Positions 1 to 64,000 of a DNA stretch of 64,000 nt are shown one piece after another. Under the pieces are notes generated by a model, which made no database searches, had not been told where the DNA came from, and was given only the letters and a program-made list of their open reading frames with translations. Position numbers and translations under genes: made by a program. Origin of the DNA: Minisyncoccota bacterium (lineage in GTDB: Bacteria; Patescibacteriota; Minisyncoccia; Phycocordibacterales; Phycocordibacteraceae); NCBI GenBank assembly GCA_018062765.1, contig JAGORR010000001.1, positions 217,249 through 281,248 on the forward strand. Reading direction: 5' to 3'. Within the stretch, counting starts at the first letter, position 1; every line of letters starts with the position of its first letter.

Positions 1-269
1 AACATTGTGACCGATGATACGAGTGCAGAAAATTTCTCACGTACGTTTCCTGCGAGCTCTGCTGCTGATGATTCTGAAAGATAGGTCCCCGCAGCCATTG
101 AGAATGCCTCTACAAAAATAAGCACAGTGCCGGTAAGTAAGATGGTCTCAACTGGCACACCTGCGAGTGCGATGCCGGACAGAAGCCCAACCGTGGAGAC
201 GAGGCTATCCTCGACACCGAATATGAAGTTCCTGAAATGCGCGATGGTACGCGCTTCGTGCGTACGCAT
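1..269 (-). CDS. VIT1/CCC1-family Fe/Mn transporter, N-terminal part (gene runs off window start)
   Basis: Minus-strand translation from ATG (complement 267-269): MRTHEARTIAHFRNFIFGVEDSLVSTVGLLSGIALAG...ILLTGTVLIFVEAFSMAAGTYLSESSAAE. The DSLVST and AFSMA.G.Y motifs are typical of the VIT family. Not in the ORF track because it runs off the edge. Confidence 0.55.
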   Translation of the reverse strand, partial: MRTHEARTIAHFRNFIFGVEDSLVSTVGLLSGIALAGVPVETILLTGTVLIFVEAFSMAAGTYLSESSAAELAGNVREKFSALVSSVTM

Positions 270-271
270 AA

Positions 272-493
272 CTAAAGTTTCTCAATCTCCTTTAAGTCCT
301 TATCGGGCAGATAAAGGAGGAGAAGGCCAAGTATGATGCCGCCTATCGCAGTTACCGTATGGTCGCCCGCAAAGAGCCACAGGTCGATGCTGTCCGCCAC
401 ATACCAAATACCACGCCAAATAAGCACAAGGCCTATGGCGATCGGTACGCTTCGAGCCAGCTGCCGAAAAAAAGAATAGTGAGCCTGAGTCAT
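272..493 (-). CDS. small hydrophobic membrane protein, hypothetical
   Basis: 73-aa ORF with two predicted TM helices, directly upstream of and co-oriented with the VIT gene. Confidence 0.35.
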   Translation of the reverse strand: MTQAHYSFFRQLARSVPIAIGLVLIWRGIWYVADSIDLWLFAGDHTVTAIGGIILGLLLLYLPDKDLKEIEKL

Positions 494-495
494 GA

Positions 496-1185
496 TTAGA
501 AATCAGAAAGTTCTCGCAGGGAGCGGTTGCGGTGGATGAGCTCGTCGTTTCGAACGAGCTCGAAGAACTCGTACTCGCTTCTTACGTTCCTTCCGTAGAA
601 GTCGAGGAACTCCGACATAATCGGCCGGTCCTTAAGGGTTTCCTCATTTTGCTCAAGGAACCGAGAGTATTCCTCATACGCGTGGCGCTCGAAGGCATAA
701 TTAAGCTCGTGCGCAGTCTTCCGGGAGAAGAGGTAGATAAGGAAGGTCGCGACGAAGTAGAAGAAGGCAAACAGGAATGGAATCACGGTGTGCCGTACCA
801 CTCCGGCGCAGCGGTACTTACGCACGAGCTGGCTCAACACGACGACGTGCATCGTTTCGTTATCCTGCGCCATACGGCAGAAGGCCCGAGTTTTGGCGAG
901 CTCCATGGCGCGCTTCTCGTTCGTGTAGAAAAGCGTCAGCAGGGTATAGGTCGCGATTTCCCAGGACTGATACGGGACCCGGGCGATGACCTCTATCGCT
1001 TTGAACTTTTCATAGGATGGCCTTCTGCCGTAGAAAACGGTACCCGCAGCAATAAGTAGCCAGCCGAGGGCTCCTGCAACTATGTTTACGCGGTAGTCGT
1101 CATAGGGGCGCGCGTATTCCGTCCTGAGGGCGGGCTCAAGCAGGGTGCGCGCAAGCTCCTCGTGTTCAGCGTAGCTCTCGGTCAT
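496..1185 (-). CDS. alternative oxidase (AOX/PTOX)-like di-iron carboxylate protein
   Basis: Four-helix di-iron ligand pattern in the correct order: IEVIARVPY (E), DNETMHV (ExxH), FERHAYEEY (E/ExxH), RNDELIHRN (ExxH). These resemble AOX LET..VPG, NERMHL, LEEEA, RADEAHH. Confidence 0.55.
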   Translation of the reverse strand: MTESYAEHEELARTLLEPALRTEYARPYDDYRVNIVAGALGWLLIAAGTVFYGRRPSYEKFKAIEVIARVPYQSWEIATYTLLTLFYTNEKRAMELAKTRAFCRMAQDNETMHVVVLSQLVRKYRCAGVVRHTVIPFLFAFFYFVATFLIYLFSRKTAHELNYAFERHAYEEYSRFLEQNEETLKDRPIMSEFLDFYGRNVRSEYEFFELVRNDELIHRNRSLRELSDF

Positions 1186-1304
1186 TTTCTAAAAGCCTAA
1201 CACGGCCGCTCTATAGGCAGTGCCTGCCTATTGACCTTGGCGCCATGAGGAGTAGTTTCCTAAGCAGGGACGCCGTTCCTGGGAAAATCAACAGGGGATT
1301 ACAG

Positions 1305-2015
1305 ATGAAAATGCTCGTCGTAGAACCCGACCGCAGTACGTCGGATAGCATACAGATGTTTCTCTCGTCCGAGGGTTTCGTCGCCGACTTCACAGACCTC
1401 GGGGAAGATGGCATCGATATCGCGAAACGCTATGAATATGATGCCATTGTCCTCGAGCTTCTGCTCCGGGACATGTCAGGATTTGATGTCATCCGCTCGT
1501 TGCGGGCCGGCAAATGTGATACGCCGATCATTGTGCTCACCGGAACCTCGTCCGTGGAGAACAAGGTCAAGGCTCTCCGGCTTGGCGCGGATGACTATCT
1601 CACCAAGCCGTTCCACAAGGACGAGATGGTCGCTCGCATCCATGCCATCGTGCGCCGCGCGAATCGCATGACGCACTCATCGGTCGCTATCGGCAATATG
1701 GTCGTGGATCTCGCGAATCGGTATGTTACGGTCGACGGCGCATTCGTGCGGCTCGCAGGTCTGCAGTACAGCGTCCTCGAGCTCTTGGTGACGCGCATCA
1801 ACCGGCTCGTGAAGAAGGAGCTCGTGATGGATCACCTCTATGGCGGCCGAGCGGATGAGCCCGACGAAAAAATCGTGAGTGTTATCGTCTGCAAGCTGAA
1901 GCAGAAGCTCGAGGAAGCAGGCTTCGATACTCGCGCAATTGTGAACGTTTGGGGACACGGTTACCGACTCGAGCACTCGCTCGTAAACGGCAGCGCCCCC
2001 ATGTTGACGCACTAA
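1305..2015 (+). CDS. OmpR/PhoB-family response regulator, atypical receiver (phospho-acceptor Asp replaced by Glu)
   Basis: Receiver plus winged-helix domains (LTKPF, GHGYRLE). Aligned to PhoB, DLILLDWMLPG corresponds to DAIVLELLLRD here. Thr and Lys of the receiver are conserved. Internal ATG chosen after a GGGGA RBS. Confidence 0.75.
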   Translation: MKMLVVEPDRSTSDSIQMFLSSEGFVADFTDLGEDGIDIAKRYEYDAIVLELLLRDMSGFDVIRSLRAGKCDTPIIVLTGTSSVENKVKALRLGADDYLTKPFHKDEMVARIHAIVRRANRMTHSSVAIGNMVVDLANRYVTVDGAFVRLAGLQYSVLELLVTRINRLVKKELVMDHLYGGRADEPDEKIVSVIVCKLKQKLEEAGFDTRAIVNVWGHGYRLEHSLVNGSAPMLTH

Positions 2016-2080
2016 CGCTTCGACAAGTCCATGAACAAAAGGGTCACGGTTTAACCGTGGCCCGTTCTCTTTTCATGCAG

Positions 2081-3907
2081 CTACTCGACCGTCACAGACT
2101 TTGCGAGGTTCCTGGGCTGGTCTATCGGGAGGTCACGAGCGTGCGCCACATGGTAGGCAAAAAGCTGCACAGGTATCGCCGTCAGGATGGGAAGAAACGC
2201 CTCATGCGTCTTCGGTACTGCGATGATATCGTCAGCAAGTTCTCTGAGATCCTCCTCCTTGCCCTCCGTGGTAATCGCAAGCACCTTACCGCCGCGCGCC
2301 TTTATTTCTTGAATGTTTGATTTCGATTTTTCATACAAAGAATCATCGGGCGCAAGCACAACCGAGAGGAAGGACGGCTCGATAAGCGCAATCGGTCCGT
2401 GTTTCATCTCGCCTGAGGCATACCCCTCCGCATGTATGTAGGAAATTTCCTTGAGCTTTATCGCGCCTTCAAGTGCGATAGGGAATTGGTACTTGCGCCC
2501 TAGGTAGAATGCGTTTTCCGCGTCCTTATATTTTTGCGAAAGCTTCCTGATTTCCTCGCTCTTCTTAAGGATAGAACGCGCAAGGTCTGGAAGTTTTGCG
2601 AGTTCCTCGATACGTTCTTGTCCTTCTCCGACCGACATTCCGCGTCCGCGCGCAAATAGTATGGAAATCATCGCGAATACCGCCATCTGCGAAATCATCG
2701 CTTTTGTCGAAGCGACGCTAATCTCCGGCCCCGCGTGGTTGTAGACGCCCGCATCCGTCTCACGTGCGATAGAAGATCCGACGACGTTGACGACGCCGAG
2801 CGTGGTAACACCATTGCGTTTTGCTTCGCGGATTGCCTCTATGGTGTCGAGCGTTTCTCCTGACTGCGAAACCGCGATAAGTATCGTGTCTGCCGGGTTC
2901 ATTGTGTTCTTGCGGTATCGCAACTCCGACCCAAGCTCAACCTCGGTGGGGATTCCCGCGAACTCCTCGAGCATAAGTTCGCCCACGCGCCCGGCGTAGG
3001 ACGCGCTTCCGCAGCCGGTAATGATGACGCGAGACTTCTCCTGAAGTGTGGGCAGGATGTCGATGAGTCCACCGAGTCGTACCGAGCCCTCCGCCATGAG
3101 GAGTCGACCACGAAGCGTGTTCTCAAGGGCCTCAGGTATCTCCATCATTTCTTTCAGCATGAAATGCTCGTACCCCTTCTTTTGGGCCGCCTCGAGGTCC
3201 CACTCTAGGGTCTCGACCGTGGCACTTCGTGATTCACCCGCCAAGGTGCGGATGTCGTAGCCGTTTTCAGTTAGTACGGCGATATCTCCATCGTCGAGGT
3301 ATACAACGTCTCGCGTATGTCGCAAGACAGGCGTCGCGTCAGACGCAATGTAATACTCACCATCTCCTATCCCGAGCATTACAGGGCTTGAAAATCGCGC
3401 GGCAACGAGTTTCCCTGGCTCACGCACGCTTGCCGCTACGAGTCCGTATGTGCCGCGCACGCGACTAAGTGCTTTAGCGACTGCGTCCTCAAGCAACACT
3501 CCCTCGCCATACTCCGCGTAGATAAGATTCGCGAGTACTTCGGTATCGGTGTCCGAGTGAAAAGCGACGCCGGAGGACGCAAGCTCAGCCTTTAGGTCTG
3601 CGTAATTCTCGATAATGCCATTGTGAACGATCGAGACCGTTCCCGAGGCGTCCGTATGAGGATGCGCGTTCTTCTCGACTGGCGGGCCGTGTGTGGCCCA
3701 GCGTGTATGAGCGATTCCGAGAGTACCTGAGAATCCTTCCGGCACCGCCTCACGCAAGGTTGCCACTTTTCCGGCGCGTCGTACTACACCTTTACCTTCG
3801 ACATAAATACCGGCGGAATCATACCCACGGTATTCGAGCGCCGAGAGCCCATCAAGAAGGAAGGGAGTTGCGTTCCGCGAACCTACGTATCCGACGATGC
3901 CACACAT
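2081..3907 (-). CDS. glmS: glutamine--fructose-6-phosphate aminotransferase
   Basis: N-terminal MCGIVGY Ntn-amidotransferase domain and two SIS domains; 608 aa. Confidence 0.95.
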   Translation of the reverse strand: MCGIVGYVGSRNATPFLLDGLSALEYRGYDSAGIYVEGKGVVRRAGKVATLREAVPEGFSGTLGIAHTRWATHGPPVEKNAHPHTDASGTVSIVHNGIIENYADLKAELASSGVAFHSDTDTEVLANLIYAEYGEGVLLEDAVAKALSRVRGTYGLVAASVREPGKLVAARFSSPVMLGIGDGEYYIASDATPVLRHTRDVVYLDDGDIAVLTENGYDIRTLAGESRSATVETLEWDLEAAQKKGYEHFMLKEMMEIPEALENTLRGRLLMAEGSVRLGGLIDILPTLQEKSRVIITGCGSASYAGRVGELMLEEFAGIPTEVELGSELRYRKNTMNPADTILIAVSQSGETLDTIEAIREAKRNGVTTLGVVNVVGSSIARETDAGVYNHAGPEISVASTKAMISQMAVFAMISILFARGRGMSVGEGQERIEELAKLPDLARSILKKSEEIRKLSQKYKDAENAFYLGRKYQFPIALEGAIKLKEISYIHAEGYASGEMKHGPIALIEPSFLSVVLAPDDSLYEKSKSNIQEIKARGGKVLAITTEGKEEDLRELADDIIAVPKTHEAFLPILTAIPVQLFAYHVAHARDLPIDQPRNLAKSVTVE

Positions 3908-4064
3908 AGTGAGTATGATAACCGTTTGGGCGAGGAAAAGTTGCGTGGTATAAAGGCGTGACCGGACGAGTTGCCGCTGTCAGTTTCTCCTCGCAGACTC
4001 AGAAAACTGCCATCGTGCTCGTTCGGCGCTCGAACTCGTGCCAGCACGGTTCGATGCCTCTCTC

Positions 4065-4318
4065 GCCGATGTAGCTCAGCTGGTAGAGCACGTCCATGGT
4101 GGGTCGCAAAGCCCTGCCCACGTTTTCAGTAATGAGAGCGTGAATCCCGAATTACGGTTAATAGCCCCACAGGCCAAGACCGTGGCGCATAGCGCCCGAA
4201 CGACTGACAAGGGTATCCGTTCCGGATAAAGATACAGTCTAGCCCTCTTTCGCGTGGCAGTTAGGAAAAGAGGTGTAAGCGAAGGACGGGGTCGCCGGTT
4301 CAAGCCCGGCCATCGGCT
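4065..4318 (+). tRNA. tRNA gene interrupted in the anticodon loop by an approximately 180-nt insertion (candidate group I intron); anticodon not confidently assignable (possibly Arg)
   Basis: 5' half GCCGATG-TA-GCTCAGCTGGTAGAGC-A-CGTCC-AT at 4065-4097. 3' half CGAA-GGACG-GGGTC-GCCGG-TTCAAGC-CCGGC-CATCGGC-T ending at 4318. Acceptor (GCCGATG/CATCGGC), D, anticodon (CGTCC/GGACG) and T stems are all perfectly paired. About 181 nt are inserted after U33/N34. Confidence 0.6.
4098..4279 (+). ncRNA. group I-like intron within the tRNA anticodon loop
   Basis: Contains GCCAAGACCGTGG (4171-4183), GAACGACTGACAAGGGTATCC (R-like, 4197-4217) and AAAGATACAGTCTAGCC (S-like, 4228-4245), with a P7-like GACUG/CAGUC pairing. 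These resemble the conserved cores of Tetrahymena, Anabaena tRNA-Leu and Azoarcus tRNA-Ile introns. Exact splice sites are uncertain. Confidence 0.45.
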
Positions 4319-4324
4319 CAGATA

Positions 4325-4526
4325 CACGAGAAACGCGCCCCTGCGGGGCGCGTTTCTCGTGTATCTGAGACCCTATTAAACTCCGTTAGAACCCATTTTG
4401 CAAAGGAGCCCTGATTACTCGCGCCTCGCGGACTCGGCGCTCGCCCCGACCCCTGTCCGCACTAAAATCCTTTTCTTTTTTCGCGGGGGGGGGGGAATCC
4501 AAAAATCCGGGCTCGGAGCGGCAGGG
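4325..4526. repeat. left copy of a ~200-bp near-identical inverted repeat (IR-L)
   Basis: Reverse complement of 9030-9227. Contains a 37-nt perfect palindrome cacgagaaacgcgcccctgcggggcgcgtttctcgtg at its outer end and a G11 homopolymer (G8 in the partner). Confidence 0.85.
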
Positions 4527-4544
4527 AGAGGGTCATAATCCTTA

Positions 4545-4575
4545 TTGACGCAATATACCCCTTAGGGGTATATTG
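4545..4575 (+). promoter_or_regulatory. sigma70-like promoter overlapped by a CsoR-type operator palindrome; the transcript is probably leaderless
   Basis: TTGACG (4545-4550), 18-nt spacer, TATATT (4569-4574). Operator CAATATACCCC-tta-GGGGTATATTG (4551-4575) matches the ATACCC..GGGTAT CsoR consensus. csoR ATG at 4581. Confidence 0.55.
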
Positions 4576-4580
4576 CGTTT

Positions 4581-4847
4581 ATGCAACAAGCTCACAAGAA
4601 AAGTTTGCTCTCCCGGTTGCGCCGGATCGAAGGCCAAGTTCGGGGCCTTATCCGACTGGTTGAGAAGGATACCTACTGCATAGATGTTATTACCCAAACG
4701 TCGGCAATAAAAAGTGCTCTCTCAAGCGTCGAAGATCTCCTTCTAGAAAATCACTTGGAAACGTGCGCATCGAATCAGATCAAGTCGGGGAATATAAAAA
4801 AGGCGAAGCAGGAGATTCTTGCCGTGTATCGGCTTAAGCGCAAATAG
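4581..4847 (+). CDS. csoR: CsoR/RcnR-family copper-sensing transcriptional repressor
   Basis: 88 aa. RIEGQVRGL, the conserved Cys in YCIDV, and the H..E..C metal ligands (LENHLETC). Confidence 0.8.
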
Positions 4848-4848
4848 C

Positions 4849-7143
4849 ATGAACGATCGTCGAACGTATCGAGTAAAGGGCATGCATTGCGCTTCGTGCG
4901 CAAGCATTATTGAGCGCGCGGTCAAGAAAGTCGATGGAGTAGAGCACGTTGAAGTGAACTACGGCACCGAGACAGCAAAAATCGCCTTTGATGAGAGTAA
5001 AACCAACCCTCACCACCTTTCCGAGCAACTCAAGCCACTTGGCTATTCGTTTGTGGTTCCTACGGCAGAGTCGATGGGAATGTCAGCCGAAGAGCATGCC
5101 GCGCATACGGGACTAGGGCAGTCAAAAGCCGAGAAGCTTGCCGAAATAGAAGAGATGCGATGGAGAGTATTTTCGGTGCTTCCGTTAGCTGCGTTTAGTA
5201 TTTTTGTAATGGGCTGGGAGATGTTCGCTCAGTTGGGCACTCTAAGCCCAATACCGGAAATCTGGAATGAATTTTTCCATCACCTTCTGCCGATCTTTGC
5301 CACGTACACGTTCATTGTCGTAGGAAAGCCGTACGCGCTTGGTTTCTACCGCTTTGTCCGCTACGGCAAGGCGAATATGGATACGCTGATCGGGATAGGC
5401 ACTTCCGTAGCCTTCGTGTACAGCTTCATTCTTTCCGCTTTCGAAGAGCCGCTTCGCCCGTTTCTTAATGTTGATCAGACCTATTACGACGTAACTATTG
5501 TCGTGATCGCGTTTATCGCGCTTGGCAAATACCTCGAAGCTCGTTCGAAGCTCAAGACTGGAGATGCAATCGAGAAACTACTCGGTCTTCAAGCAAAAAC
5601 CGCCTTGGTAGTGAAAAACGGAAAAGAGGTGGAGATTCCAGTAGATCAGGTAGCCCATGGCGATCTCATCGTAGTAAAACCGGGCGGCAAGATACCTGTT
5701 GATGGCGTACTCACCGAAGGCAGTTCGTATGTAGACGAGTCGATGGTCACGGGTGAATCTATGGCAGTCGAAAAGAACGTCGGCGATACGGTCGTGGCAG
5801 GAACCATAAACACCAAGGGACATTTCGTATTTAAGGCTACGAAGGTGGGTTCCGAGACCTTGCTTGCACATATCATCAAGATGGTTGGGGAAGCGCAGGG
5901 AAGTAAGGCGCCCATTCAGGGGCTTGCGGACAAGATTTCAAGCGTGTTCGTCCCCATCGTTCTTGTCTTTTCGATTCTCGTATTTGCCGCATGGCTTCTG
6001 TTTGGCATACCGACACTCGGTCTTGCGCAGGCGCTCACGCTCGGCCTAACCTCGTTTGTGGGTATTTTAGTCATTGCGTGTCCGTGTGCTCTTGGTCTTG
6101 CAACGCCGATTGCCGTAATCGTCGGTGTCGGCAAAGGAGCGCAGGAGGGGATTCTCATCAAGGATGCCGCCACTCTCCAAAAGCTCCGAAGCGTCGATAC
6201 GGTAGTGATTGATAAGACCGGCACCATAACGAAAGGCACGCCGGAAGTGATAGAAGTCGTTGTGCAGGGAAATCGCGGCAAGGACGAATTGATTTCCATC
6301 TTGGCCTCGCTTGAAAAGAAGTCCGAACACCCGCTTGCAACTGCAATCCTTGCATACGCTGAACGTAGAAATATATCGCTCAAATCAGTAGAGCATTTCG
6401 AAATGCTTTCCGGAAGAGGTGTGCGAGGAACTATAGAGGGGGTGGAATACCTCGCGGGTAACACAACGCTCATGCAAGAATACTCCGTTGCATTTGATAA
6501 CTCTTCTCTTAAAGAACGAACCGAGAAAGGAAGGACGCCGGTATTTCTTGCTACGAAGAAAAGTGTTGTTGGGATAGTATTTGTGGCCGATGCGGTAAAA
6601 CCTGAAGCCGTCACTGCCATTCAAAAACTTCATAAGATGGGAATCAAAACCGTTATGCTTACCGGCGATAATCGCCAGACAGCGGAATCTATCGCGAAAG
6701 AAGTCGGTATAGACGACGTGGTGGCACAGATGTTGCCTGACGAGAAGCTCAACAAGATCAAAGAACTTCAAGCCGAGGGGCGTGTGGTCGCAATGGCGGG
6801 GGATGGCGTGAATGATGCTCCTGCACTTGCGCAGGCTGATGTGGGTATTGCCATGGGCACCGGAACCGATGTTGCCATAGAAACCGCAGGCATTACGCTT
6901 CTTGGCGGGGATATTGGGAAGGTCGTAAAAGCGATACGGCTTTCGCGCTTTACCATGACCGGCATTAAGCAAAATCTGTTCTGGGCATTCATCTACAATC
7001 TCGTTGGGATACCGATTGCAGCAGGAATTCTTTATCCGTTTACGGGATGGCTTTTGTCGCCCGTTGTCGCAGGTCTTGCAATGGCGTTTTCAAGCGTGTC
7101 GGTGGTACTCAATTCACTGCGACTAAAAGCCGTTAAACTATAA
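4849..7143 (+). CDS. copA: copper-translocating P1B-type ATPase with an N-terminal HMA domain
   Basis: GMHCASCA (CxxC HMA), TGES, CPC ([10 protein letters not shown]), [18 protein letters not shown] at 4849 directly after the csoR stop. Confidence 0.95.
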
Positions 7144-7150
7144 CTAACTC

Positions 7151-8170
7151 ATGAAATCCTACACTTTCCACGTACACGGGATGCACTGCAATTCTTGCGT
7201 GGTGCTTACCGAGGGTGAACTCAAAGACCATGCGTCTGTAGAGCATGCAGTTGCTGACCTAAAGACGTGCTGCGTCGAAGTTCGAGGTGATTTCGGAGAC
7301 AAAAGCCACACGGAAGTCGCGCAGGAACTCTCGCCGCTTCTTGAAAAGCACGGGTACAAACTCTCCACGGAGAAAGAGCAGAAGGGAGTGAAGTGGTCTG
7401 ATTTTGGTATCGCAGTCCCGGCGACGCTCGGGTTCATGGCATTTTTCGTCATATTGCAAAAGCTCGGGCTGGTGAATCTCGTTTCAAGCGGCGAAGTGAA
7501 TTACGGAACAGCATTCCTCATAGGACTTATTGCTTCCGTCTCGACCTGTATGGCGGTTGTGGGGTCGCTTGTCCTTTCGGTTTCGGCGAACTATGCGAAA
7601 GAAGGGGATAAGGTGCGTCCGCAAGTCCTGTTTCATATCGGACGCCTTGCCGCGTTCTTCCTGCTTGGCGGCATTATCGGCGCGGTCGGTTCAGCGTTTC
7701 AGTTGGGGACAGTCGGCATATTTGTGATGACCTTTGTCGTTGCGCTTGTGATGCTCATACTCGGCATCAACCTGCTTGATATCTTTCCGTGGGCGAAGAA
7801 ACTTCAACCGACGTTTCCGAAGTTCATTTCAAATCACCTACTTGAGATTAAAAAAGTAAACCACACGCTCACACCAGTGTTGCTCGGTATCGTCACATTC
7901 GTTCTCCCATGCGGATTCACGCAGTCAATGCAACTCTACTCACTTACGACGGGAAGCTTCTGGGGAGGGGCAACGACGATGTTCGTATTTGCGCTTGGTA
8001 CTTTGCCAGTACTCGCGCTTTTGAGTTTCGGTTCACTAGGAATTCGCGATAAAGCGACATCAAGCGTGTTCTTCAAGACGGCGGGACTGGTCGTGATCAT
8101 ATTCGCCCTCATGAATCTGGTAAATAGCTTCGTGATAATTGGGTTCATACCACCTATCTTTAATTTCTAG
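7151..8170 (+). CDS. HMA metal-binding domain fused to a DsbD_2/CcdA-like two-cysteine transmembrane domain
   Basis: N-terminal GMHCNSC HMA fold. Six or more TM helices, with conserved Cys in the TM segments (ASVSTCMAVVG and VLPCGFTQ). Confidence 0.55.
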   Translation: MKSYTFHVHGMHCNSCVVLTEGELKDHASVEHAVADLKTCCVEVRGDFGDKSHTEVAQELSPLLEKHGYKLSTEKEQKGVKWSDFGIAVPATLGFMAFFVILQKLGLVNLVSSGEVNYGTAFLIGLIASVSTCMAVVGSLVLSVSANYAKEGDKVRPQVLFHIGRLAAFFLLGGIIGAVGSAFQLGTVGIFVMTFVVALVMLILGINLLDIFPWAKKLQPTFPKFISNHLLEIKKVNHTLTPVLLGIVTFVLPCGFTQSMQLYSLTTGSFWGGATTMFVFALGTLPVLALLSFGSLGIRDKATSSVFFKTAGLVVIIFALMNLVNSFVIIGFIPPIFNF

Positions 8171-8174
8171 TACC

Positions 8175-8570
8175 ATGGATACGAGCATGAAAGCGACTAT
8201 TGCGGCAGTTATTTTCGGAGGGCTTTTGATCGGTGGAGCATTGCTTCTCTCGGGTAGTTCCGCTACTGACGCTGTCGAGGGAGTCAATGTGAGCGTAGTT
8301 GATGGGAAACAAATAATCGAAATTGGTGCCAAGGGAGGTTATTCTCCGAGAGAGACTATTGCAAAAGCAGACATCCCAACAGTCCTGCGCGTTGCAACGA
8401 AAGGAACGTTCGATTGTTCGTCGGCACTTACTATCCCGGCGATTGGATATCAAAATAGTCTGCCTCCCTCCGGTACTACCGACATAGAAATTCCTCCACA
8501 AAAACCCGGTACGACTCTCCAGGGACTCTGTGCGATGGGAATGTACAACTTTTCCATTAAATTTAACTAG
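8175..8570 (+). CDS. membrane-anchored cupredoxin-like protein (putative Cu-binding), hypothetical
   Basis: N-terminal TM anchor, beta-rich domain, Cys/Met cluster (FDCSS, GLCAMGMY). Position in the cop operon. Homology is tentative. Confidence 0.35.
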   Translation: MDTSMKATIAAVIFGGLLIGGALLLSGSSATDAVEGVNVSVVDGKQIIEIGAKGGYSPRETIAKADIPTVLRVATKGTFDCSSALTIPAIGYQNSLPPSGTTDIEIPPQKPGTTLQGLCAMGMYNFSIKFN

Positions 8571-8635
8571 GGAGCCCCGCCGCATCCTCGCGGCGGGATA
8601 TGCGCGCACGGGTGGGGGCAAGCATGTATGAATTT

Positions 8636-8936
8636 GCCTCGGGGCTGTTTCCGCTATGAGCGTCCATGGCTAAAGGACGAAGGCCGACGTTCGCCGGAGG
8701 CACTCTCTTCCGAAGCGGAAGCGACACAACGAACACCCGTATGCAATGGAGGATGGGGGTTGTGCGAGGCCGGACTCCGAAGGAACGAGGAGGAGGCCGA
8801 AGCTGGGGGAAGGATTCCTTCCTTCCCCCAAACAAGAGCCGCCCCGAAGCTCCCGCCCCGCAGGGCGGAGAGCAAGGAAAACGGCGGCACAGAGGAATCT
8901 AGGCCTTCGTAGCCATAGCGGAAACAGCCCCGAGGC
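8636..8936. repeat. 301-bp GC-rich element bounded by perfect 23-bp inverted repeats (MITE-like element or highly structured RNA)
   Basis: gcctcggggctgtttccgctatg (8636-8658) is the exact reverse complement of 8914-8936. The interior carries multiple local hairpins (cttccgaagcggaag, gggggaagg...ccttccccc). ORFs occur in all six frames, indicating no coding capacity. Confidence 0.5.
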
Positions 8937-9029
8937 GGATGCCGAGGGGTGAATCTCTTTAGTCAGGGGCGCTTCAAAGCGGATAAAAACAGACACGAGA
9001 CCACTGGGTATTTTGGGCTACCCCCGAGC

Positions 9030-9227
9030 CCTGCCGCTCCGAGCCCGGATTTTTGGATTCCCCCCCCGCGAAAAAAGAAAAGGATTTTAGTGCGGACAGG
9101 GGTCGGGGCGAGCGCCGAGTCCGCGAGGCGCGAGTAATCAGGGCTCCTTTGCAAAATGGGTTCTAACGGAGTTTAATAGGGTCTCAGATACACGAGAAAC
9201 GCGCCCCGCAGGGGCGCGTTTCTCGTG
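9030..9227. repeat. right copy of the ~200-bp inverted repeat (IR-R)
   Basis: Reverse complement of 4325-4526; differs essentially only in poly-G/C tract length. Confidence 0.85.
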
Positions 9228-9241
9228 GTAGATTCTAAGTA

Positions 9242-10240
9242 ATGATGCGTCACTTTCTTGTGCCGACACTGGTGTCGGCGCTCATACTTATAGCGCTTGG
9301 CGTATGGCTTGGGCCCGCGGCGTTCGTCACTGCCGTTCTCCTTGTCATTCTTGAGGTCACGCTTTCCTTTGATAATGCGGTCGTAAACGCCCGCATCCTT
9401 AAGGGTATGACGCCGGTGTGGCAGCGACGCTTCCTGACCTGGGGCATGCTCTTTGCTGTTTTTGGTACACGTCTCGTCCTTCCGATACTCATCGTCGCGG
9501 CTTCTGCATGGATGTCACCTTTGGCGGTTGCCTACATGGCCGGATTCGATCCTGAGGCGTATGCGCATCTTCTAGAGGGAACGAAGCACGCGATATACAG
9601 CTTCGGTGCCGCGTTCCTCCTTATGGTGTCCTTGAAGTATTTCTTCGACCAGGAGAAGGAGCTCCATTGGATAGGAATCATCGAGAAGCATTTGTCCCGC
9701 TGGGGTCGCATCGAGGCTTTGGAAATCGGATTTGGCCTTCTCATTCTCCTCGGGTTCTCATTCCTGGTCCCGTCTGCGGAGCAGGGAATCGTGCTCTCCT
9801 CAGGCATTATCGGCATCGCGCTCTTTATCCTCATGCAGGGTATCGCAAGCTCGTTCGCGGTAGAGACGGACACCATCGCGACGACGGCCGCGGGCGCCGG
9901 CCTCGCGCTCTTCATTTACCTCAACATTCTCGACTCCGCATTCTCCCTTGATAGCGTGGTGGGTGCCTTCGCACTCTCAACCGCCATACCCGTTATCGTC
10001 GCAGGCCTCGGTATTGGCGCCTGGTTCGTGCGTTCTCTCACCATCTACTTCGTGCAGAAGGGAACACTCGACACCCTGCTCTACCTTGAGCACGGCGCGC
10101 ACTGGGCCATCCTTGGTCTCGCCCTCTCGATGTACGCCGGGCTCTTGTTCCATGTACCGGAGACGATTACCGGCACCATAGGACTAGCATTTGTCGTCGC
10201 GGCCTATTATTCGTCGCTTCGCGTGAAGAAACATGCTTGA
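9242..10240 (+). CDS. TerC/DUF475-family integral membrane protein
   Basis: EVTLSFDNAVVNA motif; multi-pass membrane protein; 332 aa. Confidence 0.65.
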   Translation: MMRHFLVPTLVSALILIALGVWLGPAAFVTAVLLVILEVTLSFDNAVVNARILKGMTPVWQRRFLTWGMLFAVFGTRLVLPILIVAASAWMSPLAVAYMAGFDPEAYAHLLEGTKHAIYSFGAAFLLMVSLKYFFDQEKELHWIGIIEKHLSRWGRIEALEIGFGLLILLGFSFLVPSAEQGIVLSSGIIGIALFILMQGIASSFAVETDTIATTAAGAGLALFIYLNILDSAFSLDSVVGAFALSTAIPVIVAGLGIGAWFVRSLTIYFVQKGTLDTLLYLEHGAHWAILGLALSMYAGLLFHVPETITGTIGLAFVVAAYYSSLRVKKHA

Positions 10241-10907
10241 AAAGAACGATAATTTGCCGCCGCTTCCCACAACACGCGAGGTGGTGAAGAACCTATTCAT
10301 CCTTGCGATTGTCATCGTGCTCGCGTATGTCGTCACGGTGGTGATTGGTGTGGAGCGGTTGCGGGAACTTGCGATCACACTCGGTCCTTGGGGCGCGCTC
10401 CTCGTCATCGTAGTCAAAATGACCACCATCATTGTTGTGCCCTTGGGAGGCGGCATCGTCTATCCGATTGCAGGCGCGGTGTACGGATTCTGGTACGGGT
10501 GGGCGCTGACCTTAATTGGGGATTTTTTGGGGTTTGCCACCGCGTTCTACCTATCGCGCGCATTTGGTCGGCCTATCGCGCGCTTCTTTGTTCCGCAGAG
10601 CCAGTGGGGTACCTTCGAGCGCGTACTCGCAAAAAGCTCATCTTGGAAGACCCTCATCAAGGCCCGAATCGCGTTTTCACCCCTACCAGAGCTTTTCGCG
10701 TACGCAGCAGGTCTTACCAAAGTGTCGTTCATCGTGTTCATCACCATCATGATGGTGCTCCAGATTCCAGGCACGGCAATCTTCACCTTATTCGGAGACT
10801 TGCTCCTTGCGGGTGACTTCGTCGCGCTCGCGCTTGCTGGGGTTGTTGGTGCGGTGCTTATGTTCGGCGGTGGCTGGCTTCTCCATAAGGACCTCGCCAA
10901 GGACTGA
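10233..10907 (+). CDS. DedA/SNARE-associated (TVP38/TMEM64) family membrane protein
   Basis: GDFLGFATAFYLSRAFGRP motif region and hydrophobicity pattern typical of DedA. Confidence 0.7.
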   Translation: MLEKNDNLPPLPTTREVVKNLFILAIVIVLAYVVTVVIGVERLRELAITLGPWGALLVIVVKMTTIIVVPLGGGIVYPIAGAVYGFWYGWALTLIGDFLGFATAFYLSRAFGRPIARFFVPQSQWGTFERVLAKSSSWKTLIKARIAFSPLPELFAYAAGLTKVSFIVFITIMMVLQIPGTAIFTLFGDLLLAGDFVALALAGVVGAVLMFGGGWLLHKDLAKD

Positions 10908-11094
10908 CCTTGCGGTACGCGGGACCAAGAGTATAGTCCAGGGACCGGTGCTTCGTCGCTACGAATTTTCACCTCGAAGGCGAAGTAAAGGAGCCACCCG
11001 GGCGTTGCGGTAATGTGAGCCAGACCTTGCGGCCACCCTCCCCACCTCGCCCGGGTGGTTTTTCTTTTGCAGGCGATTCGCGCATACTCTTTTT

Positions 11095-11976
11095 ATGACT
11101 GATGATGCGAGGGAGAAGCGTTTAGAGGAACTCGAGCTTTTGATGGGCACGCCCGATTTCTGGGCCAACAAGGACGAGGCGCAGGCGCGCGTTGCCGAAT
11201 ACCAGGCGCTTAAAGAAGGAGGGTCAGGTGACCCGACGGATGCGGGCGGAGCGACCATCACGATACTTGCCGGCGCCGGAGGGGACGATGCAGAAGATTT
11301 TGCGGCGATGCTTCTCCGGATGTACGAAGGCTACGCGACCAAGAAAGGTTGGAGGTGGCGAGTGCTCGATGATAACGAGAACGATCACGGCGGATACCGC
11401 AACGTTGTTGCGGAAGTCGCGGGGGCGGGGGCGTATGGGCGCGTGAAGCACGAGGCAGGAGTCCATCGTCTGGTACGTATCTCGCCTTTTAACGCGCAGG
11501 ATAAACGGCAGACCTCATTCGCGATGGTCGAGGTCCATCCAGCTCTCGGAAAGCATATGAAGGTGGAACTCAAGCCGGACGACCTGGAGATTACGTTCGC
11601 GAAGGCGGGTGGAGCCGGCGGCCAGAACGTCAACAAGCGCGAGACGGCGGTGCGCATCATTCATAAACCCACTGGGCTTTCCGTGCACGTATCGTCGGAG
11701 CGGAGCCAGCAAGCGAACCGAGAGAAAGGCATGGAGCTTCTTTCTGCAAAGATTCACATGCGAGAAGCGGAGGTGAGGGAGGCTGAGCGCGCAGGGCGTT
11801 CGATATCTGCGACAACCGCCAACGAATGGGGAAGCCAGATACGCTCCTATGTGCTCCATCCCTACAAGATGGTGAAGGATCATCGCACCGAGCATGAGTC
11901 ATCTAACCCCGACAAGGTGCTTGCAGGCGATATCGACGATTTTATAGACGCAGCAGCCGCGAAAACCGTTGCATAA
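11095..11976 (+). CDS. prfB: peptide chain release factor 2 (no programmed frameshift; short N-terminus)
   Basis: SPF tripeptide (RISPFNA), GGQ motif ([11 protein letters not shown]), WGSQIRSYV. No in-frame TGA or CUU-UGA-C frameshift site upstream. Confidence 0.85.
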
Positions 11977-12060
11977 TCCGCTATCCACACGGAAGCGCCT
12001 CGCTCCTCGGCCGATTTCCTAGACGCGCTCTAAGCAGGTGGGGTAGAATAGGCGGGTTAC

Positions 12061-12741
12061 ATGATCTATTTCGACAAGGTCACGAAGCGCTACGGCGACA
12101 ACACTCCAGCCATAGAGGATGTGACCGTCTCCATCGCCCCGAAGGAATTCGTCTCCATCGTCGGGCACTCGGGCGCCGGGAAAACTACCCTCATTAAACT
12201 CCTTCTTGCAGAGGAGCGACCTTCAGACGGCTCAGTATTCTACGAGTCTGTCGACGTACATACGCTCCCCTCAAACGCGCTGTATCACTACCGTCGGAAA
12301 ATCGGCACCGTCTTTCAGGATTTCCGCCTCATCCCGAATAAGACCGCGTACGAGAACATTGCGTTTGCAATGGAGGCCGCAGGACGTCCTGACGATGAGA
12401 TTGCTTCTGACGTGCCGCACATCCTCGAGCTTGTTGACCTCGCGGATAAGGCGAATCACTTCCCTCGGCAGTTATCTGGTGGAGAGCAGCAGAGGGTTGC
12501 TATCGGCCGCGCCATCATCAACCAGCCGGACATCATCATCGCGGACGAGCCTACTGGGAATCTCGACCCTATAAATACGTACGAGGTCGTAGAAATCCTG
12601 AAGAAGATTAACGAGATAGGCACCACGGTCATCATCACGACTCATAACAAGGGTGTCGTTGATGCCATCGGCAAGCGCGTTATCACGATGGACAAGGGCC
12701 GATTGGTGCGCGACGATAGTTCTGGCCACTACCTCCTATGA
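12061..12741 (+). CDS. ftsE: cell-division ABC ATPase FtsE
   Basis: Walker A GHSGAGKTT, LSGGEQQRVAIGRAI, Walker B IIIADEPTGNLD; followed by ftsX with an ATGA overlap. Confidence 0.9.
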   Translation: MIYFDKVTKRYGDNTPAIEDVTVSIAPKEFVSIVGHSGAGKTTLIKLLLAEERPSDGSVFYESVDVHTLPSNALYHYRRKIGTVFQDFRLIPNKTAYENIAFAMEAAGRPDDEIASDVPHILELVDLADKANHFPRQLSGGEQQRVAIGRAIINQPDIIIADEPTGNLDPINTYEVVEILKKINEIGTTVIITTHNKGVVDAIGKRVITMDKGRLVRDDSSGHYLL

Positions 12742-13673
12742 CCAACAATCTCTGGCTTTCCGTACGAAGAGTGATGCAGGGTGGCGCGAAGAATTTCGTG
12801 CGCGGCGGGGCGGTGACGGTGGCGACGATGATTGTGATGACCGTCACTCTCTCCATCATCGGACTCCTCCTTTTCATGTCAGCGCTTCTGACCTTCACCC
12901 TTGAAGCCGTGCGCGAGAAGGTCGATATCAATATCAACTTCCTGACAACCGCCTCAGAAGGAGAGATACTCGCGTTCGCCGATGAGCTCCGGGGACTGCC
13001 TGAAGTGGCAGAAGTCGTATACACCACCCGCGAGCAGGTGCTCGCGGATTTCCGTGCGAGCCATCAGAACGACCAGCTCATTCTCCAGTCCCTCACCGAG
13101 ATTGGAGACAATCCGTTCGGTGCTTCCTTGGGCGTGCGCGCGAAGGATCCTGACCAGTACGAGGCCATCAAGCGCTTCCTCGACGACCAGACCGCGCTCT
13201 CCTCGGAAGGTTCCTCCATTATCTATGACGATAACTTCGATCGTAACCGCGAGACCATTGCCAGGCTTTCTGGCGCCATCACGGCGACTGAGCGTACGGG
13301 ACTTGCCATCGTCATCCTATTCTCTCTTGCGAGCGCCATCATCACCTTCGCGACAATACGGCTTGCTATCTACTCCTCGCGCGACGAAATAGGCGTCATG
13401 CGCCTGGTGGGTGCCTCAAACATGTACATCCGCGGGCCATTCATCATCGCTGGCGTTATCGCCGGAGTCCTCTCGGCGCTCATCACGCTCTTGGCGTTCT
13501 TCCCAATATTCTGGTACCTGGGCCGAATCTCTGAGGATTATCTCGGCGGGTTCAATCTGTTTACGTACTACGCGACGAATTTCCCGTGGATATTCCTTGT
13601 CATCGTCGGTTCAGGCATCTTGCTTGGCGCGGTCGCAAGTTACCTCGCGGTGCGCCGCTACCTCAGAGTCTAG
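12738..13673 (+). CDS. ftsX: cell-division permease FtsX
   Basis: N-terminal TM, periplasmic domain, three C-terminal TMs; position after ftsE. Confidence 0.85.
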   Translation: MTNNLWLSVRRVMQGGAKNFVRGGAVTVATMIVMTVTLSIIGLLLFMSALLTFTLEAVREKVDININFLTTASEGEILAFADELRGLPEVAEVVYTTREQVLADFRASHQNDQLILQSLTEIGDNPFGASLGVRAKDPDQYEAIKRFLDDQTALSSEGSSIIYDDNFDRNRETIARLSGAITATERTGLAIVILFSLASAIITFATIRLAIYSSRDEIGVMRLVGASNMYIRGPFIIAGVIAGVLSALITLLAFFPIFWYLGRISEDYLGGFNLFTYYATNFPWIFLVIVGSGILLGAVASYLAVRRYLRV

Positions 13674-13724
13674 GTATGTCTGAGTACCTAACAGCTAACA
13701 GCTCGCAGCTCGCAGCTTTTTGAT

Positions 13725-15374
13725 ATGGCTAAGGAGGGTCATAAGTACGTCTTCGTCCTCGGGGGCGTCATGAGCGGGGTGGGTAAGGGCGTCGCTTCTT
13801 CCTCAATGGCGCTCATTCTCAAGGAACGCGGCTTCGAAGTGAACCTTGTGAAGATTGATCCGTACCTAAACGTCGATGCAGGTACGATGAATCCGACTGA
13901 GCACGGCGAAGTGTTCGTCCTTGCCTCAGGCCTTGAGACCGATCAGGATATGGGCAACTACGAACGCTTTTTGGGCCGCGACTTGGGGCCTGAGGACTAC
14001 ATGACCTCCGGCATGGTCTATCGCTCCGTTATCGATAAGGAGCGAGCGCTCAAGTACGGAGGGAAGTGTGTCGAGGCCATCCCGCATGTCCGGGACGAGA
14101 TTATCGAGCGCATCGAGGCAGCGGCAAGCCATAATGGCAGCCAGGTATCGGTCATCGAGATAGGCGGTACCGTAGGGGATTTCCAGAACGCGCTTTTTAT
14201 CGAGGCGGCGCGCGTGATGAAGATGCGCCACCCGGACGATGTCATCTTCGTGATGGTCTCCTACATGCCTATTCCCTCCACACTGGGCGAGATGAAGACA
14301 AAGCCAACGCAGAACGCGGTTAGGCAGCTGAACTCGTACGGCGTGCAGCCGGACTTTTTGGTGGCGCGCGCAAAGTTTCCGCTTGACGACAAACGCAAGG
14401 AGAAGCTCGCAATAGCAGTATCGGTACGTGCTGACCGAATCATCTCGGCGCCCGACGTCGATTCCATATACGACGTGCCGCTCAATTTCGAGAAGGACGA
14501 GATCGGTGATGCGCTCCTTAAAGCCCTGTCCCTCGAGCCCAAGAAGGATTCAGAACTCCAGGAGTGGAAAGCGTTCGTGGACGCCGTGAAGGCGGGAGGT
14601 CCGGAAGTCAGGATTGGGATTGTCGGGAAGTATTTCGATACGGGCGATTTCGTCCTTTCTGACGCGTACCTCTCTGTTATCGAGGCTATTAAGTTCTCCG
14701 GAGCGACGGTTGGCGTGCGTCCCATTATCGAGTGGATAAACGCGAAAGATATCGAGCGCGCGGGGAACGCGGACGTGCTCTCGGGCTATCACGGCATCAT
14801 TGTGCCAGGAGGGTTTGGCGAGACCGGTATCGAAGGGAAGATTCTTGCAGCGCGCTACGCGCGAGAGAATAAGGTTCCGTACTTCGGCCTTTGCTACGGC
14901 ATGCACATGCAGGTGATTGAGTACGCGAGGAACGTACTCGGGCTTTCGGGCGCTCATACGGTAGAGATTGATAAAGATGCGCCGCACCCTGTCGTTGACG
15001 TGATGCCAGATCAGAAGGCTCTTATAAAGGAGGGGAAGTACGGCGGCACCATGCGCCTTGGTGTCTACGAGGCGAAGCTCGGCAAGGGGACGATTGCACG
15101 TGAAGCATATGGCGCGGACTCTGTGATGGAGCGCCACCGCCACCGTTACGAAATCAATCCGGAATATATAGAGCGGATAGAGAACGCAGGGCTCGTATTC
15201 TCTGGTCGCTCCCCGGATGGCGTCCTTATGGAAATCGCGGAGCTACCGCGCACCGAGCATCCGTTCTACCTTGGCTGCCAGTTCCATCCGGAACTGCAGG
15301 CGCGCCCATTGTCCCCGCACCCTTTGTTTACGCGGTTTATCGAGGCGGCGCGTGCTCGCGGAGAAACGAAATAG
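13725..15374 (+). CDS. pyrG: CTP synthase
   Basis: N-terminal synthetase domain (VFVLGGVMSGVGKG) and C-terminal glutamine amidotransferase domain (GLCYGMHM, H-E); AAGGAGGG RBS. Confidence 0.95.
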   Translation: MAKEGHKYVFVLGGVMSGVGKGVASSSMALILKERGFEVNLVKIDPYLNVDAGTMNPTEHGEVFVLASGLETDQDMGNYERFLGRDLGPEDYMTSGMVYRSVIDKERALKYGGKCVEAIPHVRDEIIERIEAAASHNGSQVSVIEIGGTVGDFQNALFIEAARVMKMRHPDDVIFVMVSYMPIPSTLGEMKTKPTQNAVRQLNSYGVQPDFLVARAKFPLDDKRKEKLAIAVSVRADRIISAPDVDSIYDVPLNFEKDEIGDALLKALSLEPKKDSELQEWKAFVDAVKAGGPEVRIGIVGKYFDTGDFVLSDAYLSVIEAIKFSGATVGVRPIIEWINAKDIERAGNADVLSGYHGIIVPGGFGETGIEGKILAARYARENKVPYFGLCYGMHMQVIEYARNVLGLSGAHTVEIDKDAPHPVVDVMPDQKALIKEGKYGGTMRLGVYEAKLGKGTIAREAYGADSVMERHRHRYEINPEYIERIENAGLVFSGRSPDGVLMEIAELPRTEHPFYLGCQFHPELQARPLSPHPLFTRFIEAARARGETK

Positions 15375-15452
15375 GCCTAGAGTTGGTTTGTATAAGTAGA
15401 AGCGGTGCCGTAGAGTTGCGGCAGTCAGTCATTTACAAAGAAAGGAGGGCCG

Positions 15453-15785
15453 ATGGCCACCCATGACCATGTCATCATCGACCCTCGGAGCGTCTCCGAG
15501 CTTGGTGAGAGGAATAAGTACGGGCACCACCGGTATGAGTGGAACGCGGACGGAAGGCTTCGTTGGCAAACGCGCAGTCTGTTTGACAACGAACTCTATC
15601 CGCTCACGCATGCGGGATATGAAGTCATCCTCCGCCGCTATGGCCTCGATGACGTCGACCGCGTGAAGCTCGACCGCGACACGCTTTCCATCACTGGGCC
15701 TGAAGCACTCCGGAACTGGAAACGTCGTCCTCTGTGGACACGCATACGCAAAGCGCTTCACCTTGATGAGCCCGAACACGCCTGA
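15453..15785 (+). CDS. hypothetical protein
   Basis: 110-aa ORF with an AAGGAGGG RBS 8 nt upstream and a terminator hairpin immediately downstream. Confidence 0.4.
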   Translation: MATHDHVIIDPRSVSELGERNKYGHHRYEWNADGRLRWQTRSLFDNELYPLTHAGYEVILRRYGLDDVDRVKLDRDTLSITGPEALRNWKRRPLWTRIRKALHLDEPEHA

Positions 15786-15806
15786 GCGCGACCCAAAAGG
15801 TCGCGC
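15786..15806 (+). terminator. rho-independent terminator
   Basis: GCGCGACC-caaaa-GGTCGCGC followed by TCATTGTCTTT. Confidence 0.5.
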
Positions 15807-16076
15807 TCATTGTCTTTAGCGAAGCTAATGCTAGGGTTGTCTCGGGTGTCCAAGCACTGTGGTGGGCTACTAGGGAGGGAACAGTAGGCCAGCCCGAATA
15901 CCCGCGACAGCCAGTGACTTTTGACCGGCTCGGAAGGTCGCTCTAGTCTGCGAAGCAGGCGAAAAGCGTACGCCGCGCACGTCGTCCGTAACGATAACGG
16001 ACCGGTCACTGGGGCTTGGGCGCCTGCTTGATGGCATTTTTTGAGCAACGCCAGGCGAACGTACGGAGGAAGTGAG

Positions 16077-16388
16077 ATGTGCAATCTGAAGGCCGGCGAT
16101 ATGGTCGAGTGCATCTTCGCCGGGAAGATCCATCAGTGGAGCAAGAAGGTAATGCCGGTAGAGGGTCAGCGATACACCGTGGAATCGGTACGACCGCTCG
16201 GAGACGGATACAGCGTGCGGTTGCTTGAGCTGACACCGCACTGCAATGACGACAAGCCGTGCAAGTGCGGCAACTGCGGATGGGATTCGACCCGGTTCCG
16301 CAAAATCAACCCGCCCAAGAAGGAGCTTCCGTCGGTCCTGACCGACCTCCTCCTGGTGCCGGACAGGAAGGTCCTGGAGCCTGTCTGA
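16077..16388 (+). CDS. hypothetical small protein (CxC..C cluster)
   Basis: Internal ATG after a GGAGGAAG RBS. Cys-rich C-terminal half (HCNDDKPCKCGNCGW). Confidence 0.4.
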   Translation: MCNLKAGDMVECIFAGKIHQWSKKVMPVEGQRYTVESVRPLGDGYSVRLLELTPHCNDDKPCKCGNCGWDSTRFRKINPPKKELPSVLTDLLLVPDRKVLEPV

Positions 16389-16478
16389 CTCGGACGCGGG
16401 TTACCTCAAAATTACCGCCCCAGCCTATGCTGGGGCGGCTTTCTTATGTTGCGCCTGCTACCTGAAGTAAGTAGATAC

Positions 16479-16775
16479 TTATCGAATGCGGAGCCTGAAT
16501 GCAACGGTGTCCTCGTCGAGGATGTCCTCGGATTTACGCACCTTTGCTTTTAAGGGAAGGAGATAGGTTCCGGATTTTTTATCAGGGAATATGGAAGTGT
16601 CCCAGGTGGTTTTGCCGACAGTTACCGCCACAGGAAGCGAACCCCAACCCTTAGCAGATTTTCCGTACTTCTCTTTAATCTCGGCTGCTTCTTTCTTGGG
16701 AAGGTAAAGGAAGCGCCACCCGCCCATGCCGAGATATACAACCACTTTTGATTTCAGAGTATAGGTCCTACGCAT
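16479..16775 (-). CDS. DUF1905-family protein
   Basis: GKTTWDTSIFPDKKSGTYLLPLKAKVRK matches the DUF1905 signature. Confidence 0.5.
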   Translation of the reverse strand: MRRTYTLKSKVVVYLGMGGWRFLYLPKKEAAEIKEKYGKSAKGWGSLPVAVTVGKTTWDTSIFPDKKSGTYLLPLKAKVRKSEDILDEDTVAFRLRIR

Positions 16776-16989
16776 CAGCAGGCTTTGCCTCGAACTCGCT
16801 CTGCATACGCGCCATCCACTGCTCTCTATTCTCGCCAGTCCTCTCCTCGAGGCTCATGACATGCGCGGTATGTTCCTGGTCGGTCATGATGTGCCCCATA
16901 CCTTGCTGTACGATTCCGTCGAAGGTGTCGGCCGAGAATGAGGTGTCGCAGATTCCGCCAAGTTCCCGGCAGGTGAAGGTTTTAGTCAT
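16768..16989 (-). CDS. DUF1059-family small protein
   Basis: [25 protein letters not shown]...H...H pattern of DUF1059. Confidence 0.45.
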
Positions 16990-17013
16990 AGGGGCAGTAT
17001 AATCTCCTCAACC

Positions 17014-17385
17014 ATGAAGAAACAAGCAGATGCCGCAAAAAAGCATCGTGTCTACACCATGAGCTTCGCGAGCGTCTACCCGCTTTATGTGAAGAAGGCT
17101 GAAAAGAAGGGGCGCACGAATGCAGAGGTAGACGAAGTTATCGGTTGGCTCACGGGCTACACCAAGAAGGGGCTTGCGGCAGAGCTCAAGAAGGGGACGG
17201 ATATCGAGACGTTCATAAAGAAGGCTCCAAAACTGAACCCTGCTCGAAAACTGATCACGGGTGTCGTTTGCGGCGTGCGCGTAGAGGAGGTCAAGGAAAA
17301 AACGATGCGGGAGATTCGGTACCTGGATAAGCTCGTGGACGAGCTTGCGAAGGGCCGGGCGATGGAAAAAGTTTTGCGGAAGTAA
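17014..17385 (+). CDS. DUF2200-family protein
   Basis: [20 protein letters not shown]...WLTGY signature. Confidence 0.45.
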
Positions 17386-19179
17386 CTACGCATTTTTAAA
17401 CAGGTACACATAGTTGCCGTACCCCTCTTCCTCCATCGACTCCTTAGGAACAAAGCGGAGCGAAGCTGAGTTAGTGCAGAACCGTCTCCCGCCTTCGTCT
17501 ACGGGGCCGTCTTCAAATACGTGTCCGACGTGTCCGGCGTCGCTCCGTATCTCGGTTCGTGTCGTCGAGAGCGAGTTGTCTTCATGCATCGTGACCGAAT
17601 CGTCATCAATGGTGCGCCAGAAGCTCGGCCATCCGGTTCCGGAGTCGTACTTGTGAGTACTTGAAAAGAGCGGCTTGCCCGTCACGATATCGACGTAGAT
17701 TCCTTCTGCCTTATTGTCCCAATACTTGTTATTGAATGGCGACTCGGTGCCGCTCTCTGCAACGACGTGGTAGGCGAGCGGGTCGAGGTGCTTGAGCTTC
17801 TCCACGATTTCCTCGTCGGTATATTCGTACGCGGCGCGCGATTCCGTTGCGGCGGCTTCTTGCTTGGACTCGAGAAACTGTATGGCAGCGTCCTTGGCCC
17901 ATGTCTCCTCAACGAATCCGGCTCTTCCTGATGCCTTCTTGTAGCGTTCGTAGTGGTCAGCTGCTTTCTGATAGTAATCCTGATGGTACGTTTCTGCCTC
18001 AAAGAATGTGGTGAGTGGGATAATTTCGGTGGCGATTGGCGCAGTAAAAAGTCCGCTCTTCTCCAAACGACTTTTTGAATCGAGCGCTGCTTCCTTCTGC
18101 TCGTCGTTTTGATAGAAAATCGCGGTCGTGTACTGGAAGCCCGTGTCAGCAAACTGCCCATCGGTGTCGGTCGGGTCGATGTGTGACCAGTAGATGTCGA
18201 GTATCTCTTCAGTCGTGATGATTTCCGGGTCATAGGTTATCTGCACCGACTCTCGATGCTTGGTCGCTCCCGTCGCAACCGTGATATACGAGGCAGTCAC
18301 TGCATCGCCTCCGGCGTACCCAGAGATCGCACTAACAACACCCGGCTGCTCCTGAAAGTAAGCTTCAGTGCACCAGAAGCATCCTCCGGCAAGGGTAATC
18401 ACTTCATGCACTCCATCTGCGCGCTTCTCATCCTCATTCATGCTGGTGGGAGCGAATCGCTCGATAAGGTTGTTCTCGAGCTGTATCGTCGCGCCGTACC
18501 CAGAATCGAGGATGAATGTCTCTATCTTCTTGTCGAATCCAGTTAGTATCGCGACTCCGACGAGGATAATTAGAACACCGAAGACCTGCTTTATTTTTCC
18601 GGCAGCGTGCATGCGGGAATCAAGTGCGGTAACGATGCGCTGCCCGAAGTACGCGATAGCAAGGAGCGCGAGCGCGAGTCCGAACGTGAAGCCAAGAAGG
18701 TACAGGAGGCCGGTGAGGAAGGTCGCAGGGAGCGCAGTCGCGATGATGAAGAGGTACGTGGGCGAGCAAGTGGTAAACACAGGACCAAGCGCGAGTCCTA
18801 TGAGAGCGTCACCCGCATAACTCTTCTTGCCGTACCCGGCACCTACCGCCTTGTTACTCGCGCGGCTCAACGCGTTCACGAGCGGCACGCGCGCCCAGAG
18901 CGCAGGGAACACAATTGCGATACCTACCAGAATCACGATGCTGCCTGAGAACCAGCTCCAGAATGCGGTTGGGATATCGATAAGAAGCGTCGATGCCTTA
19001 AGTAGCAAGGTGAAGACGATAACCGATACCGAGAGTGAGCCGATGACCACGACGGCGCGCTTCGAGATGTACCGCCCATCGTTCTCCGAGGCACCTATGA
19101 CGACCGGCAAGAAGGGGAGTATGCACGGCGCGAGCACCGTGAATACGCCCGCCAAGATTGATATGCCGAGGAAGATCAT
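17386..19179 (-). CDS. msrAB: CcdA-like thiol-disulfide transmembrane domain fused to MsrA and MsrB
   Basis: N-terminal six-TM CcdA/DsbD domain (APCILPFLP, TTCSPTYL). MsrA domain with GCFWC; MsrB/SelR domain with the GTGWPSF, HxGHVF and RFC motifs. Start chosen at MIFLGISIL, immediately after the upstream gene's stop. Confidence 0.9.
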   Translation of the reverse strand: MIFLGISILAGVFTVLAPCILPFLPVVIGASENDGRYISKRAVVVIGSLSVSVIVFTLLLKASTLLIDIPTAFWSWFSGSIVILVGIAIVFPALWARVPLVNALSRASNKAVGAGYGKKSYAGDALIGLALGPVFTTCSPTYLFIIATALPATFLTGLLYLLGFTFGLALALLAIAYFGQRIVTALDSRMHAAGKIKQVFGVLIILVGVAILTGFDKKIETFILDSGYGATIQLENNLIERFAPTSMNEDEKRADGVHEVITLAGGCFWCTEAYFQEQPGVVSAISGYAGGDAVTASYITVATGATKHRESVQITYDPEIITTEEILDIYWSHIDPTDTDGQFADTGFQYTTAIFYQNDEQKEAALDSKSRLEKSGLFTAPIATEIIPLTTFFEAETYHQDYYQKAADHYERYKKASGRAGFVEETWAKDAAIQFLESKQEAAATESRAAYEYTDEEIVEKLKHLDPLAYHVVAESGTESPFNNKYWDNKAEGIYVDIVTGKPLFSSTHKYDSGTGWPSFWRTIDDDSVTMHEDNSLSTTRTEIRSDAGHVGHVFEDGPVDEGGRRFCTNSASLRFVPKESMEEEGYGNYVYLFKNA

Positions 19180-19180
19180 C

Positions 19181-19678
19181 CTAGATAATTTGGGCGAGTG
19201 CGCCTGCGAGCGTTGGACTGCCGCTCCACTTCTTAATGAGTGTGCCGTCGGCGGCAACCTGCACGAGGGTGTGCTGGTACGTCACGCCATATTTCTTCTT
19301 GAGCTCTGACTCCGTATCGTAGTCAACCTTCAGTATGCTGACCTCTTCCGGTATGGAGTCTCGATTGGCCTCGATATCGGCATTAAGCCCGCGACATGAC
19401 GGGCACCAAGAGGCGTGGAAAAACAGAACGACATCACCGCTCTCCGCGCGAGCAAGTTTTTCAGCCGAGTACGATTCATAGGAGCCTTTCATCATCGACT
19501 CCTTTTCGTCCATCATGCCAGTGTCTTCCTTCATCATCTTGTCTTCTTCCATGCTCGAAGATTCCTGCATCTTCTTATCCATCATTCCGTCCTCAGGCTT
19601 CTGTATGGACGCGTAGGCGACTCCTCCAATCAATACAATGAGTACAAGTCCGATGGCGACTACGATGGTTTTGTTCAT
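19181..19678 (-). CDS. membrane-anchored thioredoxin-like protein with a Met-rich linker
   Basis: TM anchor, a 45-aa segment with 13 Met (MMDKKMQESSSMEEDKMMKEDTGMMDEKESMMK), then a Trx fold with WCPSC. Confidence 0.75.
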   Translation of the reverse strand: MNKTIVVAIGLVLIVLIGGVAYASIQKPEDGMMDKKMQESSSMEEDKMMKEDTGMMDEKESMMKGSYESYSAEKLARAESGDVVLFFHASWCPSCRGLNADIEANRDSIPEEVSILKVDYDTESELKKKYGVTYQHTLVQVAADGTLIKKWSGSPTLAGALAQII

Positions 19679-19783
19679 GGTGAATCAATAAGTACTAATG
19701 CCTTGTATGAAGATAAGTGTAGTAAAGAAAAACGCGCATGTAAAGCATACTTTACATGCGCGTTGTGGATAGAAAGCGCTTCT

Positions 19784-20146
19784 CTACAGGTTTTTATCGG
19801 TCCAGATACGCGTCAGAATCTTTACGATAATCATCGTAATCAGTGTCACTACGAGCCAGGGGTCAACAGAATGCGTGTACCCTTGCACGACTATCGCTAA
19901 CGTTAGTATTCCGGAACCCGCGAGGTATGCATTCCTGCCAGCGAGCGTACGGTGAAGCGCGTCACGCTCATCCGTCATTCGCTCGCGCAGTACGAAACTT
20001 GCGAAAATCCCGAAGAGAGCGAGTGTACAAGCGAGCATCGCGAGCACCATCATGTCCGGCATCCAGAAGTGGAAGGGATTAAGGAGGAGTACGGCGAGCG
20101 CAACCAAGCACAGCGTCACGATAGCTTCTAGAAGATTATTTTTCAT
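19784..20146 (-). CDS. small multi-pass membrane protein, partner of the upstream XRE regulator
   Basis: 120 aa, four predicted TM helices. Overlaps the XRE gene by 11 nt, a typical HTH plus membrane-protein pair. Confidence 0.5.
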   Translation of the reverse strand: MKNNLLEAIVTLCLVALAVLLLNPFHFWMPDMMVLAMLACTLALFGIFASFVLRERMTDERDALHRTLAGRNAYLAGSGILTLAIVVQGYTHSVDPWLVVTLITMIIVKILTRIWTDKNL

Positions 20147-20348
20147 AGGTTACTTTAAACAGCTTTTCGACGGGCAGTTTGAAAAAGCCCGCTATCTTAA
20201 GCGCGAGTAGGATGGATGGCGTGTAGTTGCCCTTCTCAAGAGCGATGATGGTCTGCCGACTCACTCCCGCCTTGGATGCGAGTTCTTCCTGGGTCACGCC
20301 CATCTGATTCCTGTGCTTGCTAACGGTGTTCTCTATCCGCTCCTGCAT
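20136..20348 (-). CDS. XRE-family helix-turn-helix transcriptional regulator
   Basis: LASKAGVSRQTIIALEKG HTH motif; 70 aa. Confidence 0.7.
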   Translation of the reverse strand: MQERIENTVSKHRNQMGVTQEELASKAGVSRQTIIALEKGNYTPSILLALKIAGFFKLPVEKLFKVTYEK

Positions 20349-20620
20349 GGCACCAAGTATAGATGCTCAGTAGGAAGTAGTAAAGTTAACTTTACGTGTA
20401 CGCTAGCGAGACTAGGAGTTTCTCTCACAAAATACTTTCGCCGTCGCAAAGACTAGGATTCTGTCACGGTTTGCGGCTAGATTCGTCCAAGCATTCCGAA
20501 TCTAGCTCGCAACCCCGACCCGGACTCGTCGCTTAACCCTGCCCCGCAGGCGCGACTCCGTCTTTCGAATCCTAGTCTCCCAGACAAGCGAAAGACCGCC
20601 TTTCGGCGGCTTTCGTCTTG

Positions 20621-20691
20621 CTGCGAGACTAGGATTCGAACCTAGATAAACGGATTCAGAGTCCGTTGTCCTACCATTAGACGATCTCGCA
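20621..20691 (-). tRNA. tRNA-Gln (anticodon CUG)
   Basis: Minus-strand sequence TGCGAGA-TC-GTCT-AATGGTA-GGAC-A-ACGGA-CTCTGAA-TCCGT-TTAT-CTAGG-TTCGAAT-CCTAG-TCTCGCA-G. U1-A72 pair is typical of bacterial tRNA-Gln. No encoded CCA. A terminator hairpin lies downstream (20590-20618). Confidence 0.85.
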
Positions 20692-20801
20692 ATGCCTTTG
20701 ATTCTACCAAAGTAGACGACGGCAGAGCCGTCGTGCCCCGAAACGATACGACAAAAGAGGGGAGCGGACAACCCTTGGATACCGGGTGCCTAGGGCAGGA
20801 C

Positions 20802-20830
20802 TTGATTTCTTAATACCTGTGTGCTATAAT
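20802..20830 (+). promoter_or_regulatory. strong sigma70-type promoter with an extended -10
   Basis: TTGATT (20802-20807), 17-nt spacer, TGcTATAAT (20822-20830), 22 nt before the ATG at 20853. Confidence 0.5.
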
Positions 20831-20852
20831 TAATACACGTAATAAATCACCA

Positions 20853-21365
20853 ATGGCTTACTTCAAGAATGACCGTAATGACCGCTTCAAGAAGCCCTCG
20901 TTCAATCGGGGTAATGACCGTCGCGACATGCGCGACGATGGCGCTCCTAAGCAGCTTTTCCAGGCTGAGTGCAGCAACTGCCACGCGGGCTGCGAAGTCC
21001 CGTTCCGCCCAGACGGCGTAAAGCCAGTCTTCTGCCGCAACTGCTTCTCTAAGGGCATGGGCCGCGAGCCGGGCGCGCGCGACACTCGTCCTCCACGCCG
21101 CGAATTCTCACCGCGTCCTTCATATGGCGCACCAGCTCGCGAGTCCTTTGCGCCACGTGCGCAGAGCGCCGCCCCTGCCGCGCCCGACCGCCGCATCGAC
21201 GGACTCGCACGTTCCATCTCAGCGATCGAGCAGAAACTCGACCGCCTCACGGCGCTCGTCGAGAGCACGCGCACTGCCGCTCCTAAGGCAGCAAAGATAA
21301 CGTCTGCAGCAAAGCCCGCTAAGGCACCTGCAAAAAAGGCTGTTACGAAGACAAAGAAGAAGTAA
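20853..21365 (+). CDS. CxxC...CxxC zinc-ribbon protein with a basic N-terminus and an Ala/Lys-rich histone-H1-like tail
   Basis: CSNCHAGCEVPFRPDGVKPVFCRNCF. C-terminus AAKPAKAPAKKAVTKTKKK. A terminator hairpin follows (21379-21408). Confidence 0.5.
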   Translation: MAYFKNDRNDRFKKPSFNRGNDRRDMRDDGAPKQLFQAECSNCHAGCEVPFRPDGVKPVFCRNCFSKGMGREPGARDTRPPRREFSPRPSYGAPARESFAPRAQSAAPAAPDRRIDGLARSISAIEQKLDRLTALVESTRTAAPKAAKITSAAKPAKAPAKKAVTKTKKK

Positions 21366-21460
21366 GACCACATACATAAGAGGAAAAGGCGCGGCTGCGG
21401 CTGCGCCTTTTCGTTTGCCTCGATTGGCCGCCGCTCGCTACAGATGGTAGCGTAGAAGAA

Positions 21461-22948
21461 ATGGCGGACAGGAAGAACCATACGAGCGCGCAACCAGCGC
21501 GCGAGACCCTCATGCGTTTCGATGAGGTGTCTTTCGATTATGGCCCGAAGCACCCGATACTCGACGCTGTGTCTTTCTCCGTTCGTCGGGGGATGAAGGT
21601 GACGCTGATGGGGCAGAATGGCGCCGGGAAGTCGACCCTGTTCAAATTGATATCGGGCGAGCTCACTCCAGAGAGCGGAAAGCTCATCGTAATGCCAGGG
21701 ACTTCTATAGCGATGGCGCGCCAGGTGGTGCCACTCGAGCTTCGTGATAAGACGGTGCGTGCCTTTTTTGAAGCGAGCTTTACCGAGAAAATCTATGACA
21801 TCGACCCGCGCATCGACGAGGTGTTGGAAGTAGTCAATCTCGTCGCTCCCAAGGACCGCATCATTTCTTCTTTCTCAGGCGGTCAGCAGGCGCGCCTCTT
21901 GCTTGCGAGCGCCCTCATTCAGGACCCAGACCTGCTTCTCCTTGACGAGCCCACGAATAATCTCGATAAGGCGGGCATCGAGCACCTGACGGATTTCCTC
22001 AAGGACTATGATAAGAGCTGCCTCGTTATCTCCCACGACGCGGAGTTCTTGAATTCATTTACGGACGGCGTCCTATATCTTGATATCCATACCCGGAAAG
22101 TCGAGCAGTATATTGGTACGTACTTTGACCTGCTGAAGGAAATCACGGCACGTATCGAGCGCGAGAACCGGAAGAACGCGCAGCTTGCCAAAAAGATTCA
22201 GGAGAACAAGGACAAGGTGAACTTCTTTGCGGCCAAGGGAGGGAAGATGCGCCTGGTCGCGAAGCGCATGCGCGACGAGATAGAGGAGATGGAGGAGGAG
22301 AAGGTGGATGTGCGCCGTGAAGACAAAACGATACGGCCGTTTACGATTCCCATTCCTGAAAGTCTGCTCGGAGTGCTTTTGTCCATGGAGTCATACACGA
22401 CGATGGACCCCAAGAAGCACGTGCCGAAGGTGCATAAGAAGAAGCTCGAGATACGTAAGAACACACACCTTCTGTTACGAGGGCCTAACGGTATCGGAAA
22501 GACGACACTTCTCGAATCCTTGGCCAAGGGTACGAGTGAGGGTGCGAAGATTCTCCCGGGGGTCAAGGTTGGGTATTACCGCCAGGATTTCTCCACGTTG
22601 AATTTTGAGCACACCGTGTACGAGTCCTTGATGTCCGCAATGCAAAAGCAGGACGAGGAGGCGATGCGCGCGACCGCAGCAGGGTTCCTGATAACCGGAG
22701 ACGTTATCGGCAAAAAAATCGGTGTGCTTTCAGAAGGGCAGAAGGGGTTGGTCGCGTTCGCGCGCCTCGTCTTGGAACGTCCCGGCATCCTGTTTCTAGA
22801 TGAGCCCACGAATCACATAAACTTCCGCCATCTGCCGATAATCGCAAAAGCCCTGAGCGACTACCAAGGTGCGATGGTGCTCGTCTCCCACGTGCCGGAA
22901 TTCGTAGAGCAGATCCGTATCGACGAGATACTCGACCTCGGGAAATAG
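21461..22948 (+). CDS. ABC-F family ATPase (tandem ABC domains, no TMD)
   Basis: Two NBDs: GQNGAGKST/LSGGQQ/LLLDEPTNNLD and GPNGIGKTT/LSEGQKG/LFLDEPTNHIN, with an inter-domain linker. Start may be the internal ATG at 21512. Confidence 0.9.
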   Translation: MADRKNHTSAQPARETLMRFDEVSFDYGPKHPILDAVSFSVRRGMKVTLMGQNGAGKSTLFKLISGELTPESGKLIVMPGTSIAMARQVVPLELRDKTVRAFFEASFTEKIYDIDPRIDEVLEVVNLVAPKDRIISSFSGGQQARLLLASALIQDPDLLLLDEPTNNLDKAGIEHLTDFLKDYDKSCLVISHDAEFLNSFTDGVLYLDIHTRKVEQYIGTYFDLLKEITARIERENRKNAQLAKKIQENKDKVNFFAAKGGKMRLVAKRMRDEIEEMEEEKVDVRREDKTIRPFTIPIPESLLGVLLSMESYTTMDPKKHVPKVHKKKLEIRKNTHLLLRGPNGIGKTTLLESLAKGTSEGAKILPGVKVGYYRQDFSTLNFEHTVYESLMSAMQKQDEEAMRATAAGFLITGDVIGKKIGVLSEGQKGLVAFARLVLERPGILFLDEPTNHINFRHLPIIAKALSDYQGAMVLVSHVPEFVEQIRIDEILDLGK

Positions 22949-22974
22949 ACGTTTGTTCGCTAAGGCATGAGAAA

Positions 22975-22999
22975 AGGCGGCCCGATAATCGGGCCGCCT
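22975..22999. terminator. bidirectional rho-independent terminator
   Basis: GGCGGCCC-gataatc-GGGCCGCC between convergent genes. Confidence 0.5.
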
Positions 23000-23009
23000 C
23001 GTTGTGTGG

Positions 23010-23441
23010 CTATCCTTCCTTCGCCATCGTGCGGATGAGGTCGAGGACAGCCTGGCGCGATTTCTTCGACATCTTCGCGAACGCGCGGTTGAGGGCGAGG
23101 CCCTCGGGGCTCTGTACGAACTCCATGATGCTGATGCTGGTGTCACCGGCCCGGATTTCGTCCCATGCCGCCTTATTGAGTGCGTCGATGCCCTCAAAGA
23201 AGTACGAGATCGGAACGTCGAGCGCCTTGCCGATTTCCCAGAGCTTCGAGGCCGAGACGCGGTTTGCGCCCCGCTCGTACTTCTGGATTTGCTGGAAGGT
23301 GACGCCGAGCGCTTCCCCGAGCTTCTCCTGGCTCACGCCAAGAAGCATGCGGCGCAGCCGCACCCGCGAGCCGACATGTCCGTCTATAGGCCTTGCGGCG
23401 CGGACAGATATCTTTTTGGGCATCAAGTACTCCTCTGTCAT
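23010..23441 (-). CDS. XRE-family HTH transcriptional regulator
   Basis: [30 protein letters not shown]; 143 aa. Confidence 0.65.
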
Positions 23442-23580
23442 CCCCGGAATAGGGAATCTCTGGTGATTATAACACTATAAATGCATTAAGCAAGGTCTGT
23501 ATCGTTATCCACGTAGCGTTCATAGCGGTAGTTGAAACCTGTCACAATAAAGGGGAACCATTACCCGTTCACCTCTACTC

Positions 23581-23964
23581 ATGGTATCCACCGTATTTCT
23601 CGCATCCCTCTGGGGCCCCGCGATTCTTGCTATCGGCCTTGGCATGATGCTTAACAAGGCGTACTACGTGAAGATTTATCGCGGCATACAAAACGAGATG
23701 CTTGCGGTGCTTATCCTGGGGCTCGGCGGTATTGCTGCTGCTCTTGCGCAGATACAGGCGCACAACGTATGGGGAACGCTTCCGGAGATACTTGTGAGCT
23801 TCCTCGGATGGGGGCTCCTCGTAAAGGGTATCGCCATGGCGGTCTTCCCGAAGTTCGCGGATAAGGGTGGGGACTTTGCGGCAAACACAAAGATTGTGCC
23901 GTCCGTCGCCATCATCCTCATCCTCCTCGGCGTCTATCTCTCCTGGTTCGCCTACCTCGGCTAA
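23581..23964 (+). CDS. hypothetical four-TM membrane protein
   Basis: 127 aa, hydrophobic; no recognisable motif. Confidence 0.4.
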   Translation: MVSTVFLASLWGPAILAIGLGMMLNKAYYVKIYRGIQNEMLAVLILGLGGIAAALAQIQAHNVWGTLPEILVSFLGWGLLVKGIAMAVFPKFADKGGDFAANTKIVPSVAIILILLGVYLSWFAYLG

Positions 23965-24045
23965 GTACCGCGTAGCGGGCCGCAAAACCGGGTGAAAGCC
24001 CGGTTTTGCTATACTTATGTCACGTTGTCCCTAACGCGCATCCCT

Positions 24046-24534
24046 ATGCAAAAGATCATCCCAAATCTCTGGTTCGACGGGAAGGTGGAAGAAGCCGTGG
24101 ATTTCTACATCTCCGTATTCAAGGAGGGAAAGGTCCTCTCAACGCTGCGCTACGGCGCGTCGAGCGCCGAGGTCTCAGGCCAGCCTGAAGGCTCGATACT
24201 CACGATCGAATTCGAGCTCAAGGGGCAGAAGTTCGTCGCGATAAACGGCGGTCCTCTCTTCAAGTTCAGCGAGGCGGTCTCGTTCCAGATTGATTGCGCC
24301 GATCAGGCGGAAGTCGATTACTTCTGGGAGAAATTGACTGCGGACGGCGGAGAAGAGAGCCAGTGCGGCTGGCTCAAGGATAAGTACGGGCTGTCGTGGC
24401 AGGTCGTACCGGTCGGATTTACCGAAATGGTGAACCGGGGCGAGCCCGAGAAGCTCGAGCGGGCGATGAAGGCGATGCTCGAGATGAAGAAGCTCGATCT
24501 CGCCGCGCTTGAAGCTGCGTATAACGGCGCGTAA
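24046..24534 (+). CDS. VOC-superfamily PhnB-like protein (3-demethylubiquinone-9 3-methyltransferase-like domain)
   Basis: IIPNLWFDGKVEEAVDFYISVF...GWLKDKYGLSWQVVP signature. Internal ATG chosen. Confidence 0.65.
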   Translation: MQKIIPNLWFDGKVEEAVDFYISVFKEGKVLSTLRYGASSAEVSGQPEGSILTIEFELKGQKFVAINGGPLFKFSEAVSFQIDCADQAEVDYFWEKLTADGGEESQCGWLKDKYGLSWQVVPVGFTEMVNRGEPEKLERAMKAMLEMKKLDLAALEAAYNGA

Positions 24535-24543
24535 CATACGAGT

Positions 24544-25185
24544 ATGACAATCAAACGAATCCTCATCATTGCCGGCGCGGCCGTCATCATATTCGCCCTC
24601 GCCTGGGTCTTCTTCCTCGCAAAGGTGGTATTCCCGCCAGCCGCATACGACGGCCGCATGGTCTCGTTTATGTATCCGGGAGATCAGGTAGTAAAGGAAT
24701 ACGGTCTTCGCTCTGTCCTTGTAGGTAACGAGAGCCAAGAGACCGGCTTCATGCCGTTTGTGGAGATTGTGGAGTACCGACAGGACCCGAACGCGCCAAC
24801 ACCTACTGACTACGACTATTTCCTCGCTGCACAGATGTTCGCGCTCTGCGGCACGGACTCTCCGGGTGTTACGGTCGTCTGTAACGACACAGAAGTAGAG
24901 CCGTACGAGACGGAGAGCGGAGCAGTGGGTGAGCGCTACTATCTCTCCCTAATCCGAACGAATACGGAAAGCGGCGCGAAGGAGGAGATGCGCTACGGCC
25001 CCATCTACGCGTTCAATCACACGCGTGCGGCAACCGAGCATAACCCTCTTGAATACAAGGCGCTCCTCGTCTATCCGTCTCTCTCCTCGTATCTTGCGGG
25101 AGAGGATGCGGCTGATGTCGTGGAGTACATCATGGATACTCTGGTCGTGAAGGAGGAACAGAGCGAGGTTGTTGAGGAACTCTAG
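24544..25185 (+). CDS. hypothetical membrane-anchored protein
   Basis: N-terminal TM then a soluble domain; 213 aa; followed by a bidirectional terminator. Confidence 0.4.
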   Translation: MTIKRILIIAGAAVIIFALAWVFFLAKVVFPPAAYDGRMVSFMYPGDQVVKEYGLRSVLVGNESQETGFMPFVEIVEYRQDPNAPTPTDYDYFLAAQMFALCGTDSPGVTVVCNDTEVEPYETESGAVGERYYLSLIRTNTESGAKEEMRYGPIYAFNHTRAATEHNPLEYKALLVYPSLSSYLAGEDAADVVEYIMDTLVVKEEQSEVVEEL

Positions 25186-25220
25186 CCAGCGCGAGGTGCA
25201 AACCGGCACCTGACGTGTAA

Positions 25221-25246
25221 AGCCCCGGCCAGTATTGGCCGGGGCT
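25221..25246. terminator. bidirectional rho-independent terminator
   Basis: GCCCCGGCC-agtatt-GGCCGGGGC followed by TTTTGG. Confidence 0.55.
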
Positions 25247-25257
25247 TTTGGTGTGTG

Positions 25258-25641
25258 TCAGAGCGCGAGCTCGCGTTCACCGCGCACTTCGATAACGGGC
25301 TCTGGGGCCGTTTCCGACGCCACAATGTCCGGGAAGACGCCCTTCATCGCGTTTGGAAAATAGCGGAGCGCAGCCGCACGTGGCACCGAGAATTGGAACC
25401 CGCCGCGCCGCAAGTTCTTCGCGAGGTAGAGCTTCGTGTCTCGGACAAAGCATGTACCGCCGAAGAAATTTATACCCTCGCCGTTTACAGCGCGGTACAC
25501 GTTCCGATCTGCCCGGAGTACGTTTGAGACGCGTGGGTAACAGATGGTTCCAATCATCTCGCCGTCGGTTGTGATGGCGATGTGAATCAAAGAGCCGGCC
25601 TGTATCTTCCGGCCGGTTTCGCGGCACATGAGCAAGGCCAT
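25258..25641 (-). CDS. hypothetical protein
   Basis: 127-aa ORF; no confident family assignment. Confidence 0.35.
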   Translation of the reverse strand: MALLMCRETGRKIQAGSLIHIAITTDGEMIGTICYPRVSNVLRADRNVYRAVNGEGINFFGGTCFVRDTKLYLAKNLRRGGFQFSVPRAAALRYFPNAMKGVFPDIVASETAPEPVIEVRGERELAL

Positions 25642-25772
25642 GGCAGTCCTCCATTCGGGTTCAATCTGTTTCTGACTATCTCACTGCCTGAGTCTCGTGC
25701 AAGCGAGACTCGCTTTCTGCATTAAATATGGCATAATGCAGAAAGACACTGAAACAATCTGGGGGATTTGAA

Positions 25773-26270
25773 ATGGGTGATGAAAATGTAATCCGTCCCG
25801 CCTTCGGGAAGGGCGGGTTCAAGCCGAAGGTGGTCGCGAAGGACCCTGAGCCGGTGCGTACGCTCCGGCCGGAATCGAAGTCTGCCGCGAAGACGCCTGA
25901 ACGGGTAATCGATGAGGCGGAGGAATACGAGGAGCCGACCGAAGAGGAGCTGGCTTCTCCCGAATTCCTGCGCGACTTCAAGTTCTGCTTCATGAACATG
26001 GAGATCATGCGTTCGTTCAATGAGCGGGGTACCGAACTGACCGATTTCGTCATCGACGTCCTCGAGTATCCGGGTTTCCGGCAGGAATCGCTCGCGCTCC
26101 GGCGAGGAGTGTTCCGAGAGCACTCTCTGGAGCAGATTTGCGAACTCCTCCTTTGCTCTGGGAAGCCGGAATGGCAAGCGAAGCCTGCCTGGTACGGCGC
26201 CATCTACATCGAGGGGCATATGAGGCAGCGCAAGCTCATCGGCAGCCTGCCGAAGGAGACCTCGGATTAA
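25773..26270 (+). CDS. hypothetical protein (acidic, charged N-terminus)
   Basis: 165 aa; GGGGA RBS; terminator hairpin at about 26296-26325. Confidence 0.4.
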   Translation: MGDENVIRPAFGKGGFKPKVVAKDPEPVRTLRPESKSAAKTPERVIDEAEEYEEPTEEELASPEFLRDFKFCFMNMEIMRSFNERGTELTDFVIDVLEYPGFRQESLALRRGVFREHSLEQICELLLCSGKPEWQAKPAWYGAIYIEGHMRQRKLIGSLPKETSD

Positions 26271-26404
26271 GAGGGGTAGTGTGTGGAAGATAAAGGACCC
26301 TGGGGTTTTGCCCCGGGGTTTTTCGTATGTAGCTGGTCCAGGACGCACCCCTCGACATGGCTACTTAGAGAGGTAGGGGTCGATTTCTAAAAAGAAGTTT
26401 TTGT

Positions 26405-27091
26405 GTGATTATTCAATCAATGGCCCTGGGTAATATAACGAGTCAAGTAATCTCAAAACAACGTGTTTCCGACCATGGTGAGGTACTAACGGCTGAGCGA
26501 GAGGTAAACGCCATGCTCGACATGGTGCGCCATGAGACCGAACGCATTGACTCCCGTTTCCTCGAGCCAGCTTGCGGCACAGGCAATTTCCTAGCTCCAG
26601 TGTACGAAAAAAAGCTTGCCGTCATTAAAAAGCGCTACGGTAAAAGCCAGCTAGAGTTTGAACGCTACGCCGTTACAGGCACAGGCTCCATCTATGGAGT
26701 GGACATTCTTGAGGACAACATAAAACTCTGCCGCAAGCGCCTGTTCGACATCTTTAACGAGCTCTACACGGCGCTCTACAAGAAAAGAAGCAAGGATGCT
26801 GTCCGCAGTGCAGTCCGCTTTGTTCTCAACAGAAACATTTTGTGGGGTGATGCACTTTCTCTTAAAACGGTGTCAAAACAGCCGATGCCCATCGTGTTCT
26901 CCGAGTGGTCTATGGTACGCGGTAGCATGATGAAAAGGCGCGACTTCTCGTTTGAGGAGCTTATGCCCGACAGCGCGGCAAAAGTGAGCCTGTTCAAGCA
27001 AGCAGAAATATCCGATCTTGGGACACCAGCGTTCATACCGACCCCTGTAAAAGAGTACCCACTTACTCATTTCCTTTCACTACACGTATGA
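26405..27091 (+). CDS. Eco57I/gamma-class N6-adenine DNA methyltransferase homolog lacking catalytic motif IV (SAM-binding pseudo-methyltransferase?)
   Basis: Motif X-like HGEVLTAEREV and a canonical motif I FLEPACGTGNFL. The expected (D/N)PP(Y/F) position reads NRNILWGD. 228 aa; may start at the internal ATG at 26420. Confidence 0.55.
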   Translation: MIIQSMALGNITSQVISKQRVSDHGEVLTAEREVNAMLDMVRHETERIDSRFLEPACGTGNFLAPVYEKKLAVIKKRYGKSQLEFERYAVTGTGSIYGVDILEDNIKLCRKRLFDIFNELYTALYKKRSKDAVRSAVRFVLNRNILWGDALSLKTVSKQPMPIVFSEWSMVRGSMMKRRDFSFEELMPDSAAKVSLFKQAEISDLGTPAFIPTPVKEYPLTHFLSLHV

Positions 27092-28578
27092 AAGTTCCGA
27101 CGAGCTACAACCCCGATGTTCTTACGTGTCTTGCCAACCTTAGCAACGACGAGGTGTTCACACCGCCAGCGTTGGTGAACCAAATACTCGACACCTTGCC
27201 GTCCGAAATTTGGCGAGACAAAACTGCCACTTTTCTTGATCCAGTCTCTAAGACAGGTGTTTTTCTGCGCGAAATAGTCCGCCGCCTCAATGATGGTCTG
27301 GTCAAAGAAATCCCCGACGCACAAGCACGGCTCGATCATATTTACACCAAGCAGGTGTTCGGCATCGCCATCACCGAGCTCACGGCACTGCTCTCGCGAC
27401 GCTCGCTTTACTGCTCGAAAGACGCAAGCGGCAAGTATTCAGTAAGTGAGGCGTTCAAAAGTGCTGACGGCAATGTACGCTTCGAGCGCACCGAGCATAG
27501 CTGGAAAGACGGTAAATGTGCCTTCTGTGGTGCAGGCCAGGCCGAGTATGATCGCGCCGAGGCGCTTGAGACCCATGCTTACCAGTTTATTCACACCGAC
27601 AACCCTAGTACACTGTTTAATAATATGAAGTTTGATGTAATTGTCGGCAATCCACCATATCAGTTGAGCGATGCTGGCGATAGCACGGGCGCATCGCCGA
27701 TATATCAACTCTTTGTTGAGCAAGCAAAGAAACTTCAACCACGCTTTTTGACAATGATTATTCCGTCGCGTTGGTTTGCAGGAGGGAAAGGGCTTGAGGG
27801 TTTTCGTGAAGATATGTTGAACGACGGACGAATCTCACATTTGGTGGACCATCCAATCGCGTCAGATGTTTTCCCCGGTATCAAATTGAATGGTGGTGCT
27901 TGCTATTTCCTATGGAATCGCGAATATCAGGGAGAATGCGAAGTAACCATAAAGATGAGCGGCATGGAGGATACAACAAAACGGCGACTCAATCAGTTCG
28001 ATACATTTGTTCGTTTCAACAAGGCAATCTCAATTTTGGATAAGGTGCAGTCGAAAAAGTATTCATCGTTGAGTGAGCTGGTATCACGACAAAAGCCGTT
28101 TGGACTCCGTACTTTTGAGCGTCCAACAGGAAAGGGTACTGTAAAGCTATACGCGAACAAAACCATTGGAAAGATTGAAAAGTCTGCAATAACCGTCGGG
28201 TTCGATATGTTGGATTCGTGGAAAGTATTTATTTCGATGGGCTATGGTGAAGGTGGCGAGGCGCGCGAATATCCGCGCATGATTTTGGGTAAACCCATCG
28301 TTGCTGCCCCGGGAATTGCATGTACAGAGACATATATTGTTGTTGGGAAATATAAGACAGAAAAAGAGGCAGAAAATCTTGCTAAATATTTACAAACGAA
28401 GTTCTTGCGATTCTTGGTCGCTCTTCGTAAAAACACGCAACACGTTACTAGAGATCGGTTTTTATTTGTGCCCGATTTGCCAATGAAAGAAGAATGGACA
28501 GACGAAAAGCTTAACAAGCTTTTCCGTCTGACAAAAGAGGAGATCGAATTCATTGACATGATCGTTCGTCCCATATAG
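27088..28578 (+). CDS. N6-adenine DNA methyltransferase, gamma class (Eco57I family)
   Basis: Motif X DEVFTPPALV, motif I region LDPVSKTGVFL (non-canonical), motif IV VIVGNPPYQ; 496 aa; start overlaps the upstream stop (ATGA). Confidence 0.8.
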   Translation: MKVPTSYNPDVLTCLANLSNDEVFTPPALVNQILDTLPSEIWRDKTATFLDPVSKTGVFLREIVRRLNDGLVKEIPDAQARLDHIYTKQVFGIAITELTALLSRRSLYCSKDASGKYSVSEAFKSADGNVRFERTEHSWKDGKCAFCGAGQAEYDRAEALETHAYQFIHTDNPSTLFNNMKFDVIVGNPPYQLSDAGDSTGASPIYQLFVEQAKKLQPRFLTMIIPSRWFAGGKGLEGFREDMLNDGRISHLVDHPIASDVFPGIKLNGGACYFLWNREYQGECEVTIKMSGMEDTTKRRLNQFDTFVRFNKAISILDKVQSKKYSSLSELVSRQKPFGLRTFERPTGKGTVKLYANKTIGKIEKSAITVGFDMLDSWKVFISMGYGEGGEAREYPRMILGKPIVAAPGIACTETYIVVGKYKTEKEAENLAKYLQTKFLRFLVALRKNTQHVTRDRFLFVPDLPMKEEWTDEKLNKLFRLTKEEIEFIDMIVRPI

Positions 28579-28580
28579 CT

Positions 28581-31094
28581 ATGGCCGATTTTTTTCCGCC
28601 ACGGCCGGAGGCAAAGCCTACTATCTACGCCTACAAGCTCAAAGGTGTGGAAACGCATGCTCATCTCCTCAAGGTGGGCTACACGACGCGCGATGCGCAA
28701 AGCCGCATTGCCGAACAGCTCACCACCGCGCGTTTGCAATACGAAATTGTTTTTGAAGAACCGGCTATGCGTGCCGATGGTTCGACATTTACAGATACCG
28801 ACGTGCATCGCCACTTGCGCGGAAAGCGCATCACGAATCCGGAAGGAGAGTGGTTTGAGTGTGGAGTGAAAGACGTGCGAGCAGCGTACGTTGCCATACG
28901 AGAGGGTGTGTTCAACGAAGAAAACCGCACACAAACATTCGGAATGCGCCCAGAGCAAGCCGATGCTGTGGTAAAAACCGCCGCGTATTTTACCGAGGCG
29001 CATGCTGACGGCAAGCAAACACCGCATTTTTTATGGAATGCCAAAATGCGCTTCGGGAAAACATTCACCACGTACCAGCTCGCCAAAAAGATGGGATGGA
29101 GGAGGGTGTTAGTGCTCACCTTTAAGCCCGCCGTGCACAATTCCTGGCACGAGGATTTGATGAACCATGTAGATTTTGAGGGATGGCAGTTTGTCTCGCG
29201 ACGGGGGAATACGCTCAATCATGCTGACATTGATGAAAAGAAACCATTTGTCGTATTTGGTTCGTTCCAGGATTTTCTCGGAAAAAACAGCGCAGGCGGG
29301 ATAAAAGCAAAGAATGAGTGGGTACACGAGACAACATGGGATGCTGTCGTCTTTGATGAATACCACTATGGTGCGTGGCGCGAGAGCGCGAAGGATTTGT
29401 TTGTCGGTGAGGAAAAAGACGTACGCAAGGACGAAGAGGGTGAGGCGTTGGAGTACTTTGACGAGCGCGCAGTGCCGATAAAGACCGGCGCGTATCTCTA
29501 CCTTTCGGGTACCCCATTTCGGGCTATTGCGAGCGGAGAATTTATCGAAGAGCAGATTTTCAACTGGACGTACAGTGACGAACAGCGGGCAAAAGAAGAG
29601 TGGGACAGTGCGAAGGGACCCAACCCATATGCGTCGTTGCCACGGATGGTGATGCTCACCTATCAGTTACCTGATGCTATACGTGAAGTGGCGATGGGTG
29701 GGGAGTTCAATCAGTTTGATTTGAGCCAGTTTTTTGCTGCAGAAGGAAAGGGCAAGAGCGCGAAATTTTTGTATAAAGACGAAGTGCAAAAGTGGCTGGA
29801 TTTGATTCGCGGTGCGTTTGCTGAAACTACCGTAGACAATTTGAAGCTGGGAGCGAAGAAGCCTGCGTTGCCGTTTTCTGACACGCGGCTTTTGAATGTG
29901 CTATCGCACACGTTTTGGTTTTTGCCGAGTGTAGCGGCCTGTCATGCTATGGCGAATTTGCTCAAGCAACGACAGAACAAGTTTTTTAACGAGTACGAGG
30001 TGATTGTGGCAGCGGGTACGGCGGCGGGAATTGGCGTGGCGGCGCTTGAGCCTGTGCTGAGGAAGATGGGCGAGCCCTTGAAGACGCGCACAATTACGCT
30101 TTCGTGCGGCAAACTGACGACGGGTGTATCCGTGAAGCCATGGACAGGTATTTTTATGCTGCGCAATGTAGCGAGCCCCGAGACATATTTTCAGGCGGCT
30201 TTTCGCGTGCAGACACCGTGGACTGTGCCGAATCCGGAGGGCAACGCGCCAAATCGTGAAGAAATCATCAAGCAGGAATGCTATGTTTTCGATTTTGCTC
30301 CGGATCGCGCTTTGCGACAGATTGCCGAGTATAGTTCTAGACTCAATTTGGATGATTCGGTCAGTCCCGAGAAAAAGGTGGAGGAGTTTATTCACTTCTT
30401 GCCGGTCTTGGCCTATGACGGAAGCGCGATGAATCAGATAGACGCGGCGGGAATTTTGGATATGGCGATGAGCGGGACCACTGCCACGTTGCTTGCGCGG
30501 CGTTGGGAGAGTGCGCTTTTGGTGAATGTCGACAACTATACTCTGGCGCGCTTGATGAACAGTGATGAAGCGATGCAGGCATTGATGAGTATTGAAGGCT
30601 TTCGTGCTCTGAATCAAGATATTGAGACTATCATCAACAAGTCCGGTGTGGTGGAGAAACTGAAAAAAGAAGCGAACGATCGGACGTTGACGAAGAAAGA
30701 AACAGAGTCATTGAGCGACGCCGAAAAAGAATTGAAGGGCAAGCGTAAGCAGGTGCAGGAAAAGCTCATCAAATTTGCAACTCGCATTCCGGTGTTTATG
30801 TATCTCACCGACTACCGCGAGCATACTTTGAAGGACGTAATCAATGAGCTTGAGCCGGACTTGTTTAAACGCGTTACCGGTCTTACTAAAAAGGACTTCG
30901 AGCTCTTGGTGAGCTTAGGTGTATTCAACGATTCGTTGATGAACGACGCGGTTTACAAATTCCGTCGATATGAGGATGCGAGTTTGGCGTACACCGGCAT
31001 AAACAGGCACGAAGGGGAGAATGTTGGTCTTTTTAGCACAGTCCTTTCTGTAAAAGAATACGACCAAACATTCATAAATACTCCAGAAGAGTAG
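28581..31094 (+). CDS. GIY-YIG (T5orf172-like) nuclease domain fused to an SF2 (SNF2/ResIII-like) helicase
   Basis: N-terminus TIYAYKLKGVETHAHLLKVGYTTRD...EGEWFE. Helicase motifs: Q-like TFGMRPEQADAV, I NAKMRFGKTFT, II VVFDEYHYG, III LSGTPF, V LTTGVSV, VI QAAFRVQTP. 837 aa. Confidence 0.6.
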   Translation: MADFFPPRPEAKPTIYAYKLKGVETHAHLLKVGYTTRDAQSRIAEQLTTARLQYEIVFEEPAMRADGSTFTDTDVHRHLRGKRITNPEGEWFECGVKDVRAAYVAIREGVFNEENRTQTFGMRPEQADAVVKTAAYFTEAHADGKQTPHFLWNAKMRFGKTFTTYQLAKKMGWRRVLVLTFKPAVHNSWHEDLMNHVDFEGWQFVSRRGNTLNHADIDEKKPFVVFGSFQDFLGKNSAGGIKAKNEWVHETTWDAVVFDEYHYGAWRESAKDLFVGEEKDVRKDEEGEALEYFDERAVPIKTGAYLYLSGTPFRAIASGEFIEEQIFNWTYSDEQRAKEEWDSAKGPNPYASLPRMVMLTYQLPDAIREVAMGGEFNQFDLSQFFAAEGKGKSAKFLYKDEVQKWLDLIRGAFAETTVDNLKLGAKKPALPFSDTRLLNVLSHTFWFLPSVAACHAMANLLKQRQNKFFNEYEVIVAAGTAAGIGVAALEPVLRKMGEPLKTRTITLSCGKLTTGVSVKPWTGIFMLRNVASPETYFQAAFRVQTPWTVPNPEGNAPNREEIIKQECYVFDFAPDRALRQIAEYSSRLNLDDSVSPEKKVEEFIHFLPVLAYDGSAMNQIDAAGILDMAMSGTTATLLARRWESALLVNVDNYTLARLMNSDEAMQALMSIEGFRALNQDIETIINKSGVVEKLKKEANDRTLTKKETESLSDAEKELKGKRKQVQEKLIKFATRIPVFMYLTDYREHTLKDVINELEPDLFKRVTGLTKKDFELLVSLGVFNDSLMNDAVYKFRRYEDASLAYTGINRHEGENVGLFSTVLSVKEYDQTFINTPEE

Positions 31095-31103
31095 TAAAAA
31101 TCT

Positions 31104-31991
31104 ATGGCACTTTTTCAATCAAAAAACGATAAGGTTACACAGGTCGGTATAGACCTGTCGCAATTTAGAAACGAGGCTGCCCTACGAGATTTTTTTGCTG
31201 GAAATCTTGAGGAACTTTTAGGACTTCGATTTCTTGCGAATGAATACAGAACCACAGATGGGCGTATAGACACCTTGGCAATTGATGAGGTGGGTACTCC
31301 GGTAATAATTGAGTACAAATGGGATGAGAACGATGCTATTCTCCCGCAAGGCTTGTCCTACATGGCTTGGCTAAAAGACAATAAACGTTTATACGATTTG
31401 CTCGTATCAGATAGACTAGGGAAAGATATCAAAGTGTTTTGGGACATTCCGCGTCTCATTCTTGTAGCACAGCGCTTTGATCGTCGCACGCTCGCTGCCG
31501 CCGGAGAAGCGAAAAATAGTGTTGAACTCATTAAATATACACCTTACGACTCGGGCATATTACATCTTGAAACAGTTTACGGTTCTGAAAAAGTAAGAAC
31601 AGTTTCAGAAACAGTAGCTAAATTGTCATCAAAAGGTGTCAAATATTCTCTCGACCATCATTTAAATAGGGTAAACGAGGATGTTAAGCAGATGTTCTAC
31701 GCTCTTCAAGCAGAAATTCTTAAATGGACAAACGTAGACGAGAGGATCGATCAAAAAGTAGGGATAACGTATCGTACGACCAAGAGTTTCGTCCGTTTCG
31801 AGTTCGGTAAGAGCTATGTGAATGTTTTGGTACGAGACCCACGCTACGATCACAAAATTGACCCGAAAGGTCTATTGAAGGATGTGTCCTCGTTCGGCTG
31901 GGGTTATAAGGGGGTTGCTAAATTGAAATCGAAAGAGGATGTACAGGATGTTCTTGAGTTAGTGCGGGCATCGTACGAATCTACCCTATAA
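31104..31991 (+). CDS. PD-(D/E)xK (NucS/DUF91-like) nuclease domain plus a DUF5655-like C-terminal domain protein
   Basis: GRIDTLAIDEVGTPVIIEYKWDE fits a D...(E/D)xK core. C-terminal region resembles DUF5655. 295 aa. Confidence 0.45.
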   Translation: MALFQSKNDKVTQVGIDLSQFRNEAALRDFFAGNLEELLGLRFLANEYRTTDGRIDTLAIDEVGTPVIIEYKWDENDAILPQGLSYMAWLKDNKRLYDLLVSDRLGKDIKVFWDIPRLILVAQRFDRRTLAAAGEAKNSVELIKYTPYDSGILHLETVYGSEKVRTVSETVAKLSSKGVKYSLDHHLNRVNEDVKQMFYALQAEILKWTNVDERIDQKVGITYRTTKSFVRFEFGKSYVNVLVRDPRYDHKIDPKGLLKDVSSFGWGYKGVAKLKSKEDVQDVLELVRASYESTL

Positions 31992-32147
31992 CGAGAGGCA
32001 ATTTATATTGCATGTTGCTAAACCTAGTTCTAAGCAGGTGCTAGTTTCAATCAATAGATAAGCGATATTTTTGGCTATTTACATGACAAATGGCTGTGAG
32101 ACAATTATTGGGAATCGGCGTAAGAAACCGCTCCTCACATCGTCTTC

Positions 32148-33518
32148 ATGCAAGTGTCTGTCATTTTCCGCGCTCTTGGTGCTTTCATAGCGCTTTTGGG
32201 ACTTCTCCTTACCCCGTACTCCGCATTCGCCTCACTTAACGGCGATGCGGGCGTATACGCGGACGCTTCTGATCGCCGCGGGCTTTCTGTCTCAGCGTCT
32301 ACCGCCATCGATGGTCTTGGTACTAGCCCCGCATCTGTCGTACCCATGCCGATTCTTTTCGGCGTTTCGGTAGCGAATGTAAAGTCGGATTTCGGGGACC
32401 CGCGCGGCGGGGGAACGCGCACGCACGAGGGCCAGGACTTTATGGCACCTTCCGGGACGCCTATCGTCTCTCCAACTGATGCCGTAGTGCTTAAAACCGG
32501 CTCTGGTCCGACCTCAGGCAAGTACGTCTACACCGCAAACCCGGGCGGGGAGACCTTCGTTTACATGCACCTCTCCGAGATTGCGACTATCGCGGCCGGA
32601 CAGAAGCTTGAGGCGGGGGACGTCATCGGGTACGTAGGGGACACGGGGAACGCAAAGGGTGCTGGCGCGCACCTTCACTTTGAGATTCGTAAGAACCGCG
32701 TGCCGCAGGACCCGTACCCGCGCCTTGCCGACGAGTTTTCTATAGAAGAGAAAATGGAATTTCTCGCAGGTGTGTTTAAGGATTCGGACAACGACACGAG
32801 GCTCGCGGAGCTTCTGGTTGAGACGAGCCGAGGCGAGTTCCTACTAGCGAAGAAAGAGGGTATCGATATTCCAAGCTCGATAGAAGTCGCGCTTGGAGGT
32901 ACGCCAACCAAGAAAGTTGCGGAGGCTGACGATGAAGAGCTTTCGAATGCATCTTCCGTCACTACATCCGTTGGAACTTCTGACCTCGAGCTTGAGGACG
33001 AGGGCCCTGAAGTGGTTGCGATGCAGAAGCTTCTTATTGCGGCAGGAACGGGCCCTGCAGCTAAAGCGCTCGCGGAGGCGGGCGCGACCGGATTCTTTGG
33101 CCCGGCAACCGAGAAGGCACTCATCGAATACCAAAAGACTACAGGGATAAGTCCTGCAGCCGGGTACTTTGGAGCAAAGACGCGCGCAGCGCTTGCGCAT
33201 GGCGCGCCAGCAAAAGCCGCAACTGTCGCCGCTGCAACTCCATCTCCCAAGCCCGCAGCAGACGCATCTGTCGCGAGGGTACTTCCAAATGTTGACCTAG
33301 AAGCGGGTGCTTCCGGTTCCGAGGTGAAGGCTCTTCAGAACGTCATAATTTCGCTGGCAGCAGGAGAGAAAGCAGCGGCACTTAAGGAGGCGGGAGCGAC
33401 CGGATACTTCGGCCCTGCAACGCGCGAGGCACTTGTTGAGCTTCAGAAAGCGAGGGGTATCGCGCCAGCCACAGGGTACTTCGGCAGCCTGACCCGTAAT
33501 ACGCTCGCGGCAAAATAG
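32148..33518 (+). CDS. secreted M23/LytM-family metallopeptidase with two C-terminal peptidoglycan-binding (PG_binding_1) domains
   Basis: Signal peptide. HEGQDF...GDTGNAKGAGAHLHFEI (HxxxD / HxH). Two repeats of G.EV.A.Q..L...G.....G..GFFGPAT..AL..YQ. Confidence 0.85.
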   Translation: MQVSVIFRALGAFIALLGLLLTPYSAFASLNGDAGVYADASDRRGLSVSASTAIDGLGTSPASVVPMPILFGVSVANVKSDFGDPRGGGTRTHEGQDFMAPSGTPIVSPTDAVVLKTGSGPTSGKYVYTANPGGETFVYMHLSEIATIAAGQKLEAGDVIGYVGDTGNAKGAGAHLHFEIRKNRVPQDPYPRLADEFSIEEKMEFLAGVFKDSDNDTRLAELLVETSRGEFLLAKKEGIDIPSSIEVALGGTPTKKVAEADDEELSNASSVTTSVGTSDLELEDEGPEVVAMQKLLIAAGTGPAAKALAEAGATGFFGPATEKALIEYQKTTGISPAAGYFGAKTRAALAHGAPAKAATVAAATPSPKPAADASVARVLPNVDLEAGASGSEVKALQNVIISLAAGEKAAALKEAGATGYFGPATREALVELQKARGIAPATGYFGSLTRNTLAAK

Positions 33519-33540
33519 ATTTTCATATACATAGTTGAAA

Positions 33541-33568
33541 AGGCCCTTCGTAAGAAGGGCCTTTTGTG
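33541..33568. terminator. bidirectional terminator
   Basis: AAAAGGCCCTTC-gtaa-GAAGGGCCTTTT. Confidence 0.5.
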
Positions 33569-33892
33569 TCAGGAGGTTGGTAGCTCGAATTTCTCGCGGA
33601 GCAGGTGGGCGATTCCCGCGATCATCAGGCGCCGCGTCAGTGGCGATGGTATGGGACCATTCGCAAGCCAGTTATCGATGGTTACAGGCGCCGTGCCAAG
33701 CTCTCTGTTGAGTTCCTCGTACGTGACGCCGTACGCGAGCGCGAGTCGGATGGTGGTGAGCCAGGCTTCGCTCTGCGCCTCGGACTCGGTCCACCAGCCG
33801 TCCGCTTGCTCCTCAAGCATCTTCACGAACGCCGGAATTGACGCGCGCACGAAGCTCGTAACCGCCTCGGGCAAATCAGGTACTTTGGACAT
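33569..33892 (-). CDS. hypothetical HTH-containing protein
   Basis: GVTYEELNRELGTAPVTIDNWLANG HTH-like segment; 107 aa. Confidence 0.4.
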   Translation of the reverse strand: MSKVPDLPEAVTSFVRASIPAFVKMLEEQADGWWTESEAQSEAWLTTIRLALAYGVTYEELNRELGTAPVTIDNWLANGPIPSPLTRRLMIAGIAHLLREKFELPTS

Positions 33893-34333
33893 CTAGATTC
33901 TCCGCTTTATGTCTGTCGGCACGCTACCACAGCGCGGCTTGCCGCGCGAGGCAGTGAAGCGTACGCTCGGGGCAGGCAGTACAGGAGGGAATTATGTATG
34001 ACGCGATACTCGTTGCCTCGGTAAACGAGGCACTGCGCGCGGGAATCTTATTTCCCGCGATTGCTATCCCGTTTGGGGCTGGCGACGGAGAACTCTGTTA
34101 CTGCTTTCGGGAATCGGGCGAGATGACGGATGAGGCGGTCGAGGACCTGCTTTCGCGCTCGGTGGTCCATAAGGGCCGGGGTGAGCGAGTCTTTCATCTG
34201 CAGCACATGGCGTCGTCCTCGAATAATCCGCTCCCGTTTGGTCTCACGTTCCTCTACTTCGCGACCTGACGCGGCAGCCCATGGCTGCCGCGTTTTCATT
34301 GCGCGCCACTCCTGACGCGCATAGTATAAGACC

Positions 34334-34699
34334 ATGCATACACACCTATATATCGTTGCTGGACTTGCGCTGGTTATTGGATTTGCAGGAGGGCATTATT
34401 TCGGGAACAAGGGCTCGTATATGGAGGAGAGAAAGGAGCACAGAAGCGGAGAGTACAGCATGCACGGGCAGATGGATGATATGACTGCCTCCTTGTCAGG
34501 AAAAACGGGTGACGAATTCGACAAAGCCTTTCTCGAAGAGATGATTGTGCACCACGAGGGTGCGGTCGACATGGCGAATATGGCGCTTGCGAGCGCCGGA
34601 CACGAAGAAATCAAGGCCATGTCGCGCGATATTATCGACGCGCAGACCAAGGAGATTGCAACAATGAAGGAATGGCTGAATACCTGGTACGCTGAGTGA
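34334..34699 (+). CDS. DUF305-family (CopM-like) metal-binding protein
   Basis: DxxFLEEMIVHHEGAVDMA....HEE...SRDIIDAQTKEIATMKEWL pattern of DUF305. N-terminal TM. His/Met-rich segment. Confidence 0.7.
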   Translation: MHTHLYIVAGLALVIGFAGGHYFGNKGSYMEERKEHRSGEYSMHGQMDDMTASLSGKTGDEFDKAFLEEMIVHHEGAVDMANMALASAGHEEIKAMSRDIIDAQTKEIATMKEWLNTWYAE

Positions 34700-34700
34700 T

Positions 34701-35087
34701 ATGAAAATTGATGCTATCGGAGTGACGAGCCGGAACCTAGTGAAATCGGTCGCGTTCTATACGGTTCTCGGGTTCAAGTTCCGGAAGCCCAAAGTTGATG
34801 ACCTCCATATTGAAGCGAAGCGGCGCGCAGGTGAGCCGCGCTTCATGATAGACAGTGCAAAACTTATGACCGAGATTATCGGAGCGCCCTCGCGCCCTGC
34901 AAACCACGCAGCGTTCGCACTCCTCTGTAAGAATGCGAAGGAAGTAGACGCGGTAGCGGCAAAGGTAAAGAAGGCGGGTTTCAAAATCGAGAAAAAGCCG
35001 TGGGACGCGGTATGGGGCCAGCGCTACGCTGTCGTCCGTGACCCGGACGGCTATTTGGTCGACCTCTTCGCGCCCCTCAAGAAATAG
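34701..35087 (+). CDS. VOC/glyoxalase-bleomycin-resistance family protein
   Basis: 128 aa; beta-alpha-beta-beta-beta module pattern (ALLCKNAKEVDAVAAKV...RDPDGYLVDL). Confidence 0.65.
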   Translation: MKIDAIGVTSRNLVKSVAFYTVLGFKFRKPKVDDLHIEAKRRAGEPRFMIDSAKLMTEIIGAPSRPANHAAFALLCKNAKEVDAVAAKVKKAGFKIEKKPWDAVWGQRYAVVRDPDGYLVDLFAPLKK

Positions 35088-35092
35088 CCGCA

Positions 35093-35584
35093 ATGGACGT
35101 TGTCGAGGGCAAGTCGAAAATCAAAGGCGGCGGGCTGTTCGCCGCACGCGCCTTTCGGCGCGGTGGGCGCATCATCAGGATGAGCGGGAAGCGCATGAGC
35201 GAGCGACAGATCGACAAACTCATCGAACGTGGGAAGTTGCGACTCGATGATCCGTTTGAGATTAGTAACGGCCGGTACATTGTGCTGGACCCGTTACCGC
35301 TTCTCGCCAATCACTCCTGTAACCCGAACGCCGGCGTACGCGGCATTGACGAACTTGTCGCGCTCCGCGCTATCAAGAAGGGCGAAGAGATTACCTACGA
35401 CTACTCCACGATGGTGGGGGACACGGCGCCCCACGAAACTCCTTGGACGATGCGTTGCCGCTGCGGAGGAAAAACATGCCGCACGAAGGTGGGCAATTGG
35501 CGCACTATCCCACCCGCGCGCCTCGCGCACTATAAGCGCCAAGATGCGCTTCCGACTTTCGTACAGAAGCTCGCCAATGGGTAA
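35093..35584 (+). CDS. SET-domain protein (putative protein lysine methyltransferase)
   Basis: GGGLFAARAF, NHSCNPN, ELVALRAIKKGEEITYDY and a post-SET Cys cluster CRCGGKTC. Confidence 0.8.
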   Translation: MDVVEGKSKIKGGGLFAARAFRRGGRIIRMSGKRMSERQIDKLIERGKLRLDDPFEISNGRYIVLDPLPLLANHSCNPNAGVRGIDELVALRAIKKGEEITYDYSTMVGDTAPHETPWTMRCRCGGKTCRTKVGNWRTIPPARLAHYKRQDALPTFVQKLANG

Positions 35585-35599
35585 GTTAGCAAGAACACC

Positions 35600-36133
35600 T
35601 CACGCAACTCGTAGGAACGTTCTCTTTGCGATAAGAAACGCGACGTAGCCAGTTGCGACACCAATTATGATTCCGCCCAAGATATCGGTCGGGTAGTGGA
35701 CGCTTGCAGCAATACGCGAAATGACGATGAGCGCGGAGCCCGCGAACATGAGCGCCCCGAGCCGCTTGTCGTATAAGTAGATAACGGTCGAGAACGCGAA
35801 CATGAATGTGGAGTGTCCGGACGGAAACGATGGCGCGTCGACGAAGAGGAGCTGATTCACATCATGCGAGAGGAACGGGCGAGGCCGCTCATAGAGCCGC
35901 CATATGACGCCCGTAATCGCGAAGCGTGCGAAGGTGGCCGTCGCTATCGCGAATAGGAGGACGTATATACGCTGCCGCAAGGGCTTCTGGTGACGAATTA
36001 AGAGGAGGTGCCCGAGGATAAGTATCAAGAGATAGGGCAGGGTTTCCGCAAAGAAGACGATGAACCAGTCGAGGGCGGGCCCCCGCCCGGCAAGGCCGTT
36101 CACGAGCATGAATAGGGCAAGGTCAAACGACAT
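35600..36133 (-). CDS. PAP2-family phosphatase (undecaprenyl-diphosphatase-like)
   Basis: KX6RP-like, PSGHS, SRIAASVHYPTDILGG motifs. Internal ATG (MSFDLALF) chosen. Confidence 0.75.
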   Translation of the reverse strand: MSFDLALFMLVNGLAGRGPALDWFIVFFAETLPYLLILILGHLLLIRHQKPLRQRIYVLLFAIATATFARFAITGVIWRLYERPRPFLSHDVNQLLFVDAPSFPSGHSTFMFAFSTVIYLYDKRLGALMFAGSALIVISRIAASVHYPTDILGGIIIGVATGYVAFLIAKRTFLRVA

Positions 36134-36156
36134 CACGCTATTATACTGAAAACCCC

Positions 36157-36399
36157 ATGGCGTATTACGTGTACATGCTCGAATGCCGCGACGGCTCCTT
36201 ATATACCGGCATCGCCACCGATGTATCACGGCGGGTCAAGGAGCATAACGAGTCTCCACGGGCGGCGAAATATACGAGGAGCCGCAGGCCCGTGAAGCTC
36301 CTGCGCAAGGAGCGCTTCATGTCGCGCGGGAAGGCGCTTTCGCGGGAAGCGGCCATAAAGCGTCTCCCCAGGTCGGCGAAGCTGGCTCTGATAGGATAA
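36157..36399 (+). CDS. stand-alone GIY-YIG nuclease-domain protein (YhbQ-like)
   Basis: YYVYMLECRDGSLYTGIATDVSRRVKEHN; 80 aa. Confidence 0.8.
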   Translation: MAYYVYMLECRDGSLYTGIATDVSRRVKEHNESPRAAKYTRSRRPVKLLRKERFMSRGKALSREAAIKRLPRSAKLALIG

Positions 36400-36692
36400 T
36401 GCGTATGCAAGGAAACGAAGAAGAGCCGGTCATCGTTGCGACTGTGGACGAAGGGAAGGAGGAGCTTGAGAAGCTTACCGAGATCTCCAACGAGCTCGAG
36501 GAGATTAAGCACAAGGTAGCGCCCACGCGCTGGCGGGTTCTTCGTAACGGCCTCTATCAGGGCGCGGGCGTCGTCCTCGGAGGCGCAATCGCGGTCGTCC
36601 TTATCGGATGGCTCCTCGCGTTCCTGGGAGTCATCCCTGGCTTTCATGACACTGCAGAGTACTTGCGGGGCATCGTAGAGACACGCCGCTAG
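36399..36692 (+). CDS. hypothetical membrane-anchored protein
   Basis: Acidic N-terminus, one TM; 97 aa. Confidence 0.4.
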   Translation: MRMQGNEEEPVIVATVDEGKEELEKLTEISNELEEIKHKVAPTRWRVLRNGLYQGAGVVLGGAIAVVLIGWLLAFLGVIPGFHDTAEYLRGIVETRR

Positions 36693-36693
36693 T

Positions 36694-37116
36694 ATGTGGA
36701 TGATCTATGCTGGCGGGTCTGCGGTCGCAGCGGCCTTGGTCGCGATATTCGGGAAGATAGGACTCAAGGACGTCGACCCCACGCAAGCGACCGTGGTGCG
36801 CGGCGTCATCATGGCGGCCATACTCGTGCTGTCCGCGCTCGCGTTCCGGAAGTTCGATGGGTTCTCGCTCGAGACATTCGGCTCGAAGGCATGGCTCTTC
36901 ATCGTGCTTTCCGCGGCTGCTGGTGCATTATCGTGGCTGTTGTACTTTATCGCGCTTCGCGAAGGGCCCGCAGGGGCGGTCGCGGTCCTCGATAAGATGA
37001 GCGTGGTATTCGTCATCCTCTTGGCGGCCCTGTTCTTGGGGGAGGCACTGACCTGGAAGAGCGTGCTCGGACTCGTTCTGACCGTGGCCGGCACCCTCCT
37101 CATCCTCTTCAAGTAG
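36694..37116 (+). CDS. EamA/DMT-family small transporter (single EamA domain)
   Basis: Four TM helices, 140 aa, EamA-like pattern. Confidence 0.6.
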   Translation: MWMIYAGGSAVAAALVAIFGKIGLKDVDPTQATVVRGVIMAAILVLSALAFRKFDGFSLETFGSKAWLFIVLSAAAGALSWLLYFIALREGPAGAVAVLDKMSVVFVILLAALFLGEALTWKSVLGLVLTVAGTLLILFK

Positions 37117-37148
37117 TTCTACAAGCTAATCGCTAAAAGCTCTCATAT

Positions 37149-37544
37149 ATGGCCGGATACACCACCAACATCGAACGTGACACCCTGGAGAACGAGGCAT
37201 TCCGTAAAGTCCTCTATACCGGCTCATACTTGCAGCTCGTCCTTATGAGTGTCGCTGCCGGGGATGAGATAGGCGAGGAGGTTCACGGGCAGGATCAATT
37301 CATTCGTGTCGAGGAGGGGGAAGGCAAGGCAGTGCTCGACGGCGAGGAGCACGCTCTCTCTGACGGATTCGTGGTTGTGATTCCTGCCGGGACGAAGCAC
37401 AACATCATAAACACCTCCGCATCAGATGCATTGAAGCTCTACACCATATACGCGCCACCTCACCACGCAGACGGCACGGTGCACCAGACGAAGGCGGAGG
37501 CGGATAAGGCTGAGGAGGAATTCCACGGCGACACCTCGGAATAG
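37149..37544 (+). CDS. cupin-domain protein
   Basis: G(x)5HxH...E..G.G....P.G..H motif arrangement (EEVHGQDQF ... IPAGTKHNI). Confidence 0.6.
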   Translation: MAGYTTNIERDTLENEAFRKVLYTGSYLQLVLMSVAAGDEIGEEVHGQDQFIRVEEGEGKAVLDGEEHALSDGFVVVIPAGTKHNIINTSASDALKLYTIYAPPHHADGTVHQTKAEADKAEEEFHGDTSE

Positions 37545-37803
37545 TTACGGAGTTTCCGACTGCAGGTAGTAGTAGGAAGGCTCTGGCTCATCTTCTAGAT
37601 AGGAGATAACGACAGGGATCGCGATAGCTGCCAGGATAACTACGACGAGCAGTAAGTAATTGCGGTTGAAAAGTCCGCGAACGAACGTCTCGATGTCGTT
37701 GTATGTCATGGCCAAAGTATGCCACGGGCTTGCGTAGCTACTGCTGGACAGCCGGGCCTCGGGTGGTAGGTTGGAGCCAGCCTGAACATTAAAGGAGGGT
37801 CTG

Positions 37804-38178
37804 ATGACGCCTGCCACGATAGAGTTCTCGTTTCTTACTTCCGCAAAAGGCGAGCCGCGCACATTCGAAAACTGGTGGTTTCCGGATTTCGAGGGCCAGC
37901 TCATTGCTGTTCGGTACGAAGCGCTCCAGAGAAAAAGCATCACCTGGGCATTCTTCGGGCTTTACCTCACCCTCCTCGAATACGACCTCAAGGAGTTGTG
38001 CCTTACGAGGCTCCGCGTCCTGATGAAGGAGGGCGGACTGATAGGGAGGCCGCGTCTCGGAGGGTCCCCGATTCCCATTCCGCCAAAGGAGCTTGCAGAG
38101 GGGTATGAGCGCGCGAAGCGCACGCATCCGCACGACATCCGCATCCGCCTGCTGCGGCCGCTCTTCCCGAACGGCTAG
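37804..38178 (+). CDS. hypothetical protein
   Basis: Strong AAAGGAGGG RBS 6 nt upstream. A terminator hairpin follows (38179-38212). Confidence 0.45.
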   Translation: MTPATIEFSFLTSAKGEPRTFENWWFPDFEGQLIAVRYEALQRKSITWAFFGLYLTLLEYDLKELCLTRLRVLMKEGGLIGRPRLGGSPIPIPPKELAEGYERAKRTHPHDIRIRLLRPLFPNG

Positions 38179-38292
38179 ACCTTCAAATCCCCGGCACTCA
38201 CGTGCCGGGGATTTCGCTATAGGGATTGCTAACTGACAAATTAATGGCATTATAATCCACAGAACGAACCTTAGAGACGGGGGAGCAACAAC

Positions 38293-38745
38293 ATGGAGCG
38301 TACCGGACTGCCGTGCCAAATCGACGTGAAGTGCGTGCTGCCGGTCGGCAGCGTTGAAATTCATCCGGCGATTCGATTCACCGACTTTCCCGACCGCAGA
38401 ATCGAGAGTGCTGTCGATTTCTACGCATCACATCCTATGCGCATGATTCCGACTGGCGACGCGCTCATGCAAGCTGAGGACGAGCGCCGCAGGTTGTACC
38501 AATTCGCGGTGACGTGGCTTCGGAAGGCCATCCAGGAATGCGTTCACGCATCCTTGCTCGGTCCTCATCCTGAGGCGGTGTACTGGGAGATGCGTGACGG
38601 ATCGTTTCGGGTGGTGCAATCAGGGGAGTATCGACCGCTCGCAAGGTACCTCGACCGCGTCACGAAGTTCAGGCTCGAGCTCACTCGCTACGTCTACAAC
38701 GGTCGCGAAGCGACCCCCTGCCTGTTCTACTCATGCGAATTCTGA
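38293..38745 (+). CDS. hypothetical protein
   Basis: 150 aa; a terminator hairpin follows (38750-38785). Confidence 0.4.
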   Translation: MERTGLPCQIDVKCVLPVGSVEIHPAIRFTDFPDRRIESAVDFYASHPMRMIPTGDALMQAEDERRRLYQFAVTWLRKAIQECVHASLLGPHPEAVYWEMRDGSFRVVQSGEYRPLARYLDRVTKFRLELTRYVYNGREATPCLFYSCEF

Positions 38746-38949
38746 CTCAAAGGACCCCGGCCAAACGGCTCGGGGTCCTTCTGTATTCATAATTCATAAG
38801 CTTTTCATCTTGAATACGTCACTCTTTCATTAGAAATCAATAGGGGACAAGGAGTTCTTGACGCTCAATGGACAGAGTTCATAGTACAAGTGTAGTCCAA
38901 GGGGGCTCAGGGGACGCTTACTACGTTTGATCCGTTTATCTTAATACGT

Positions 38950-41900
38950 ATGACTCATATTACTTTCGCTTCGCGATCGGCTATCGCCCGATTCGCAAGC
39001 GCGCTCACGGTGTTCGCGCTCGTCGCGACACCGTTCATGACTCTTATTCCTGCATCGGCGCATGCGACCGCGCCGACACCAGCAAGCATTTCGATTGATA
39101 CTGTCGAAGATGATAATGGCTCATATACTTCGCCTTTTGATTTCTCATGCCCTGTAGATGGTAATGAAGGAGAAATAACCATCTACGGTAGCGGAGCGAG
39201 CGCAAGCAACTCCCCGGGGCAGATTGAAGACTATGCCGTTGCAATAGATTGGGGAGATGGGAGCGCAACAACCACAGATCTTGGCACGTTCACTCCTCCT
39301 TCAGGGACGTCTACGTTCACGTACGAATTCACAGCTTCCCATTCGTATTCCTCCTACGGACCAAAAACTGTCACTGCATACCTTTACCATGGAAGCCTAA
39401 ATGGAAACGATGGTGATGCTGTGGCGACAATCACTTTATCTCCTTGCAGCACCGATCCGGGTGTGACCACCGACGCTGCAGACAACATCAGCCACACGGA
39501 CGCTACTATGCACGGTACCAACGGGCCTGTAGCAGCGACAAACTCCTCGTACTGGGTCTCCCTTGCGCCGATTGATACCGGCTCGTCCTCCATTCCGCCA
39601 GGCGTCTACTCAACCCCGACTCAGGGAGCGGTAGCTGCTAATGGCGCCCTTGCCGGGACGCCCCTTTCTTCTGTCGCGACTTCCGGCATCCCAGGAAACA
39701 TCCCAGGCGGTATACAACCAGATACCACGTACTACTTCGTTGCGTGGATCGAAGTCGGCGGAGACTGGTATCCGGGCGAAGTCCTCTCTGTCACGACCCT
39801 CCCTGATCCTGAAGTACCGCCGGCCTGCGGAATCATGGATAACACCACGTTCGACGGATTCTCTCTCGGCAGCGTAAACGGCCAGGGCGGATGGGGTATA
39901 ACCGGTCCCTACGACCACGCTATCGTCGATAACACCTACGGCTTCCCAACTTTCGGTTGTAAGACGCTTCGTATCTCGAACGCCGTAACCGCTGGTTCGT
40001 TCGGTGACCAAATCTTCTCCTACTCAGTCGCCAACGAGGCAGGTGAGACTGTTGCTGAGAATAACGGCATGTCAGGGGGTACTCGCCAGGAGCGCTTCGA
40101 GGCAGAGTTCGATATCGCCTCCGCTGATGCAGACGTTTACCAGCCGGGCCTCGCTGTCACTGTCTCTCCCGACCGGGGTGATGGCGCTCGCATGAGCTAT
40201 CTTCGCTTCGAGGATTCCCCGGACGGTATCGATGTCTATTTCTACGACGTGCAGAGCTCGACTGATCCTGCGAACTTCGTCCAGACCCAGATCGCAAATG
40301 ATCTTCCGCGCACCTCGCCGCACACGGTGAAGCTCGTCATGGATTTCGTTGACGGCCCGGTAAGTCCGGCAGCGCTCCCTGCGAACGATGTCGTCGAAGT
40401 CTTCATCGACGGCGTCTCCGAGCATATCGGGACAAGCTGGGAAAACTATTACCGCTACGATAATGAGTCGAACCCTGGCCTTATCGACACGAGCCGCACC
40501 GTCGACTCGCTCCTCTTCCGTGTCGCTGGCACGGCTGCTCCGGAAACGGATGAGGAGGGCTTCCTCTTCGACAATGTCTCCATAGAGACCGGCCCTACAC
40601 CAGGCCCTGTCGTAGAGACCTCGACCGTGACCCTCTGTAAGTACGCAGACACGTACCCCGAGGAGACTCCACTCCCAGGATGGACGCTCACTCTTACCGG
40701 CGACACCGTACAGGAAAGTTTCGCCGTCCCTGTTGCAGACCCTGTAGGTGTTAACTCAAATCCTCTCGTAGCCGGAGTTTCCTACGTGGCAACGGCGATG
40801 GGTACTTGGCTCAATGACCGGCCAGATGATGCGCCTGAAGGAAACGATGTCGACGCTGAGTACTCGACGATCGACGAGTGGGTAACCCAGATGGACGGCT
40901 ACGACGGATTCGGTACCAATATCCTTGAGCTCGAGATCAATGAGACCGATGGCGAGTGGGGTACATACAACAGCAGCCATACGTACGCACAGGCCTTCAC
41001 CGTTGCTGCTGACGGCCCTGCGAACTTCCGGATCTTCGATGGCGACGGTGCGCATGTTCAGCAGCCAAGCTGGTTTGCCGACAACAAAGACAGCACGCTC
41101 GAAGTAGAGATCTCCGAAGGATATGCCGGCGTAACTGGAGAGAACGGCTGCGTAACGTTCGAAGATGTGCCATTCGGTAGCTACGAAGTAGGCGAGGTCA
41201 TGCAGGACGGCTGGGAGAACGAATCCGGACTTGGCGAGGTAACGGTGGATGAGGAGGAAATGGTCTTCGATGTCGTCAATCATAACGACGACTTCGGCAA
41301 TGATTCCTGCATGCTCGTAAGCGACACAACGACCCTCGAGGGTGGTACTGCTTCCGACCTCGTGCCGGAGCCGCATCATGAATCATGGACCGCCGTAGTA
41401 GACATGCTCGCGATGTGGATCTGGGGAGATGAGGAAGTCACTGATCCGACTGGTGAGGAGACTCAGGTCTTCACGAAGACGTTCTGGCTTGAGTCCGTAC
41501 CAGCGTCTGACGCGACCCTGGTCATCGGAGCCGATAACTCGTACGAAGTCGAACTCAATGGCACTCCAGTGGGTAACGATGCCAACGAGGACAACTACAC
41601 TAACGCTGAAAAGGACACGATTACGATTCCTATGGCGGACTTCGAGCTCGGTGCGAACACGCTCGTCTTCACGGTGAAGAACATCGCGTTTGGCGGCGGC
41701 ACGCAGGAGACGAATCCGGCCGGACTCATCTACAAGCTCACTATCCCAGGAACGGAGTGTCAGCAGACGCCTCCTGACCAGGCGGAGCTACAGGTCCACA
41801 TCTACAAGTACATCCAGGATGAGAACGATGCTATAGCGCTCGCAACCGAGGGAAGCTTCCCAATGAGCGCGACCTGGGACGCTGCCAACATCGGCGCGGG

Positions 41901-43257
41901 CTCCGGCAACTACGCGCTTAACGCGGGGAACAGCTATCACGCTGCAACGAGCCCGATGTCACAGCAGGCCGACTACAGCACCTACGAAGTCACGGATGGA
42001 AATCCTGTCATGCCTGCGGACAGTAATAGCTGTCCGGCGGATAAGTACCGACTCGTAGGCTACAAGACCGGAGATACGCTCATCGAAGCTGAGAACGACG
42101 CAATAGACGACGACTTCCCGGTCTTCGATAGTCTCGACGCTGATAAGTATGTAATCGTAGTCAACGAAGATTGTGATGACCTTGATATCCCACCTACCGA
42201 GCAGGTGAAGGTTCACATCTACAAGTACCTCGAGGATGAAAACGATGTAGCGACGCAGATTCCTGACAATGCGGAGATAGCGCCGTTTGCGATGACGGCG
42301 ACATGGACCGCAGATAACCTAAATAGCGGGACCGAGTCTTCCGGTGAGTATGTCCTCGGTAACAATCACGGCGGAACATCGCTTACGTACGCTGCGGATA
42401 CATCACCGATGGATGTCGGCGCTGATTACACGACTTCGGAGATTACCGGCGAGAACGGTGTCCTTCCGGTTGGTGGTGAGTGCGTTGAGGGTGCGTATCG
42501 CCTCGTGGGCTACAAGTCGGGCACGACCCTTGAAGAGGCAGAAGGCGGCGTCGTAACAGCAGCCGCACCAATCTTCACCGACCTCCAAACTGACCAGCAC
42601 GTTATCGTCGTCAACGAGGACTGCGATGACGTATTCGACGACAGTACTCCATCCGAAGAGCAGTTCACTATCACCTCGACGGTTGAAGGAGATGGAACGG
42701 TGACCCCGTTAGGCGCAATCGTCGTTAATGAGGGTGACAATCAGATGTTCACTTTTACTGACGGTGGCCAGTCGCTCGTCGAAGTTCTGATAGACGGCGT
42801 CGATATCGGAAGTCCTGCTGATTACACCTTCTCCAGTGTTAACGCGAACCATACGGTGCACGCACGATTCGCAACGAATGGAGGTGGCGGTGGTGGAGGA
42901 GGCGGAAACAATAACGGTGGTCAGGTTCTCGGTGCATCCACCGACGACATGTGCATCCCGCTCCTCCATACGTATATGCGCATGGGTATAGTGAACGACG
43001 CACAAGAGGTTATGGACCTTAAGGGCTTCCTTAACGAGGAAATGGGACTGACGCTTCCGATTGACTCGAACTTCGACGCAGCGACGGATGCTGCGGTGCG
43101 TGCATTCCAGACGAAGTACAAGACCGAAGTGCTTGATCCGTGGACACCGTTTGGCTTCAATGATCAGCCGACCGGCTACGTGTTCAAGCTGACCCAGTGG
43201 AAGGTAAACTCAATCCACTGTGCTCCAACGATTTATCCGTTCCCAGCGCTCCCATAA
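38950..43257 (+). CDS. giant (1435 aa) secreted cell-surface protein with tandem ~130-aa domain repeats, poly-Gly linker and C-terminal peptidoglycan-binding domain
   Basis: Signal peptide. Internal duplicated module (VHIYKY[IL][QE]DENDA...YRLVGYK[TS]G.TL.EAE...HVIVVNEDCDD, twice). GGGGGGGGGNNNGG linker. C-terminal PG_binding_1-like domain (AVRAFQTKY). Confidence 0.8.
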   Translation: MTHITFASRSAIARFASALTVFALVATPFMTLIPASAHATAPTPASISIDTVEDDNGSYTSPFDFSCPVDGNEGEITIYGSGASASNSPGQIEDYAVAIDWGDGSATTTDLGTFTPPSGTSTFTYEFTASHSYSSYGPKTVTAYLYHGSLNGNDGDAVATITLSPCSTDPGVTTDAADNISHTDATMHGTNGPVAATNSSYWVSLAPIDTGSSSIPPGVYSTPTQGAVAANGALAGTPLSSVATSGIPGNIPGGIQPDTTYYFVAWIEVGGDWYPGEVLSVTTLPDPEVPPACGIMDNTTFDGFSLGSVNGQGGWGITGPYDHAIVDNTYGFPTFGCKTLRISNAVTAGSFGDQIFSYSVANEAGETVAENNGMSGGTRQERFEAEFDIASADADVYQPGLAVTVSPDRGDGARMSYLRFEDSPDGIDVYFYDVQSSTDPANFVQTQIANDLPRTSPHTVKLVMDFVDGPVSPAALPANDVVEVFIDGVSEHIGTSWENYYRYDNESNPGLIDTSRTVDSLLFRVAGTAAPETDEEGFLFDNVSIETGPTPGPVVETSTVTLCKYADTYPEETPLPGWTLTLTGDTVQESFAVPVADPVGVNSNPLVAGVSYVATAMGTWLNDRPDDAPEGNDVDAEYSTIDEWVTQMDGYDGFGTNILELEINETDGEWGTYNSSHTYAQAFTVAADGPANFRIFDGDGAHVQQPSWFADNKDSTLEVEISEGYAGVTGENGCVTFEDVPFGSYEVGEVMQDGWENESGLGEVTVDEEEMVFDVVNHNDDFGNDSCMLVSDTTTLEGGTASDLVPEPHHESWTAVVDMLAMWIWGDEEVTDPTGEETQVFTKTFWLESVPASDATLVIGADNSYEVELNGTPVGNDANEDNYTNAEKDTITIPMADFELGANTLVFTVKNIAFGGGTQETNPAGLIYKLTIPGTECQQTPPDQAELQVHIYKYIQDENDAIALATEGSFPMSATWDAANIGAGSGNYALNAGNSYHAATSPMSQQADYSTYEVTDGNPVMPADSNSCPADKYRLVGYKTGDTLIEAENDAIDDDFPVFDSLDADKYVIVVNEDCDDLDIPPTEQVKVHIYKYLEDENDVATQIPDNAEIAPFAMTATWTADNLNSGTESSGEYVLGNNHGGTSLTYAADTSPMDVGADYTTSEITGENGVLPVGGECVEGAYRLVGYKSGTTLEEAEGGVVTAAAPIFTDLQTDQHVIVVNEDCDDVFDDSTPSEEQFTITSTVEGDGTVTPLGAIVVNEGDNQMFTFTDGGQSLVEVLIDGVDIGSPADYTFSSVNANHTVHARFATNGGGGGGGGGNNNGGQVLGASTDDMCIPLLHTYMRMGIVNDAQEVMDLKGFLNEEMGLTLPIDSNFDAATDAAVRAFQTKYKTEVLDPWTPFGFNDQPTGYVFKLTQWKVNSIHCAPTIYPFPALP

Positions 43258-43275
43258 AGACCTAGCGTCTTAGCA

Positions 43276-43303
43276 AAAAGCCCGCCCACAAGGCGGGCTT
43301 TTT
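43276..43303 (+). terminator. rho-independent terminator
   Basis: AAAAGCCCGCC-cacaa-GGCGGGCTTTTT. Confidence 0.55.
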
Positions 43304-43332
43304 GCTATCTGGTGGCTGCTATCATGGAGTGA

Positions 43333-44382
43333 ATGGCGAAGAAGGTCTTAAAACGAGTAGCGCCGCCGCGTGTCAGGAAGCGGCGGAAGCACGGTGTGAC
43401 GCTGTGGCTTTATGACCACTTCGTCCCGCACGCTGGGAACGGACATGAGCCCCACTACTTCCGCACGGGTTCCCTTATCGCGCTCGCACTCGGGGTCCTT
43501 ATGCTCCAGGGCCTTTATCTGGGAGCGACTAAGTTCGTATTCCTCCAGACGAATTTCCTCGCATCCGTCCTTCCTGGCGTCCTCGTCTCCTTAGCAAATG
43601 AGGACCGTGCCGAGAATGGGGTAGGAGCGCTTGAGGAGGACCCTGAGCTTTCTGCAGCAGCGCAGGTGAAGGCGAATGATATGGCAGCACGCGGGTACTT
43701 CTCCCACGCAACCCCTGAGGGGCAGCCGCCCTGGTACTGGTTCCGGCTTGCCGGATACGAGTATGCGCACGCGGGAGAGAACCTTGCGGTGAATTTCACC
43801 GATTCGATAGATGTGCAGGAAGCGTGGATGGAGTCCCCGACCCATCGTGCGAACATAGTGAAGCCTGTGTATACGAAGGTCGGGATAGGTGTCGCCGAAG
43901 GCACTTTTGAGGGGAAGCGGGCGACGTTTGTCGTGCAATTTTTTGCGACGCCACCGGCGGCGCCTATACCCGCGCCAGCCGAAAGTCGGCTTGCGGTCAC
44001 GGTCGCGGAGCCTGTTCCTGAAACGGAGCCTGTTGTCGCATCCGCGCCACCTGCTGCGACTGAAGTCCTGGGAACGGAGGCAGCTACGCCTGCGCCGACT
44101 ACGCGTCAGACGACTAGCTTCTGGCAGAAGTTTATGACCGAGATTACGAGCCCGACTGCGCTCCTTGTCTCAGCACTTACCGGATTCCTCTCGCTCACCA
44201 TCGTCGCCTTGCTTGCCATTATGCTCGTGCACTTCCGTATCCCACACCCGCGCGTCGTTCTGGGGAGTGCGGCGCTCACCGTCCTCTTCCTCGTAGCGCT
44301 CTACATGAACGCCTCGGCTATCATCCCGGTCACGCTGCCTGAGGACGCAGGGGTTGCTAACGCGATATCCGCGACTAGATAG
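43333..44382 (+). CDS. membrane-anchored CAP/SCP/PR-1-like domain protein
   Basis: GYFSH..P.G, GENLA, WMESPTHRANI, KVGIGV CAP signatures. N-terminal and C-terminal TM helices. Confidence 0.75.
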   Translation: MAKKVLKRVAPPRVRKRRKHGVTLWLYDHFVPHAGNGHEPHYFRTGSLIALALGVLMLQGLYLGATKFVFLQTNFLASVLPGVLVSLANEDRAENGVGALEEDPELSAAAQVKANDMAARGYFSHATPEGQPPWYWFRLAGYEYAHAGENLAVNFTDSIDVQEAWMESPTHRANIVKPVYTKVGIGVAEGTFEGKRATFVVQFFATPPAAPIPAPAESRLAVTVAEPVPETEPVVASAPPAATEVLGTEAATPAPTTRQTTSFWQKFMTEITSPTALLVSALTGFLSLTIVALLAIMLVHFRIPHPRVVLGSAALTVLFLVALYMNASAIIPVTLPEDAGVANAISATR

Positions 44383-44439
44383 ACGAGATGCAAAAACCGC
44401 CACAGCCCGTAGGGGCTGCGGCGGTTTTGCTTGTGAACG

Positions 44440-44787
44440 CTAGTATCCGAGCTCGCGGTCTAATTCCGCCATATCAGCGTCGAACGATTCGAGGTCAGCC
44501 TCGTTGAGGTCGGACTCGATATCCGCTTCGGCGGTCGAAGTGCTATCAGCAGACAGAGTGTTGAGACGCTCTTCGGTAGTGGCAGTCGACTCCATAACTG
44601 CAGCATCGCGTTCCTCTTCGCTTACGGCGCTAAAGAATCCCTGATCCCACGCGAACCAGCCGACAGCGGGAAGAATCGCAATGAGGAGGATAACAACGAG
44701 CGCAGGCAACATACCCTGTTTTTTGGGTGGCATCACCGGCGCAGGGGCAACTGGTGCCTGGGGAACCTGATTCTGGTCTTCATTCAT
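44440..44787 (-). CDS. hypothetical membrane-anchored acidic protein
   Basis: Pro-rich N-terminus, one TM, acidic tail; 115 aa. Confidence 0.4.
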   Translation of the reverse strand: MNEDQNQVPQAPVAPAPVMPPKKQGMLPALVVILLIAILPAVGWFAWDQGFFSAVSEEERDAAVMESTATTEERLNTLSADSTSTAEADIESDLNEADLESFDADMAELDRELGY

Positions 44788-44797
44788 AGTCGTGAGA

Positions 44798-45616
44798 TTA
44801 GATTACTGGCTCTACGGCAGGCTCCGTCTCTGGCTCCGTTTCCTCCTCATCCGGCTCTACTTCGGGACGAGAAGCCTTAAGTGCAGTAATCGCACTTCGG
44901 AGTGCTTCGCCCGCTGCCTTTACAGATTCATGGGCTGTCTTTGCAGCTGCGCGGAACGAATCGCGCTCACTGGCTGGGTCCTCGCTTTCCTTGAGCGCTG
45001 CTGCAGCTGCCTTCGCGCTTCCAATCGCACCTACGGCGTCTGCAATCTTTCCTTCAGCGTCAGCAAGCGCCGCAGAAGCTTCCGACATATCCGCACCCCT
45101 GCCTTCAAGCTCGTCGATGCGGGAGGCGACGCGGTCTGCGATTCCTTCGAGGAAGGTGACGCGTGCTGCAAGCAGGCGTAGGATGTTATCGGTAAAGACA
45201 CCCACGCGCTCCTTCACCGCTTCAGTGAAATTCACCTTGCGCACCTGGCGAGACTCACCTAGTGCTGCTTTCTGTTCCTCTATCTTTGCTTTTATCTCCT
45301 CAGGGGTTGCTCCAGACTCACGGAGTGCCTGCACTTCTGCTTTTGCAGCTTCGCGTGCCTCCATGGCGCCCTTGCGCGCCTCCATCATATCGGCGCGGAA
45401 TTCGCCGCGCGTCGTCGATGCATTCTCGCGTATGTCTTTGCGAGCTTCTATCAGATTTTCGCGAACCTCCTTTCGGGCTTCTGCGCGCGGCGCTACTGGG
45501 CGCTCCCGAGGGAACTCGGGCTTAGTGGGAGTAGTCGTATTCTCCTCGGCAGAAACGCTTGCGGAGCCTAGCAAAAGAAGGGTCGCAAGGCCGATAGTGA
45601 TGAGACGGATATGCAT
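44798..45616 (-). CDS. secreted alpha-helical (coiled-coil-like) protein, hypothetical
   Basis: Internal start at MHIRLITIGLATLLLLGSASVSA (signal peptide). Repetitive EARK/EAR heptad-like segments. Confidence 0.45.
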   Translation of the reverse strand: MHIRLITIGLATLLLLGSASVSAEENTTTPTKPEFPRERPVAPRAEARKEVRENLIEARKDIRENASTTRGEFRADMMEARKGAMEAREAAKAEVQALRESGATPEEIKAKIEEQKAALGESRQVRKVNFTEAVKERVGVFTDNILRLLAARVTFLEGIADRVASRIDELEGRGADMSEASAALADAEGKIADAVGAIGSAKAAAAALKESEDPASERDSFRAAAKTAHESVKAAGEALRSAITALKASRPEVEPDEEETEPETEPAVEPVI

Positions 45617-45731
45617 AGCGAGATAAAGTATGAGTGATAGACGAACGAGCGTTCGTACTTCTCTAGGATAGCTTGAGATTACCCAGTGTGGCTCCTCGAG
45701 TAGGGGATTACGTCGCGTCTTGCGTGTCGAT

Positions 45732-45759
45732 TTGTTAAATTTAAGAGCCATGGTATAAT
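45732..45759 (+). promoter_or_regulatory. sigma70-like promoter with an extended -10
   Basis: TTGTTA, 16-nt spacer, TGgTATAAT, about 35 nt before the ATG at 45794. Confidence 0.4.
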
Positions 45760-45793
45760 ATTCATCAGACAAGGTTTTTTGGAGGGCTAAGGA

Positions 45794-46339
45794 ATGACTG
45801 CGTTATCACACTCTGCGGTGCGGCCATCGAATCCGCTTACATCGCTTGAGACGCCACTCACCTACGTTGCGGCGTCAGACGATATGGTCGTTGTCGACGA
45901 CCTCATCGGGAAGCGGCGGCGCTTTGGGAATGCCACAGTGCACGCGGGAGTCGGATTCGTTCGCGCGTTCGCGGGATTCATCGCACGGAACCCCACAAGC
46001 GGCGTCATCGACTTCTTCAAGGTCGGAAGCGACGACTTCCGACCGAAGCGGCACGACGCGAAGGACCTTCTGCCGCATCTTGTGGCGTTCGACTCGATGC
46101 CGCTTGCGGGACTCGAGGCTGCGGTCGCGTGGCACCTTTCACCCGGAACCCTCAACAGGTACCACGGCTTCACGGCGTTCATCATGAACCACCGGAGGGA
46201 GCTCTGGGCGGTGAGGGCATCGTGTCACTTCATGAAATTCGCGGCCGTGCAGGAATGCACACTCGACGCGATGCCAGCAACCGACGGCTTCTACAGCGGC
46301 CCCGATTGCTTGCTCCGATTCAGACCGGTGCGCTCCTGA
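45794..46339 (+). CDS. hypothetical protein
   Basis: 181 aa; a terminator-like hairpin follows (46344-46370). Confidence 0.35.
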   Translation: MTALSHSAVRPSNPLTSLETPLTYVAASDDMVVVDDLIGKRRRFGNATVHAGVGFVRAFAGFIARNPTSGVIDFFKVGSDDFRPKRHDAKDLLPHLVAFDSMPLAGLEAAVAWHLSPGTLNRYHGFTAFIMNHRRELWAVRASCHFMKFAAVQECTLDAMPATDGFYSGPDCLLRFRPVRS

Positions 46340-46410
46340 ACATGCGACCCGGCGCTACGCGCCGGGTTTTCTGTTTTCCATACTTCATCCACCCCGTTAT
46401 ACTGGAGCAA

Positions 46411-47793
46411 ATGATTGAGAACCGTTCGCCTTGGCTCCATCAATTGAATCGTAAGCGCCCCGTCGTCGCTATCGATTCGCATCACGCGGCGGACCTTGCG
46501 ATTGTTGGTGGCGGCATCGCGGGGGTGGCGACCGCGTATTTTGCGCTCCGGGACACTAAAGAGACTGTGGTGATGCTTGAGGCGGACAAAGTCGCCCATG
46601 GGGCCACCGGCCACAACGCGGGTCAGATTGCGAGCTACTTCGAGCGCCCGTTGTCGTCCTTAGCAAAGGAATTTGGCGAGGAGAAAGCTGCGGCAGCGCA
46701 GAAATCGGTCGAAAGCGCATGGCTTTTGATAGACGAGATACTTGCTGAGACGAGGCTTACCACTCCAGTGTATCGATTCACTGGCTACGCGGGTGTCTCT
46801 TGCCTCAATCACGTCATCACGCGCCTTAACGATAACCGCATCCGCACCAAGGGAGGACTCGCACCAGAAAGTCTTATGGTTTCCGAGGAGTGGGCGGACC
46901 GGGCGAAGATTCCTCACGAATATGCGGAGGAATACTCGGTAGTGCCGCATAAGGACATCATGGCGCTTCTCGACGCTTCTAACCCCGACTACATCGCGGC
47001 GAGTTCCTACCAGAAGGGGTGCACCAATAGCGCACTGCTTTGTGAAGAGATTATCGCGTACCTGCTTGCGACGTATCCGGAGCGATTCACGCTCCGGGAG
47101 GGGAGTCCGGTTACCCGTGTGAAGCTTTCTGCTGCGGACGTCACCCTCATCGTAAAAGAGCACGAAGTGAAGGTGAGTCGCGTGGTACTCGCGACAAATG
47201 GATTCGAGAATTTTCATATCTTTCATGAGTCCGGGCCCCAAATCGATACGACTTTCCATCACGACGTCACCGGACGCATCGGCTACATGGCCGCATATGT
47301 TGAACCCTTATCGAATCCACCTACCGCGATAAGTTATTTCCCAAAGGGTGCCGACATGACCGGAGACCCAACCGGCGAGAGCTACTTCTACCTCACTCGT
47401 CGCCCACACGAAGCTGAAGGAATGCCTACGACTAACCTGGTATGTGTGGGTGGCCCCGACATGCCGCTTCCAAACCAGGCGCTCTATGTCCGCGATGAGG
47501 TATCGCAGGACCATATACCTGGGGTTATAGACCAGTTCATGCGCGAGAATTACCGACTCTACCCGGTAGACAAGCCAGAGTACCCGTATCACTGGAACGG
47601 GCTCATGGGCTACACGCCGGGCGGCGTGCGGCGCGTAGGGCCCGAGCCCGTGAATCCGCGTCTTTTATATAATCTCGGCTGCAACGGCGTCGGTATTCTG
47701 CCGTCCATATGGGGCGGGAAGCGTATCTCGGAGTTTCTCCTTGGAGGCGCTGTAGAACCCTCTCTTTTTGACCCTCGCGATCAGCGTTCATAA
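46411..47793 (+). CDS. FAD-dependent oxidoreductase (DAO/glycine-oxidase-like)
   Basis: DLAIVGGGIAGVATAY Rossmann dinucleotide motif. Internal ATG after a GGAG RBS. Confidence 0.7.
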   Translation: MIENRSPWLHQLNRKRPVVAIDSHHAADLAIVGGGIAGVATAYFALRDTKETVVMLEADKVAHGATGHNAGQIASYFERPLSSLAKEFGEEKAAAAQKSVESAWLLIDEILAETRLTTPVYRFTGYAGVSCLNHVITRLNDNRIRTKGGLAPESLMVSEEWADRAKIPHEYAEEYSVVPHKDIMALLDASNPDYIAASSYQKGCTNSALLCEEIIAYLLATYPERFTLREGSPVTRVKLSAADVTLIVKEHEVKVSRVVLATNGFENFHIFHESGPQIDTTFHHDVTGRIGYMAAYVEPLSNPPTAISYFPKGADMTGDPTGESYFYLTRRPHEAEGMPTTNLVCVGGPDMPLPNQALYVRDEVSQDHIPGVIDQFMRENYRLYPVDKPEYPYHWNGLMGYTPGGVRRVGPEPVNPRLLYNLGCNGVGILPSIWGGKRISEFLLGGAVEPSLFDPRDQRS

Positions 47794-47831
47794 CCCCATC
47801 CACACCAGGGGAACACTACTTGCGTGCTACG

Positions 47832-49391
47832 ATGATATTCATGAAGATTTCATCGAAAATCTTCGGCGTTCTTGCTACCCGGGTGTTCGCAGGAATATTC
47901 ATCGCAGGCATTGCCGGCGTGCTTTTCTTCGGTAATTTCTTTACCACACGAGGTCCGGTCGAGGCATCCGCCGACACGTACTACCCAACGTTCTGTCTTG
48001 GCGGCTGGGAGAATCCGAAGCTCGCAAGTGAGAAGCCAGCGATAAATCCTAAGGATCTCGGTGCCTTTACGCCAGAGAACTCCGCATTCCTTGCGGATGA
48101 TATTTCCGCACAGATATTTTGCGGATACTTTCCCGTCGTTGGGCGCGACAAACTCCCCATGTCTGCGCGCGTGTCGTTCAACTGGCTGCTTGTTGGCGAG
48201 CCGATTGCGCCTGTTGTTGAGGAAGCTCCGGCAGAGGAGGCTCCGATAGAGAGCGGTGAAGGAGAGGTGCTTGGCGAGGAAACTCAAACTGGTGATACTC
48301 CCGCTGACGTACCGGAGCCCGCACCAGACACCACACCCGCGCCGTCTGATACCACTCCGACTGAGTCGGAGTCACCTGCGCCAGCGTCCGACGCGCCCTC
48401 TGGTGACACAGGCGAAAGTTCTGGTGGAGAATCGTCGAGTGAGTCTGGCGGAGATAGTGGCGGAGGTGATTCTGGTGCCGGAGACTCGGGCGGAGGAGAT
48501 GGAGGAGGCGATTCCGGTGGCGGCGATAGTGGCGGTGATGCTGGCGGCGGGGACTCGGGGGGAGGGGACTCGTCTGCGTCCAGTGTTTTCGATGAGCTTG
48601 CGTCGCTCGTACGCTCGCGCGCGAGCGCCGCGTTTGCGGAAGACGCCCCATCGATTGGTAACGATCTGCTCGATGTGAGCTACAGCTTCGATGGCGTGCG
48701 GTGGCAGTCTGCGGGGCGGGTCGGCAGGGATAACTGGCGCGATTTCAGCATACTCATTCCTGCGACCTCGTGGCAGGAACTTCAGAACCTACAGGTCATG
48801 GTTTCCGCGCTTCCGACCCTCGATACGCGCCCGGCGATTTACCTCGAGTCGATGATGCTGCGTGTCTCGGTGGATCGTACTTTTGCGGAGCTTGCTACCG
48901 ACAGTTTTGCGGCAGTGGGAGATGTCGTCGAAGGACTTTTCACTCTGCCTGCGCCCGTAGCTGCTGTAGTCGAGGCACCCGTCTATCAAGCGCCACCAGC
49001 TAAAGAGAAAAAGCTTTCATTCCGAGTTGCCGGAAGTCCGCTCGATACGCTCGGGAAGAACTTGCCCGCACCAAATGTTTCTGCGAGCGGCGACGGACTT
49101 AGCCTTACCGTTTCCGGGAAGTGCAGTATGCCGTACTTTGTGGTGCTGACCTACCGTAGTCGAGAAGATTTCGAGAAGCGTCCGCGCCAGTTCGCCTCTA
49201 ATTATGCGGGCCCTTGTAAGGGTGGGTCGTTTACGTACGACATGGAGCACCTTCCGACTGATACCCCGGAGGACGTGTACTACCTTGTTGTGGGCGAGCA
49301 GAGCGACACAGAGCCATGGCGGGCAACCACCGAGCTCGTGCCGGTCGAGGTGCGTACGGTAGAGATAACGCCAGGGTCCCTCGACGAGTAG
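47832..49391 (+). CDS. membrane-anchored surface protein with a (G/D/S)-rich low-complexity tract
   Basis: TM anchor. GGDSGGGDSGAGDSGGGDGGGDSGGGDSGGDAGGGDSGGGDS repeat tract. No known domain. Confidence 0.45.
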   Translation: MIFMKISSKIFGVLATRVFAGIFIAGIAGVLFFGNFFTTRGPVEASADTYYPTFCLGGWENPKLASEKPAINPKDLGAFTPENSAFLADDISAQIFCGYFPVVGRDKLPMSARVSFNWLLVGEPIAPVVEEAPAEEAPIESGEGEVLGEETQTGDTPADVPEPAPDTTPAPSDTTPTESESPAPASDAPSGDTGESSGGESSSESGGDSGGGDSGAGDSGGGDGGGDSGGGDSGGDAGGGDSGGGDSSASSVFDELASLVRSRASAAFAEDAPSIGNDLLDVSYSFDGVRWQSAGRVGRDNWRDFSILIPATSWQELQNLQVMVSALPTLDTRPAIYLESMMLRVSVDRTFAELATDSFAAVGDVVEGLFTLPAPVAAVVEAPVYQAPPAKEKKLSFRVAGSPLDTLGKNLPAPNVSASGDGLSLTVSGKCSMPYFVVLTYRSREDFEKRPRQFASNYAGPCKGGSFTYDMEHLPTDTPEDVYYLVVGEQSDTEPWRATTELVPVEVRTVEITPGSLDE

Positions 49392-49392
49392 T

Positions 49393-50016
49393 ATGGCAAT
49401 AGTTGCGCGCATACTCGAGAACACGACTGCCGTCGCCGTAGCGGCGCAGCCGCCCTTAAAGACACCGGAGCCGACGGCCGTATTCGCGCTATTTGCTCCT
49501 GAGGAGCAGTCAGGTGCGCGTTTTTTTGACGACACTGCGCTTGGGGTACGCTCCTTCACTCTTCCTGCGTTGGACCTCCGACTTATCTTCGAGCCTACGC
49601 GCGTCAGGCTCGAGGCAACCGCGCCTAAGCCGGTCGATGTGCTTCCGTTGGGTACACGCCTAGCAAATGTCGTCGCGGCCATATATCCCAATGTTCCGTT
49701 TCTTCGCTATGGATTCAACTACGACCGCACGTTCCAATACGACGCCGTCATCCCACAGCGCCACATCATGGAGGCGTTCATGGACGCGGAGGCCGTGAAT
49801 GCGATGACGCATTTTGGCTGGCAGTGCACCTTGCAGAAAGAGAAGGGTAAGCGGAAGGAAACCTACTTCTTCAAGGTCGTCTCGCCGCTTGAGATACGAA
49901 TCCTCGCGAATATCGAGTTCGATCGGGTACTTCCAGAAGCAGGCAAGTGCCAGACAGAGTTCGCGCAGTGCGCGGATGACGCGATGCATATCGTCGAACG
50001 TCTCCGTTTTTCCTAA
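49393..50016 (+). CDS. hypothetical protein
   Basis: 207 aa, translationally coupled to its neighbours. Confidence 0.4.
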   Translation: MAIVARILENTTAVAVAAQPPLKTPEPTAVFALFAPEEQSGARFFDDTALGVRSFTLPALDLRLIFEPTRVRLEATAPKPVDVLPLGTRLANVVAAIYPNVPFLRYGFNYDRTFQYDAVIPQRHIMEAFMDAEAVNAMTHFGWQCTLQKEKGKRKETYFFKVVSPLEIRILANIEFDRVLPEAGKCQTEFAQCADDAMHIVERLRFS

Positions 50017-50017
50017 C

Positions 50018-51484
50018 ATGACCGTAACCCGCAACGGCGTACGACTTACGAGGCGGAGCAAGCGCTGGTGGCGGCTTGCGTTCATACTTGCTGCCGAGGG
50101 TGTGCTTTCCGCGTTCGTCTACATGTCCTTGGCGGCGCATATCCTCTGGCCAGAAGACTCTAAAGCTGCCACCGGCGTCTCCGCGATGCTCTCCTATGAG
50201 GGAAGGCTTATGGACGCGTCGGGGAACCCGCTTGGCGGCACCGGCACCCCATACTGCTTCCGCTACTCCATATACGACGCAGCCTCGGGTGGCACGAAGC
50301 TCTGGCCCGCAGGCACCCCTAATACATCGCTCGCCACTTCTACCGACGGCGTGTTCTCGTCCCTCATTGGCCAGGCGGATGCGCTTACCTATAACTTTTT
50401 TGATAGCGATACTGTCTACCTCAACGTCGATGTGTACACGGTGGCAGCGTCTGGAGGCACCTGCTCGGGCGGTTCGTGGGAGAGTCTCACGCCCCGTCAG
50501 CAGATTGCCTCAACCGGCTACGCGCAGACCGCAAAAAACACCTACGGCGGCTCGATACAGGTGGGTGACGGCGCCGGCGTAACGCTCAATTATCTTGCGC
50601 TCGACGTGAAGAATACGGACGACTACATCGGTCAGTCCTGCACCACAAGCGGCACCGTGTGGTACAACTCCGCGATATCAAAGACACTCGTCTGCGAGAA
50701 CTCGGTCATACAGGCGATTTCGAATGCGTCTGCGACGACGACGATTGCGGGCATCACAACGAACACTGCCGCTGCAGCATCTACCGGTACCATCGTTTTC
50801 AGTAACGCAAACGGCGTTACCTTCGGCATCAACGGACAGACCATCACTGCTTCTGTTGCCGCCGCTGGCGGCGGCATCACCTACAGCGGATATGCACCTG
50901 ATCATTTGGGTAAGGAGCTCGTCGCGGGTCAACAGGGACAAGGGACCTTCTTTGTTCAGCCGATGTGGAACGCTCCCTCGTTCCAGTTCGATAGACTCGT
51001 TTTGCCCATCAACTTCTCCAACACCTCAAACCTTTCGGGAAGCGGCACCGTCTCGTTCTGGATTGGCATTTACAGCAGAAACGTATCGTCGCTTTCGCTC
51101 GTGATGAGCACTTCCATATCAACGAACGTCACGATGTCTGGGACGGTCGGTAGCTATTCGCTCTACGCTGGACCGAGAAACCTTGCTATTCCATGGACGA
51201 GCACCGTATCCGGAAGCGACTACTGGATTGGCATCGGCTCTCGTACGACCACGGGCGGCGCCGCGATGTCGATCTCACAATTCCTGGCTTCACAACCGAA
51301 CTCAAACTATTCGGGAAATTTCGGTTCAGCGAACAATGCCACCAAAGGAATGATTATGGGACAAGGTTTCTATAGTGCTACGACATCAGCAGTCCCGGCT
51401 TCGATCGCCTTCACGCAAATCAATGGAACGGGTTCGCTCAATAGGCGCCCCCCAGTGTATTACTTCATGAGCGGTACGATATGA
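50018..51484 (+). CDS. membrane-anchored Ser/Thr/Gly-rich surface protein, hypothetical
   Basis: Internal ATG one nt after the upstream stop. N-terminal TM. Long S/T/G/N-rich beta-rich region. Confidence 0.45.
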   Translation: MTVTRNGVRLTRRSKRWWRLAFILAAEGVLSAFVYMSLAAHILWPEDSKAATGVSAMLSYEGRLMDASGNPLGGTGTPYCFRYSIYDAASGGTKLWPAGTPNTSLATSTDGVFSSLIGQADALTYNFFDSDTVYLNVDVYTVAASGGTCSGGSWESLTPRQQIASTGYAQTAKNTYGGSIQVGDGAGVTLNYLALDVKNTDDYIGQSCTTSGTVWYNSAISKTLVCENSVIQAISNASATTTIAGITTNTAAAASTGTIVFSNANGVTFGINGQTITASVAAAGGGITYSGYAPDHLGKELVAGQQGQGTFFVQPMWNAPSFQFDRLVLPINFSNTSNLSGSGTVSFWIGIYSRNVSSLSLVMSTSISTNVTMSGTVGSYSLYAGPRNLAIPWTSTVSGSDYWIGIGSRTTTGGAAMSISQFLASQPNSNYSGNFGSANNATKGMIMGQGFYSATTSAVPASIAFTQINGTGSLNRRPPVYYFMSGTI

Positions 51485-52209
51485 AATCGGGCGTTATTTT
51501 TGAGAACCTCAATCTGGGTCTGCATAACGCAGACTTGGAGGCGACGGTCGCGCGTCTTGAGCAGGGGAAGTCGTACCGCGACCTTTCCACCATTATCATC
51601 TGTCCGACTCGCGGCATGATACCGGACCGTGTGGTCCAGAGTTGGATGGGGCTTATACGCCCCATGAATCAGAAGGTCATCGGCCCCATCTTCTTTCGCG
51701 GGTATGAAGTTGGGGAAGCGTACACGATGGCAATCGATTTCGTTCTTTCGAATCCAGAGCTTTCCACTTGGAAATACATACTGACGATAGAGGAGGATAA
51801 CCTCCCGCCGCCTGATGGGCTTCTGAAGCTCTATGAGAGCATGGACACGTATGATGTCGTCGGTGGCCTCTACTGGACCAAGGGCGAGGGAGGGCAGCCC
51901 ATGATCTACGGCGACCCAAAGGTTGCGCCCTTAAACTTCATTCCCCAGAAGCCAGTTGCCGATACCGTGCAACCTGCAAACGGACTTGGCATGGGCTTCA
52001 ATCTGTTCAAAATCGAGATGTTCAAGGATGAGCGTCTGCGCAAGCCCTGGTTCAAGACCCTACAGGGCGTAGTGCCTGGCGAAGGACCCAAGCTCTATAC
52101 GCAGGATTTGTATTTTTTCGAGGATGCAGGCAAACTCGGGTACAAGTTCGCCTGCGACACGCGCGTCAAGGTCGGGCACCTAGACCCATCAACCGACGTA
52201 ATCTGGTAG
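51481..52209 (+). CDS. putative GT-A-fold glycosyltransferase
   Basis: ICPTRG...YILTIEEDN (DxD-like)...QDLYFFEDA pattern resembling the GT2 family; tentative. Confidence 0.35.
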   Translation: MKSGVIFENLNLGLHNADLEATVARLEQGKSYRDLSTIIICPTRGMIPDRVVQSWMGLIRPMNQKVIGPIFFRGYEVGEAYTMAIDFVLSNPELSTWKYILTIEEDNLPPPDGLLKLYESMDTYDVVGGLYWTKGEGGQPMIYGDPKVAPLNFIPQKPVADTVQPANGLGMGFNLFKIEMFKDERLRKPWFKTLQGVVPGEGPKLYTQDLYFFEDAGKLGYKFACDTRVKVGHLDPSTDVIW

Positions 52210-52218
52210 CTGGCACCC

Positions 52219-53184
52219 ATGAAATACTTCATTTTCGTCCTTAGTTTGCTCCTCATCGGCGGAGCCGGCTGGTATTTCGGGAGCGTTTCGAACGTTGCCG
52301 AGGGTATCCGAGCTTCAGTAGTGCAGGATGATTCAAGTCTTACGTCTGGCAACTACCCACTCATCAATGAGACGGTTACCTCCGGCCTCGGGAAGCACTA
52401 CATCATCAATATGCAGCCGCTCAGGGAAAGGTTGGTTGCGATAGCGGAGGAGTATAGCTACAAGAAGCATGTCTATTTCGCCTACCTGAATAACGACTCC
52501 TGGATTGGTATCAACGAGCGCGAGTACTTCACTGCCGCATCGACCATCAAGGTGCCGCTTGCGATGAGTATTATGCACGCGGTCGAGGAGCGAAAAATAT
52601 CTCTTGATGATACGTACACCGTACAGAGCGAGGATTTGGATGATAACTTCGGTGAGCTCTACAAGACTGCTGAGGGTAAGACATTCACGATACGGGAGCT
52701 GATGAAGATTACGCTCGAGGAGTCCGATAACACAGCCTCGTCCGCTCTCTTCCATGCACTTCAGGAAATTGGCATCCAAGATCCATTTTCAAATGTGTAC
52801 ACATTCATGGGATGGGACAACTATCCCGGTGTTGGAGAGTCGCCAGAATACTTCGATGTCAATCTTAAGATTCTCTCGAACATGTTTCTCGCGCTCTACA
52901 ACGCAAAGTATGTCGATGTCGATTCATCACAGGAGATTCTCGACTATCTCGATAACGAGAATTTCAATGAGCAGATAGTGGCCGGCGTCCCGGACGGGAT
53001 CCCTGTCGCGCACAAAAGCGGCGTACAGACAGAATCAGACTCGTATTCAGATTGCGGAATCGTATATGCTCCGAACCGTCACTACCTGCTCTGCATAGGC
53101 TCCGAGGGCGCACCAAAACCAGTGGCAGATGCATTCATGAAGGAAATTTCTAAAACGGTGTACGATTACATCATCAATAACTAG
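52219..53184 (+). CDS. class A beta-lactamase-family serine hydrolase, membrane-anchored
   Basis: S-x-x-K (ASTIKV), SDN (ESDNTAS), KSG (HKSGV) motifs; N-terminal TM. Confidence 0.75.
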   Translation: MKYFIFVLSLLLIGGAGWYFGSVSNVAEGIRASVVQDDSSLTSGNYPLINETVTSGLGKHYIINMQPLRERLVAIAEEYSYKKHVYFAYLNNDSWIGINEREYFTAASTIKVPLAMSIMHAVEERKISLDDTYTVQSEDLDDNFGELYKTAEGKTFTIRELMKITLEESDNTASSALFHALQEIGIQDPFSNVYTFMGWDNYPGVGESPEYFDVNLKILSNMFLALYNAKYVDVDSSQEILDYLDNENFNEQIVAGVPDGIPVAHKSGVQTESDSYSDCGIVYAPNRHYLLCIGSEGAPKPVADAFMKEISKTVYDYIINN

Positions 53185-53276
53185 GCGGGGCGTATGAAAC
53201 TAGATATCGTGTGGGGTCCCCGGTACCATAAGCCTCTTACACGGCTTAGCTACGGGGCTGGCGACATAAGAGAAAT

Positions 53277-53783
53277 ATGAAATTAGACATAGCATGCGGA
53301 CAGAACAAACGTCCTGGCTTCGTTGGGATTGATATTGCGCCTGGTGAAGGTGTCGATATCGTGCATGACCTTGAGGTATACCCGTGGCCCATCAAAGACC
53401 ACTCGGTTTCAGAAATGCATGTGTCGCATTACGTCGAGCATGTAAAGGACCTCATGAATTTCATGAACGAGTGCCATCGAATAGGGGAGAATGGCGCGAA
53501 ACTCACCATCATCGGTCCCTATTACACCTCCATACGCGCGTGGCAGGATCCGACTCATGTGCGTGCCTTGTCGGAGGCGACGTGGATGTACTTCAATAAG
53601 GCGTGGCGCGAAACGAACAAACTCGCTCATTATCCCATCACGTGCGATTTCGATATCACGAACATGGTCGTGTTCTTCAATGAGCCGTGGAATCAGAAGT
53701 CAGAGGAGGCACGACAGTTTGCGCAGAAACACTATTTTAATGTTGTATCGGACATCATGGCGGAGCTTACGGTACGCAAATGA
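53277..53783 (+). CDS. small class I SAM-dependent methyltransferase
   Basis: LDIACGQN motif I-like G-loop; 168 aa. Confidence 0.55.
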   Translation: MKLDIACGQNKRPGFVGIDIAPGEGVDIVHDLEVYPWPIKDHSVSEMHVSHYVEHVKDLMNFMNECHRIGENGAKLTIIGPYYTSIRAWQDPTHVRALSEATWMYFNKAWRETNKLAHYPITCDFDITNMVVFFNEPWNQKSEEARQFAQKHYFNVVSDIMAELTVRK

Positions 53784-54265
53784 TGACGAGGCCGGAGCAA
53801 AAGCACATCGTTCGCGTTGCTGCGTTTGCCACCATTCTCCTTACTTCTCTCGGAGCATTCTTTTTCCTGCGCACATCCGATACGAGTGACACGCCGGTAG
53901 AGGAGTGGCAAGTTGTGGAGAGCACAGCCCCCGGATCAGTTACCTCCGAGCCGGGAGTGCGCGCACCGCACCTGCGAGAGTACCCAGAGCCTGACTCATT
54001 TGCGCACTTTTCCTTTTCAGGTGATGAATCTCGGACCGTTACTGGGGAGTGCAAGGATGCGTATTTCACCGTGCTCATATATCCGGTCGACGTAGATTAT
54101 CGAGAGAATCCACGCGCCGCGTTCCATAATAAAGCAGAGCCTTGCGTGAGGGGAGAATTCTCGGTATCGGTGCCGACACCGTCGCCTCCCTACGTCATCG
54201 GGAGCGAATACTATGTGATTCGCGCGCATCAAGCACTCGACCGTGAGTGGTATGATGCCTATTAG
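53780..54265 (+). CDS. hypothetical membrane-anchored protein
   Basis: 161 aa, N-terminal TM. Confidence 0.4.
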   Translation: MMTRPEQKHIVRVAAFATILLTSLGAFFFLRTSDTSDTPVEEWQVVESTAPGSVTSEPGVRAPHLREYPEPDSFAHFSFSGDESRTVTGECKDAYFTVLIYPVDVDYRENPRAAFHNKAEPCVRGEFSVSVPTPSPPYVIGSEYYVIRAHQALDREWYDAY

Positions 54266-54268
54266 CCT

Positions 54269-54697
54269 ATGCCCATCATCGATATTCCGGCCATGCAGCA
54301 ACGCCGCCAAGGCTATCGCGTCACGTGGCGCACGTTCGTAATCCCCCTAATTGCGTTCGCTGTTGTCCTCGCGCTCTGGGGCTCGTCGCTTGCGTCGTTC
54401 TTCACGCTCCACATCGCGCAGTACACCGACGACCGCTACGCGTTCTACCTTGATACGGGGAATGTGTTCTATGGAAAGGTGATGGCGGCGGGCCCCGGAA
54501 GCGTGACTTTGACCGACGCGTACACGTTCCAGGCAGTCTCTGTAGGGGAGACCTCGACGAATAATCTCCAGGCGCAAACGGGGAATCCGCTGACGCTTCC
54601 GGAGAACTGGGTCACCCTCAACTGGGAGCACGTGATCTTCTATGAGCGCATCGGGGAGGAGGCCTCGGTGCAGAAGCTCATCCGGCAGGGACGATAA
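54269..54697 (+). CDS. hypothetical membrane-anchored protein
   Basis: 142 aa, N-terminal TM. Confidence 0.4.
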   Translation: MPIIDIPAMQQRRQGYRVTWRTFVIPLIAFAVVLALWGSSLASFFTLHIAQYTDDRYAFYLDTGNVFYGKVMAAGPGSVTLTDAYTFQAVSVGETSTNNLQAQTGNPLTLPENWVTLNWEHVIFYERIGEEASVQKLIRQGR

Positions 54698-54702
54698 TCG
54701 GT

Positions 54703-56070
54703 ATGAAGCGGCTCCTTCCGCTCATCCTCCTCGGGCTTATCCCAACCGCGGCTTTTGCATGGAATGCTACTTCGACGTCCTTTTACGTACGTCAGAATAT
54801 CCAATCGATTTCAGGGGGTAACGCGACCTCCTCCTACAGCACCTCGACATCGTTCATGCTGCTTTCTGCGGGCGGACAGACGGCCGTCGGCACCTCGTCA
54901 CCTGGAGCGACCTATAGCCTTGGGAGCGGGATACTGCAGAACTTGAATGAGAGCGTGCGTCCGGAGTACACGCTTGCTCACTACCATTGGCGGCAAGATG
55001 ATGGTAACGAAGCAGCCGCGACTTCCGCGACCGGAAGCGAGGATACGCCTAACTCGACCATTACCAAGCTCGCGACCGCGCGTCTGCGCATCGCGGTCTC
55101 TAACGAGGGCGGGACCGAGGCAGCGTACGCTGCGCAGACACTCCGTCTTGAATACGGAGTCAAGGCGACGACCTGTGCGGATATCGTGAGCTGGACGGAC
55201 GTAGGGGAGAATGGCGGCCACTGGGATATGTCGGACTCTGCGAATCTCACGAACGGCGCGAACACCACGAATATCGCAACCGCAACTGGCGGTGTCTCAG
55301 ACCCAAATCACACATTCATCTCTTCTAACGCAGGCGTGCGCGATACCGGAAGCTCCTTGGGTGCGCTCTCTATATCAAGCGATTCATTTGTTGAAGCGGA
55401 ATTTTCAATCGAGGCGACGTCGTCTGCGACGGATGATGGTGATTATTGCTTCCGGGTCACGAACGCAGGGTCGACCACCGACTTCGTGTATGAAGAATAT
55501 CCGGAAGCGACGATATCAGTCGCAATGTCTTTCTCCACTACGCATACGAATTTCCCTTCAATCACTCCTGGGATACCCACTTTTGCCACAACCACGCTTT
55601 CGGTCTCAACCAGCAACTCCTCGGGCTGGAACGTTATCCTTTCAGGTGACGATCAGGGGCCGTCGGACACGGTAATGGACCTTACGACTGACGCCGCGGT
55701 GGGTATCGCGGACCAACTCGAGTGGATACCGGGCGCGGCGACCACCTCCGCCGGAAACGCGGTCCGCATAAACTCCTTCGATAACTCGGGCGACGTCCTT
55801 GCGTTTCGCGTTATGACAGCGTCAGGAACGACTGCATTTCGCGCTTCTTCCTGGTGGGGAAGCACGGACTCGTATGTGGATTCCGCGACAACACTTTGGG
55901 CTGGCATCGCTTCCTCGACCGCAACCAACAAGAAAATCGGTAACACTAACGTTTCGTCAGGCGGCAGTCCCGTCCTCTCCTCTGTGGTGTATTACCTTGA
56001 TGTCCCGGCAAACCAGCAGCAGGGCAGCTACTCGGGAGACATAACCTACACCGCAAGTGCGAACCCATAA
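54703..56070 (+). CDS. secreted WxL-like domain surface protein (paralog A)
   Basis: Signal peptide. C-terminal ~190 aa paralogous to the next gene. SGWNVILSGDDQG and terminal YSGDITYTASANP resemble WxL motifs (G.W.L.... / GdYtstltWtLtdaP). Confidence 0.5.
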   Translation: MKRLLPLILLGLIPTAAFAWNATSTSFYVRQNIQSISGGNATSSYSTSTSFMLLSAGGQTAVGTSSPGATYSLGSGILQNLNESVRPEYTLAHYHWRQDDGNEAAATSATGSEDTPNSTITKLATARLRIAVSNEGGTEAAYAAQTLRLEYGVKATTCADIVSWTDVGENGGHWDMSDSANLTNGANTTNIATATGGVSDPNHTFISSNAGVRDTGSSLGALSISSDSFVEAEFSIEATSSATDDGDYCFRVTNAGSTTDFVYEEYPEATISVAMSFSTTHTNFPSITPGIPTFATTTLSVSTSNSSGWNVILSGDDQGPSDTVMDLTTDAAVGIADQLEWIPGAATTSAGNAVRINSFDNSGDVLAFRVMTASGTTAFRASSWWGSTDSYVDSATTLWAGIASSTATNKKIGNTNVSSGGSPVLSSVVYYLDVPANQQQGSYSGDITYTASANP

Positions 56071-56123
56071 TGGGGATAACCAGTGTCTAGACATGGCGAG
56101 GGTAAGGTAATATGGATTTCATG

Positions 56124-56801
56124 AAGATTTCATCTGACTCCTTGGAGACTATTAAGACCGGGTCTGCAGCGCTTCTTATTGCTACCTTCGTCTTCTCCTC
56201 TTTCTACGCGTACCGAGCGCACGGCGAGGCCGTTTCGCTTTCGGTCTCCGTCGCTTCCGCACTCACCTTTACTACGACTACAGACCAGTTCGGTACCCTT
56301 ACCCCAGGAACCTATAAAATCGCAACCACGACGCTTTCGGTAACCACGAACAATACCGCAGGGTGGAATATCACTCTGTACGGAGATGATCAGGGATCTT
56401 CAGACACGGTCCTCGACCTCACAACTGACGCTGCGGTTGGTATCACGGACCAGACTGAGTGGGTACCTGGAGGCGCGACAACTTCCGGAGGTAATGCTGT
56501 CGTTCGTGGTTCACTCGATAGTTCCGGTGACGTGCTTGCGTTCCGTGTGATGAGTGCATCCTCCTCAAACGGTACACCATTCCTTTCAACCGGGTGGTGG
56601 GGAACTTCAGACGCCGACGGCACGGCTAAGTTCGCCGGCATCGCTTCCTCCACTGTCGGTCGCCAGATTGGTAACGCGGGTACAGGCTCCTATAGCGCCA
56701 CGGCGCACCTTAACACCGTCCAGTACTACCTGGACGTCCCAGCCTCCCAGCAGACCGGTTCTTACGACGGCGGGCTTACCTACACAGCAACGGCCAACTA
56801 G
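56124..56801 (+). CDS. secreted WxL-like domain surface protein (paralog B)
   Basis: AGWNITLYGDDQG ... YDGGLTYTATAN. Shares 60-70% identity over about 190 aa with the C-terminus of the upstream gene. Confidence 0.5.
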   Translation, partial: KISSDSLETIKTGSAALLIATFVFSSFYAYRAHGEAVSLSVSVASALTFTTTTDQFGTLTPGTYKIATTTLSVTTNNTAGWNITLYGDDQGSSDTVLDLTTDAAVGITDQTEWVPGGATTSGGNAVVRGSLDSSGDVLAFRVMSASSSNGTPFLSTGWWGTSDADGTAKFAGIASSTVGRQIGNAGTGSYSATAHLNTVQYYLDVPASQQTGSYDGGLTYTATAN

Positions 56802-56818
56802 GGTAGGATAGGCGCACC

Positions 56819-57730
56819 ATGAATACAGCGAGGATCCTTGGCACTCTCGCTCTCTCGATACTATTCGCCGCTAGCCCCGTCGGAGCGTATGCCGCCTCGA
56901 CCGGACTCACCATACAGCCGATAAAGGCGTCTTACACGCTTGCTCCTGGGGCAAGCGTGTCGGGCGCTATATCGCTTACTAACGCGTCGACAAACGCGGC
57001 CGTACAAGTCGAGCTTAAGGTAGAAGACTTCATTCCGCTTGCCGGGAGCGACCAGTTGCAATTCGTCTCGCGCGCACCAGGCGTCACGACCGTGCGCGAT
57101 TGGGTAACCCTTAATGGGGGCGAGCATGTTATTCGGCTTGAGAAGGGGGAGAGTATCGCGGTTCCGTTTACCATCACGGCGCCCGCGGACGCGGAGCCGG
57201 GAAGCCACTTTGGTGCTGCCTTCTTTAAGGCGATAGATATTGCTGATGTTGATAAGCAGCTCAAGGTCGGCACACAGGTCGGCATGCTCATGTTCGTCAC
57301 GGTTCCTGGAAATTACGCGCAGAAGGGAGAAATTACGTCGTTTACTGCGCCTCGGTTCGTGCAGCGTACCCCGTTCGATTTCAAGATTGGCTTTACGAAC
57401 ACCGGTACCGTGCACTTTGAGCCCAAGGGATCAGTCACGGTACGTAACATTTTTGGTTCGGTAGTCGCTGAGGTGCCGGTCGAAGGACAGGTGGTACTCC
57501 CGACTGGCTCTAAGGAACTCACTGCGCGCTTTGCAACCGACAGCTTCCTTTTAGGTAGGTACGCTGCCATCGTGCATCTTGCTGACGGTGAAGGGAACCC
57601 GCTGACGTCTGAGGAGCGCACCTTCTACGTATTTCCGGTGTGGTACACGCTCGGCTTCATCCTTTTCGCACTCTTCCTATTCTTCGGGCTTCGCTTCCTC
57701 AAGCGGCGCGTGCGCATCAGCCTAAAATAA
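56819..57730 (+). CDS. DUF916/DUF3324-like cell-surface protein with a C-terminal TM anchor (WxL-locus partner)
   Basis: Signal peptide, two Ig-like beta domains, C-terminal TM plus RRVR stop-transfer. Architecture matches the membrane partner of WxL operons. Confidence 0.45.
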   Translation: MNTARILGTLALSILFAASPVGAYAASTGLTIQPIKASYTLAPGASVSGAISLTNASTNAAVQVELKVEDFIPLAGSDQLQFVSRAPGVTTVRDWVTLNGGEHVIRLEKGESIAVPFTITAPADAEPGSHFGAAFFKAIDIADVDKQLKVGTQVGMLMFVTVPGNYAQKGEITSFTAPRFVQRTPFDFKIGFTNTGTVHFEPKGSVTVRNIFGSVVAEVPVEGQVVLPTGSKELTARFATDSFLLGRYAAIVHLADGEGNPLTSEERTFYVFPVWYTLGFILFALFLFFGLRFLKRRVRISLK

Positions 57731-57733
57731 TGA

Positions 57734-58744
57734 ATGACGCGCTACCTTGCCACCCTTCTCGGGTTTCTTGCGCTCCTTACGCCATTCTCAGCGTACGCTG
57801 ACCTTGTCGGCTCTTCCGAAGTGAACTTGTCAGTGACCGTTGCTGCGCTCGCCGCATGTCAGGACGGTATCGACAACGATAGCGACCTCTTGATCGACTA
57901 CCCCGACGATACGGGGTGTTCAAGCGCAACTGATACGACCGAGACAGTCGAATCTTCCGGAGGTGGTGGAGGCGGCGGAGGCGGGGGTGGAGGCGGCGGG
58001 GGAGGTGGATCGGGGAGTACACAAGCGGTGTTTCGTGGCCGCGCGTACCCGGGCAGCAAGGTGACCGTGCTTAAGGACGCCCGCATCATCGTCTCCACCG
58101 TCGCCTCTCCTGACGGTACCTTCGATGTCACCGCTAAGAAAATCACGCCAGGAACGTATACCTTCAGCGTCTACGGTACTGACAAGCGCGGTGTGCAGTC
58201 TGCAACGCATGCATTTACGGTTGCGATGACGGCGAATGTGACCAATATCGTGAGCGGTATCTTTTTGCCGCCCACCATGACCATCGACAAAAAGGAGGTG
58301 CGCTGGGGAGAGGTGCTCGTTACTATCGGGCAGACGAACCCGTCGTCTGAGGTGACTATCTTCGTCAATTCCGAACGCGAAGTGGTGAAGAAGGTGTTCG
58401 CTTCTGCTGACGGCTCATGGCTTCTAAATTTCGATACGACCGAGATTGAACGCGGCAACCACAGCACACAGTCGCGTGCCGCAAAGCAGGGGGAGATAAG
58501 CCCCTTATCAAAGCCGCTTTCATTTAAGGTGGGCGACCGCACGGTGTATGCGGAAAGCGAGAGCGAGTCACAGGCGACAAGTAAGGGAGACGTAAACGGG
58601 GACAGTCGCGTGAACCTTGTCGACTTCTCGGTTGTAGCGTATTGGTTTAAGCGCGCGAACCCCCCGGCAACCGCTGACCTTAACGGGGACGGGCAGGTGA
58701 CGCTGGTGGACTTTTCGATACTTGCCTATAACTGGAACGGTTGA
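57734..58744 (+). CDS. secreted protein with poly-Gly linker, Ig-like domains and a C-terminal type-I dockerin
   Basis: GDVNGDSRVNLVDFSVVAYWF ... ADLNGDGQVTLVDFSILAYNW are the two Ca-binding dockerin repeats. G17 linker. Confidence 0.75.
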   Translation: MTRYLATLLGFLALLTPFSAYADLVGSSEVNLSVTVAALAACQDGIDNDSDLLIDYPDDTGCSSATDTTETVESSGGGGGGGGGGGGGGGGGSGSTQAVFRGRAYPGSKVTVLKDARIIVSTVASPDGTFDVTAKKITPGTYTFSVYGTDKRGVQSATHAFTVAMTANVTNIVSGIFLPPTMTIDKKEVRWGEVLVTIGQTNPSSEVTIFVNSEREVVKKVFASADGSWLLNFDTTEIERGNHSTQSRAAKQGEISPLSKPLSFKVGDRTVYAESESESQATSKGDVNGDSRVNLVDFSVVAYWFKRANPPATADLNGDGQVTLVDFSILAYNWNG

Positions 58745-58745
58745 T

Positions 58746-59729
58746 ATGGACGATTCACGTGAAAATCGCGAGCTGCAGCGTTACGGGTCCCTCCGCTCCG
58801 CTCCGCCGTATAGCCTATACGTCTACGCGAAGCTTAGTCCCGCGCCTGGCATCTCATCGATTTTCACGCGAATCGTAGTGGCTGCGATGTGCGCGCTACC
58901 CCTTCTGTCGATACCAGCATTGGTGGAAGCTGCGGAGATACATTTCAATCCTCAGGACAGCTCGATTGGTACCGAGGGGGAATTCCTGGTCGGAGTTAAT
59001 CTCACGTCCGAAGAGCGGGTTAACGCCATTTCACTCGTGCTTCCTATTCCGACAGGGCTCCGGCTCATGGGCGTGTCTGACGGCAACTCCATTGTCACTC
59101 TTTTCGTAGAGTCGCCTGCGTTTGATGAGGACGAGCGAAGCCTCTCGTTCTCAGGAGTCATTCCTAATGGATTTTCTGGAGAGGAGGGGCGGCTCGTGAC
59201 ACTCACGTTTGCGCCTGAGAAGCGCGTAGGGTCCGCCACGTTCGTCCTCGACCCGGGAAGCGAGGCGTACGCCAAGGAGGGTGAGCCAGTCGCTTTGTAC
59301 GGACGTGCGCTCACCCTTCCGTTTGCCGCAGGGAAGCGCAACCTGCAGGACTTTCCGCCAGACCGCGATCCTCCGGAGGAGTTCGATCCCGTTCTCATAC
59401 CTGATCCGTCGCCGCAAGGAAGCGGTCTCCTTATCGCATTCTCTACAGTAGACAAAGCCTCCGGCATCGAACGCTACGAGGTGAAGGAAAGTGTTTGGGG
59501 AAATTGGTTCCCGTCATACGGATGGCAAGAGACAACGAGTCCACATCGCTTAACGGATGCAACGCGCACGAGTTGGGTGTATGTGCGCGCGACTGATGAG
59601 GCGGGTAACAGTTATGTTGCGATGATTCCGCCGGAGCGCTCACCGTTTGTTGTATACATCCCAATCTTGCTTGGAATCATCGTGCTACTCTTTATCGTAT
59701 ATGCACGTTACGCGCGTAGGTCGCGCTAG
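58746..59729 (+). CDS. membrane-anchored cohesin-like domain protein
   Basis: GEFLVGVNLTSEERVNAISLVLPIP.GLRLMGV ... GRLVTLTFAPEKRVGSATFVLD cohesin-like beta-sandwich pattern. C-terminal TM. Confidence 0.5.
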   Translation: MDDSRENRELQRYGSLRSAPPYSLYVYAKLSPAPGISSIFTRIVVAAMCALPLLSIPALVEAAEIHFNPQDSSIGTEGEFLVGVNLTSEERVNAISLVLPIPTGLRLMGVSDGNSIVTLFVESPAFDEDERSLSFSGVIPNGFSGEEGRLVTLTFAPEKRVGSATFVLDPGSEAYAKEGEPVALYGRALTLPFAAGKRNLQDFPPDRDPPEEFDPVLIPDPSPQGSGLLIAFSTVDKASGIERYEVKESVWGNWFPSYGWQETTSPHRLTDATRTSWVYVRATDEAGNSYVAMIPPERSPFVVYIPILLGIIVLLFIVYARYARRSR

Positions 59730-61521
59730 CGCCGTTCTCATTCTTTTTTTCGCACTCACTGGGAGTGCTTCGGCAGCAACGCTGTCCGTGGGTTCTGTCT
59801 CTGGCACAGTAGGGCAGACGGTGTCGGTACCGGTCACTGTCTCTGCTGGGTCTGGTGAATCTCTGAACGCCGTTTCAGTAAACATATCGTTCCCGACCGA
59901 TAAGCTCTCTCTCACCTCGATATCAAAAGCTTCATCGATAATCAGTTTGTGGGCGCAAGAGCCTGTCTATTCAAACGTTAACGGCACTGCGGCGCTTGAG
60001 GGCATTATCCCGAACCCTGGGTACTCAGGCTCCTCAGGGCGAGTCGCGCTTCTGACTTTTACGATAAAGGCAGCGGGAAGCGCGACCGTTTCTTTTTCAA
60101 GCGCTTCGGTGCTTGCAAATGACGGCCAAGGCACCAACATCCTACGCTCGAGCAATCCAGGAACGATAACCGGCTCTGCAGGAGCCGCGCCAGCTCCCAC
60201 GCCTGCACCGGCTGCGCCTTCCTCTACGGAGCCGGCTGAAGAATCCGAGGACGAGTCAGTCGAATCAGATGAGGGGCTACCAAAATCCGCGTTTACTATC
60301 ACAAGCAAGACTCATCCTGAACAGCTTTCGTGGTATCGCGCAGACACCGGTACCTTCTCGTGGCCAGTGCCGCCAGGCGCCTCTGCTACGCGCCTCTTGT
60401 TGAGTCAGTCTGCGTCAGCAATTCCATCGGTGGCGTACCCAAACGCGATAGGGGAAAAGACGATTGACGAGCTTCCTGAGGGCACGAGCTACCTTGCGGT
60501 GCAGCATCAGGTGGGTGGCGTCTGGGGTGAGGTGGGGCGCTATCGCGTGAATGTGGACACGACGCCACCTCGCTCATTCCGTATAACGTTCCCGCACGGC
60601 TCGGAAGGATTCAACCCGCAACCGATTATCCTTTTCAATACGCTCGATGGGGAGTCGGGCATCGATCACTACGACGTGCGCGTTGGCGCGGGCGACCTCC
60701 TGCGGAAGACGGCGGCGGCTGACTCAAACCCATACATGTTGCCGATGCTTGAGCCTGGCACCCATACCGTGCGTGTTACCGCGTACGACCGCGCTGGTAA
60801 TGAGACTTCGGATGAGGCGTCAGTAGAGGTCGAAGGAATCGAAGCACCTCGCTTCACCCACTACGAGGAGGTGGTCACGACTGCTGATAATCTCAAGCTC
60901 CGCGGCATCACCTATGAGAATGCGGATGTAAATGTTCATATCTACGACGAGGATGGCGTCCTGGTGACCGAGGAATTCACCCGCTCCAACACACTCGGAG
61001 ACTTCGCCGTTCTTATCTCGAAGCACCTATCTGCGGGCGAATACACCGTAACTGCTCGCGTGACCGATGATCGTGGCGCACGCAGTCTCGAATCCAGTCC
61101 GCTACCGTTTACCATAGAGGGCCGGTTCTTTACGATACTTCAGGAACTCCTCTACGATTACTTGGCGCCTCTCATCGTCTTCGTCACCGCGGTTGGCGGA
61201 GCGCTTTACGTACTCTTCATTGCCGCTGAGCGCCTATTGCGCAGTATGAAGGGCCTCAACGCTCTTGGACTTACTGTGCGTCGCGAGCCGAGCCCGGAGG
61301 ACACAACTCACAAAGCGTTCATGCTCCTCAAGCAGGACCTCGCATCCTACCGTCGCATTCTTGCCGCCGCTAAAAAGCATCGAGAGCTTACCGGCGAGGA
61401 GGAAGCATTCCTCGAGCGATTCAAGGAAGACCTTACGGACGCGGAGTCCGTGATAACCGAGACCATCAAGAAGCGACGTGCGCCGCGACGTGTGAAGAAA
61501 CTCGAGGTTACTGAGGAGTAG
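59701..61521 (+). CDS. membrane-anchored cohesin-domain protein with additional Ig-like domains
   Basis: ATLSVGSVSGTVGQTVSVPVTVSAGSGESLNAVSVNISFPTDKLSLTSI...GRVALLTFTIKAAGSATVSFSSASVLANDGQG is a close match to the cohesin consensus. C-terminal TM plus charged tail. Confidence 0.7.
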   Translation: MHVTRVGRASAVLILFFALTGSASAATLSVGSVSGTVGQTVSVPVTVSAGSGESLNAVSVNISFPTDKLSLTSISKASSIISLWAQEPVYSNVNGTAALEGIIPNPGYSGSSGRVALLTFTIKAAGSATVSFSSASVLANDGQGTNILRSSNPGTITGSAGAAPAPTPAPAAPSSTEPAEESEDESVESDEGLPKSAFTITSKTHPEQLSWYRADTGTFSWPVPPGASATRLLLSQSASAIPSVAYPNAIGEKTIDELPEGTSYLAVQHQVGGVWGEVGRYRVNVDTTPPRSFRITFPHGSEGFNPQPIILFNTLDGESGIDHYDVRVGAGDLLRKTAAADSNPYMLPMLEPGTHTVRVTAYDRAGNETSDEASVEVEGIEAPRFTHYEEVVTTADNLKLRGITYENADVNVHIYDEDGVLVTEEFTRSNTLGDFAVLISKHLSAGEYTVTARVTDDRGARSLESSPLPFTIEGRFFTILQELLYDYLAPLIVFVTAVGGALYVLFIAAERLLRSMKGLNALGLTVRREPSPEDTTHKAFMLLKQDLASYRRILAAAKKHRELTGEEEAFLERFKEDLTDAESVITETIKKRRAPRRVKKLEVTEE

Positions 61522-61620
61522 GTACGGAGCGAATATAAAAGTTATGCACCCAACTTCTGCCACAGGAGCAGGGAGGTGCTACGCTCTAGGTATTAGCCAC
61601 TGGTTCTTAAACGCAATCCA

Positions 61621-62007
61621 ATGACCACGCTTTTTCTCGCACAGCTGTTCGGACTCTACTTCATTCTTATAGGTCTTGTCGTTCTCTTGCGCCGAGGTTC
61701 TATCCTTCCGACCATCCGGGAGATTATTTCCAACCGCGCGCTTCTCTTCGTGGTTGCGGTTATCGAGCTTGCTGCGGGTCTCGCGCTCACCCTGTCGTAC
61801 CCGTCAATCATGCTTTCAGTCGAGGGTGTCCTTTCCTTGATCGGTTGGATGCTCATCGTCGAAGGAGTCCTCTACATGCTTCTTCCGGTGAAGGATGTGA
61901 AGAAGATGGTGAACTCCTTTAATAAGCCTTCTTGGTATCTTTCGGGAGCGGTATTGTCCGTCCTCATAGGTTGTTACCTTGCAGCCACGGGGTTTGCGCT
62001 GATATAG
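61621..62007 (+). CDS. hypothetical four-TM membrane protein
   Basis: 128 aa, hydrophobic. Confidence 0.4.
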   Translation: MTTLFLAQLFGLYFILIGLVVLLRRGSILPTIREIISNRALLFVVAVIELAAGLALTLSYPSIMLSVEGVLSLIGWMLIVEGVLYMLLPVKDVKKMVNSFNKPSWYLSGAVLSVLIGCYLAATGFALI

Positions 62008-62189
62008 CCGGTTAAAAGGCCCGTCTGCATCGTTGCGGAGTCCACCCGATAGCCTTCACCGTATACCCATACGGCTTAGGCTATCTTAGCTCCTCGCCTT
62101 GCATACGGGCCTTTTCTCGCGGCTCTATCGCTGGTTAAATGGAGCAGGAAGGTCAGGGCACATCGGGTTACTCACTTATTTTTGGAACT

Positions 62190-62750
62190 ATGCATTCACA
62201 GAAAGGATTCGCAGTAGCAGCGTGGATTGCGATTGCGGCGGTCGTGCTTATTGGCGGTGGGGCATACATCTACACGAACCCGGAGGTATTCTCCGGAATG
62301 AAGGCAGATACCGAGACGGGCGACGAGAGCGAAACGGGCGCTTCTCTCGACGCGAACTTCGAGGGCTCCCTCACTGCAGAGGAGCTGCTTTCGCGTGGCC
62401 AGAACGTTACCTGCACCTATGCATTCTCTGGAGGTGACTCGGAGACCACTGGTACTGTCTTTGTTGCAGACGGCAAGTTGCGCAGCGATTCGCGCACGAT
62501 CGCTGGCGGCGATACGTACCTATCGCACGTCATCATCCGTGACGGTAAGGCCAATATGTGGACAGATGGCATGACGATGGGCTTCACTTCGTCTATCTCT
62601 GGGGCCGTATCAAGCGGATCCTCTGACCAAGCACCAGACCTCAACTCCAAGCTCGACTACACGTGTGTGCCTTGGACTGCGGACGACTCGAAGTTCGAGC
62701 TTCCTGCAAGCGTGAATTTCCAGGCAATCGTCGTGCCTTCAGCGTCGTAA
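62190..62750 (+). CDS. hypothetical membrane-anchored protein
   Basis: Internal start (MHSQKGF...) chosen. N-terminal TM. A terminator follows (62776-62806). Confidence 0.35.
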   Translation: MHSQKGFAVAAWIAIAAVVLIGGGAYIYTNPEVFSGMKADTETGDESETGASLDANFEGSLTAEELLSRGQNVTCTYAFSGGDSETTGTVFVADGKLRSDSRTIAGGDTYLSHVIIRDGKANMWTDGMTMGFTSSISGAVSSGSSDQAPDLNSKLDYTCVPWTADDSKFELPASVNFQAIVVPSAS

Positions 62751-62869
62751 CTCTTCGCGAAGCGAAAGAAAACCGCGCGGCCAGTGGCCGCGCGGTTTTG
62801 CTTTGGAACGAGGGTGATTGGGTATCGACTGTAAGACCCGGGCCAACCGGCTCGGAGGGTAGGAGATTC

Positions 62870-64000
62870 CTAATCACCCGAGTGATGATCCCAACCTTTC
62901 CCGGGCCAGCGGTGGTAGAGAACTGGGATGAGAATAAGGGTCAGCACCATGGACCACGCGAGGCCGAACATGATGGAGAAGGCGAGAGGTCCCCAGAGAC
63001 TCGAAGCGAACGAGAGCGGAATCATGCCGACCACGGTCACAACGGTGGTGAGGATGATTGGGCGGAAGCGCACCGAGGCTGCCTCGACGACGACGTCGGT
63101 CGTGGAGAGCTCCGGACGGTTTCGATGGATATGCGCGATTGAGTCCATGAGGATAATCGCATGGTTGATTATGACGCCGGCGAGTGCGATGACACCGAGC
63201 ATTGATGGGAAGGAAAGCGGCGCGCCCGTTATCATGAGCCCCACCAGGACGCCGATAAGGGAGAGCGGAATGATGGAAAGTAGGTAGAAGGAGTAGCGGA
63301 AGGAATTGAACTCAAGGACGAGGATGGCAAGCATGAGGGCTGCGCCCGCAAGCAAGGCGATTCCCATTTCCGCAAATGACTGATTCACATCCTCGCTCTC
63401 GCCACCGGTAGAAAGGAATACGCCTTCCGGAAGCGCCTGTGCCTCCATGTGAGAGAGGAATTCATTCGTCGCCTCGATAGCGGTCGTCTCCGGAGACACA
63501 TCTGCGGAGATGGTCGCGATGCGCTTGCCGTCTTCATGGCGTATGACGCTTTCGGCAGACTCATAGGTAACGGATGCGATAGAGGAGAGCGGAACAGGGC
63601 CCTTGCTGCCGGTAACCGTAAGCTCCTGCACTGCCTCGATAGTGGCGCGGGTCACTTCCGAAGGGTCGCGATACTCAGGGTTGAGATCAAGCAGTGTGCG
63701 CACCTCTATTTCATCCTCGCCCGTGCGAATGTCGAGAGCTTTGGCGCCAAAGAGCGCGGTGCGCAGTGTGTCCGCCGCGATAAGTGGAGAGACGCCGCGA
63801 TCAACCGCCTTCGCGGCGTCAATGCGGATGACAAACTCGGTGCCGTCATCCTTCGTTGAGGTCTGTACGTTTACTACGCCTGGCATCGAAGCGAGCACCA
63901 ATGCTCCCTGATTTACTGCCTCTGAAAGCTTACCGAGGTCTTCGCCCGTAAAGGTCGCAGCGATGGCGGTACCCGTAGGAGGGCCCCCCGAGGGCTCCGT
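62870..64000 (-). CDS. RND-superfamily (AcrB/HAE-like) transporter, C-terminal part (gene continues beyond window end)
   Basis: C-terminal TM bundle (GVIINHAIILMDSI...RFRPIILTTVVTVVGMIPL). The reading frame remains open to position 64000 upstream of the first TTG reported by the ORF track. Confidence 0.8.
   Translation of the reverse strand, partial: TEPSGGPPTGTAIAATFTGEDLGKLSEAVNQGALVLASMPGVVNVQTSTKDDGTEFVIRIDAAKAVDRGVSPLIAADTLRTALFGAKALDIRTGEDEIEVRTLLDLNPEYRDPSEVTRATIEAVQELTVTGSKGPVPLSSIASVTYESAESVIRHEDGKRIATISADVSPETTAIEATNEFLSHMEAQALPEGVFLSTGGESEDVNQSFAEMGIALLAGAALMLAILVLEFNSFRYSFYLLSIIPLSLIGVLVGLMITGAPLSFPSMLGVIALAGVIINHAIILMDSIAHIHRNRPELSTTDVVVEAASVRFRPIILTTVVTVVGMIPLSFASSLWGPLAFSIMFGLAWSMVLTLILIPVLYHRWPGKGWDHHSGD

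Follow-up and report, generated by a model that had tools for sequence, protein, structure and literature searches.

Background

In the current view of bacterial copper export, P1B ATPases do the work and receive the metal from soluble or tethered chaperones. To our knowledge, little is understood of what becomes of Cu(I) at the outer face of monoderms. In the Mer relay, a thiophilic metal is passed between Cys pairs, with an HMA domain, a membrane Cys pair and a Cys site on the far side. One Cys in TM1 and one in TM4 are the hallmark of thiol-disulfide carriers. The copper-binding protein CopL has a fold that we take to be DUF1541 and, as far as we know, no Cys ligands. The Pfam family PF13386 is presumably linked by InterPro to the nickel permease UreH. 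UreH is a Ni transporter in published papers, which do not state its Pfam family.

Copper-responsive systems with extracytoplasmic partners have been described in several bacteria. Salmonella ScsB/ScsC/ScsD and CueP form a copper-induced DsbD-like reductase system with a periplasmic Cu chaperone (PMC10907172). In S. aureus, CopL (copBL/copXL) is an extracellular membrane-attached Cu-binding protein, proposed to prevent copper (re)uptake (PMC10233261). [quoted passage not shown] COG2836 proteins, with HMA and DsbD-type domains, are predicted members of the CsoR regulon in gut Firmicutes, which are anaerobes (PMC4938975). A literature search for DsbD_2, PF13386, COG2836 or PF13473 with copper returned that regulon prediction (PMC4938975), passing mentions and no experimental characterisation; a search for Patescibacteria with copper returned nothing relevant.

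The current work concerns a gene pair downstream of copA in a Minisyncoccota bacterium, a member of the Patescibacteria (CPR). The pair is widespread, strictly linked to cop operons and mis-named in databases. Judged from sequence, it probably encodes a device next to the copper pump that passes copper or electrons across the membrane.

Organization of the cop operon

The following features were located in the window, which is the whole 64,000-nucleotide stretch analysed.

4325..4526, no strand, left arm of an inverted repeat (perfect, ~200 nt)
4545..4576, + strand, promoter-like site with a putative CsoR-type operator (sequence reading, promoter scan)
4581..4847, + strand, csoR, copper-sensing repressor (88 aa; PF02583, 91.9 bits)
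4849..7143, + strand, copA, P1B-type ATPase for Cu(I) export, with a single HMA domain at its N-terminus (764 aa, start ATG 4849)
7151..8170, + strand, HMA-DsbD_2 fusion gene (339 aa; Pfam HMA and DsbD_2)
8187..8570, + strand, gene of a membrane-anchored CupA-like cupredoxin (PF13473 and CupA homology)
9029..9227, no strand, right arm of the inverted repeat (perfect, ~200 nt)

The four genes, in the order csoR-copA-fusion-cupredoxin, are tightly packed, with gaps of 1, 7 and 4-16 nt. The nearest NCBIfam model of the csoR product is RicR/CsoR-like. The copA product matches Pfam E1-E2_ATPase, Hydrolase and HMA (60 bits) as well as TIGR01511, the copper-translocating P-type ATPase (612 bits; cutoff 397); its mechanical ORF starts at TTG 4819, and the public gene call is 764 aa. 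No copZ was found in the operon in the ORF listing.

The best promoter-like match on the + strand within 4250-9300 (10/12 matches) is TTGACG, 18 nt, TATATT at 4545-4574. It is overlapped at 4550-4576 by a perfect 13+1+13 palindrome, GCAATATACCCCT-T-AGGGGTATATTGC. Its core, ATACCCC...GGGGTAT, resembles published CsoR sites, for example ATACCctggGTGGGTAT (PMC10233261), and the palindrome is a predicted CsoR-type operator. The csoR ATG lies 7 nt past the -10 hexamer; thus, the transcript is predicted to be nearly leaderless. The locus has the makeup of a CsoR-regulated cop operon: csoR, a promoter with a GC-rich palindrome and the gene of a Cu(I) P1B ATPase form one predicted unit. The scan for intrinsic terminators gave nothing convincing 3' of the cupredoxin gene, and the Rfam scan in and around the operon gave no match. 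The ~200-nt inverted repeat flanks the whole operon, its arms being 100% complementary in the repeat search; the left arm is also present 5' of csoR in an independent assembly (L085). A role in cytochrome c biogenesis, as in the Pfam description, was rejected because of the cop operon context, without cytochrome maturation genes nearby.

The HMA-DsbD_2 membrane protein

The ORF that begins 7 nt past the copA stop (7143) encodes a protein with the N-terminus MKSYTFHVHGMHCNSC. Pfam identifies a CopZ-type HMA domain (PF00403; aa 5-69, motif GMHCNSC, 27.4 bits against a cutoff of 24.8) and a DsbD_2 domain (PF13386; aa 120-320, 114.8 bits, E 6.3e-33, cutoff 24.9) whose match spans model positions 1-198 of 199. 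The HMA-DsbD_2 fusion after copA, which a preliminary description had read from the DNA letters, is thus confirmed by both profiles. NCBIfam yielded weak MerTP matches only, via the HMA domain. The protein consists of the HMA domain, a helix TM0 (aa ~86-105), regarded as an adaptor that tethers the HMA domain at the membrane, and a 6-TM DsbD_2 core (aa ~118-333).

Two cysteines embedded in the membrane had also been proposed, and their lack of conservation in homologs had been named as grounds for doubt. They are C133 in TM1 and C254 in TM4 (motif LPCGFTQSMQ); among 129 cluster representatives, 100% have the former and 99% the latter, and both are kept in relatives with only 26-31% identity. 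In the same 129 representatives the HMA cysteines C13/C16 are 96% conserved. R165 in TM2 is invariant. It belongs, with the two Cys and the PCGFTQ..Q and GTxP motifs, to ~35 intramembrane positions that are at least 85% conserved; Met residues near the membrane cysteines reach only 60-72%. Distant relatives that have no HMA domain also have no TM0, yet they retain the Cys pair and the cupredoxin. A few close relatives carry His/Cys-rich tails (MEHHEHGTCADTSCEQC, CPLC) in place of the HMA domain. Replacement by such tails, rather than simple loss, suggests an on-pathway metal-binding role.

The core has a CcdA-like arrangement of six helices (3+3), with one conserved Cys each in TM1 and TM4, mid-membrane at helix breaks; the CcdA NMR structure (5VKV) shares the position of the cysteines at helix breaks in these two helices. 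In comparisons of solved structures with AF2 models of moderate confidence (pLDDT about 74), CcdA alone aligned over nearly the entire membrane core. At the sequence level, Pfam gave no match to PF02683 (CcdA/DsbD, TC 5.A.1) at E<=10, and the family profile found no CcdA or DsbD chain and no membrane-protein relative among PDB chains. An hhalign comparison with one Streptomyces CcdA aligned just a 15-column FFxPC motif (probability 3.6%), and this CcdA scored 23.6 bits against PF13386, slightly below the cutoff of 24.9, a weak cross-match between the models. From the DsbD_2/CcdA fold suggested earlier, the PF13386 assignment, the Cys pair and the fold-level likeness to CcdA are retained, whereas sequence-level membership of PF02683 is not. 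Further differences can be observed. CcdA/DsbD proteins carry a Pro-Cys motif in TM1 where the fusion reads S-x-C, their cytoplasmic partner is thioredoxin rather than a fused HMA domain, and their external partner is a thioredoxin-fold protein rather than a cupredoxin. CcdA, moreover, belongs to a cytochrome c biogenesis operon, in contrast to the copper operon here.

NCBI and JGI name the fusion "sulfite exporter TauE/SafE family protein". In Pfam, neither its membrane domain nor those of six relatives matched PF01925 (TauE/SafE) at E<=10, and the identity implied by the database names was rejected on these grounds. DsbD_2 was the only assignment obtained, and the TauE/SafE-type alternative raised against the preliminary reading did not materialise.

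The CupA-like cupredoxin

The ORF at 8139-8570 (TTG start, 143 aa) matches Cupredoxin_1 (PF13473) with 27.6 bits against a cutoff of 27, in agreement with the cupredoxin-like gene expected downstream. Of 79 orthologues, 94-95% share an "MK" at ATG 8187 (127 aa), which is therefore the probable real start; in the public gene call the protein begins at ATG 8175 (131 aa). An N-terminal anchor or signal (MKATIAAVIFGGLLIGGALLL) is followed by a beta domain. With phmmer, the protein matched CupA (2MRY/4F2E) at E 8.9e-5 with the ligands aligned, and the profile search gave E 8.7e-18 for S. pneumoniae CupA (2MRY/4F2E) and 1.1e-14 for the metal-binding domain of S. pneumoniae CopA (4F2F). The Cu(I)-type ligands C93, C131, M133 and M135 (numbering of the 143-aa ORF) are 99-100% conserved in the 79 orthologues. 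Across cupredoxin domains the Cys pair is invariant, with variable Met residues (CAMGIP, CLSGSP). The small protein is a CupA homologue with a predicted Cys...Cys-x-Met-x-Met Cu(I) ligand set: CupA (4F2E, 2MRY) and the N-terminal domain of S. pneumoniae CopA (4F2F) have a homologous cupredoxin-like domain, and the ligands of their binuclear Cu(I) cluster align with it.

CupA shares with the small protein a single N-terminal anchor and a place in a cop operon beside the genes of a repressor and CopA. K+R is 0.34 ahead of the CupA anchor helix and 3.70 beyond it, a pattern found in 99% of 86 sequences; this gives a cytoplasmic domain, as published. The anchor here has a different charge pattern, and its domain would lie outside. 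The present cupredoxin, unlike CupA, is always paired or fused with HMA-DsbD_2. S. pneumoniae CopA bears a cupredoxin-type metal-binding domain and the regulator is CopY, whereas CopA here has an ordinary HMA domain and the regulator is CsoR. With the orientation deduced here and an HMA domain on CopA, the locus departs from the CupA arrangement, in which a cytoplasmic domain feeds a CopA with a matching cupredoxin domain.

Membrane topology

Over 129 sequences, loops on the HMA side contain on average 3.3, 2.8, 5.0 and 1.8 K+R, and those on the opposite side 0.4, 0.3 and 0.2. We infer an N-in, 7-TM, C-out topology for the fusion, which would leave the HMA domain in the cytoplasm and the CupA-like domain outside the cell. 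All 38 C-terminal fusions examined (38/38) pass from the last TM helix to the cupredoxin without a hydrophobic segment in between; together with the 7-TM charge bias, these direct fusions argue for an outside cupredoxin. In one cluster representative (P0151), the CopA C-terminus is fused straight to TM0, giving a CopA-DsbD_2 protein, which fits TM0 running from inside to outside.

Gene pairing and distribution

A co-occurrence survey, which the preliminary description had recommended, supports the association. Across 80 Patescibacteria loci, the cupredoxin gene lies directly 3' of the fusion in 78, and the remaining 2 end at the locus edge, so that the pairing holds in 78/78 informative loci. 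Linkage to a copper/heavy-metal P-type ATPase was also found in Clostridia (L081) and Streptomyces (L083). Single-chain HMA-DsbD_2-cupredoxin proteins make up at least 37 of 150 cluster representatives (at least a quarter), some of them with two cupredoxin domains and Cys-rich tails. DUF305 and YHS genes are the recurrent additions across the 80 loci, in which no thioredoxin-fold gene recurs. The Streptomyces cluster contains two separate bona fide CcdA genes beside its DsbD_2-cupredoxin gene. Clustering at 90% identity gives at least 5,785 clusters of this very common gene pair, and clustering at 50% identity at least 4,081. The architecture is spread in Patescibacteria, Firmicutes and Actinobacteria and is common in anaerobes (L081, PMC4938975).

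A possible Cu(I) relay beside CopA

The best reading of these data, to which we give a probability of roughly 45%, is a Cu(I) hand-over relay working alongside CopA. It draws on the observed domain identities, ligand conservation, pairing or fusion and operon context, and on a topology deduced from charge bias and fusions. Together, the products of the two genes would form a single device whose three thiol stations span the cytoplasmic membrane. The first would be the cytoplasmic CopZ-like HMA domain (GMHCxxC), held at the membrane by TM0; the second, the C133/C254 pair at helix breaks mid-membrane in the CcdA-like 6-TM core; the third, the extracytoplasmic CupA-like domain with its Cys...Cys-x-Met-x-Met site, separately anchored here and C-terminally fused in many relatives. 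When cytoplasmic Cu(I) rises, CsoR would free the operon, and Cu(I) would move by ligand exchange from the HMA domain to the membrane Cys pair, exposed to each side in turn as in CcdA, and on to the external site. Such an ATP-independent route would supplement CopA and fill a surface copper buffer. We hypothesise that Cu(I) is the passenger and that it moves outward. We suggest, tentatively, that a CcdA-type fold, known as an electron carrier only, has been adapted to a Cu(I) conduit that needs no ATP and links one chaperone to another, from the HMA domain to an extracellular CupA-like site.

Several observations favour the relay. Cu(I)-type ligands occur at all three stations and are conserved at 96-100%. 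Pairing or fusion with the cupredoxin is obligate, and the 80 loci have no recurrent thioredoxin-fold gene. The Streptomyces cluster has CcdA genes of its own, and the P-type ATPase link extends to Clostridia and Streptomyces. The prevalence of metal-ion and solute carriers in the LysE superfamily, DsbD included (PMC4608589), and the place of COG2836 in the predicted CsoR regulon (PMC4938975) point the same way. The role of Cu acceptor outside the cytoplasm, proposed earlier for the small protein, gains support from its CupA ligand set, its constant adjacency or fusion and its deduced location. A role in cuproprotein maturation, also mentioned earlier, is unlikely because the operon is a putative CsoR-controlled detoxification unit.

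Other observations weigh against the relay. CopA already exports Cu(I), so that a second exporter in the operon needs justification. The only structure to align over nearly the whole core is CcdA, an electron transporter, and cysteines in TM1 and TM4 are characteristic of thiol-disulfide carriers. Only 60-72% conservation is seen for Met residues close to the membrane cysteines; the invariant Cys pair and variable Met of the cupredoxin fit a redox pair equally with a Cu(I) site; and the invariant Arg R165 in TM2 is unexpected in a cation path.

In its logic, the relay would resemble the MerP/MerT/NmerA mercury relay operating in the outward direction. Both would link an HMA domain, through a Cys pair in the membrane, to a Cys site on the other side. 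MerT, however, is a 3-TM protein of a different fold, and in the mer relay the metal moves inward, to a terminal reductase; in the present system the HMA domain would lie in the cytoplasm and a cupredoxin would form the outer station. The Scs/CueP system is similar in that copper induces a DsbD-superfamily membrane protein together with an extracytoplasmic, Cys-containing copper-binding protein, to which CopA passes Cu(I) (PMC10907172). Scs proteins, in contrast, have thioredoxin-fold periplasmic domains and no HMA domain, CueP is unrelated to cupredoxins, and the system is Gram-negative, periplasmic and under CpxR rather than CsoR-type control. CopL, too, comes from a monoderm, where its gene accompanies that of a P1B ATPase under CsoR control (PMC10233261), but it is a lipoprotein of unrelated fold without a dedicated polytopic partner.

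Alternative explanations

A transmembrane reductase is the main rival, to which we give a somewhat lower probability. The CcdA-like core would keep the copper-binding cysteines of the external CupA-like domain reduced, in a setting that may be oxidising and rich in Cu(II). Two electrons from a cytoplasmic donor (thioredoxin, possibly via the HMA CxxC or gated by it) would pass through the Cys pair; the reduced domain would take up the Cu(I) that CopA releases, or trap Cu(II) after reducing it, and the HMA domain might be a copper-sensing regulatory domain, as in P1B ATPases. The structural likeness to CcdA fits this explanation. However, we know of no redox-relay function for HMA domains, and transcription is already under predicted copper control, so that an extra copper gate is not obviously needed. 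A recurring thioredoxin-fold partner is missing from the 80 loci, homology to PF02683 is undetectable by profile search, and in Streptomyces separate CcdA genes accompany the DsbD_2-cupredoxin gene. The system is, moreover, common in anaerobes (L081; PMC4938975). We rate direct Cu(I) hand-over slightly above the transmembrane electron or thiol transfer suggested in the preliminary description, and sequence analysis alone cannot separate the two.

A tethered chaperone is considerably less probable. The HMA domain would feed Cu(I) to CopA in the membrane plane, as S. pneumoniae CupA does, with the polytopic domain mainly an anchor or CopA-docking module and the external cupredoxin independently buffering exported copper, like CopL. 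The position of the fusion gene 7 nt past copA in an operon without copZ, the CopA-DsbD_2 fusion in P0151 and the known arrangement of CopL, an extracellular Cu-binding lipoprotein encoded with a P1B ATPase (PMC10233261), are consistent with such a role. An anchor, however, would not keep ~35 intramembrane positions at least 85% conserved, the Cys pair, R165 and the motifs among them; the obligate adjacency or fusion with the cupredoxin would be left unexplained; and distant relatives retain the Cys pair and the cupredoxin without the HMA domain.

An importer of copper or another thiophilic metal, or a sulfite/anion exporter, is disfavoured as very improbable: the NCBI and JGI name and the inward direction of the Mer relay, the closest mechanistic analogue, speak for it, but Pfam gives no TauE match at E<=10, and import under copper excess would be harmful in an operon with a CsoR-type repressor and an efflux ATPase.

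Significance

The three-station architecture is concrete and testable. If the passenger is Cu(I), the pair would represent a new class of copper transporter and extend the CupA paradigm to the cell surface, with CupA-type copper sites working on the outer face of the membrane. If electrons are carried, it would be the first monoderm reductase dedicated to an extracellular copper chaperone, and the HMA input domain would be left unexplained. With either outcome, thousands of "TauE/SafE" proteins would merit re-annotation, and a copper-defence module would be added to the small gene repertoire of Patescibacteria.

Organization of the copper operon

The window contains a compact unit of four genes on the + strand (ORF listing), with intergenic spacers of 1, 7 and 4-16 nt. 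The coordinates, domains and gene order in the preliminary description were right in every particular according to the ORF listing, Pfam and NCBIfam.

Features of the operon and its flanks
4325-4526 and 9029-9227: perfect inverted repeat arms of ~200 nt, bracketing the whole csoR-copA-fusion-cupredoxin operon
4545-4574 (+): promoter-like site (TTGACG, 18 nt, TATATT), the best such site in the region, just upstream of csoR
4550-4576: perfect palindrome GCAATATACCCCT-T-AGGGGTATATTGC, read from the sequence, overlapping the promoter-like site
4581-4847 (+): csoR (Pfam Trns_repr_metal)
4849-7143 (+): copA (Pfam E1-E2_ATPase, Hydrolase, HMA)
7151-8170 (+): HMA-DsbD_2 fusion, 339 aa (Pfam HMA and DsbD_2)
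ending at 8570 (+): small cupredoxin ORF (Pfam Cupredoxin_1, 27.6 bits, cutoff 27)
9242-10240: DUF475/TerC-family membrane protein, directly after the right repeat arm
10233-10907: VTT/DedA-type protein, after the TerC-family gene

The copA product, whose mechanical ORF begins at TTG 4819, is a copper P1B ATPase (NCBIfam TIGR01511, 612 bits). The palindrome is a putative operator of CsoR type. The csoR ATG lies 7 nt past the -10 hexamer (4545-4581); thus, the operon transcript may be leaderless or nearly so.

The membrane protein is a DsbD_2 member

The proposed architecture of the fusion is borne out by Pfam, which places HMA at aa 5-69 (27.4 bits) and DsbD_2 at aa 120-320 (114.8 bits, E 6e-33); no NCBIfam model covers the membrane domain. 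Hydropathy gives seven helices, namely an extra one, TM0 (aa ~86-105), and six others. AF2 models reached a pLDDT of about 74, with pTM 0.63 at full length and 0.70 for the membrane part, and TM1 and TM4 are each broken at the Cys in the predicted fold.

Conservation was assessed in 129 full-length sequences, each standing for one 50%-identity cluster and sharing 34-64% identity with the query. The preliminary description had named conservation of both membrane cysteines as a test, and C133 is kept in 100% and C254 in 99%. S131 and R165 are likewise 100% conserved, C13 and C16 of the HMA 96%, and the TM4 motif F-x-L-P-C-G-F-T-Q-x-x-Q and TM5 motif F-A-L-G-T-x-P-x-L 86-99% per position. The Met beside each membrane Cys is more variable (M134 60%, M260 72%). 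Clostridia, Paenibacillus and Streptomyces have relatives of 26-31% identity in which equivalents of C133 and C254 persist.

A TauE/SafE assignment had been named as refuting; Pfam gave neither a TauE nor a PF02683 match to the membrane domain at E<=10. An identical protein, encoded on contig JAGOQO010000002.1 of GCA_017991435.1, is nevertheless labelled 'sulfite exporter TauE/SafE family protein [Candidatus Pacebacteria bacterium]' in NCBI. A PDB profile search with the family found no membrane-protein relative, and hhalign against a Streptomyces CcdA matched only at the FFxPC motif; the same CcdA, a bona fide one, scores 23.6 bits against PF13386. By sequence the fusion is a clear member of DsbD_2, whereas these searches gave little support for placing it in CcdA/DsbD proper. 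DsbD_2 resembles CcdA in fold and Cys placement, but in sequence the link between them is slight.

The small protein is a homologue of CupA

The cupredoxin-like gene noted after the fusion encodes a protein that matches Streptococcus pneumoniae CupA (2MRY/4F2E) at E 8.9e-5 (phmmer against PDB), the CupA copper ligands aligning with C93 and C131-A-M133-G-M135. A profile made from 20 orthologues and fused domains matched CupA at E 8.7e-18 and, at E 1.1e-14, the metal-binding domain of pneumococcal CopA (4F2F), itself of cupredoxin type; the 'Cupredoxin 1' protein 4HCF came after these (E 7e-4). These alignments identify the small protein as homologous to CupA, which uses these Cys and Met to hold a binuclear Cu(I) cluster and can reduce Cu(II) in vitro (PMC7558416, PMC5646241).

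Conservation of the four ligands, two Cys and two Met, is 99-100% across 79 Patescibacteria orthologues. An initial 'MK' is kept in 94-95% of the same set, so that the gene probably begins at ATG 8187.

Pairing and topology

The fusion gene and the cupredoxin gene form one device. Among 80 Patescibacteria loci (fusion protein identity 60-81%), the cupredoxin gene directly follows in 78, and the remaining 2 end before that point; copA lies upstream in 74 and csoR in 62. At least 37 of the best 150 cluster representatives are single-chain HMA, DsbD_2 and cupredoxin proteins, several with two cupredoxin domains and Cys-rich tails, and Pfam also gives this triple architecture. In a clostridial genome (L081) a triple fusion stands immediately upstream of copA, and on a Streptomyces plasmid a DsbD_2-cupredoxin gene clusters with genes for a small stand-alone HMA protein and a P-type ATPase and with two true CcdA genes.

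In related loci the fusion gene may be separated from csoR or copA by extra genes (e.g. L006 4423-5725, L022 3156-3716, L010 5312-5974, L078 4505-4705). Their products are DUF305 proteins in 37 loci, a YHS-domain protein in 17, and small membrane proteins with Cys/His that belong to no Pfam family in about 20 each, all likely to be further copper-handling accessories. A DsbD_2-only relative lacking HMA and TM0, with the TM1 motif HCIVMCGG, lies on a Paenibacillus rhizovicinus plasmid (L082, NZ_CP048287.1, 3896-4573), where it is part of an accessory cluster for nitrous-oxide reductase that also includes nosL, an ABC transporter, a redoxin, cytochrome c, FixH and an SCO protein. Such neighbours speak for a function in supplying reductant or copper to a cuproenzyme.

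The positive-inside signal in the 129 sequences is strong and predicts an N-in, C-out fusion with seven helices: mean K+R is 3.3 before TM0 and 2.8, 5.0 and 1.8 in loops 1-2, 3-4 and 5-6, against 0.4, 0.3 and 0.2 in loops 0-1, 2-3 and 4-5. Since no hydrophobic stretch separates the last helix from the cupredoxin in any of 38 triple fusions, the cupredoxin domain would lie outside the cell. Distant relatives without HMA also lack TM0, as expected if TM0 serves solely to hold HMA in the cytoplasm.

The free-standing cupredoxin anchor has a conserved Lys before it and a net-neutral, acid-containing stretch after it. Taken alone this signal is weak, and the outside placement comes from the fusions. 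The streptococcal CupA anchor differs: in 99% of 86 sequences K+R is 0.34 ahead of the helix and 3.70 behind it, the N-out pattern of a cytoplasmic domain, as published.

Flanks and possible mobility of the operon

The inverted repeats carry a GC-rich hairpin at each outer end (left: 4317-4369), and an independent assembly (L085) also has the left arm ahead of csoR. The bracketed segment has about 51% GC against 55-57% around it, and contains no transposase or recombinase. The cluster is spread over many Patescibacteria lineages at 60-81% identity. One genome (JAIELV010000001.1) holds two full copies (L001, L002) about 300 kb apart, each fusion protein being 81% identical to that of the window, with copA genes that differ (45% vs 69% identity to the window copA). 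Together, the brackets, recurring arm, lower GC, lineage spread and two-copy genome suggest a mobile cassette, which may be mobile or invertible.

The ORF-poor spacer 3' of the cupredoxin gene (8571-9028) has no Rfam match and contains a 23-nt perfect inverted repeat (8636-8658/8914-8936) around about 255 nt. The predicted fold of 8571-9241, including the right arm and hairpin, is unusually stable (z -6.6 vs shuffles). TerC and DsbD both fall within the LysE superfamily (PMC4608589); neither the TerC-family nor the VTT/DedA gene recurs near the fusion gene in the 80 loci (1 weak VTT match, L040).

Elsewhere in the window, a low-GC (46-51%), high-GC-skew island at 26400-32000 is probably a restriction-modification or defence island; by eye, two of its ORFs look like DNA methyltransferases (26405-27091 and 27088-28578) and the one at 28581-31094 like a large helicase-related protein, and another ORF occupies 31104-31991. 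At about 495-1185 (-) the L084 gene table places a gene with an alternative oxidase (AOX) domain (PF01786) upstream of glmS, with a VIT1-family gene nearby at the window edge. An AOX gene is unexpected in a lineage usually called fermentative.

Possible mechanism and implications

Three thiol stations stand in series: the cytoplasmic HMA CxxC, the mid-membrane Cys pair and the external Cys/Cys/Met/Met site. CcdA turns its cysteines first to one side of the membrane and then to the other, and the fusion has its Cys pair in a fold like that of CcdA. Cu(I) would travel from station to station by ligand exchange, a hand-over to which a probability of about 0.45 is given. Such a relay uses each part for its known job, accounts for the near-universal HMA and for the His/Cys-rich tails sometimes found in its place, and fits the lack of a thioredoxin-fold partner in the 80 loci, the separate CcdA genes of Streptomyces and the occurrence in anaerobes.

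Rather unlikely, though the nearest rival, is that electrons pass as in CcdA and keep the exposed copper-site cysteines reduced. Electron transfer fits the fold, the external Cys pair (invariant, unlike the Met), the rule that the partner is found with only externally placed CupA-like domains, and the Scs/CueP precedent; it also accounts for CopA already being a copper exporter. The two mechanisms are not mutually exclusive.

That the fusion serves as an anchor or docks CopA is improbable. A 604-aa cluster representative (P0151) joins the C-terminal half of a CopA in frame to TM0 and the DsbD_2 core without HMA. Either nature has made a Rosetta-stone fusion here, which would hint at physical contact with CopA, or the gene call is a read-through or fragmented one. 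Importer or anion-exporter functions are very improbable.

A 2016 study predicted CsoR control of COG2836 proteins in gut Firmicutes (PMC4938975). With that prediction, and with the architecture visible in Pfam, the family as such is known, though mis-named; no experimental work on it was found in the literature. New here are the CupA homology of the partner, its predicted outside location, the obligate pairing or fusion and the three-station reading, which describe a device akin to CcdA-type or Mer-type cysteine relays and CupA-type chaperones.

Follow-up and report, generated by a model that had tools for sequence, protein, structure and literature searches.

The locus examined here raises the question of whether a short, GC-rich segment closed by perfect inverted repeats, situated close behind a group of cop genes, is a small transposable element or part of a structured RNA. 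The segment is 301 nt long and lies at positions 8636–8936 of the stretch of DNA that was analysed (64 000 nt, hereafter the window). Sequence comparison confirmed the exact 23-bp inverted repeats, 255 nt apart, that had been reported in the preliminary description, with 8636–8658 (GCCTCGGGGCTGTTTCCGCTATG) and 8914–8936 being 100 % complementary over all 23 nt. The arm 23-mer occurs at these two sites only in the 64-kb window, against an expectation of 0 from 100 shuffles. The GC content of the element was measured at 63.1 %, close to the figure of about 65 % given for its interior, and ORFs of 68–108 aa were seen in all six frames, which had been taken as a sign of non-coding DNA. The pattern of change among 45 homologues agrees with this, as 99 % of indels were not multiples of three and substitutions were spread evenly over codon positions (832/739/770), indicating that the conserved sequence is non-coding. 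The predicted plus-strand fold of the element was −169.4 kcal/mol (z = −10.0 against shuffled sequence), and the minus strand gave z = −8.2. CUUCGG was found four times on the minus strand, approximately 30 times the rate of the window, but its stems are out of register (1–2 bp) and it was rejected as a UUCG tetraloop signature. On the basis of sequence comparison across genomes, we consider it likely that the 301-nt element is the core domain of an uncatalogued family of structured non-coding RNA of approximately 620 nt, on the plus strand at ~8569–9188.

Homology with other genomes spans ~8567–9185 on the plus strand and does not break at either repeat boundary. The limits of 8636–8936 first assigned to the element were correct for the arms, but the helix formed by these arms extends outward and the conserved unit is larger (~8569–9188). 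Alignments of the unit were made from 14, 45 (alignment A1, distinct full-length sequences) and 80 copies. Identity to the window reached 93.6 % over 624 nt (L014), and an nhmmer profile built from the first alignment matched 8586–9188 with a score of 603 bits, which was among the best scores and suggests that the window copy is intact. In total the unit was found in ~135 loci from Patescibacteria genomes and metagenomes, all of the source sequences being metagenome-assembled. A search with an exact 20-mer of the arm recovered 18 loci in species-representative genomes, all of them Patescibacteria MAGs, which carried the labels Kaiserbacteria, Paceibacteria, Parcubacteria, Taylorbacteria and ‘Saccharibacteria’ from automatic submissions. 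An invariant internal two-block motif was present in 119 metagenome stretches and gave no match in viral contigs; the phage and plasmid records searched also gave no match to the unit, and a phage or plasmid origin was rejected on these grounds. As far as searched, the unit is restricted to Patescibacteria and is typical of Kaiserbacteria and Paceibacteria-type genomes. Profile searching identified a single copy, complete or truncated by the contig end, in nearly every locus, and several genomes share the site of the unit, with tRNA-Arg upstream and tRNA-Thr, prfB, ftsE and ftsX downstream. Many metagenome contigs break within the unit, which fits the presence of invariant blocks of up to ~40–50 nt common to co-occurring strains and of an inverted repeat.

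The profile match and the 14-, 45- and 80-copy alignments divide the unit into two domains joined by a linker. At the 5′ end of domain A (8569–8960, plus strand) is an invariant AGGGAG, which shares nucleotides with the TAG stop codon of the cupredoxin gene upstream; at the 3′ end, a block at ~8954–8958 (CUCCC, CUCCU or CUCUU) pairs back to the 5′ GGGAG. A 5′ hairpin at 8577–8599 (CCCCGCCGC-AUCCUC-GCGGCGGG) differs in sequence and length among genomes. The 5′ strand of the closing helix follows at 8630–8661 and contains the left arm, and its 3′ strand at 8912–8942 contains the right arm, so that the 301-nt element constitutes the multi-helix core of domain A enclosed by this helix. Immediately downstream is a block at 8941–8949 (GCCGAGGGG), an alternative partner for the outer 9 nt of the right arm. 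The linker (8961–9021) bears the conserved motifs AAAACAGAC and GAGACC, and in many other genomes this region has an extra hairpin. Domain B (9022–9188) is a long hairpin with a base of GAGCCCUGCCGC/GCGGACAGGGCUC, an internal hairpin (GCGCC-GAGUCCGCGAG-GGCGC) and a terminal hairpin whose loop, UUUAAUAGGG, is conserved; the stems of domain B covary, as exemplified by CGAUUCCGC/GCGGAAUCG in L105. Directly after domain B lies a perfect 17-bp hairpin (9191–9227), which is within a repeat common to 4325–4361.

Covariation provides the main evidence for a conserved RNA structure. The RNAalifold consensus of alignment A1 (45 sequences) contained 165 pairs, and 92.4 % of the cells in these pairs were standard base pairs. 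Changes on both sides were found in 49 pairs, compared to 29.2 ± 2.7 in shuffled alignments (0 of 500 shuffles reached 49) and 19–27 when the partners were slid, and in 249 cells compared to 69 (shuffled) and 43–60 (slid), these statistics being calculated without regard to phylogeny on a set that includes many closely related sequences. Support was strongest for helices within and around the 301-nt element. They include 8679–8685/8902–8908, in which G-C is exchanged for A-U in 18 sequences and C-G for G-C in 10, together with 8768–8778/8789–8798, 8804–8814/8820–8830 and a three-part hairpin at 8836–8890, all of which display compensatory changes. Invariant single-stranded blocks in the core include GGGGGUUGUGCGA and UCCGAAGGAACGAGGA in both the 45- and the 80-copy alignments. 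The alternative offered in the preliminary description, a rod-like structured RNA, was thus right as to a structured RNA and wrong as to the rod, as the covarying pairs describe a multi-branched domain of a larger RNA.

The inverted repeat itself is the middle of a closing helix of ~29 bp that encloses a multi-helix junction. On the plus-strand RNA the helix gains four outer pairs (U-A, A-U and two U.G; 8632–8635 with 8937–8940), and beyond one mismatch at the outer end there is a further G8630–C8942 pair. The inner 14 bp change in a compensatory manner, with U-A exchanged for G-C at 8657/8915 in 11 sequences, G-C for A-U at 8647/8925 and U-A for C-G at 8646/8926. Subfamilies carry their own versions of the arms (GGGGCUG/CAGCCCC, GGGCUG/CAGCCC, GGACA/UGUCC and GGGCA/UGCCC), and the arms of a divergent subfamily (GCCUCGGACAUUUCCGCUAG/CUAGCGGAAAUGUCCGAGGC) form a perfect 20-bp helix with a different and shorter middle. 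The closing helix is kept by compensatory mutation. The outer 9 nt of its 3′ arm (CCCCGAGGC, 8928–8936) can also pair with GCCGAGGGG, which begins 5 nt downstream, forming a hairpin with a GGAU loop and tandem G.A in the stem. This alternative hairpin was kept in all 39 distinct variants, while the pairing of the 5′ and 3′ arms had a mismatch or bulge in about ten of the 39, and the alternative pairing is therefore conserved at least as well as that between the arms. These outer-arm pairings were counted by anchor-based extraction, as MAFFT shifts one divergent-subfamily arm in the 80-sequence alignment. The 3′ arm of L021 carries C>A, for which the matching G>U lies downstream and not in the 5′ arm, and L104 and L105 have one extra pair formed from both sides of the alternative hairpin loop. 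Of 22 variants, 21 had matching run lengths in the 3′ arm and the block downstream of it, compared to 14 with matching run lengths in the two arms. Taken together, the conservation and the compensatory changes of each suggest that both of the mutually exclusive pairings of 8928–8936 appear to be under selection.

Such an arrangement might be read as a cis-regulatory RNA, namely a very large riboswitch-like or T-box-like element in which domain A senses and the choice between closing helix and hairpin either controls features on the 3′ side (domain B and then tRNA-Thr/prfB or, in the window, the DUF475/TerC gene) or determines how stable the upstream mRNA is. An exclusive partner for the 3′ strand of the closing helix in every variant is the layout of a riboswitch P1 and expression platform, and the RNA is apparently co-transcribed with neighbouring genes. 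However, the flanking genes vary widely between genomes and so provide no consistent regulated gene. In addition, the closing helix greatly exceeds the hairpin in stability (approximately −27 compared to −14 kcal/mol for the competing parts) and has its 5′ strand transcribed first, and another 250 nt of conserved structure follows the switch. We regard this explanation as unlikely.

Several features bear on the strand and limits of the predicted transcript. Counts of G.U versus A.C were 394 : 95 for the plus-strand structure and 186 : 133 for the minus-strand structure, although the test was weak when confined to pairs common to both strand models (72 versus 56). The conserved U.G pairs that extend the closing helix can form on the plus strand only. 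Domain B alone folds about equally on both strands and is ambiguous in this respect. Unrelated stem-plus-U-tract terminators occur right after domain B in the plus orientation in three loci (L014, L015 and L122), and at least nine loci have same-strand tRNA genes 14–70 nt from the unit, with tRNA-Arg 14–17 nt upstream in L009, L064 and L125 and tRNA-Thr, Gly or Lys 20–40 nt downstream in L006, L008, L017 and L095. With moderate confidence we assign the unit to the plus strand, and the hairpin at 9191–9227 is probably the end of the transcript. The unit begins 2–6 nt past the stop codon of the upstream gene, or 14–17 nt past tRNA-Arg, which leaves no room for a promoter of its own, and the RNA is probably produced by read-through from the upstream operon or tRNA. 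An RNA gene lacking promoter space would be unusual, and this counts against the structured-RNA reading. We infer transcription of the predicted RNA, and its strand and ends, from sequence.

The window contains a second, inverted copy of domain B and its hairpin, designated B′ (4325–4547, minus strand), which lacks domain A and forms the left border of the intervening genes. By blastn, 9029–9227 matched 4526–4325 with 98.5 % identity over 202 nt, terminal hairpin included, and positions 466–632 of the nhmmer profile matched 4547–4364. The same arrangement was found in ~40 loci, in which B′ occurs alone and inverted 2–12 kb upstream of the full unit, the B and B′ inverted repeats being 165–250 bp in length. 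Within a genome B′ was 97–100 % identical to B, lineage-specific insertions included, whereas B differed by 4–25 % between genomes, indicating concerted evolution of the two copies. A trans-acting RNA gene leaves the inverted B′ and its concerted evolution unexplained, which is a second point against the structured-RNA reading.

The genes between B′ and the unit may be described as a cargo. They lie mostly on the strand of the RNA, begin 20–60 nt after B′ and end 2–6 nt before domain A. In the window (4581–8570, plus strand) Pfam identified csoR, copA, a DsbD_2/HMA membrane protein and a cupredoxin-like protein, but the cargo varies by genome and includes DNA methyltransferases, a ResIII helicase, T5orf172 and metal-resistance genes. 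As only three of ~40 cargoes had cop genes, a link specific to copper resistance was rejected, and the earlier placing of the element ‘inside the cop cassette’ is misleading, given that the RNA is the constant part and the cop genes represent a single cargo among many that can be interchanged. Immediately inside B′ is a promoter-like site (TTGACG-18-TATATT; 4545–4577, plus strand), overlapped by a 13-bp inverted repeat with a 3-nt spacer (CGCAATATACCCC, 4549–4577). In other loci the inner edge of B′ bears a −10-like box, and the first ATG follows 6–25 nt after it, which suggests that the cargo has its own promoter and that B′ lies outside its mRNA. A long duplex between an antisense B′ leader and B on one transcript was disfavoured for this reason. 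B and B′ as processing stems around an rRNA or tRNA cargo were also rejected, the cargo being protein-coding. A pair of winged-helix proteins is encoded within 300 nt upstream of the unit in 29 of 98 informative loci, and in many loci it ends 3–6 nt before the RNA. As neither the window nor its closest relatives have the pair, it was rejected as an obligatory partner. Downstream, prfB-ftsE-ftsX follows the full unit in at least eight loci and never follows B′, prfB lying on the A–B side in all eight informative loci. This placement indicates that the full unit holds a conserved chromosomal position in several lineages, and flipping is not evidenced.

In many loci a gene for a large serine recombinase (Resolvase, Recombinase and Zn-ribbon domains) was found just outside B or B′. 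The ends of intact recombinase genes overlap a convergent tRNA gene at its 3′ end, and remnants consisting of the last 50–60 codons converge on the outer end of B′ in nine of 20 loci and of B in five of 45 (14 loci in total). Locus L094 has two 157-nt stretches that were 99 % identical, one following tRNA-Thr(GGU) and the other following B′, each starting exactly at the end of its RNA. A related situation is seen in the window, where a tRNA-Thr(GGU) with a 181-nt intron (4065–4318, plus strand; detected by ARAGORN on the spliced sequence) and B′ converge on a common 25-bp hairpin (4318–4368) with nothing inserted between them; in the window, no tyrosine integrase was called beside the locus. 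Serine-recombinase elements thus appear to use the 3′ end of B in the manner of tRNA 3′ ends. That these elements treat B as the 3′ end of a stable-RNA gene provides independent support for the RNA reading.

The same observations could be explained at the level of DNA, if the conserved region and B′ were recombination or boundary sites of the cassette locus, for example serine-recombinase sites or the repeats of an invertible or mobile island, and the hairpins acted in single-stranded or cruciform DNA. Such a view would account for inverted repeats that bracket variable cargo and evolve in concert, for the mirror-image arrangements in which recombinase genes and remnants lie just outside B or B′ at one end or the other, and for the equal folding of domain B on both strands. 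Against it, many conserved G.U pairs of domain A can form on only one of the strands, and its invariant loops are of a type usual in RNA tertiary structure. In addition, there is no recombinase near the element in the window, a single orientation relative to prfB was observed, and the terminators and same-strand tRNAs fit a transcript. We therefore consider a DNA-level element, or a primarily DNA-level role for the B/B′ part, improbable.

No known RNA family was recognized in the unit. At the gathering score, Rfam 15 reported only tRNA-Gln in the whole window and only tRNAs in 18 related loci; relaxing the threshold to E ≤ 10 over 8400–9400, or to E ≤ 1 over a divergent copy, returned only chance microRNA-like hairpins. 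ARAGORN found no tmRNA in the window or in 50 loci, and searches of full-text literature and of the main catalogue of candidate bacterial RNAs found no description of the unit. The Rfam scan that had been proposed for SRP_bact, RNaseP, 6S and tmRNA has therefore yielded no housekeeping-RNA match at E ≤ 10. The resemblance to domain IV of SRP RNA noted previously did not hold, since covariation pairs that segment differently, and the reported absence of RNase P P4 motifs was borne out on reading of the alignments. An RNase P-like string at 9030–9070 on the minus strand lacked conservation in other genomes. A tRNA-like 3′ end for domain B was likewise rejected, as the CCA-like sequence in which many copies end is the 3′ side of a terminal hairpin that covaries, and no tRNA model matched. 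A highly divergent RNase P RNA, tmRNA, SRP RNA or 6S RNA missed by standard models would be in keeping with conservation near the level of rRNA, with a single-copy unit that adjoins tRNA genes, and with integrative elements that abut its 3′ end as they do tRNA and tmRNA genes. Two divergent copies without an Rfam match, the ARAGORN result, the SRP-like segment that pairs otherwise and alignments devoid of P4-type motifs, a tag reading frame or a T-arm/acceptor make such an identity very unlikely.

The explanation that the preliminary description had favoured, a non-autonomous DNA transposon (MITE) with 23-bp ends bound by a transposase supplied in trans, proved the least tenable and is now highly improbable. 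Perfect inverted repeats of 23 bp, 255 nt apart, are of a size typical of MITEs, and the neighbourhood is rich in mobile DNA. However, the absence of a clear target-site duplication that had already been remarked upon was upheld, the flanks being AATTT and GGATG with no direct repeat between them, and these flanks are themselves conserved portions of the larger unit. Further copies had been proposed as the sign of a MITE, yet there is one copy in the 64-kb window and one locus each in contigs of 554 kb and 437 kb. No dispersed copies or empty sites were seen, conservation passes through both repeat ends in all loci, and none of ~135 loci lacks exactly the piece bounded by the repeats; deletions in L055, L017 and L095 have end points that differ from the repeat ends. 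The two copies within one Kaiserbacteria MAG are roughly 80 % alike with compensatory differences, unlike the products of recent transposition. Finally, compensatory changes affect the arms as well as the interior, and the compensatory differences between subfamilies are of the kind seen in the evolution of an RNA helix and not in that of transposase-binding ends.

The evidence thus favours a structured RNA, and its role can be considered in this light. Patescibacteria have tiny genomes with very little non-coding DNA, and a 620-nt unit with invariant blocks of up to ~40–50 nt and dozens of covarying pairs almost certainly does something important in them. In the mechanism that we propose, the RNA would be made by read-through from the upstream operon or tRNA and then released by processing, and its closed, highly paired architecture would stabilize it. 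With two pairings in competition, the closing helix would be a two-state element, and B would serve both as the 3′ module of the transcript and as a landing site for recombinase elements. Its most likely role may be that of a stable folded RNA or RNA–protein particle, broadly of the kind represented by the large ‘ornate’ RNAs. A more speculative proposal, which we put forward as doubtful, ties the RNA to a ‘cassette bay’: A–B and the inverted B′ would delimit a slot for exchanged accessory operons (restriction–modification, defence and metal resistance), gene conversion would keep the twins identical, the 3′ ends would be landing sites for serine recombinases, and the two-state helix would sense or report the upstream transcript; alternatively, the unit may be a new self-assembling ornate RNA.

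Large, complex bacterial RNAs are rare, and those that are known are ribozymes, RNA–protein machines or self-assembling cages. The unit contributes a new large-RNA candidate from a major uncultivated branch of the bacteria, together with an alignment, a structure model and a candidate two-state helix. Its inverted-twin architecture links RNA biology to the acquisition of defence and resistance genes in Patescibacteria, and the ‘cassette bay’, if true, would represent a new RNA-based way to organize or control horizontally acquired genes in minimal-genome bacteria. On a practical level, the ultra-conserved blocks break metagenome assemblies, and recognizing the unit should help to close CPR genomes.

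The unit can be compared with several known systems. The 301-nt element shares a similar size and terminal inverted repeats with MITEs of the Correia and RUP type, but is without their target duplication, dispersed copies and empty sites, and has repeats that covary as an RNA helix. Retron non-coding RNAs also have inverted repeats (a1/a2), but no reverse transcriptase lies beside the unit, whose neighbours are the cupredoxin gene and the DUF475/TerC gene. Unlike integron cassettes, the cargo genes form operons served by a promoter of their own at the B′ junction, and there is no repeated attC-like element. In invertons, as here, inverted repeats flank a block of genes, and in some of our genomes a serine recombinase adjoins. 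However, the repeats of invertons are 10–30 bp rather than 165–250 bp, one orientation relative to prfB was seen for the present locus (8/8), with the recombinase on either side across genomes, and the promoter lies inside the segment, so that a flip would not switch expression. The closed domain whose helix has a conserved alternative partner for its 3′ strand is shared with riboswitches (P1 and expression platform), although the sensor would be ~250 nt with no evident ligand or regulated gene, the unit follows genes instead of preceding one, and its two states differ greatly in stability.

Further parallels are found among stable-RNA genes. As with tRNA and tmRNA genes that anchor genomic islands, a conserved stable-RNA gene would here stand beside a variable accessory island, recombinases converge on the RNA 3′ end and a partial 3′ copy lies at the far end of the island. 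The partial copy is, however, inverted and not direct, and so is no by-product of simple integration; B′ is on the 5′ side of the RNA gene and 97–100 % identical to the resident copy, and the recombinases are large serine recombinases. The ornate RNAs GOLLD, ROOL, OLE and raiA differ from the unit in host lineage, as it belongs to Patescibacteria and is absent from viral contigs, and it has no sequence or structure match to them in Rfam 15. Its 3′ domain also has an inverted duplicate that brackets a gene cassette, a feature that, to our knowledge, has not been described for any of the four. GOLLD and ROOL do occur near tRNA genes and mobile DNA, as does the unit. As a class, the ornate RNAs have no assigned function, and the unit, likewise, was found by comparative genomics only; like them, it exceeds 500 nt and combines many covarying helices with invariant junction sequences.

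Natural deletion variants of the conserved structured RNA (~620 nt; window ~8569–9188, + strand) were found among homologous loci from Patescibacteria genomes and metagenomes. L055 lacks positions 246–356 of the nhmmer profile built from the aligned RNA copies, and L017 and L095 lack profile positions 391–465, such that domain A is fused straight to domain B; these variants are helpful for delimiting the dispensable parts of the RNA. In loci L011, L012, L041, L059, L116 and L118, an insertion bounded by ~27-bp terminal inverted repeats (GATGCGTACCCCATTTAGTGGACACTTT...) occupies the place of the GGGGGAAGG...CCUUCCCCC hairpin (equivalent to window 8804–8830). Every one of these contigs breaks within the insertion, which is therefore probably multi-copy, as an IS element or an intron-like insertion inside the RNA gene. 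Our data also revealed two differing RNA copies in a single Kaiserbacteria MAG (MFMU01; contigs L005, L007 and L010), one of which is divided between two contigs. The copies share roughly 80 % identity with compensatory differences, and they are either genuine paralogues or the product of two organisms having been binned together.

The surroundings of the RNA were found to vary among loci. In many of them a pair of paralogous small proteins is encoded directly upstream of domain A (e.g. L005 992–2004 and L024 752–1677). The first protein (~98 aa) has a hydrophobic segment at its N-terminus, the second (about 170–230 aa) has a proline-rich N-terminus, and both end in a C-terminal winged helix, indicated by a weak HTH_24 match. 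In many loci the second gene stops 3–6 nt ahead of the RNA. Of the 98 informative loci, 29 have the pair within 300 nt on the upstream side of the RNA; the window lacks the pair. In L094, a large serine recombinase gene and one or two other genes are bounded by inverted repeats of ~157 bp (3745–3901 and about 7082–7238), which include the 3′ end of the recombinase gene itself, and the same arrangement was seen in L114, L021, L035 and L132. This unit lies exactly between two 3′ ends, that of a tRNA and that of B or of B′ (the inverted second copy of domain B). It resembles either an invertible segment or a recombinase element whose terminal inverted repeats are long.

Within the window, B′ (4364–4547, − strand) converges with a tRNA-Thr(GGU) gene (4065–4318, + strand), and the two share a perfect 25-bp hairpin (4318–4368), a 17-bp version of which lies 3′ of B (9183–9227). 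The hairpin is probably a bidirectional terminator, and it accounts for the fact that two Logan contigs, L002 and L003, begin 44 nt ahead of the DUF475 gene. On the other side of B′, a 13-bp inverted repeat, CGCAATATACCCC, with a 3-nt spacer (4549–4577) overlaps the promoter-like site of csoR (TTGACG-18-TATATT) and is likely to be a CsoR operator. Owing to the symmetry of this repeat, the other strand would likewise carry a −10-like box, pointing to B′.

The tRNA-Thr(GGU) gene was missed by ARAGORN and Rfam in the unspliced genomic sequence, and was found by ARAGORN after removal of a 181-nt intron (4101–4281) inserted directly 3′ of the anticodon. This intron had no Rfam group I match at E ≤1; group I introns have been described in Patescibacteria tRNA genes (PMC13011429).

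Elsewhere in the window, GC content drops from about 56 % to 42–50 % and GC skew is strongly positive at about 27000–32000, which may be another horizontally acquired block. The prfB ORF (11095–11976; 293 aa) is missing its N-terminal part in this frame, with the PCRF match beginning at profile position 95, in keeping with the programmed +1 frameshift that is usual for release factor 2.

Follow-up and report, generated by a model that had tools for sequence, protein, structure and literature searches.

The locus analyzed here lies within a 64,000-nucleotide stretch of DNA (the window) from a metagenome-assembled genome of a Ca. Paceibacterota (Patescibacteria) bacterium. It comprises a thioredoxin gene, trx, and a ccdA-msrA-msrB fusion gene, with a co-directional pair of genes for an XRE-family HTH protein and a DUF2178-like protein upstream of trx. 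The features are listed below in the order of transcription, with coordinates and strand.

20379..20396 (.): second copy of a palindrome, CGTAAAGTTAACTTTACT, overlapping the -35 box of a promoter-like site of the HTH gene (20356-20384)
20136..20348 (-): 70-aa XRE-family HTH protein, candidate regulator of both operons (PF01381, E=4.7e-14)
19784..20146 (-): 120-aa four-helix membrane protein, DUF2178-like (open reading frame; homologues with PF09946)
19731..19764 (-): 15-bp hairpin followed by a T-run, with the core palindrome TGTAAAG-N4-CTTTACA at 19739-19756
19181..19678 (-): trx, predicted exported thioredoxin-family protein, 165 aa (open reading frame; Pfam PF00085, 44.3 bits; AF2)
19610..19678 (-): N-terminal hydrophobic segment of trx, residues 1-23, MNKTIVVAIGLVLIVLIGGVAYA (Kyte-Doolittle 2.81 over residues 5-23)
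19490..19585 (-): core of the Met-rich tether of trx, residues 32-63, 10 Met in 32 aa (composition; AF2 disorder)
19394..19408 (-): WCPSC active site of trx, residues 91-95 (motif in the translation)
17386..19179 (-): ccdA-msrA-msrB fusion gene, 597 aa from ATG (open reading frame; domain profile matches; P0001)
18538..19179 (-): CcdA-type six-helix transmembrane (TM) electron-transfer domain, residues 1-214 (hydropathy, Cys positions, profile match to 5vkv)
17947..18405 (-): MsrA domain, residues 259-411, GCFWC (TIGR00401, 171 bits; PF01625, E=2.5e-56)
17419..17802 (-): MsrB domain, residues 460-587, catalytic Cys568 in RFCTNS (TIGR00357, 169 bits)

The initial annotation had described a single 597-aa polypeptide with CcdA, MsrA, and MsrB parts, and this was borne out by the open reading frame and by a database protein (P0001) with 100% identity to it over 597 aa. 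A search with the fusion gave >2,000 matches at E<=1e-20, with full length (~600 aa; 72-81% identity) established for the best 120 of them, which indicates that the operon is widespread in Patescibacteria. When 41 full-length loci were collected via the fusion protein alone, a CxxC thioredoxin gene was found directly upstream of the fusion in 40 of them, mostly with a 1-nt gap. In the window, the two genes are joined as TAG, one nucleotide, ATG, and the gap was <=5 nt in 38 of 40 related loci. The translational coupling proposed earlier is therefore upheld, in that trx and the fusion probably form a two-gene coupled operon, and the stop-1nt-start junction would favor 1:1 synthesis of the two proteins.

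Both methionine-sulfoxide reductase domains scored over the curated cutoffs, MsrA with 171.3 bits against TIGR00401 (cutoff 108.1) and MsrB with 169 bits against TIGR00357 (family PF01641; cutoff 113.05), and the motifs GCFWC, GTGWPSF, and RFC (Cys568) that had been reported for them are present. GCFWC occupies residues 266-270 and is invariant in 51 orthologues; we take Cys267 to be catalytic and Cys270 likely to be the recycling cysteine, roles that are carried over from CxxC-type MsrA. In the MsrB domain, RFCTNS, which contains Cys568, corresponds to RYCINS in solved MsrBs, and GTGWPSF pairs in the alignment with QCGWPSF of B. subtilis MsrB. The recycling cysteine of the CGWPSF motif is thereby replaced by Thr515, which is also invariant in the 51 orthologues, so the domain is a 1-Cys MsrB and was not assigned to the 2-Cys subclass. 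The MsrB domain had no Zn-binding CxxC pairs.

The N-terminal part of the fusion is predicted to form six hydrophobic helices, with Cys19 in TM1 (context APCILP) and Cys138 in TM4 (context TTCSPT), both invariant in 51 orthologues and placed like the two essential cysteines in the inverted 3+3 repeat of the CcdA/DsbD family. Alone, the fusion scored 22.2 bits against Pfam DsbD_TM (PF02683), under the cutoff of 27.1. A profile of 11 family members matched a solved CcdA (PDB 5vkv) with E=8.2e-9 over positions 4-224, the Cys19 and Cys138 segments aligned with the Cys-bearing segments of 5vkv, and most fusion orthologues carried precomputed PF02683 or PF13386 assignments. By these comparisons the domain is homologous to CcdA, and the six-TM CcdA assignment stands for the family, but the sub-cutoff score of the query itself makes it weaker than had been claimed.

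In the fusion, loops 1-2, 3-4, and 5-6 together contain 11 K+R, whereas loops 2-3 and 4-5 contain only 1. The family means show the same asymmetry (10.4 for the odd loops and 1.0 for the even loops), and the segment after TM6 is acidic. The positive-inside rule predicts an N-out/C-out topology from this pattern, and MsrAB is consequently placed outside. This agrees with the initial annotation, in which Trx and MsrAB faced outward, and not with a cytoplasmic MsrAB. An AF2 model of the 597-aa fusion, with a pLDDT that averaged 57.9 and fell below 50 in the MsrB part, was too poor to be interpreted for domain packing. This is because the underlying alignment was shallow (73-81% identity).

The trx product is 100% identical to P0121, a "thioredoxin family protein" of Ca. 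Pacebacteria, scored 44.3 bits against Pfam Thioredoxin (cutoff 23.5), and was predicted by AF2 to have a Trx fold (beta-alpha-beta, pLDDT ~88-93). It did not reach the equivalog for cytoplasmic TrxA, TIGR01068 (38.8 vs 96.8). The WCPSC motif noted initially is at residues 91-95, and all of 110 orthologues share W91, C92, P93, and C95. A single hydrophobic segment (residues 5-23) is found at the N-terminus, and in 67 of 110 family members it ends in [VA]Y[AS]. The segment could anchor the protein in the membrane or be removed as a signal peptide, with its AYA-S end as the signal-peptidase site; in either case the Trx domain is predicted to be exported. The protein had been called an anchored thioredoxin, and the hydrophobic N-terminal segment fits that description, but the anchoring itself is uncertain as the AYA-S end may be cleaved.

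Relatives of the fusion bear on the order in which these proteins act. P0290 is one chain of 806 aa with the arrangement DsbD_TM-Redoxin-PMSR-SelR (CcdA-Redoxin-MsrA-MsrB), and P0248 has the arrangement (partial CcdA)-Trx-MsrA-MsrB. Other relatives were Redoxin-MsrAB (P0317) and a DipZ-like CcdA-Redoxin-Thioredoxin_10 protein (P0292), and in locus L039 msrAB, a Met-rich trx, and ccdA-redoxin are neighboring genes. The single chains with the arrangement CcdA-Trx-MsrA-MsrB speak for the order CcdA to Trx to MsrAB, and together with the CcdA-MsrAB fusion they provide genomic support for it that is independent of experiment. Matches in Vibrio, Marinobacter, and other organisms outside the CPR that apparently covered the full query proved to be signal-peptide MsrAB proteins; since the tblastn match in Vibrio (L076) extends over the CcdA part, a separate ccdA gene probably adjoins msrAB there.

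With separate proteins, a pathway from CcdA through Etrx to MsrAB2 has been shown experimentally in S. pneumoniae (PMC3914529), and the same pathway was shown in F. nucleatum by means of trx, ccdA, and msrAB mutants (PMC9239216). This precedent, the predicted topology, the homology to CcdA, the linkage in 40 of 41 loci, and the single-chain relatives together argue for the route given in the initial annotation, from the cytoplasm via CcdA and Trx to MsrAB outside the membrane, and we consider such a relay very likely. The operon would then encode an apparatus that reduces methionine sulfoxide at the outer side of the cell membrane. Electrons from cytoplasmic thioredoxin would cross the membrane via Cys19 and Cys138 of the CcdA domain, which would pass them on to an extracytoplasmic Trx-fold protein by reducing the WCPSC disulfide of the exported thioredoxin. 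This thioredoxin would in turn regenerate MsrA (the Cys267-Cys270 disulfide) and the 1-Cys MsrB (the Cys568 sulfenate). As both Msr domains would hang off the C-terminus of the CcdA polypeptide, the fusion would gather the electron donor and the electron acceptors of Trx at one site. The pathway had also been termed self-contained, which it is not: a cytoplasmic Trx/TrxR would still be needed, and no convincing WCGPC thioredoxin or CAxC TrxR motif was found among the open reading frames of the window.

Between the hydrophobic segment and the Trx domain, trx has a low-complexity linker (residues 24-66 in full), the core of which consists, apart from its methionines, mostly of K, D, E, and S. 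Earlier this linker had been credited with 13 Met in 45 residues, a count that has to be corrected to the 10 in 32 of residues 32-63, with a maximum of 10 in any 45-residue window and 11 in the whole protein, start included. In long open reading frames of the window the Met background is 2.2%, which makes the probability of >=10 in 32 residues ~1e-9 per position, and no other open reading frame in the window exceeded 5 Met per 32 residues. The tether is disordered according to AF2 (pLDDT <50 and no secondary structure over residues 22-65).

Comparison of the linkers of 117 orthologues revealed a composition of 19.5% Met and 43.6% charged residues (K/D/E/R). Met is thus ~9-fold over background across >100 diverged linkers, and the enrichment persists despite sequence turnover and lengths of 28-87 aa. 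L, F, and W are nearly missing, which makes the enrichment specific to Met, and only 2 His and no Cys were counted across the 117 linkers. The methionines are arranged as MM doublets (1.8x) ~7 residues apart, with a peak at i+6 to i+8; spacings of i+2, i+3, and i+4 occurred at 0.03, 0.04, and 0.19 of the shuffled expectation (MxM, MxxM, and MxxxM: 5, 8, and 36 observed vs ~190 expected), and i+5 was not enriched (0.93x). In a set of 40 loci chosen without regard to the Trx sequence, ~31 had a Met-rich linker. Six or seven loci (L009, L019, L020, L021, L024, L029, L034) had a long, acidic, Met-poor linker instead (1-3 Met per 40 residues), and the enrichment was missing from one clade and one nested lineage. 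Only two independent loss events were seen. Since Met-poor linkers of equal length exist in some loci, the tether methionines are dispensable for the core pathway. The segment is nevertheless present in most orthologues and is no private insertion of this lineage. In L035 only, a separate Met-rich small open reading frame was observed. A role of the Met codons as a translational attenuator was set aside because stalling would cut expression just when repair is needed.

Of the functions suggested for the Met tract in the initial annotation, the oxidant sink, or Msr substrate, is favored by these patterns and Cu(I) binding is disfavored. The charged, disordered tether of ~45 residues would most likely be a built-in sacrificial methionine sink, although we give this reading only an even chance. 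Its exposed methionines would react with HOCl, chloramines, or H2O2 and would then be re-reduced by the adjacent MsrA and MsrB, so that the assembly would act both as a catalytic extracellular oxidant scavenger and as a repair enzyme for surface proteins.

Alternatively, the tether may be a mere flexible charged spacer that allows Trx to reach CcdA, MsrA/MsrB, and wall substrates, with its Met content arising secondarily from slippage in expanding purine-rich, low-complexity DNA and with no redox role. The predicted disorder and the highly variable length would be expected of a spacer, as would the occurrence, in some orthologues, of linkers of comparable length that are poor in Met and rich in V/T/E/K. 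Tandem Repeats Finder identified an 18/36-bp repeat in the long linker of L007, which shows that this linker grew by duplication of a unit, and found no DNA repeat in the linker of the window. However, slippage does not readily account for a Met enrichment that is held across so many diverged linkers, is specific to Met, and has strongly non-random spacing, or for the occurrence of the tract in the very protein that partners a Met-sulfoxide reductase and in no other open reading frame of the window. We therefore regard a simple spacer as unlikely, although it deserves to be taken seriously.

The tether might also serve as a docking element, either as an oxidized pseudo-substrate that holds Trx at the MsrA and MsrB sites or through methionines that bind unfolded hydrophobic clients, chaperone-like, as in the SRP54 M-domain. 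It is covalently joined to the Msr reductant, its MM doublets recur with a heptad-like period, and a 1-Cys MsrB requires direct attack of Trx on the sulfenate, so proximity would help. Against this, AF2 predicted no helix or amphipathic structure, and a charge density of 44% argues against a hydrophobic binding groove. Docking overlaps mechanistically with the sink and is hard to tell apart from it by sequence; we consider it improbable.

Met-rich segments such as those of CueO, CusF, CopC, and Ctr1 are classical ligands of Cu(I), and the tether could accordingly bind Cu(I) or Ag(I), either shielding the exposed thiol relay from copper or sensing it. In addition, copper stress in E. coli is linked with oxidation and repair of periplasmic Met (PMC9302797). 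Yet the MxM, MxxM, and MxxxM spacings of "Mets" motifs are the very ones that are nearly missing from the linkers, the methionines are flanked by K/D/E with His and Cys scarce, and the conserved neighborhood had no copper-handling gene, and metal binding thus appears very unlikely. Least probable, to the point that we give it hardly any weight, is that CcdA and Trx serve cytochrome c maturation (the best-known role of CcdA with membrane-anchored Trx proteins; PMC3842002) or general disulfide reduction in the manner of ResA/CcmG, with the MsrAB linkage incidental, as CcdA and MsrAB share one polypeptide in each of the 41 full-length loci, the best 120 of the >2,000 matches are full-length, all but one of the 41 loci have trx coupled to the fusion, four-module fusions exist, and no cytochrome c biogenesis genes were found in the conserved neighborhood.

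The genes upstream of trx suggest that the operon is under dedicated control. The HTH gene is kept upstream in 24 loci (61-86% identity) and is overlapped by 11 nt by the DUF2178-like gene, which is directly upstream of trx in 26 loci. Many homologues of the DUF2178-like protein carry PF09946, conserved motifs are present in its family, and it is a candidate sensor partner of the HTH regulator. The hairpin at 19731-19764 is likely the terminator of the upstream HTH/DUF2178 operon, and its core palindrome overlaps the -35 box of a promoter-like site of trx (19716-19744). In 29 of 35 loci this palindrome lies upstream of trx, at a distance of 40-73 nt, and the flanks of its stem covary. Of 23 loci, 19 have a site equivalent to the second copy ahead of the HTH gene; the 64 kb of the window contain 2 such sites vs 0.10 expected. 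That GTAAAG-N4-CTTTAC is found at both -35 boxes suggests dedicated regulation, with the XRE-HTH/DUF2178 pair probably controlling the operon via these sites. Linkage to an XRE protein and to a distinct operator motif would, for the first time, place DUF2178 in a functional context. When positions 15-22 kb were scanned against Rfam, the only match was a tRNA-Gln at 20620-20691, and no riboswitch or leader was found.

Taken as a whole, a coupled operon for reduction of Met sulfoxide at the outer face, with a tether that acts as a sink and with regulation by the HTH/DUF2178 pair, is an explanation that we hold to be reasonably probable. Patescibacteria (CPR) are abundant, uncultivated bacteria with reduced genomes, and their oxygen tolerance is poorly understood. 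The operon suggests how a cell with no respiratory chain could power repair of its surface proteins from cytoplasmic thiols. A more far-reaching and decidedly tentative interpretation is that the tether, Trx, and CcdA-MsrAB constitute a catalytic reductase of extracellular oxidants that runs on NADPH (a "methionine peroxidase/hypochlorite reductase") and is switched on by the XRE/DUF2178 membrane-sensor pair via GTAAAG-N4-CTTTAC operators. On this view, ultra-small bacteria that have no quinones and lack most classical antioxidant enzymes would have arrived independently at a thiol-based version of the MrpX-MsrP principle. The MM-repeat scavenging substrate, its reductases, and their reductant would then share one membrane site.

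The tether has a counterpart in MrpX, a periplasmic hypochlorite scavenger with 20% Met and 44% charged residues that is recycled by MsrP (PMC4436054). MrpX/BcrX proteins (MXKDX-repeat), found with MsrP(YedY)-MsrQ in Azospira, Brucella, and UPEC, are like the tether in that an exported segment composed almost entirely of Met (~20%) and charged residues (~44%) is encoded beside a MetSO reductase, and sacrificial oxidation with enzymatic recycling has been proposed for them (PMC4436054, PMC8315932), as we propose for the tether. They differ in period (MM plus ~5 residues in the tether, an MXKDX pentapeptide in MrpX), in attachment (covalent on Trx versus a free peptide), in partner (thiol-based MsrAB fed by CcdA versus the molybdoenzyme MsrP fed by quinol/MsrQ), and in host (Patescibacteria versus Proteobacteria). 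Homology of the tether to MrpX was rejected and the resemblance is compositional only, because scans of four linkers and peptides, the Met-rich peptide of L035 included, gave no relevant NCBIfam match at E<=10, to any MXKDX/MrpX-type repeat model in that library or otherwise, and likewise no meaningful Pfam family. If the tether is a recycled oxidant sink, then sacrificial-methionine scavenging would have evolved twice, once with Mo-MsrP and free MrpX and once with thiol-MsrAB and a tethered sink, and the latter version would lend itself to simple recombinant tests of antioxidant cycling through Met.

Fusion of consecutive members of an envelope thiol relay is also known from Neisseria PilB (Trx-MsrA-MsrB, reduced by DsbD) and from DsbD/ScsB/DipZ-type fusions, whereas here the middle carrier is skipped, CcdA being joined to MsrAB with Trx separate but translationally coupled. 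A close parallel is CcdA1-Etrx1-MsrAB2 of S. pneumoniae, together with the trx/ccdA/msrAB loci of S. gordonii, F. nucleatum, and H. influenzae. There too, one gene cluster encodes CcdA, a fused MsrA-MsrB, and an exported protein with a Trx fold, the inferred electron route is the same, and the cell surface lacks respiratory quinones (PMC3914529, PMC9239216, PMC13488963). In comparison to that system, the locus described here has CcdA and MsrAB in one polypeptide, a classical PF00085-type Trx (WCPSC) with an N-terminal hydrophobic segment and a Met-rich tether in place of a lipoprotein, a 1-Cys MsrB, and an XRE/DUF2178 pair as candidate regulator where the other has a two-component system. With linked genes in 40 of 41 loci and with Trx and Msr extracytoplasmic by prediction, the locus belongs, as judged from its sequence, to the CcdA-Etrx-MsrAB type, and the operon is a compact variant of that known pathway and no new kind of system.

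The repair genes and the elements upstream of them are arranged in the window as follows:

17386-19179, minus strand: ccdA-msrA-msrB fusion gene, an ORF of 597 aa read from an ATG
19181-19678, minus strand: trx, an ORF of 165 aa (Pfam PF00085, 44.3 bits)
19731-19764: 15-bp hairpin with a T-run, between trx and the HTH/DUF2178 pair
19784-20146, minus strand: DUF2178-like four-helix membrane protein, 120 aa, overlapping the HTH gene
20136-20348, minus strand: XRE-type HTH gene, 70 aa, directly upstream of trx with its partner
20379-20396: second palindrome copy, at the -35 of the promoter-like site of the HTH gene
20620-20691, minus strand: tRNA-Gln (CTG), just upstream of the HTH gene

The fusion product starts with six predicted helices (Cys19 in TM1, Cys138 in TM4), followed by an MsrA domain (GCFWC motif; 171 bits, cutoff 108) and then an MsrB domain (RFCTNS motif; 169 bits, cutoff 113), which bears out the 597-aa triple fusion described in the initial annotation. 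The trx product has a single N-terminal hydrophobic segment (residues 5-23), a low-complexity tether and a thioredoxin domain whose WCPSC motif occupies residues 91-95. The two genes are co-directional, and their junction consists of the trx stop codon TAG, one base and the ATG of the fusion. As no Shine-Dalgarno-like sequence is visible there, translational coupling by termination and reinitiation is plausible. A DUF2200 gene (17014-17385, plus strand) converges on the fusion gene with zero spacer, the two stop codons being at 17383-17385 and 17386-17388; because just 4 of the related loci have it close to the fusion, it probably lies outside the repair system. Elsewhere in the window, positions 28001-32000 have a G+C of 0.46-0.48 versus about 0.55 and a high GC skew (about 0.15), and span ORFs of 837 aa (28581-31094) and 295 aa (31104-31991).

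The trx product and the fusion protein are each 100% identical to entries from one Candidatus Pacebacteria MAG, labeled by NCBI only as "thioredoxin family protein" and "MsrA". The fusion query had 2,336 database matches at E<=1e-20, of which the best 120 were all full-length (about 600 aa, 72-81% identity) and the others may include MsrAB-only proteins. A species-level genome collection held 41 full-length fusion loci, all in Patescibacteria-type MAGs whatever the submitters' labels. Matches from other phyla spanned the MsrAB part only, and the ORFs inspected were ordinary signal-peptide MsrAB proteins. Clustering at 50% added few full-length triple fusions (P0242 and P0245, at 50% and 41% identity), which share the five-Cys pattern of the fusion. 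This architecture is common among Patescibacteria and restricted to them. Among the 41 loci, all retrieved via the fusion protein only, trx directly precedes the fusion gene in 40, with a gap of 1 nt in most and of <=5 nt in 38. The exception, L039 (3770-7401 in a Paceibacterota genome), encodes, in neighboring genes, an MsrAB anchored by a single TM, a Trx whose linker is Met-rich, and a DipZ-like CcdA-redoxin fusion that also bears a C-terminal domain; this locus is an alternative split of the same repair system.

Queried alone, the fusion scored 22.2 bits against Pfam DsbD_TM, below the threshold of 27.1; a profile from 11 family members matched the solved Thermus CcdA (5vkv) over the whole domain (E=8.2e-9), with both Cys-bearing helices aligned. 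Loops 1-2, 3-4 and 5-6 of the fusion contain 3, 5 and 3 Lys/Arg residues, compared to 1 and 0 in loops 2-3 and 4-5 (family means, 10.4 versus 1.0), only one residue precedes TM1, and a net acidic segment follows TM6. By the positive-inside rule, this charge distribution predicts an N-out/C-out protein with MsrA-MsrB outside the cytoplasm, in agreement with the initial annotation. Independent support for the predicted topology and relay order comes from relatives whose soluble domains are all C-terminal of CcdA and in the proposed order: P0290 (DsbD_TM-Redoxin-MsrA-MsrB in a single chain), P0248 ((partial CcdA)-Trx-MsrA-MsrB), and P0292 and P0362 (CcdA-Redoxin-Thioredoxin_10, the same architecture as DipZ). 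Among distant relatives, P0277 and P0261 represent fusions of DM13, an electron-transfer domain, to MsrA-MsrB and of CcdA to DUF3179, a hint that this CcdA subfamily has additional redox partners outside the cytoplasm. In the trx product, a short basic N-terminus (MNK) precedes the hydrophobic segment and an acidic tract follows it, so the remainder is predicted to be exported, as had been proposed. The proposed anchoring is less secure: the segment ends in AYA|S, with [VA]Y[AS] at this place in 67/110 orthologues, and so may be cleaved rather than retained as an anchor.

Here, as in every functional statement that goes beyond domain identity, predicted topology and conservation, we infer: electrons would pass from the CcdA domain to the exported Trx and on to the MsrA and MsrB domains. 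It is highly probable that this relay underlies the locus, given the gene linkage, the topology, the four-module relatives and the precedent of S. pneumoniae, in which the route from CcdA through exported Trx to MsrAB is experimentally established, the Msr domains are regenerated by Etrx proteins, and oxidized MsrAB2 builds up in ccdA or etrx double mutants (PMC3914529). Genetic support for the route also exists in F. nucleatum (PMC9239216). The MsrB domain is without a recycling Cys: where solved MsrBs have the Cys of their CGWPSF motif, the alignment places Thr515, which is invariant in the fusion family. The sulfenate of this domain must therefore take direct attack by Trx. By analogy with known 1-Cys MsrB chemistry, a dedicated nearby Trx may be especially useful to this domain.

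The tether had been credited with 13 Met in 45 residues; we count 10 in 32 (residues 32-63) and at most 10 in any 45-residue window. This enrichment is far beyond chance: Met makes up 2.2% of the residues in long ORFs of the window (P of about 1e-9 at each position), and every other ORF of the 64 kb stays at or below 5 Met per 32 residues. An enriched linker of 28-87 aa occurs in all 117 usable sequences from the top 120 Trx homologues; it contains between 3 and 18 Met (median count, 9; median fraction, 0.20) and ends in a conserved ...MMK-x-GSYEAY junction. Since a Trx-based search is open to bias from shared Met-rich words, the test was repeated on loci retrieved via the fusion protein: about 31/40 had >=5 Met per 40 residues, with as many as 22 Met ahead of CxxC in some. 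The Met-rich segment is present in most orthologues.

Pooled linkers consist largely of M (19.5%), K (16.4%), D (14.0%) and E (12.7%), and L, F, W, H and C are nearly missing. Relative to shuffled linkers, Met-Met spacings were observed at 1.8x expectation for i+1, 0.03x for i+2, 0.04x for i+3, 0.19x for i+4 and 1.3-1.7x for i+6 to i+8, a pattern of about five polar or charged residues between successive MM doublets. AlphaFold2, run with a 110-sequence alignment, gave residues 22-65 a pLDDT <50 and no secondary structure (Trx fold, about 90). As modeled, the tether would be an exposed, disordered, solubilized array of Met pairs. An 18/36-bp tandem repeat in one long orthologous linker indicates that the tract grows by unit duplication. 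One related locus, L035, has an extra 59-aa ORF (3154-3333) between its DUF2178 gene and trx, with 27 Met (MMDKKMMAKEMMEMSKSMMEMGMAMDKD...), flanked by two palindrome/terminator copies and having neither signal peptide nor TM segment; it may be an independent Met-rich peptide or what is left of a duplication.

Msr enzymes prefer exposed, disordered Met substrates, and chemical oxidation of Met yields both sulfoxide epimers, whose reduction needs MsrA and MsrB. That the tether serves as a recyclable sink for oxidants, built into the protein, or as a substrate of Msr in cis, as first proposed, is the reading we favor, with a likelihood we put at even or slightly better. A pure spacer fits less well with a Met enrichment so specific and persistent, though Met-poor orthologues lend that idea some support. 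Five Met-poor loci (L019, L020, L021, L024 and L029) form one clade in an NJ tree of fusion proteins and L009 is nested among Met-rich loci; L034, also Met-poor, is a partial sequence and was left off the tree. Because of these orthologues, the Met array is taken to be accessory and dispensable for the relay. Cu(I) binding, also suggested initially, is disfavored, as the tether all but excludes the MxM, MxxM and MxxxM spacings and the His by which Cu(I) Met motifs are recognized, and no copper genes are linked to the locus.

The HTH/DUF2178 pair is kept upstream of trx in 24-26 loci (about 61-86% identity). Many homologues of the membrane protein have DUF2178 (PF09946); an LLLNPFxFWMPDM motif is invariant (M29 100%, M32 95%), His65 and His92 are conserved, and there is no conserved Cys. 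That its Met or His are sensing residues is speculation. An 89-aa ORF at 20502-20771 overlaps the tRNA-Gln and is therefore spurious. The hairpin core, TGTAAAG-N4-CTTTACA (19739-19756), is sequence-conserved in 29/35 loci, with a covarying outer stem, and overlaps a promoter-like site for trx at its -35 (TTTACA). The window has two such palindromes versus 0.10 expected, and an equivalent lies upstream of the HTH gene in 19/23 loci, there outside any hairpin. The palindrome is likely an operator common to the HTH/DUF2178 and trx/fusion operons, which would give DUF2178 a first functional context. Six loci (L009, L019, L021, L024, L029 and L034) have no palindrome and, by tblastn, no HTH/DUF2178; among loci with enough upstream sequence these are exactly the Met-poor ones, an association that is suggestive at best, since it represents only about two independent events.

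Overall, the finding of the initial annotation is real and its interpretation largely sound. In a 2026 review, the table of architectures of MsrAB fusions includes Trx-MsrAB and TM-MsrAB, with CcdA-MsrAB absent (PMC13488963), and the searchable literature yielded nothing relevant on Msr in Patescibacteria or CPR. Three features appear to be undescribed in that literature: a CcdA covalently fused to MsrAB, a conserved MrpX-like array of Met on the partner Trx, and an operator system of XRE/DUF2178 linked to these genes. MrpX, a periplasmic Met-rich hypochlorite scavenger recycled by MsrP, has "20% methionines, 44% charged residues" (PMC4436054), a composition that the tether matches. Its period is different, however, and no profile match links the two, which rules out homology; the likeness is one of convergent composition in an analogous genomic context. 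At its core, the locus represents a known pathway, in an architecture that is new and more integrated.
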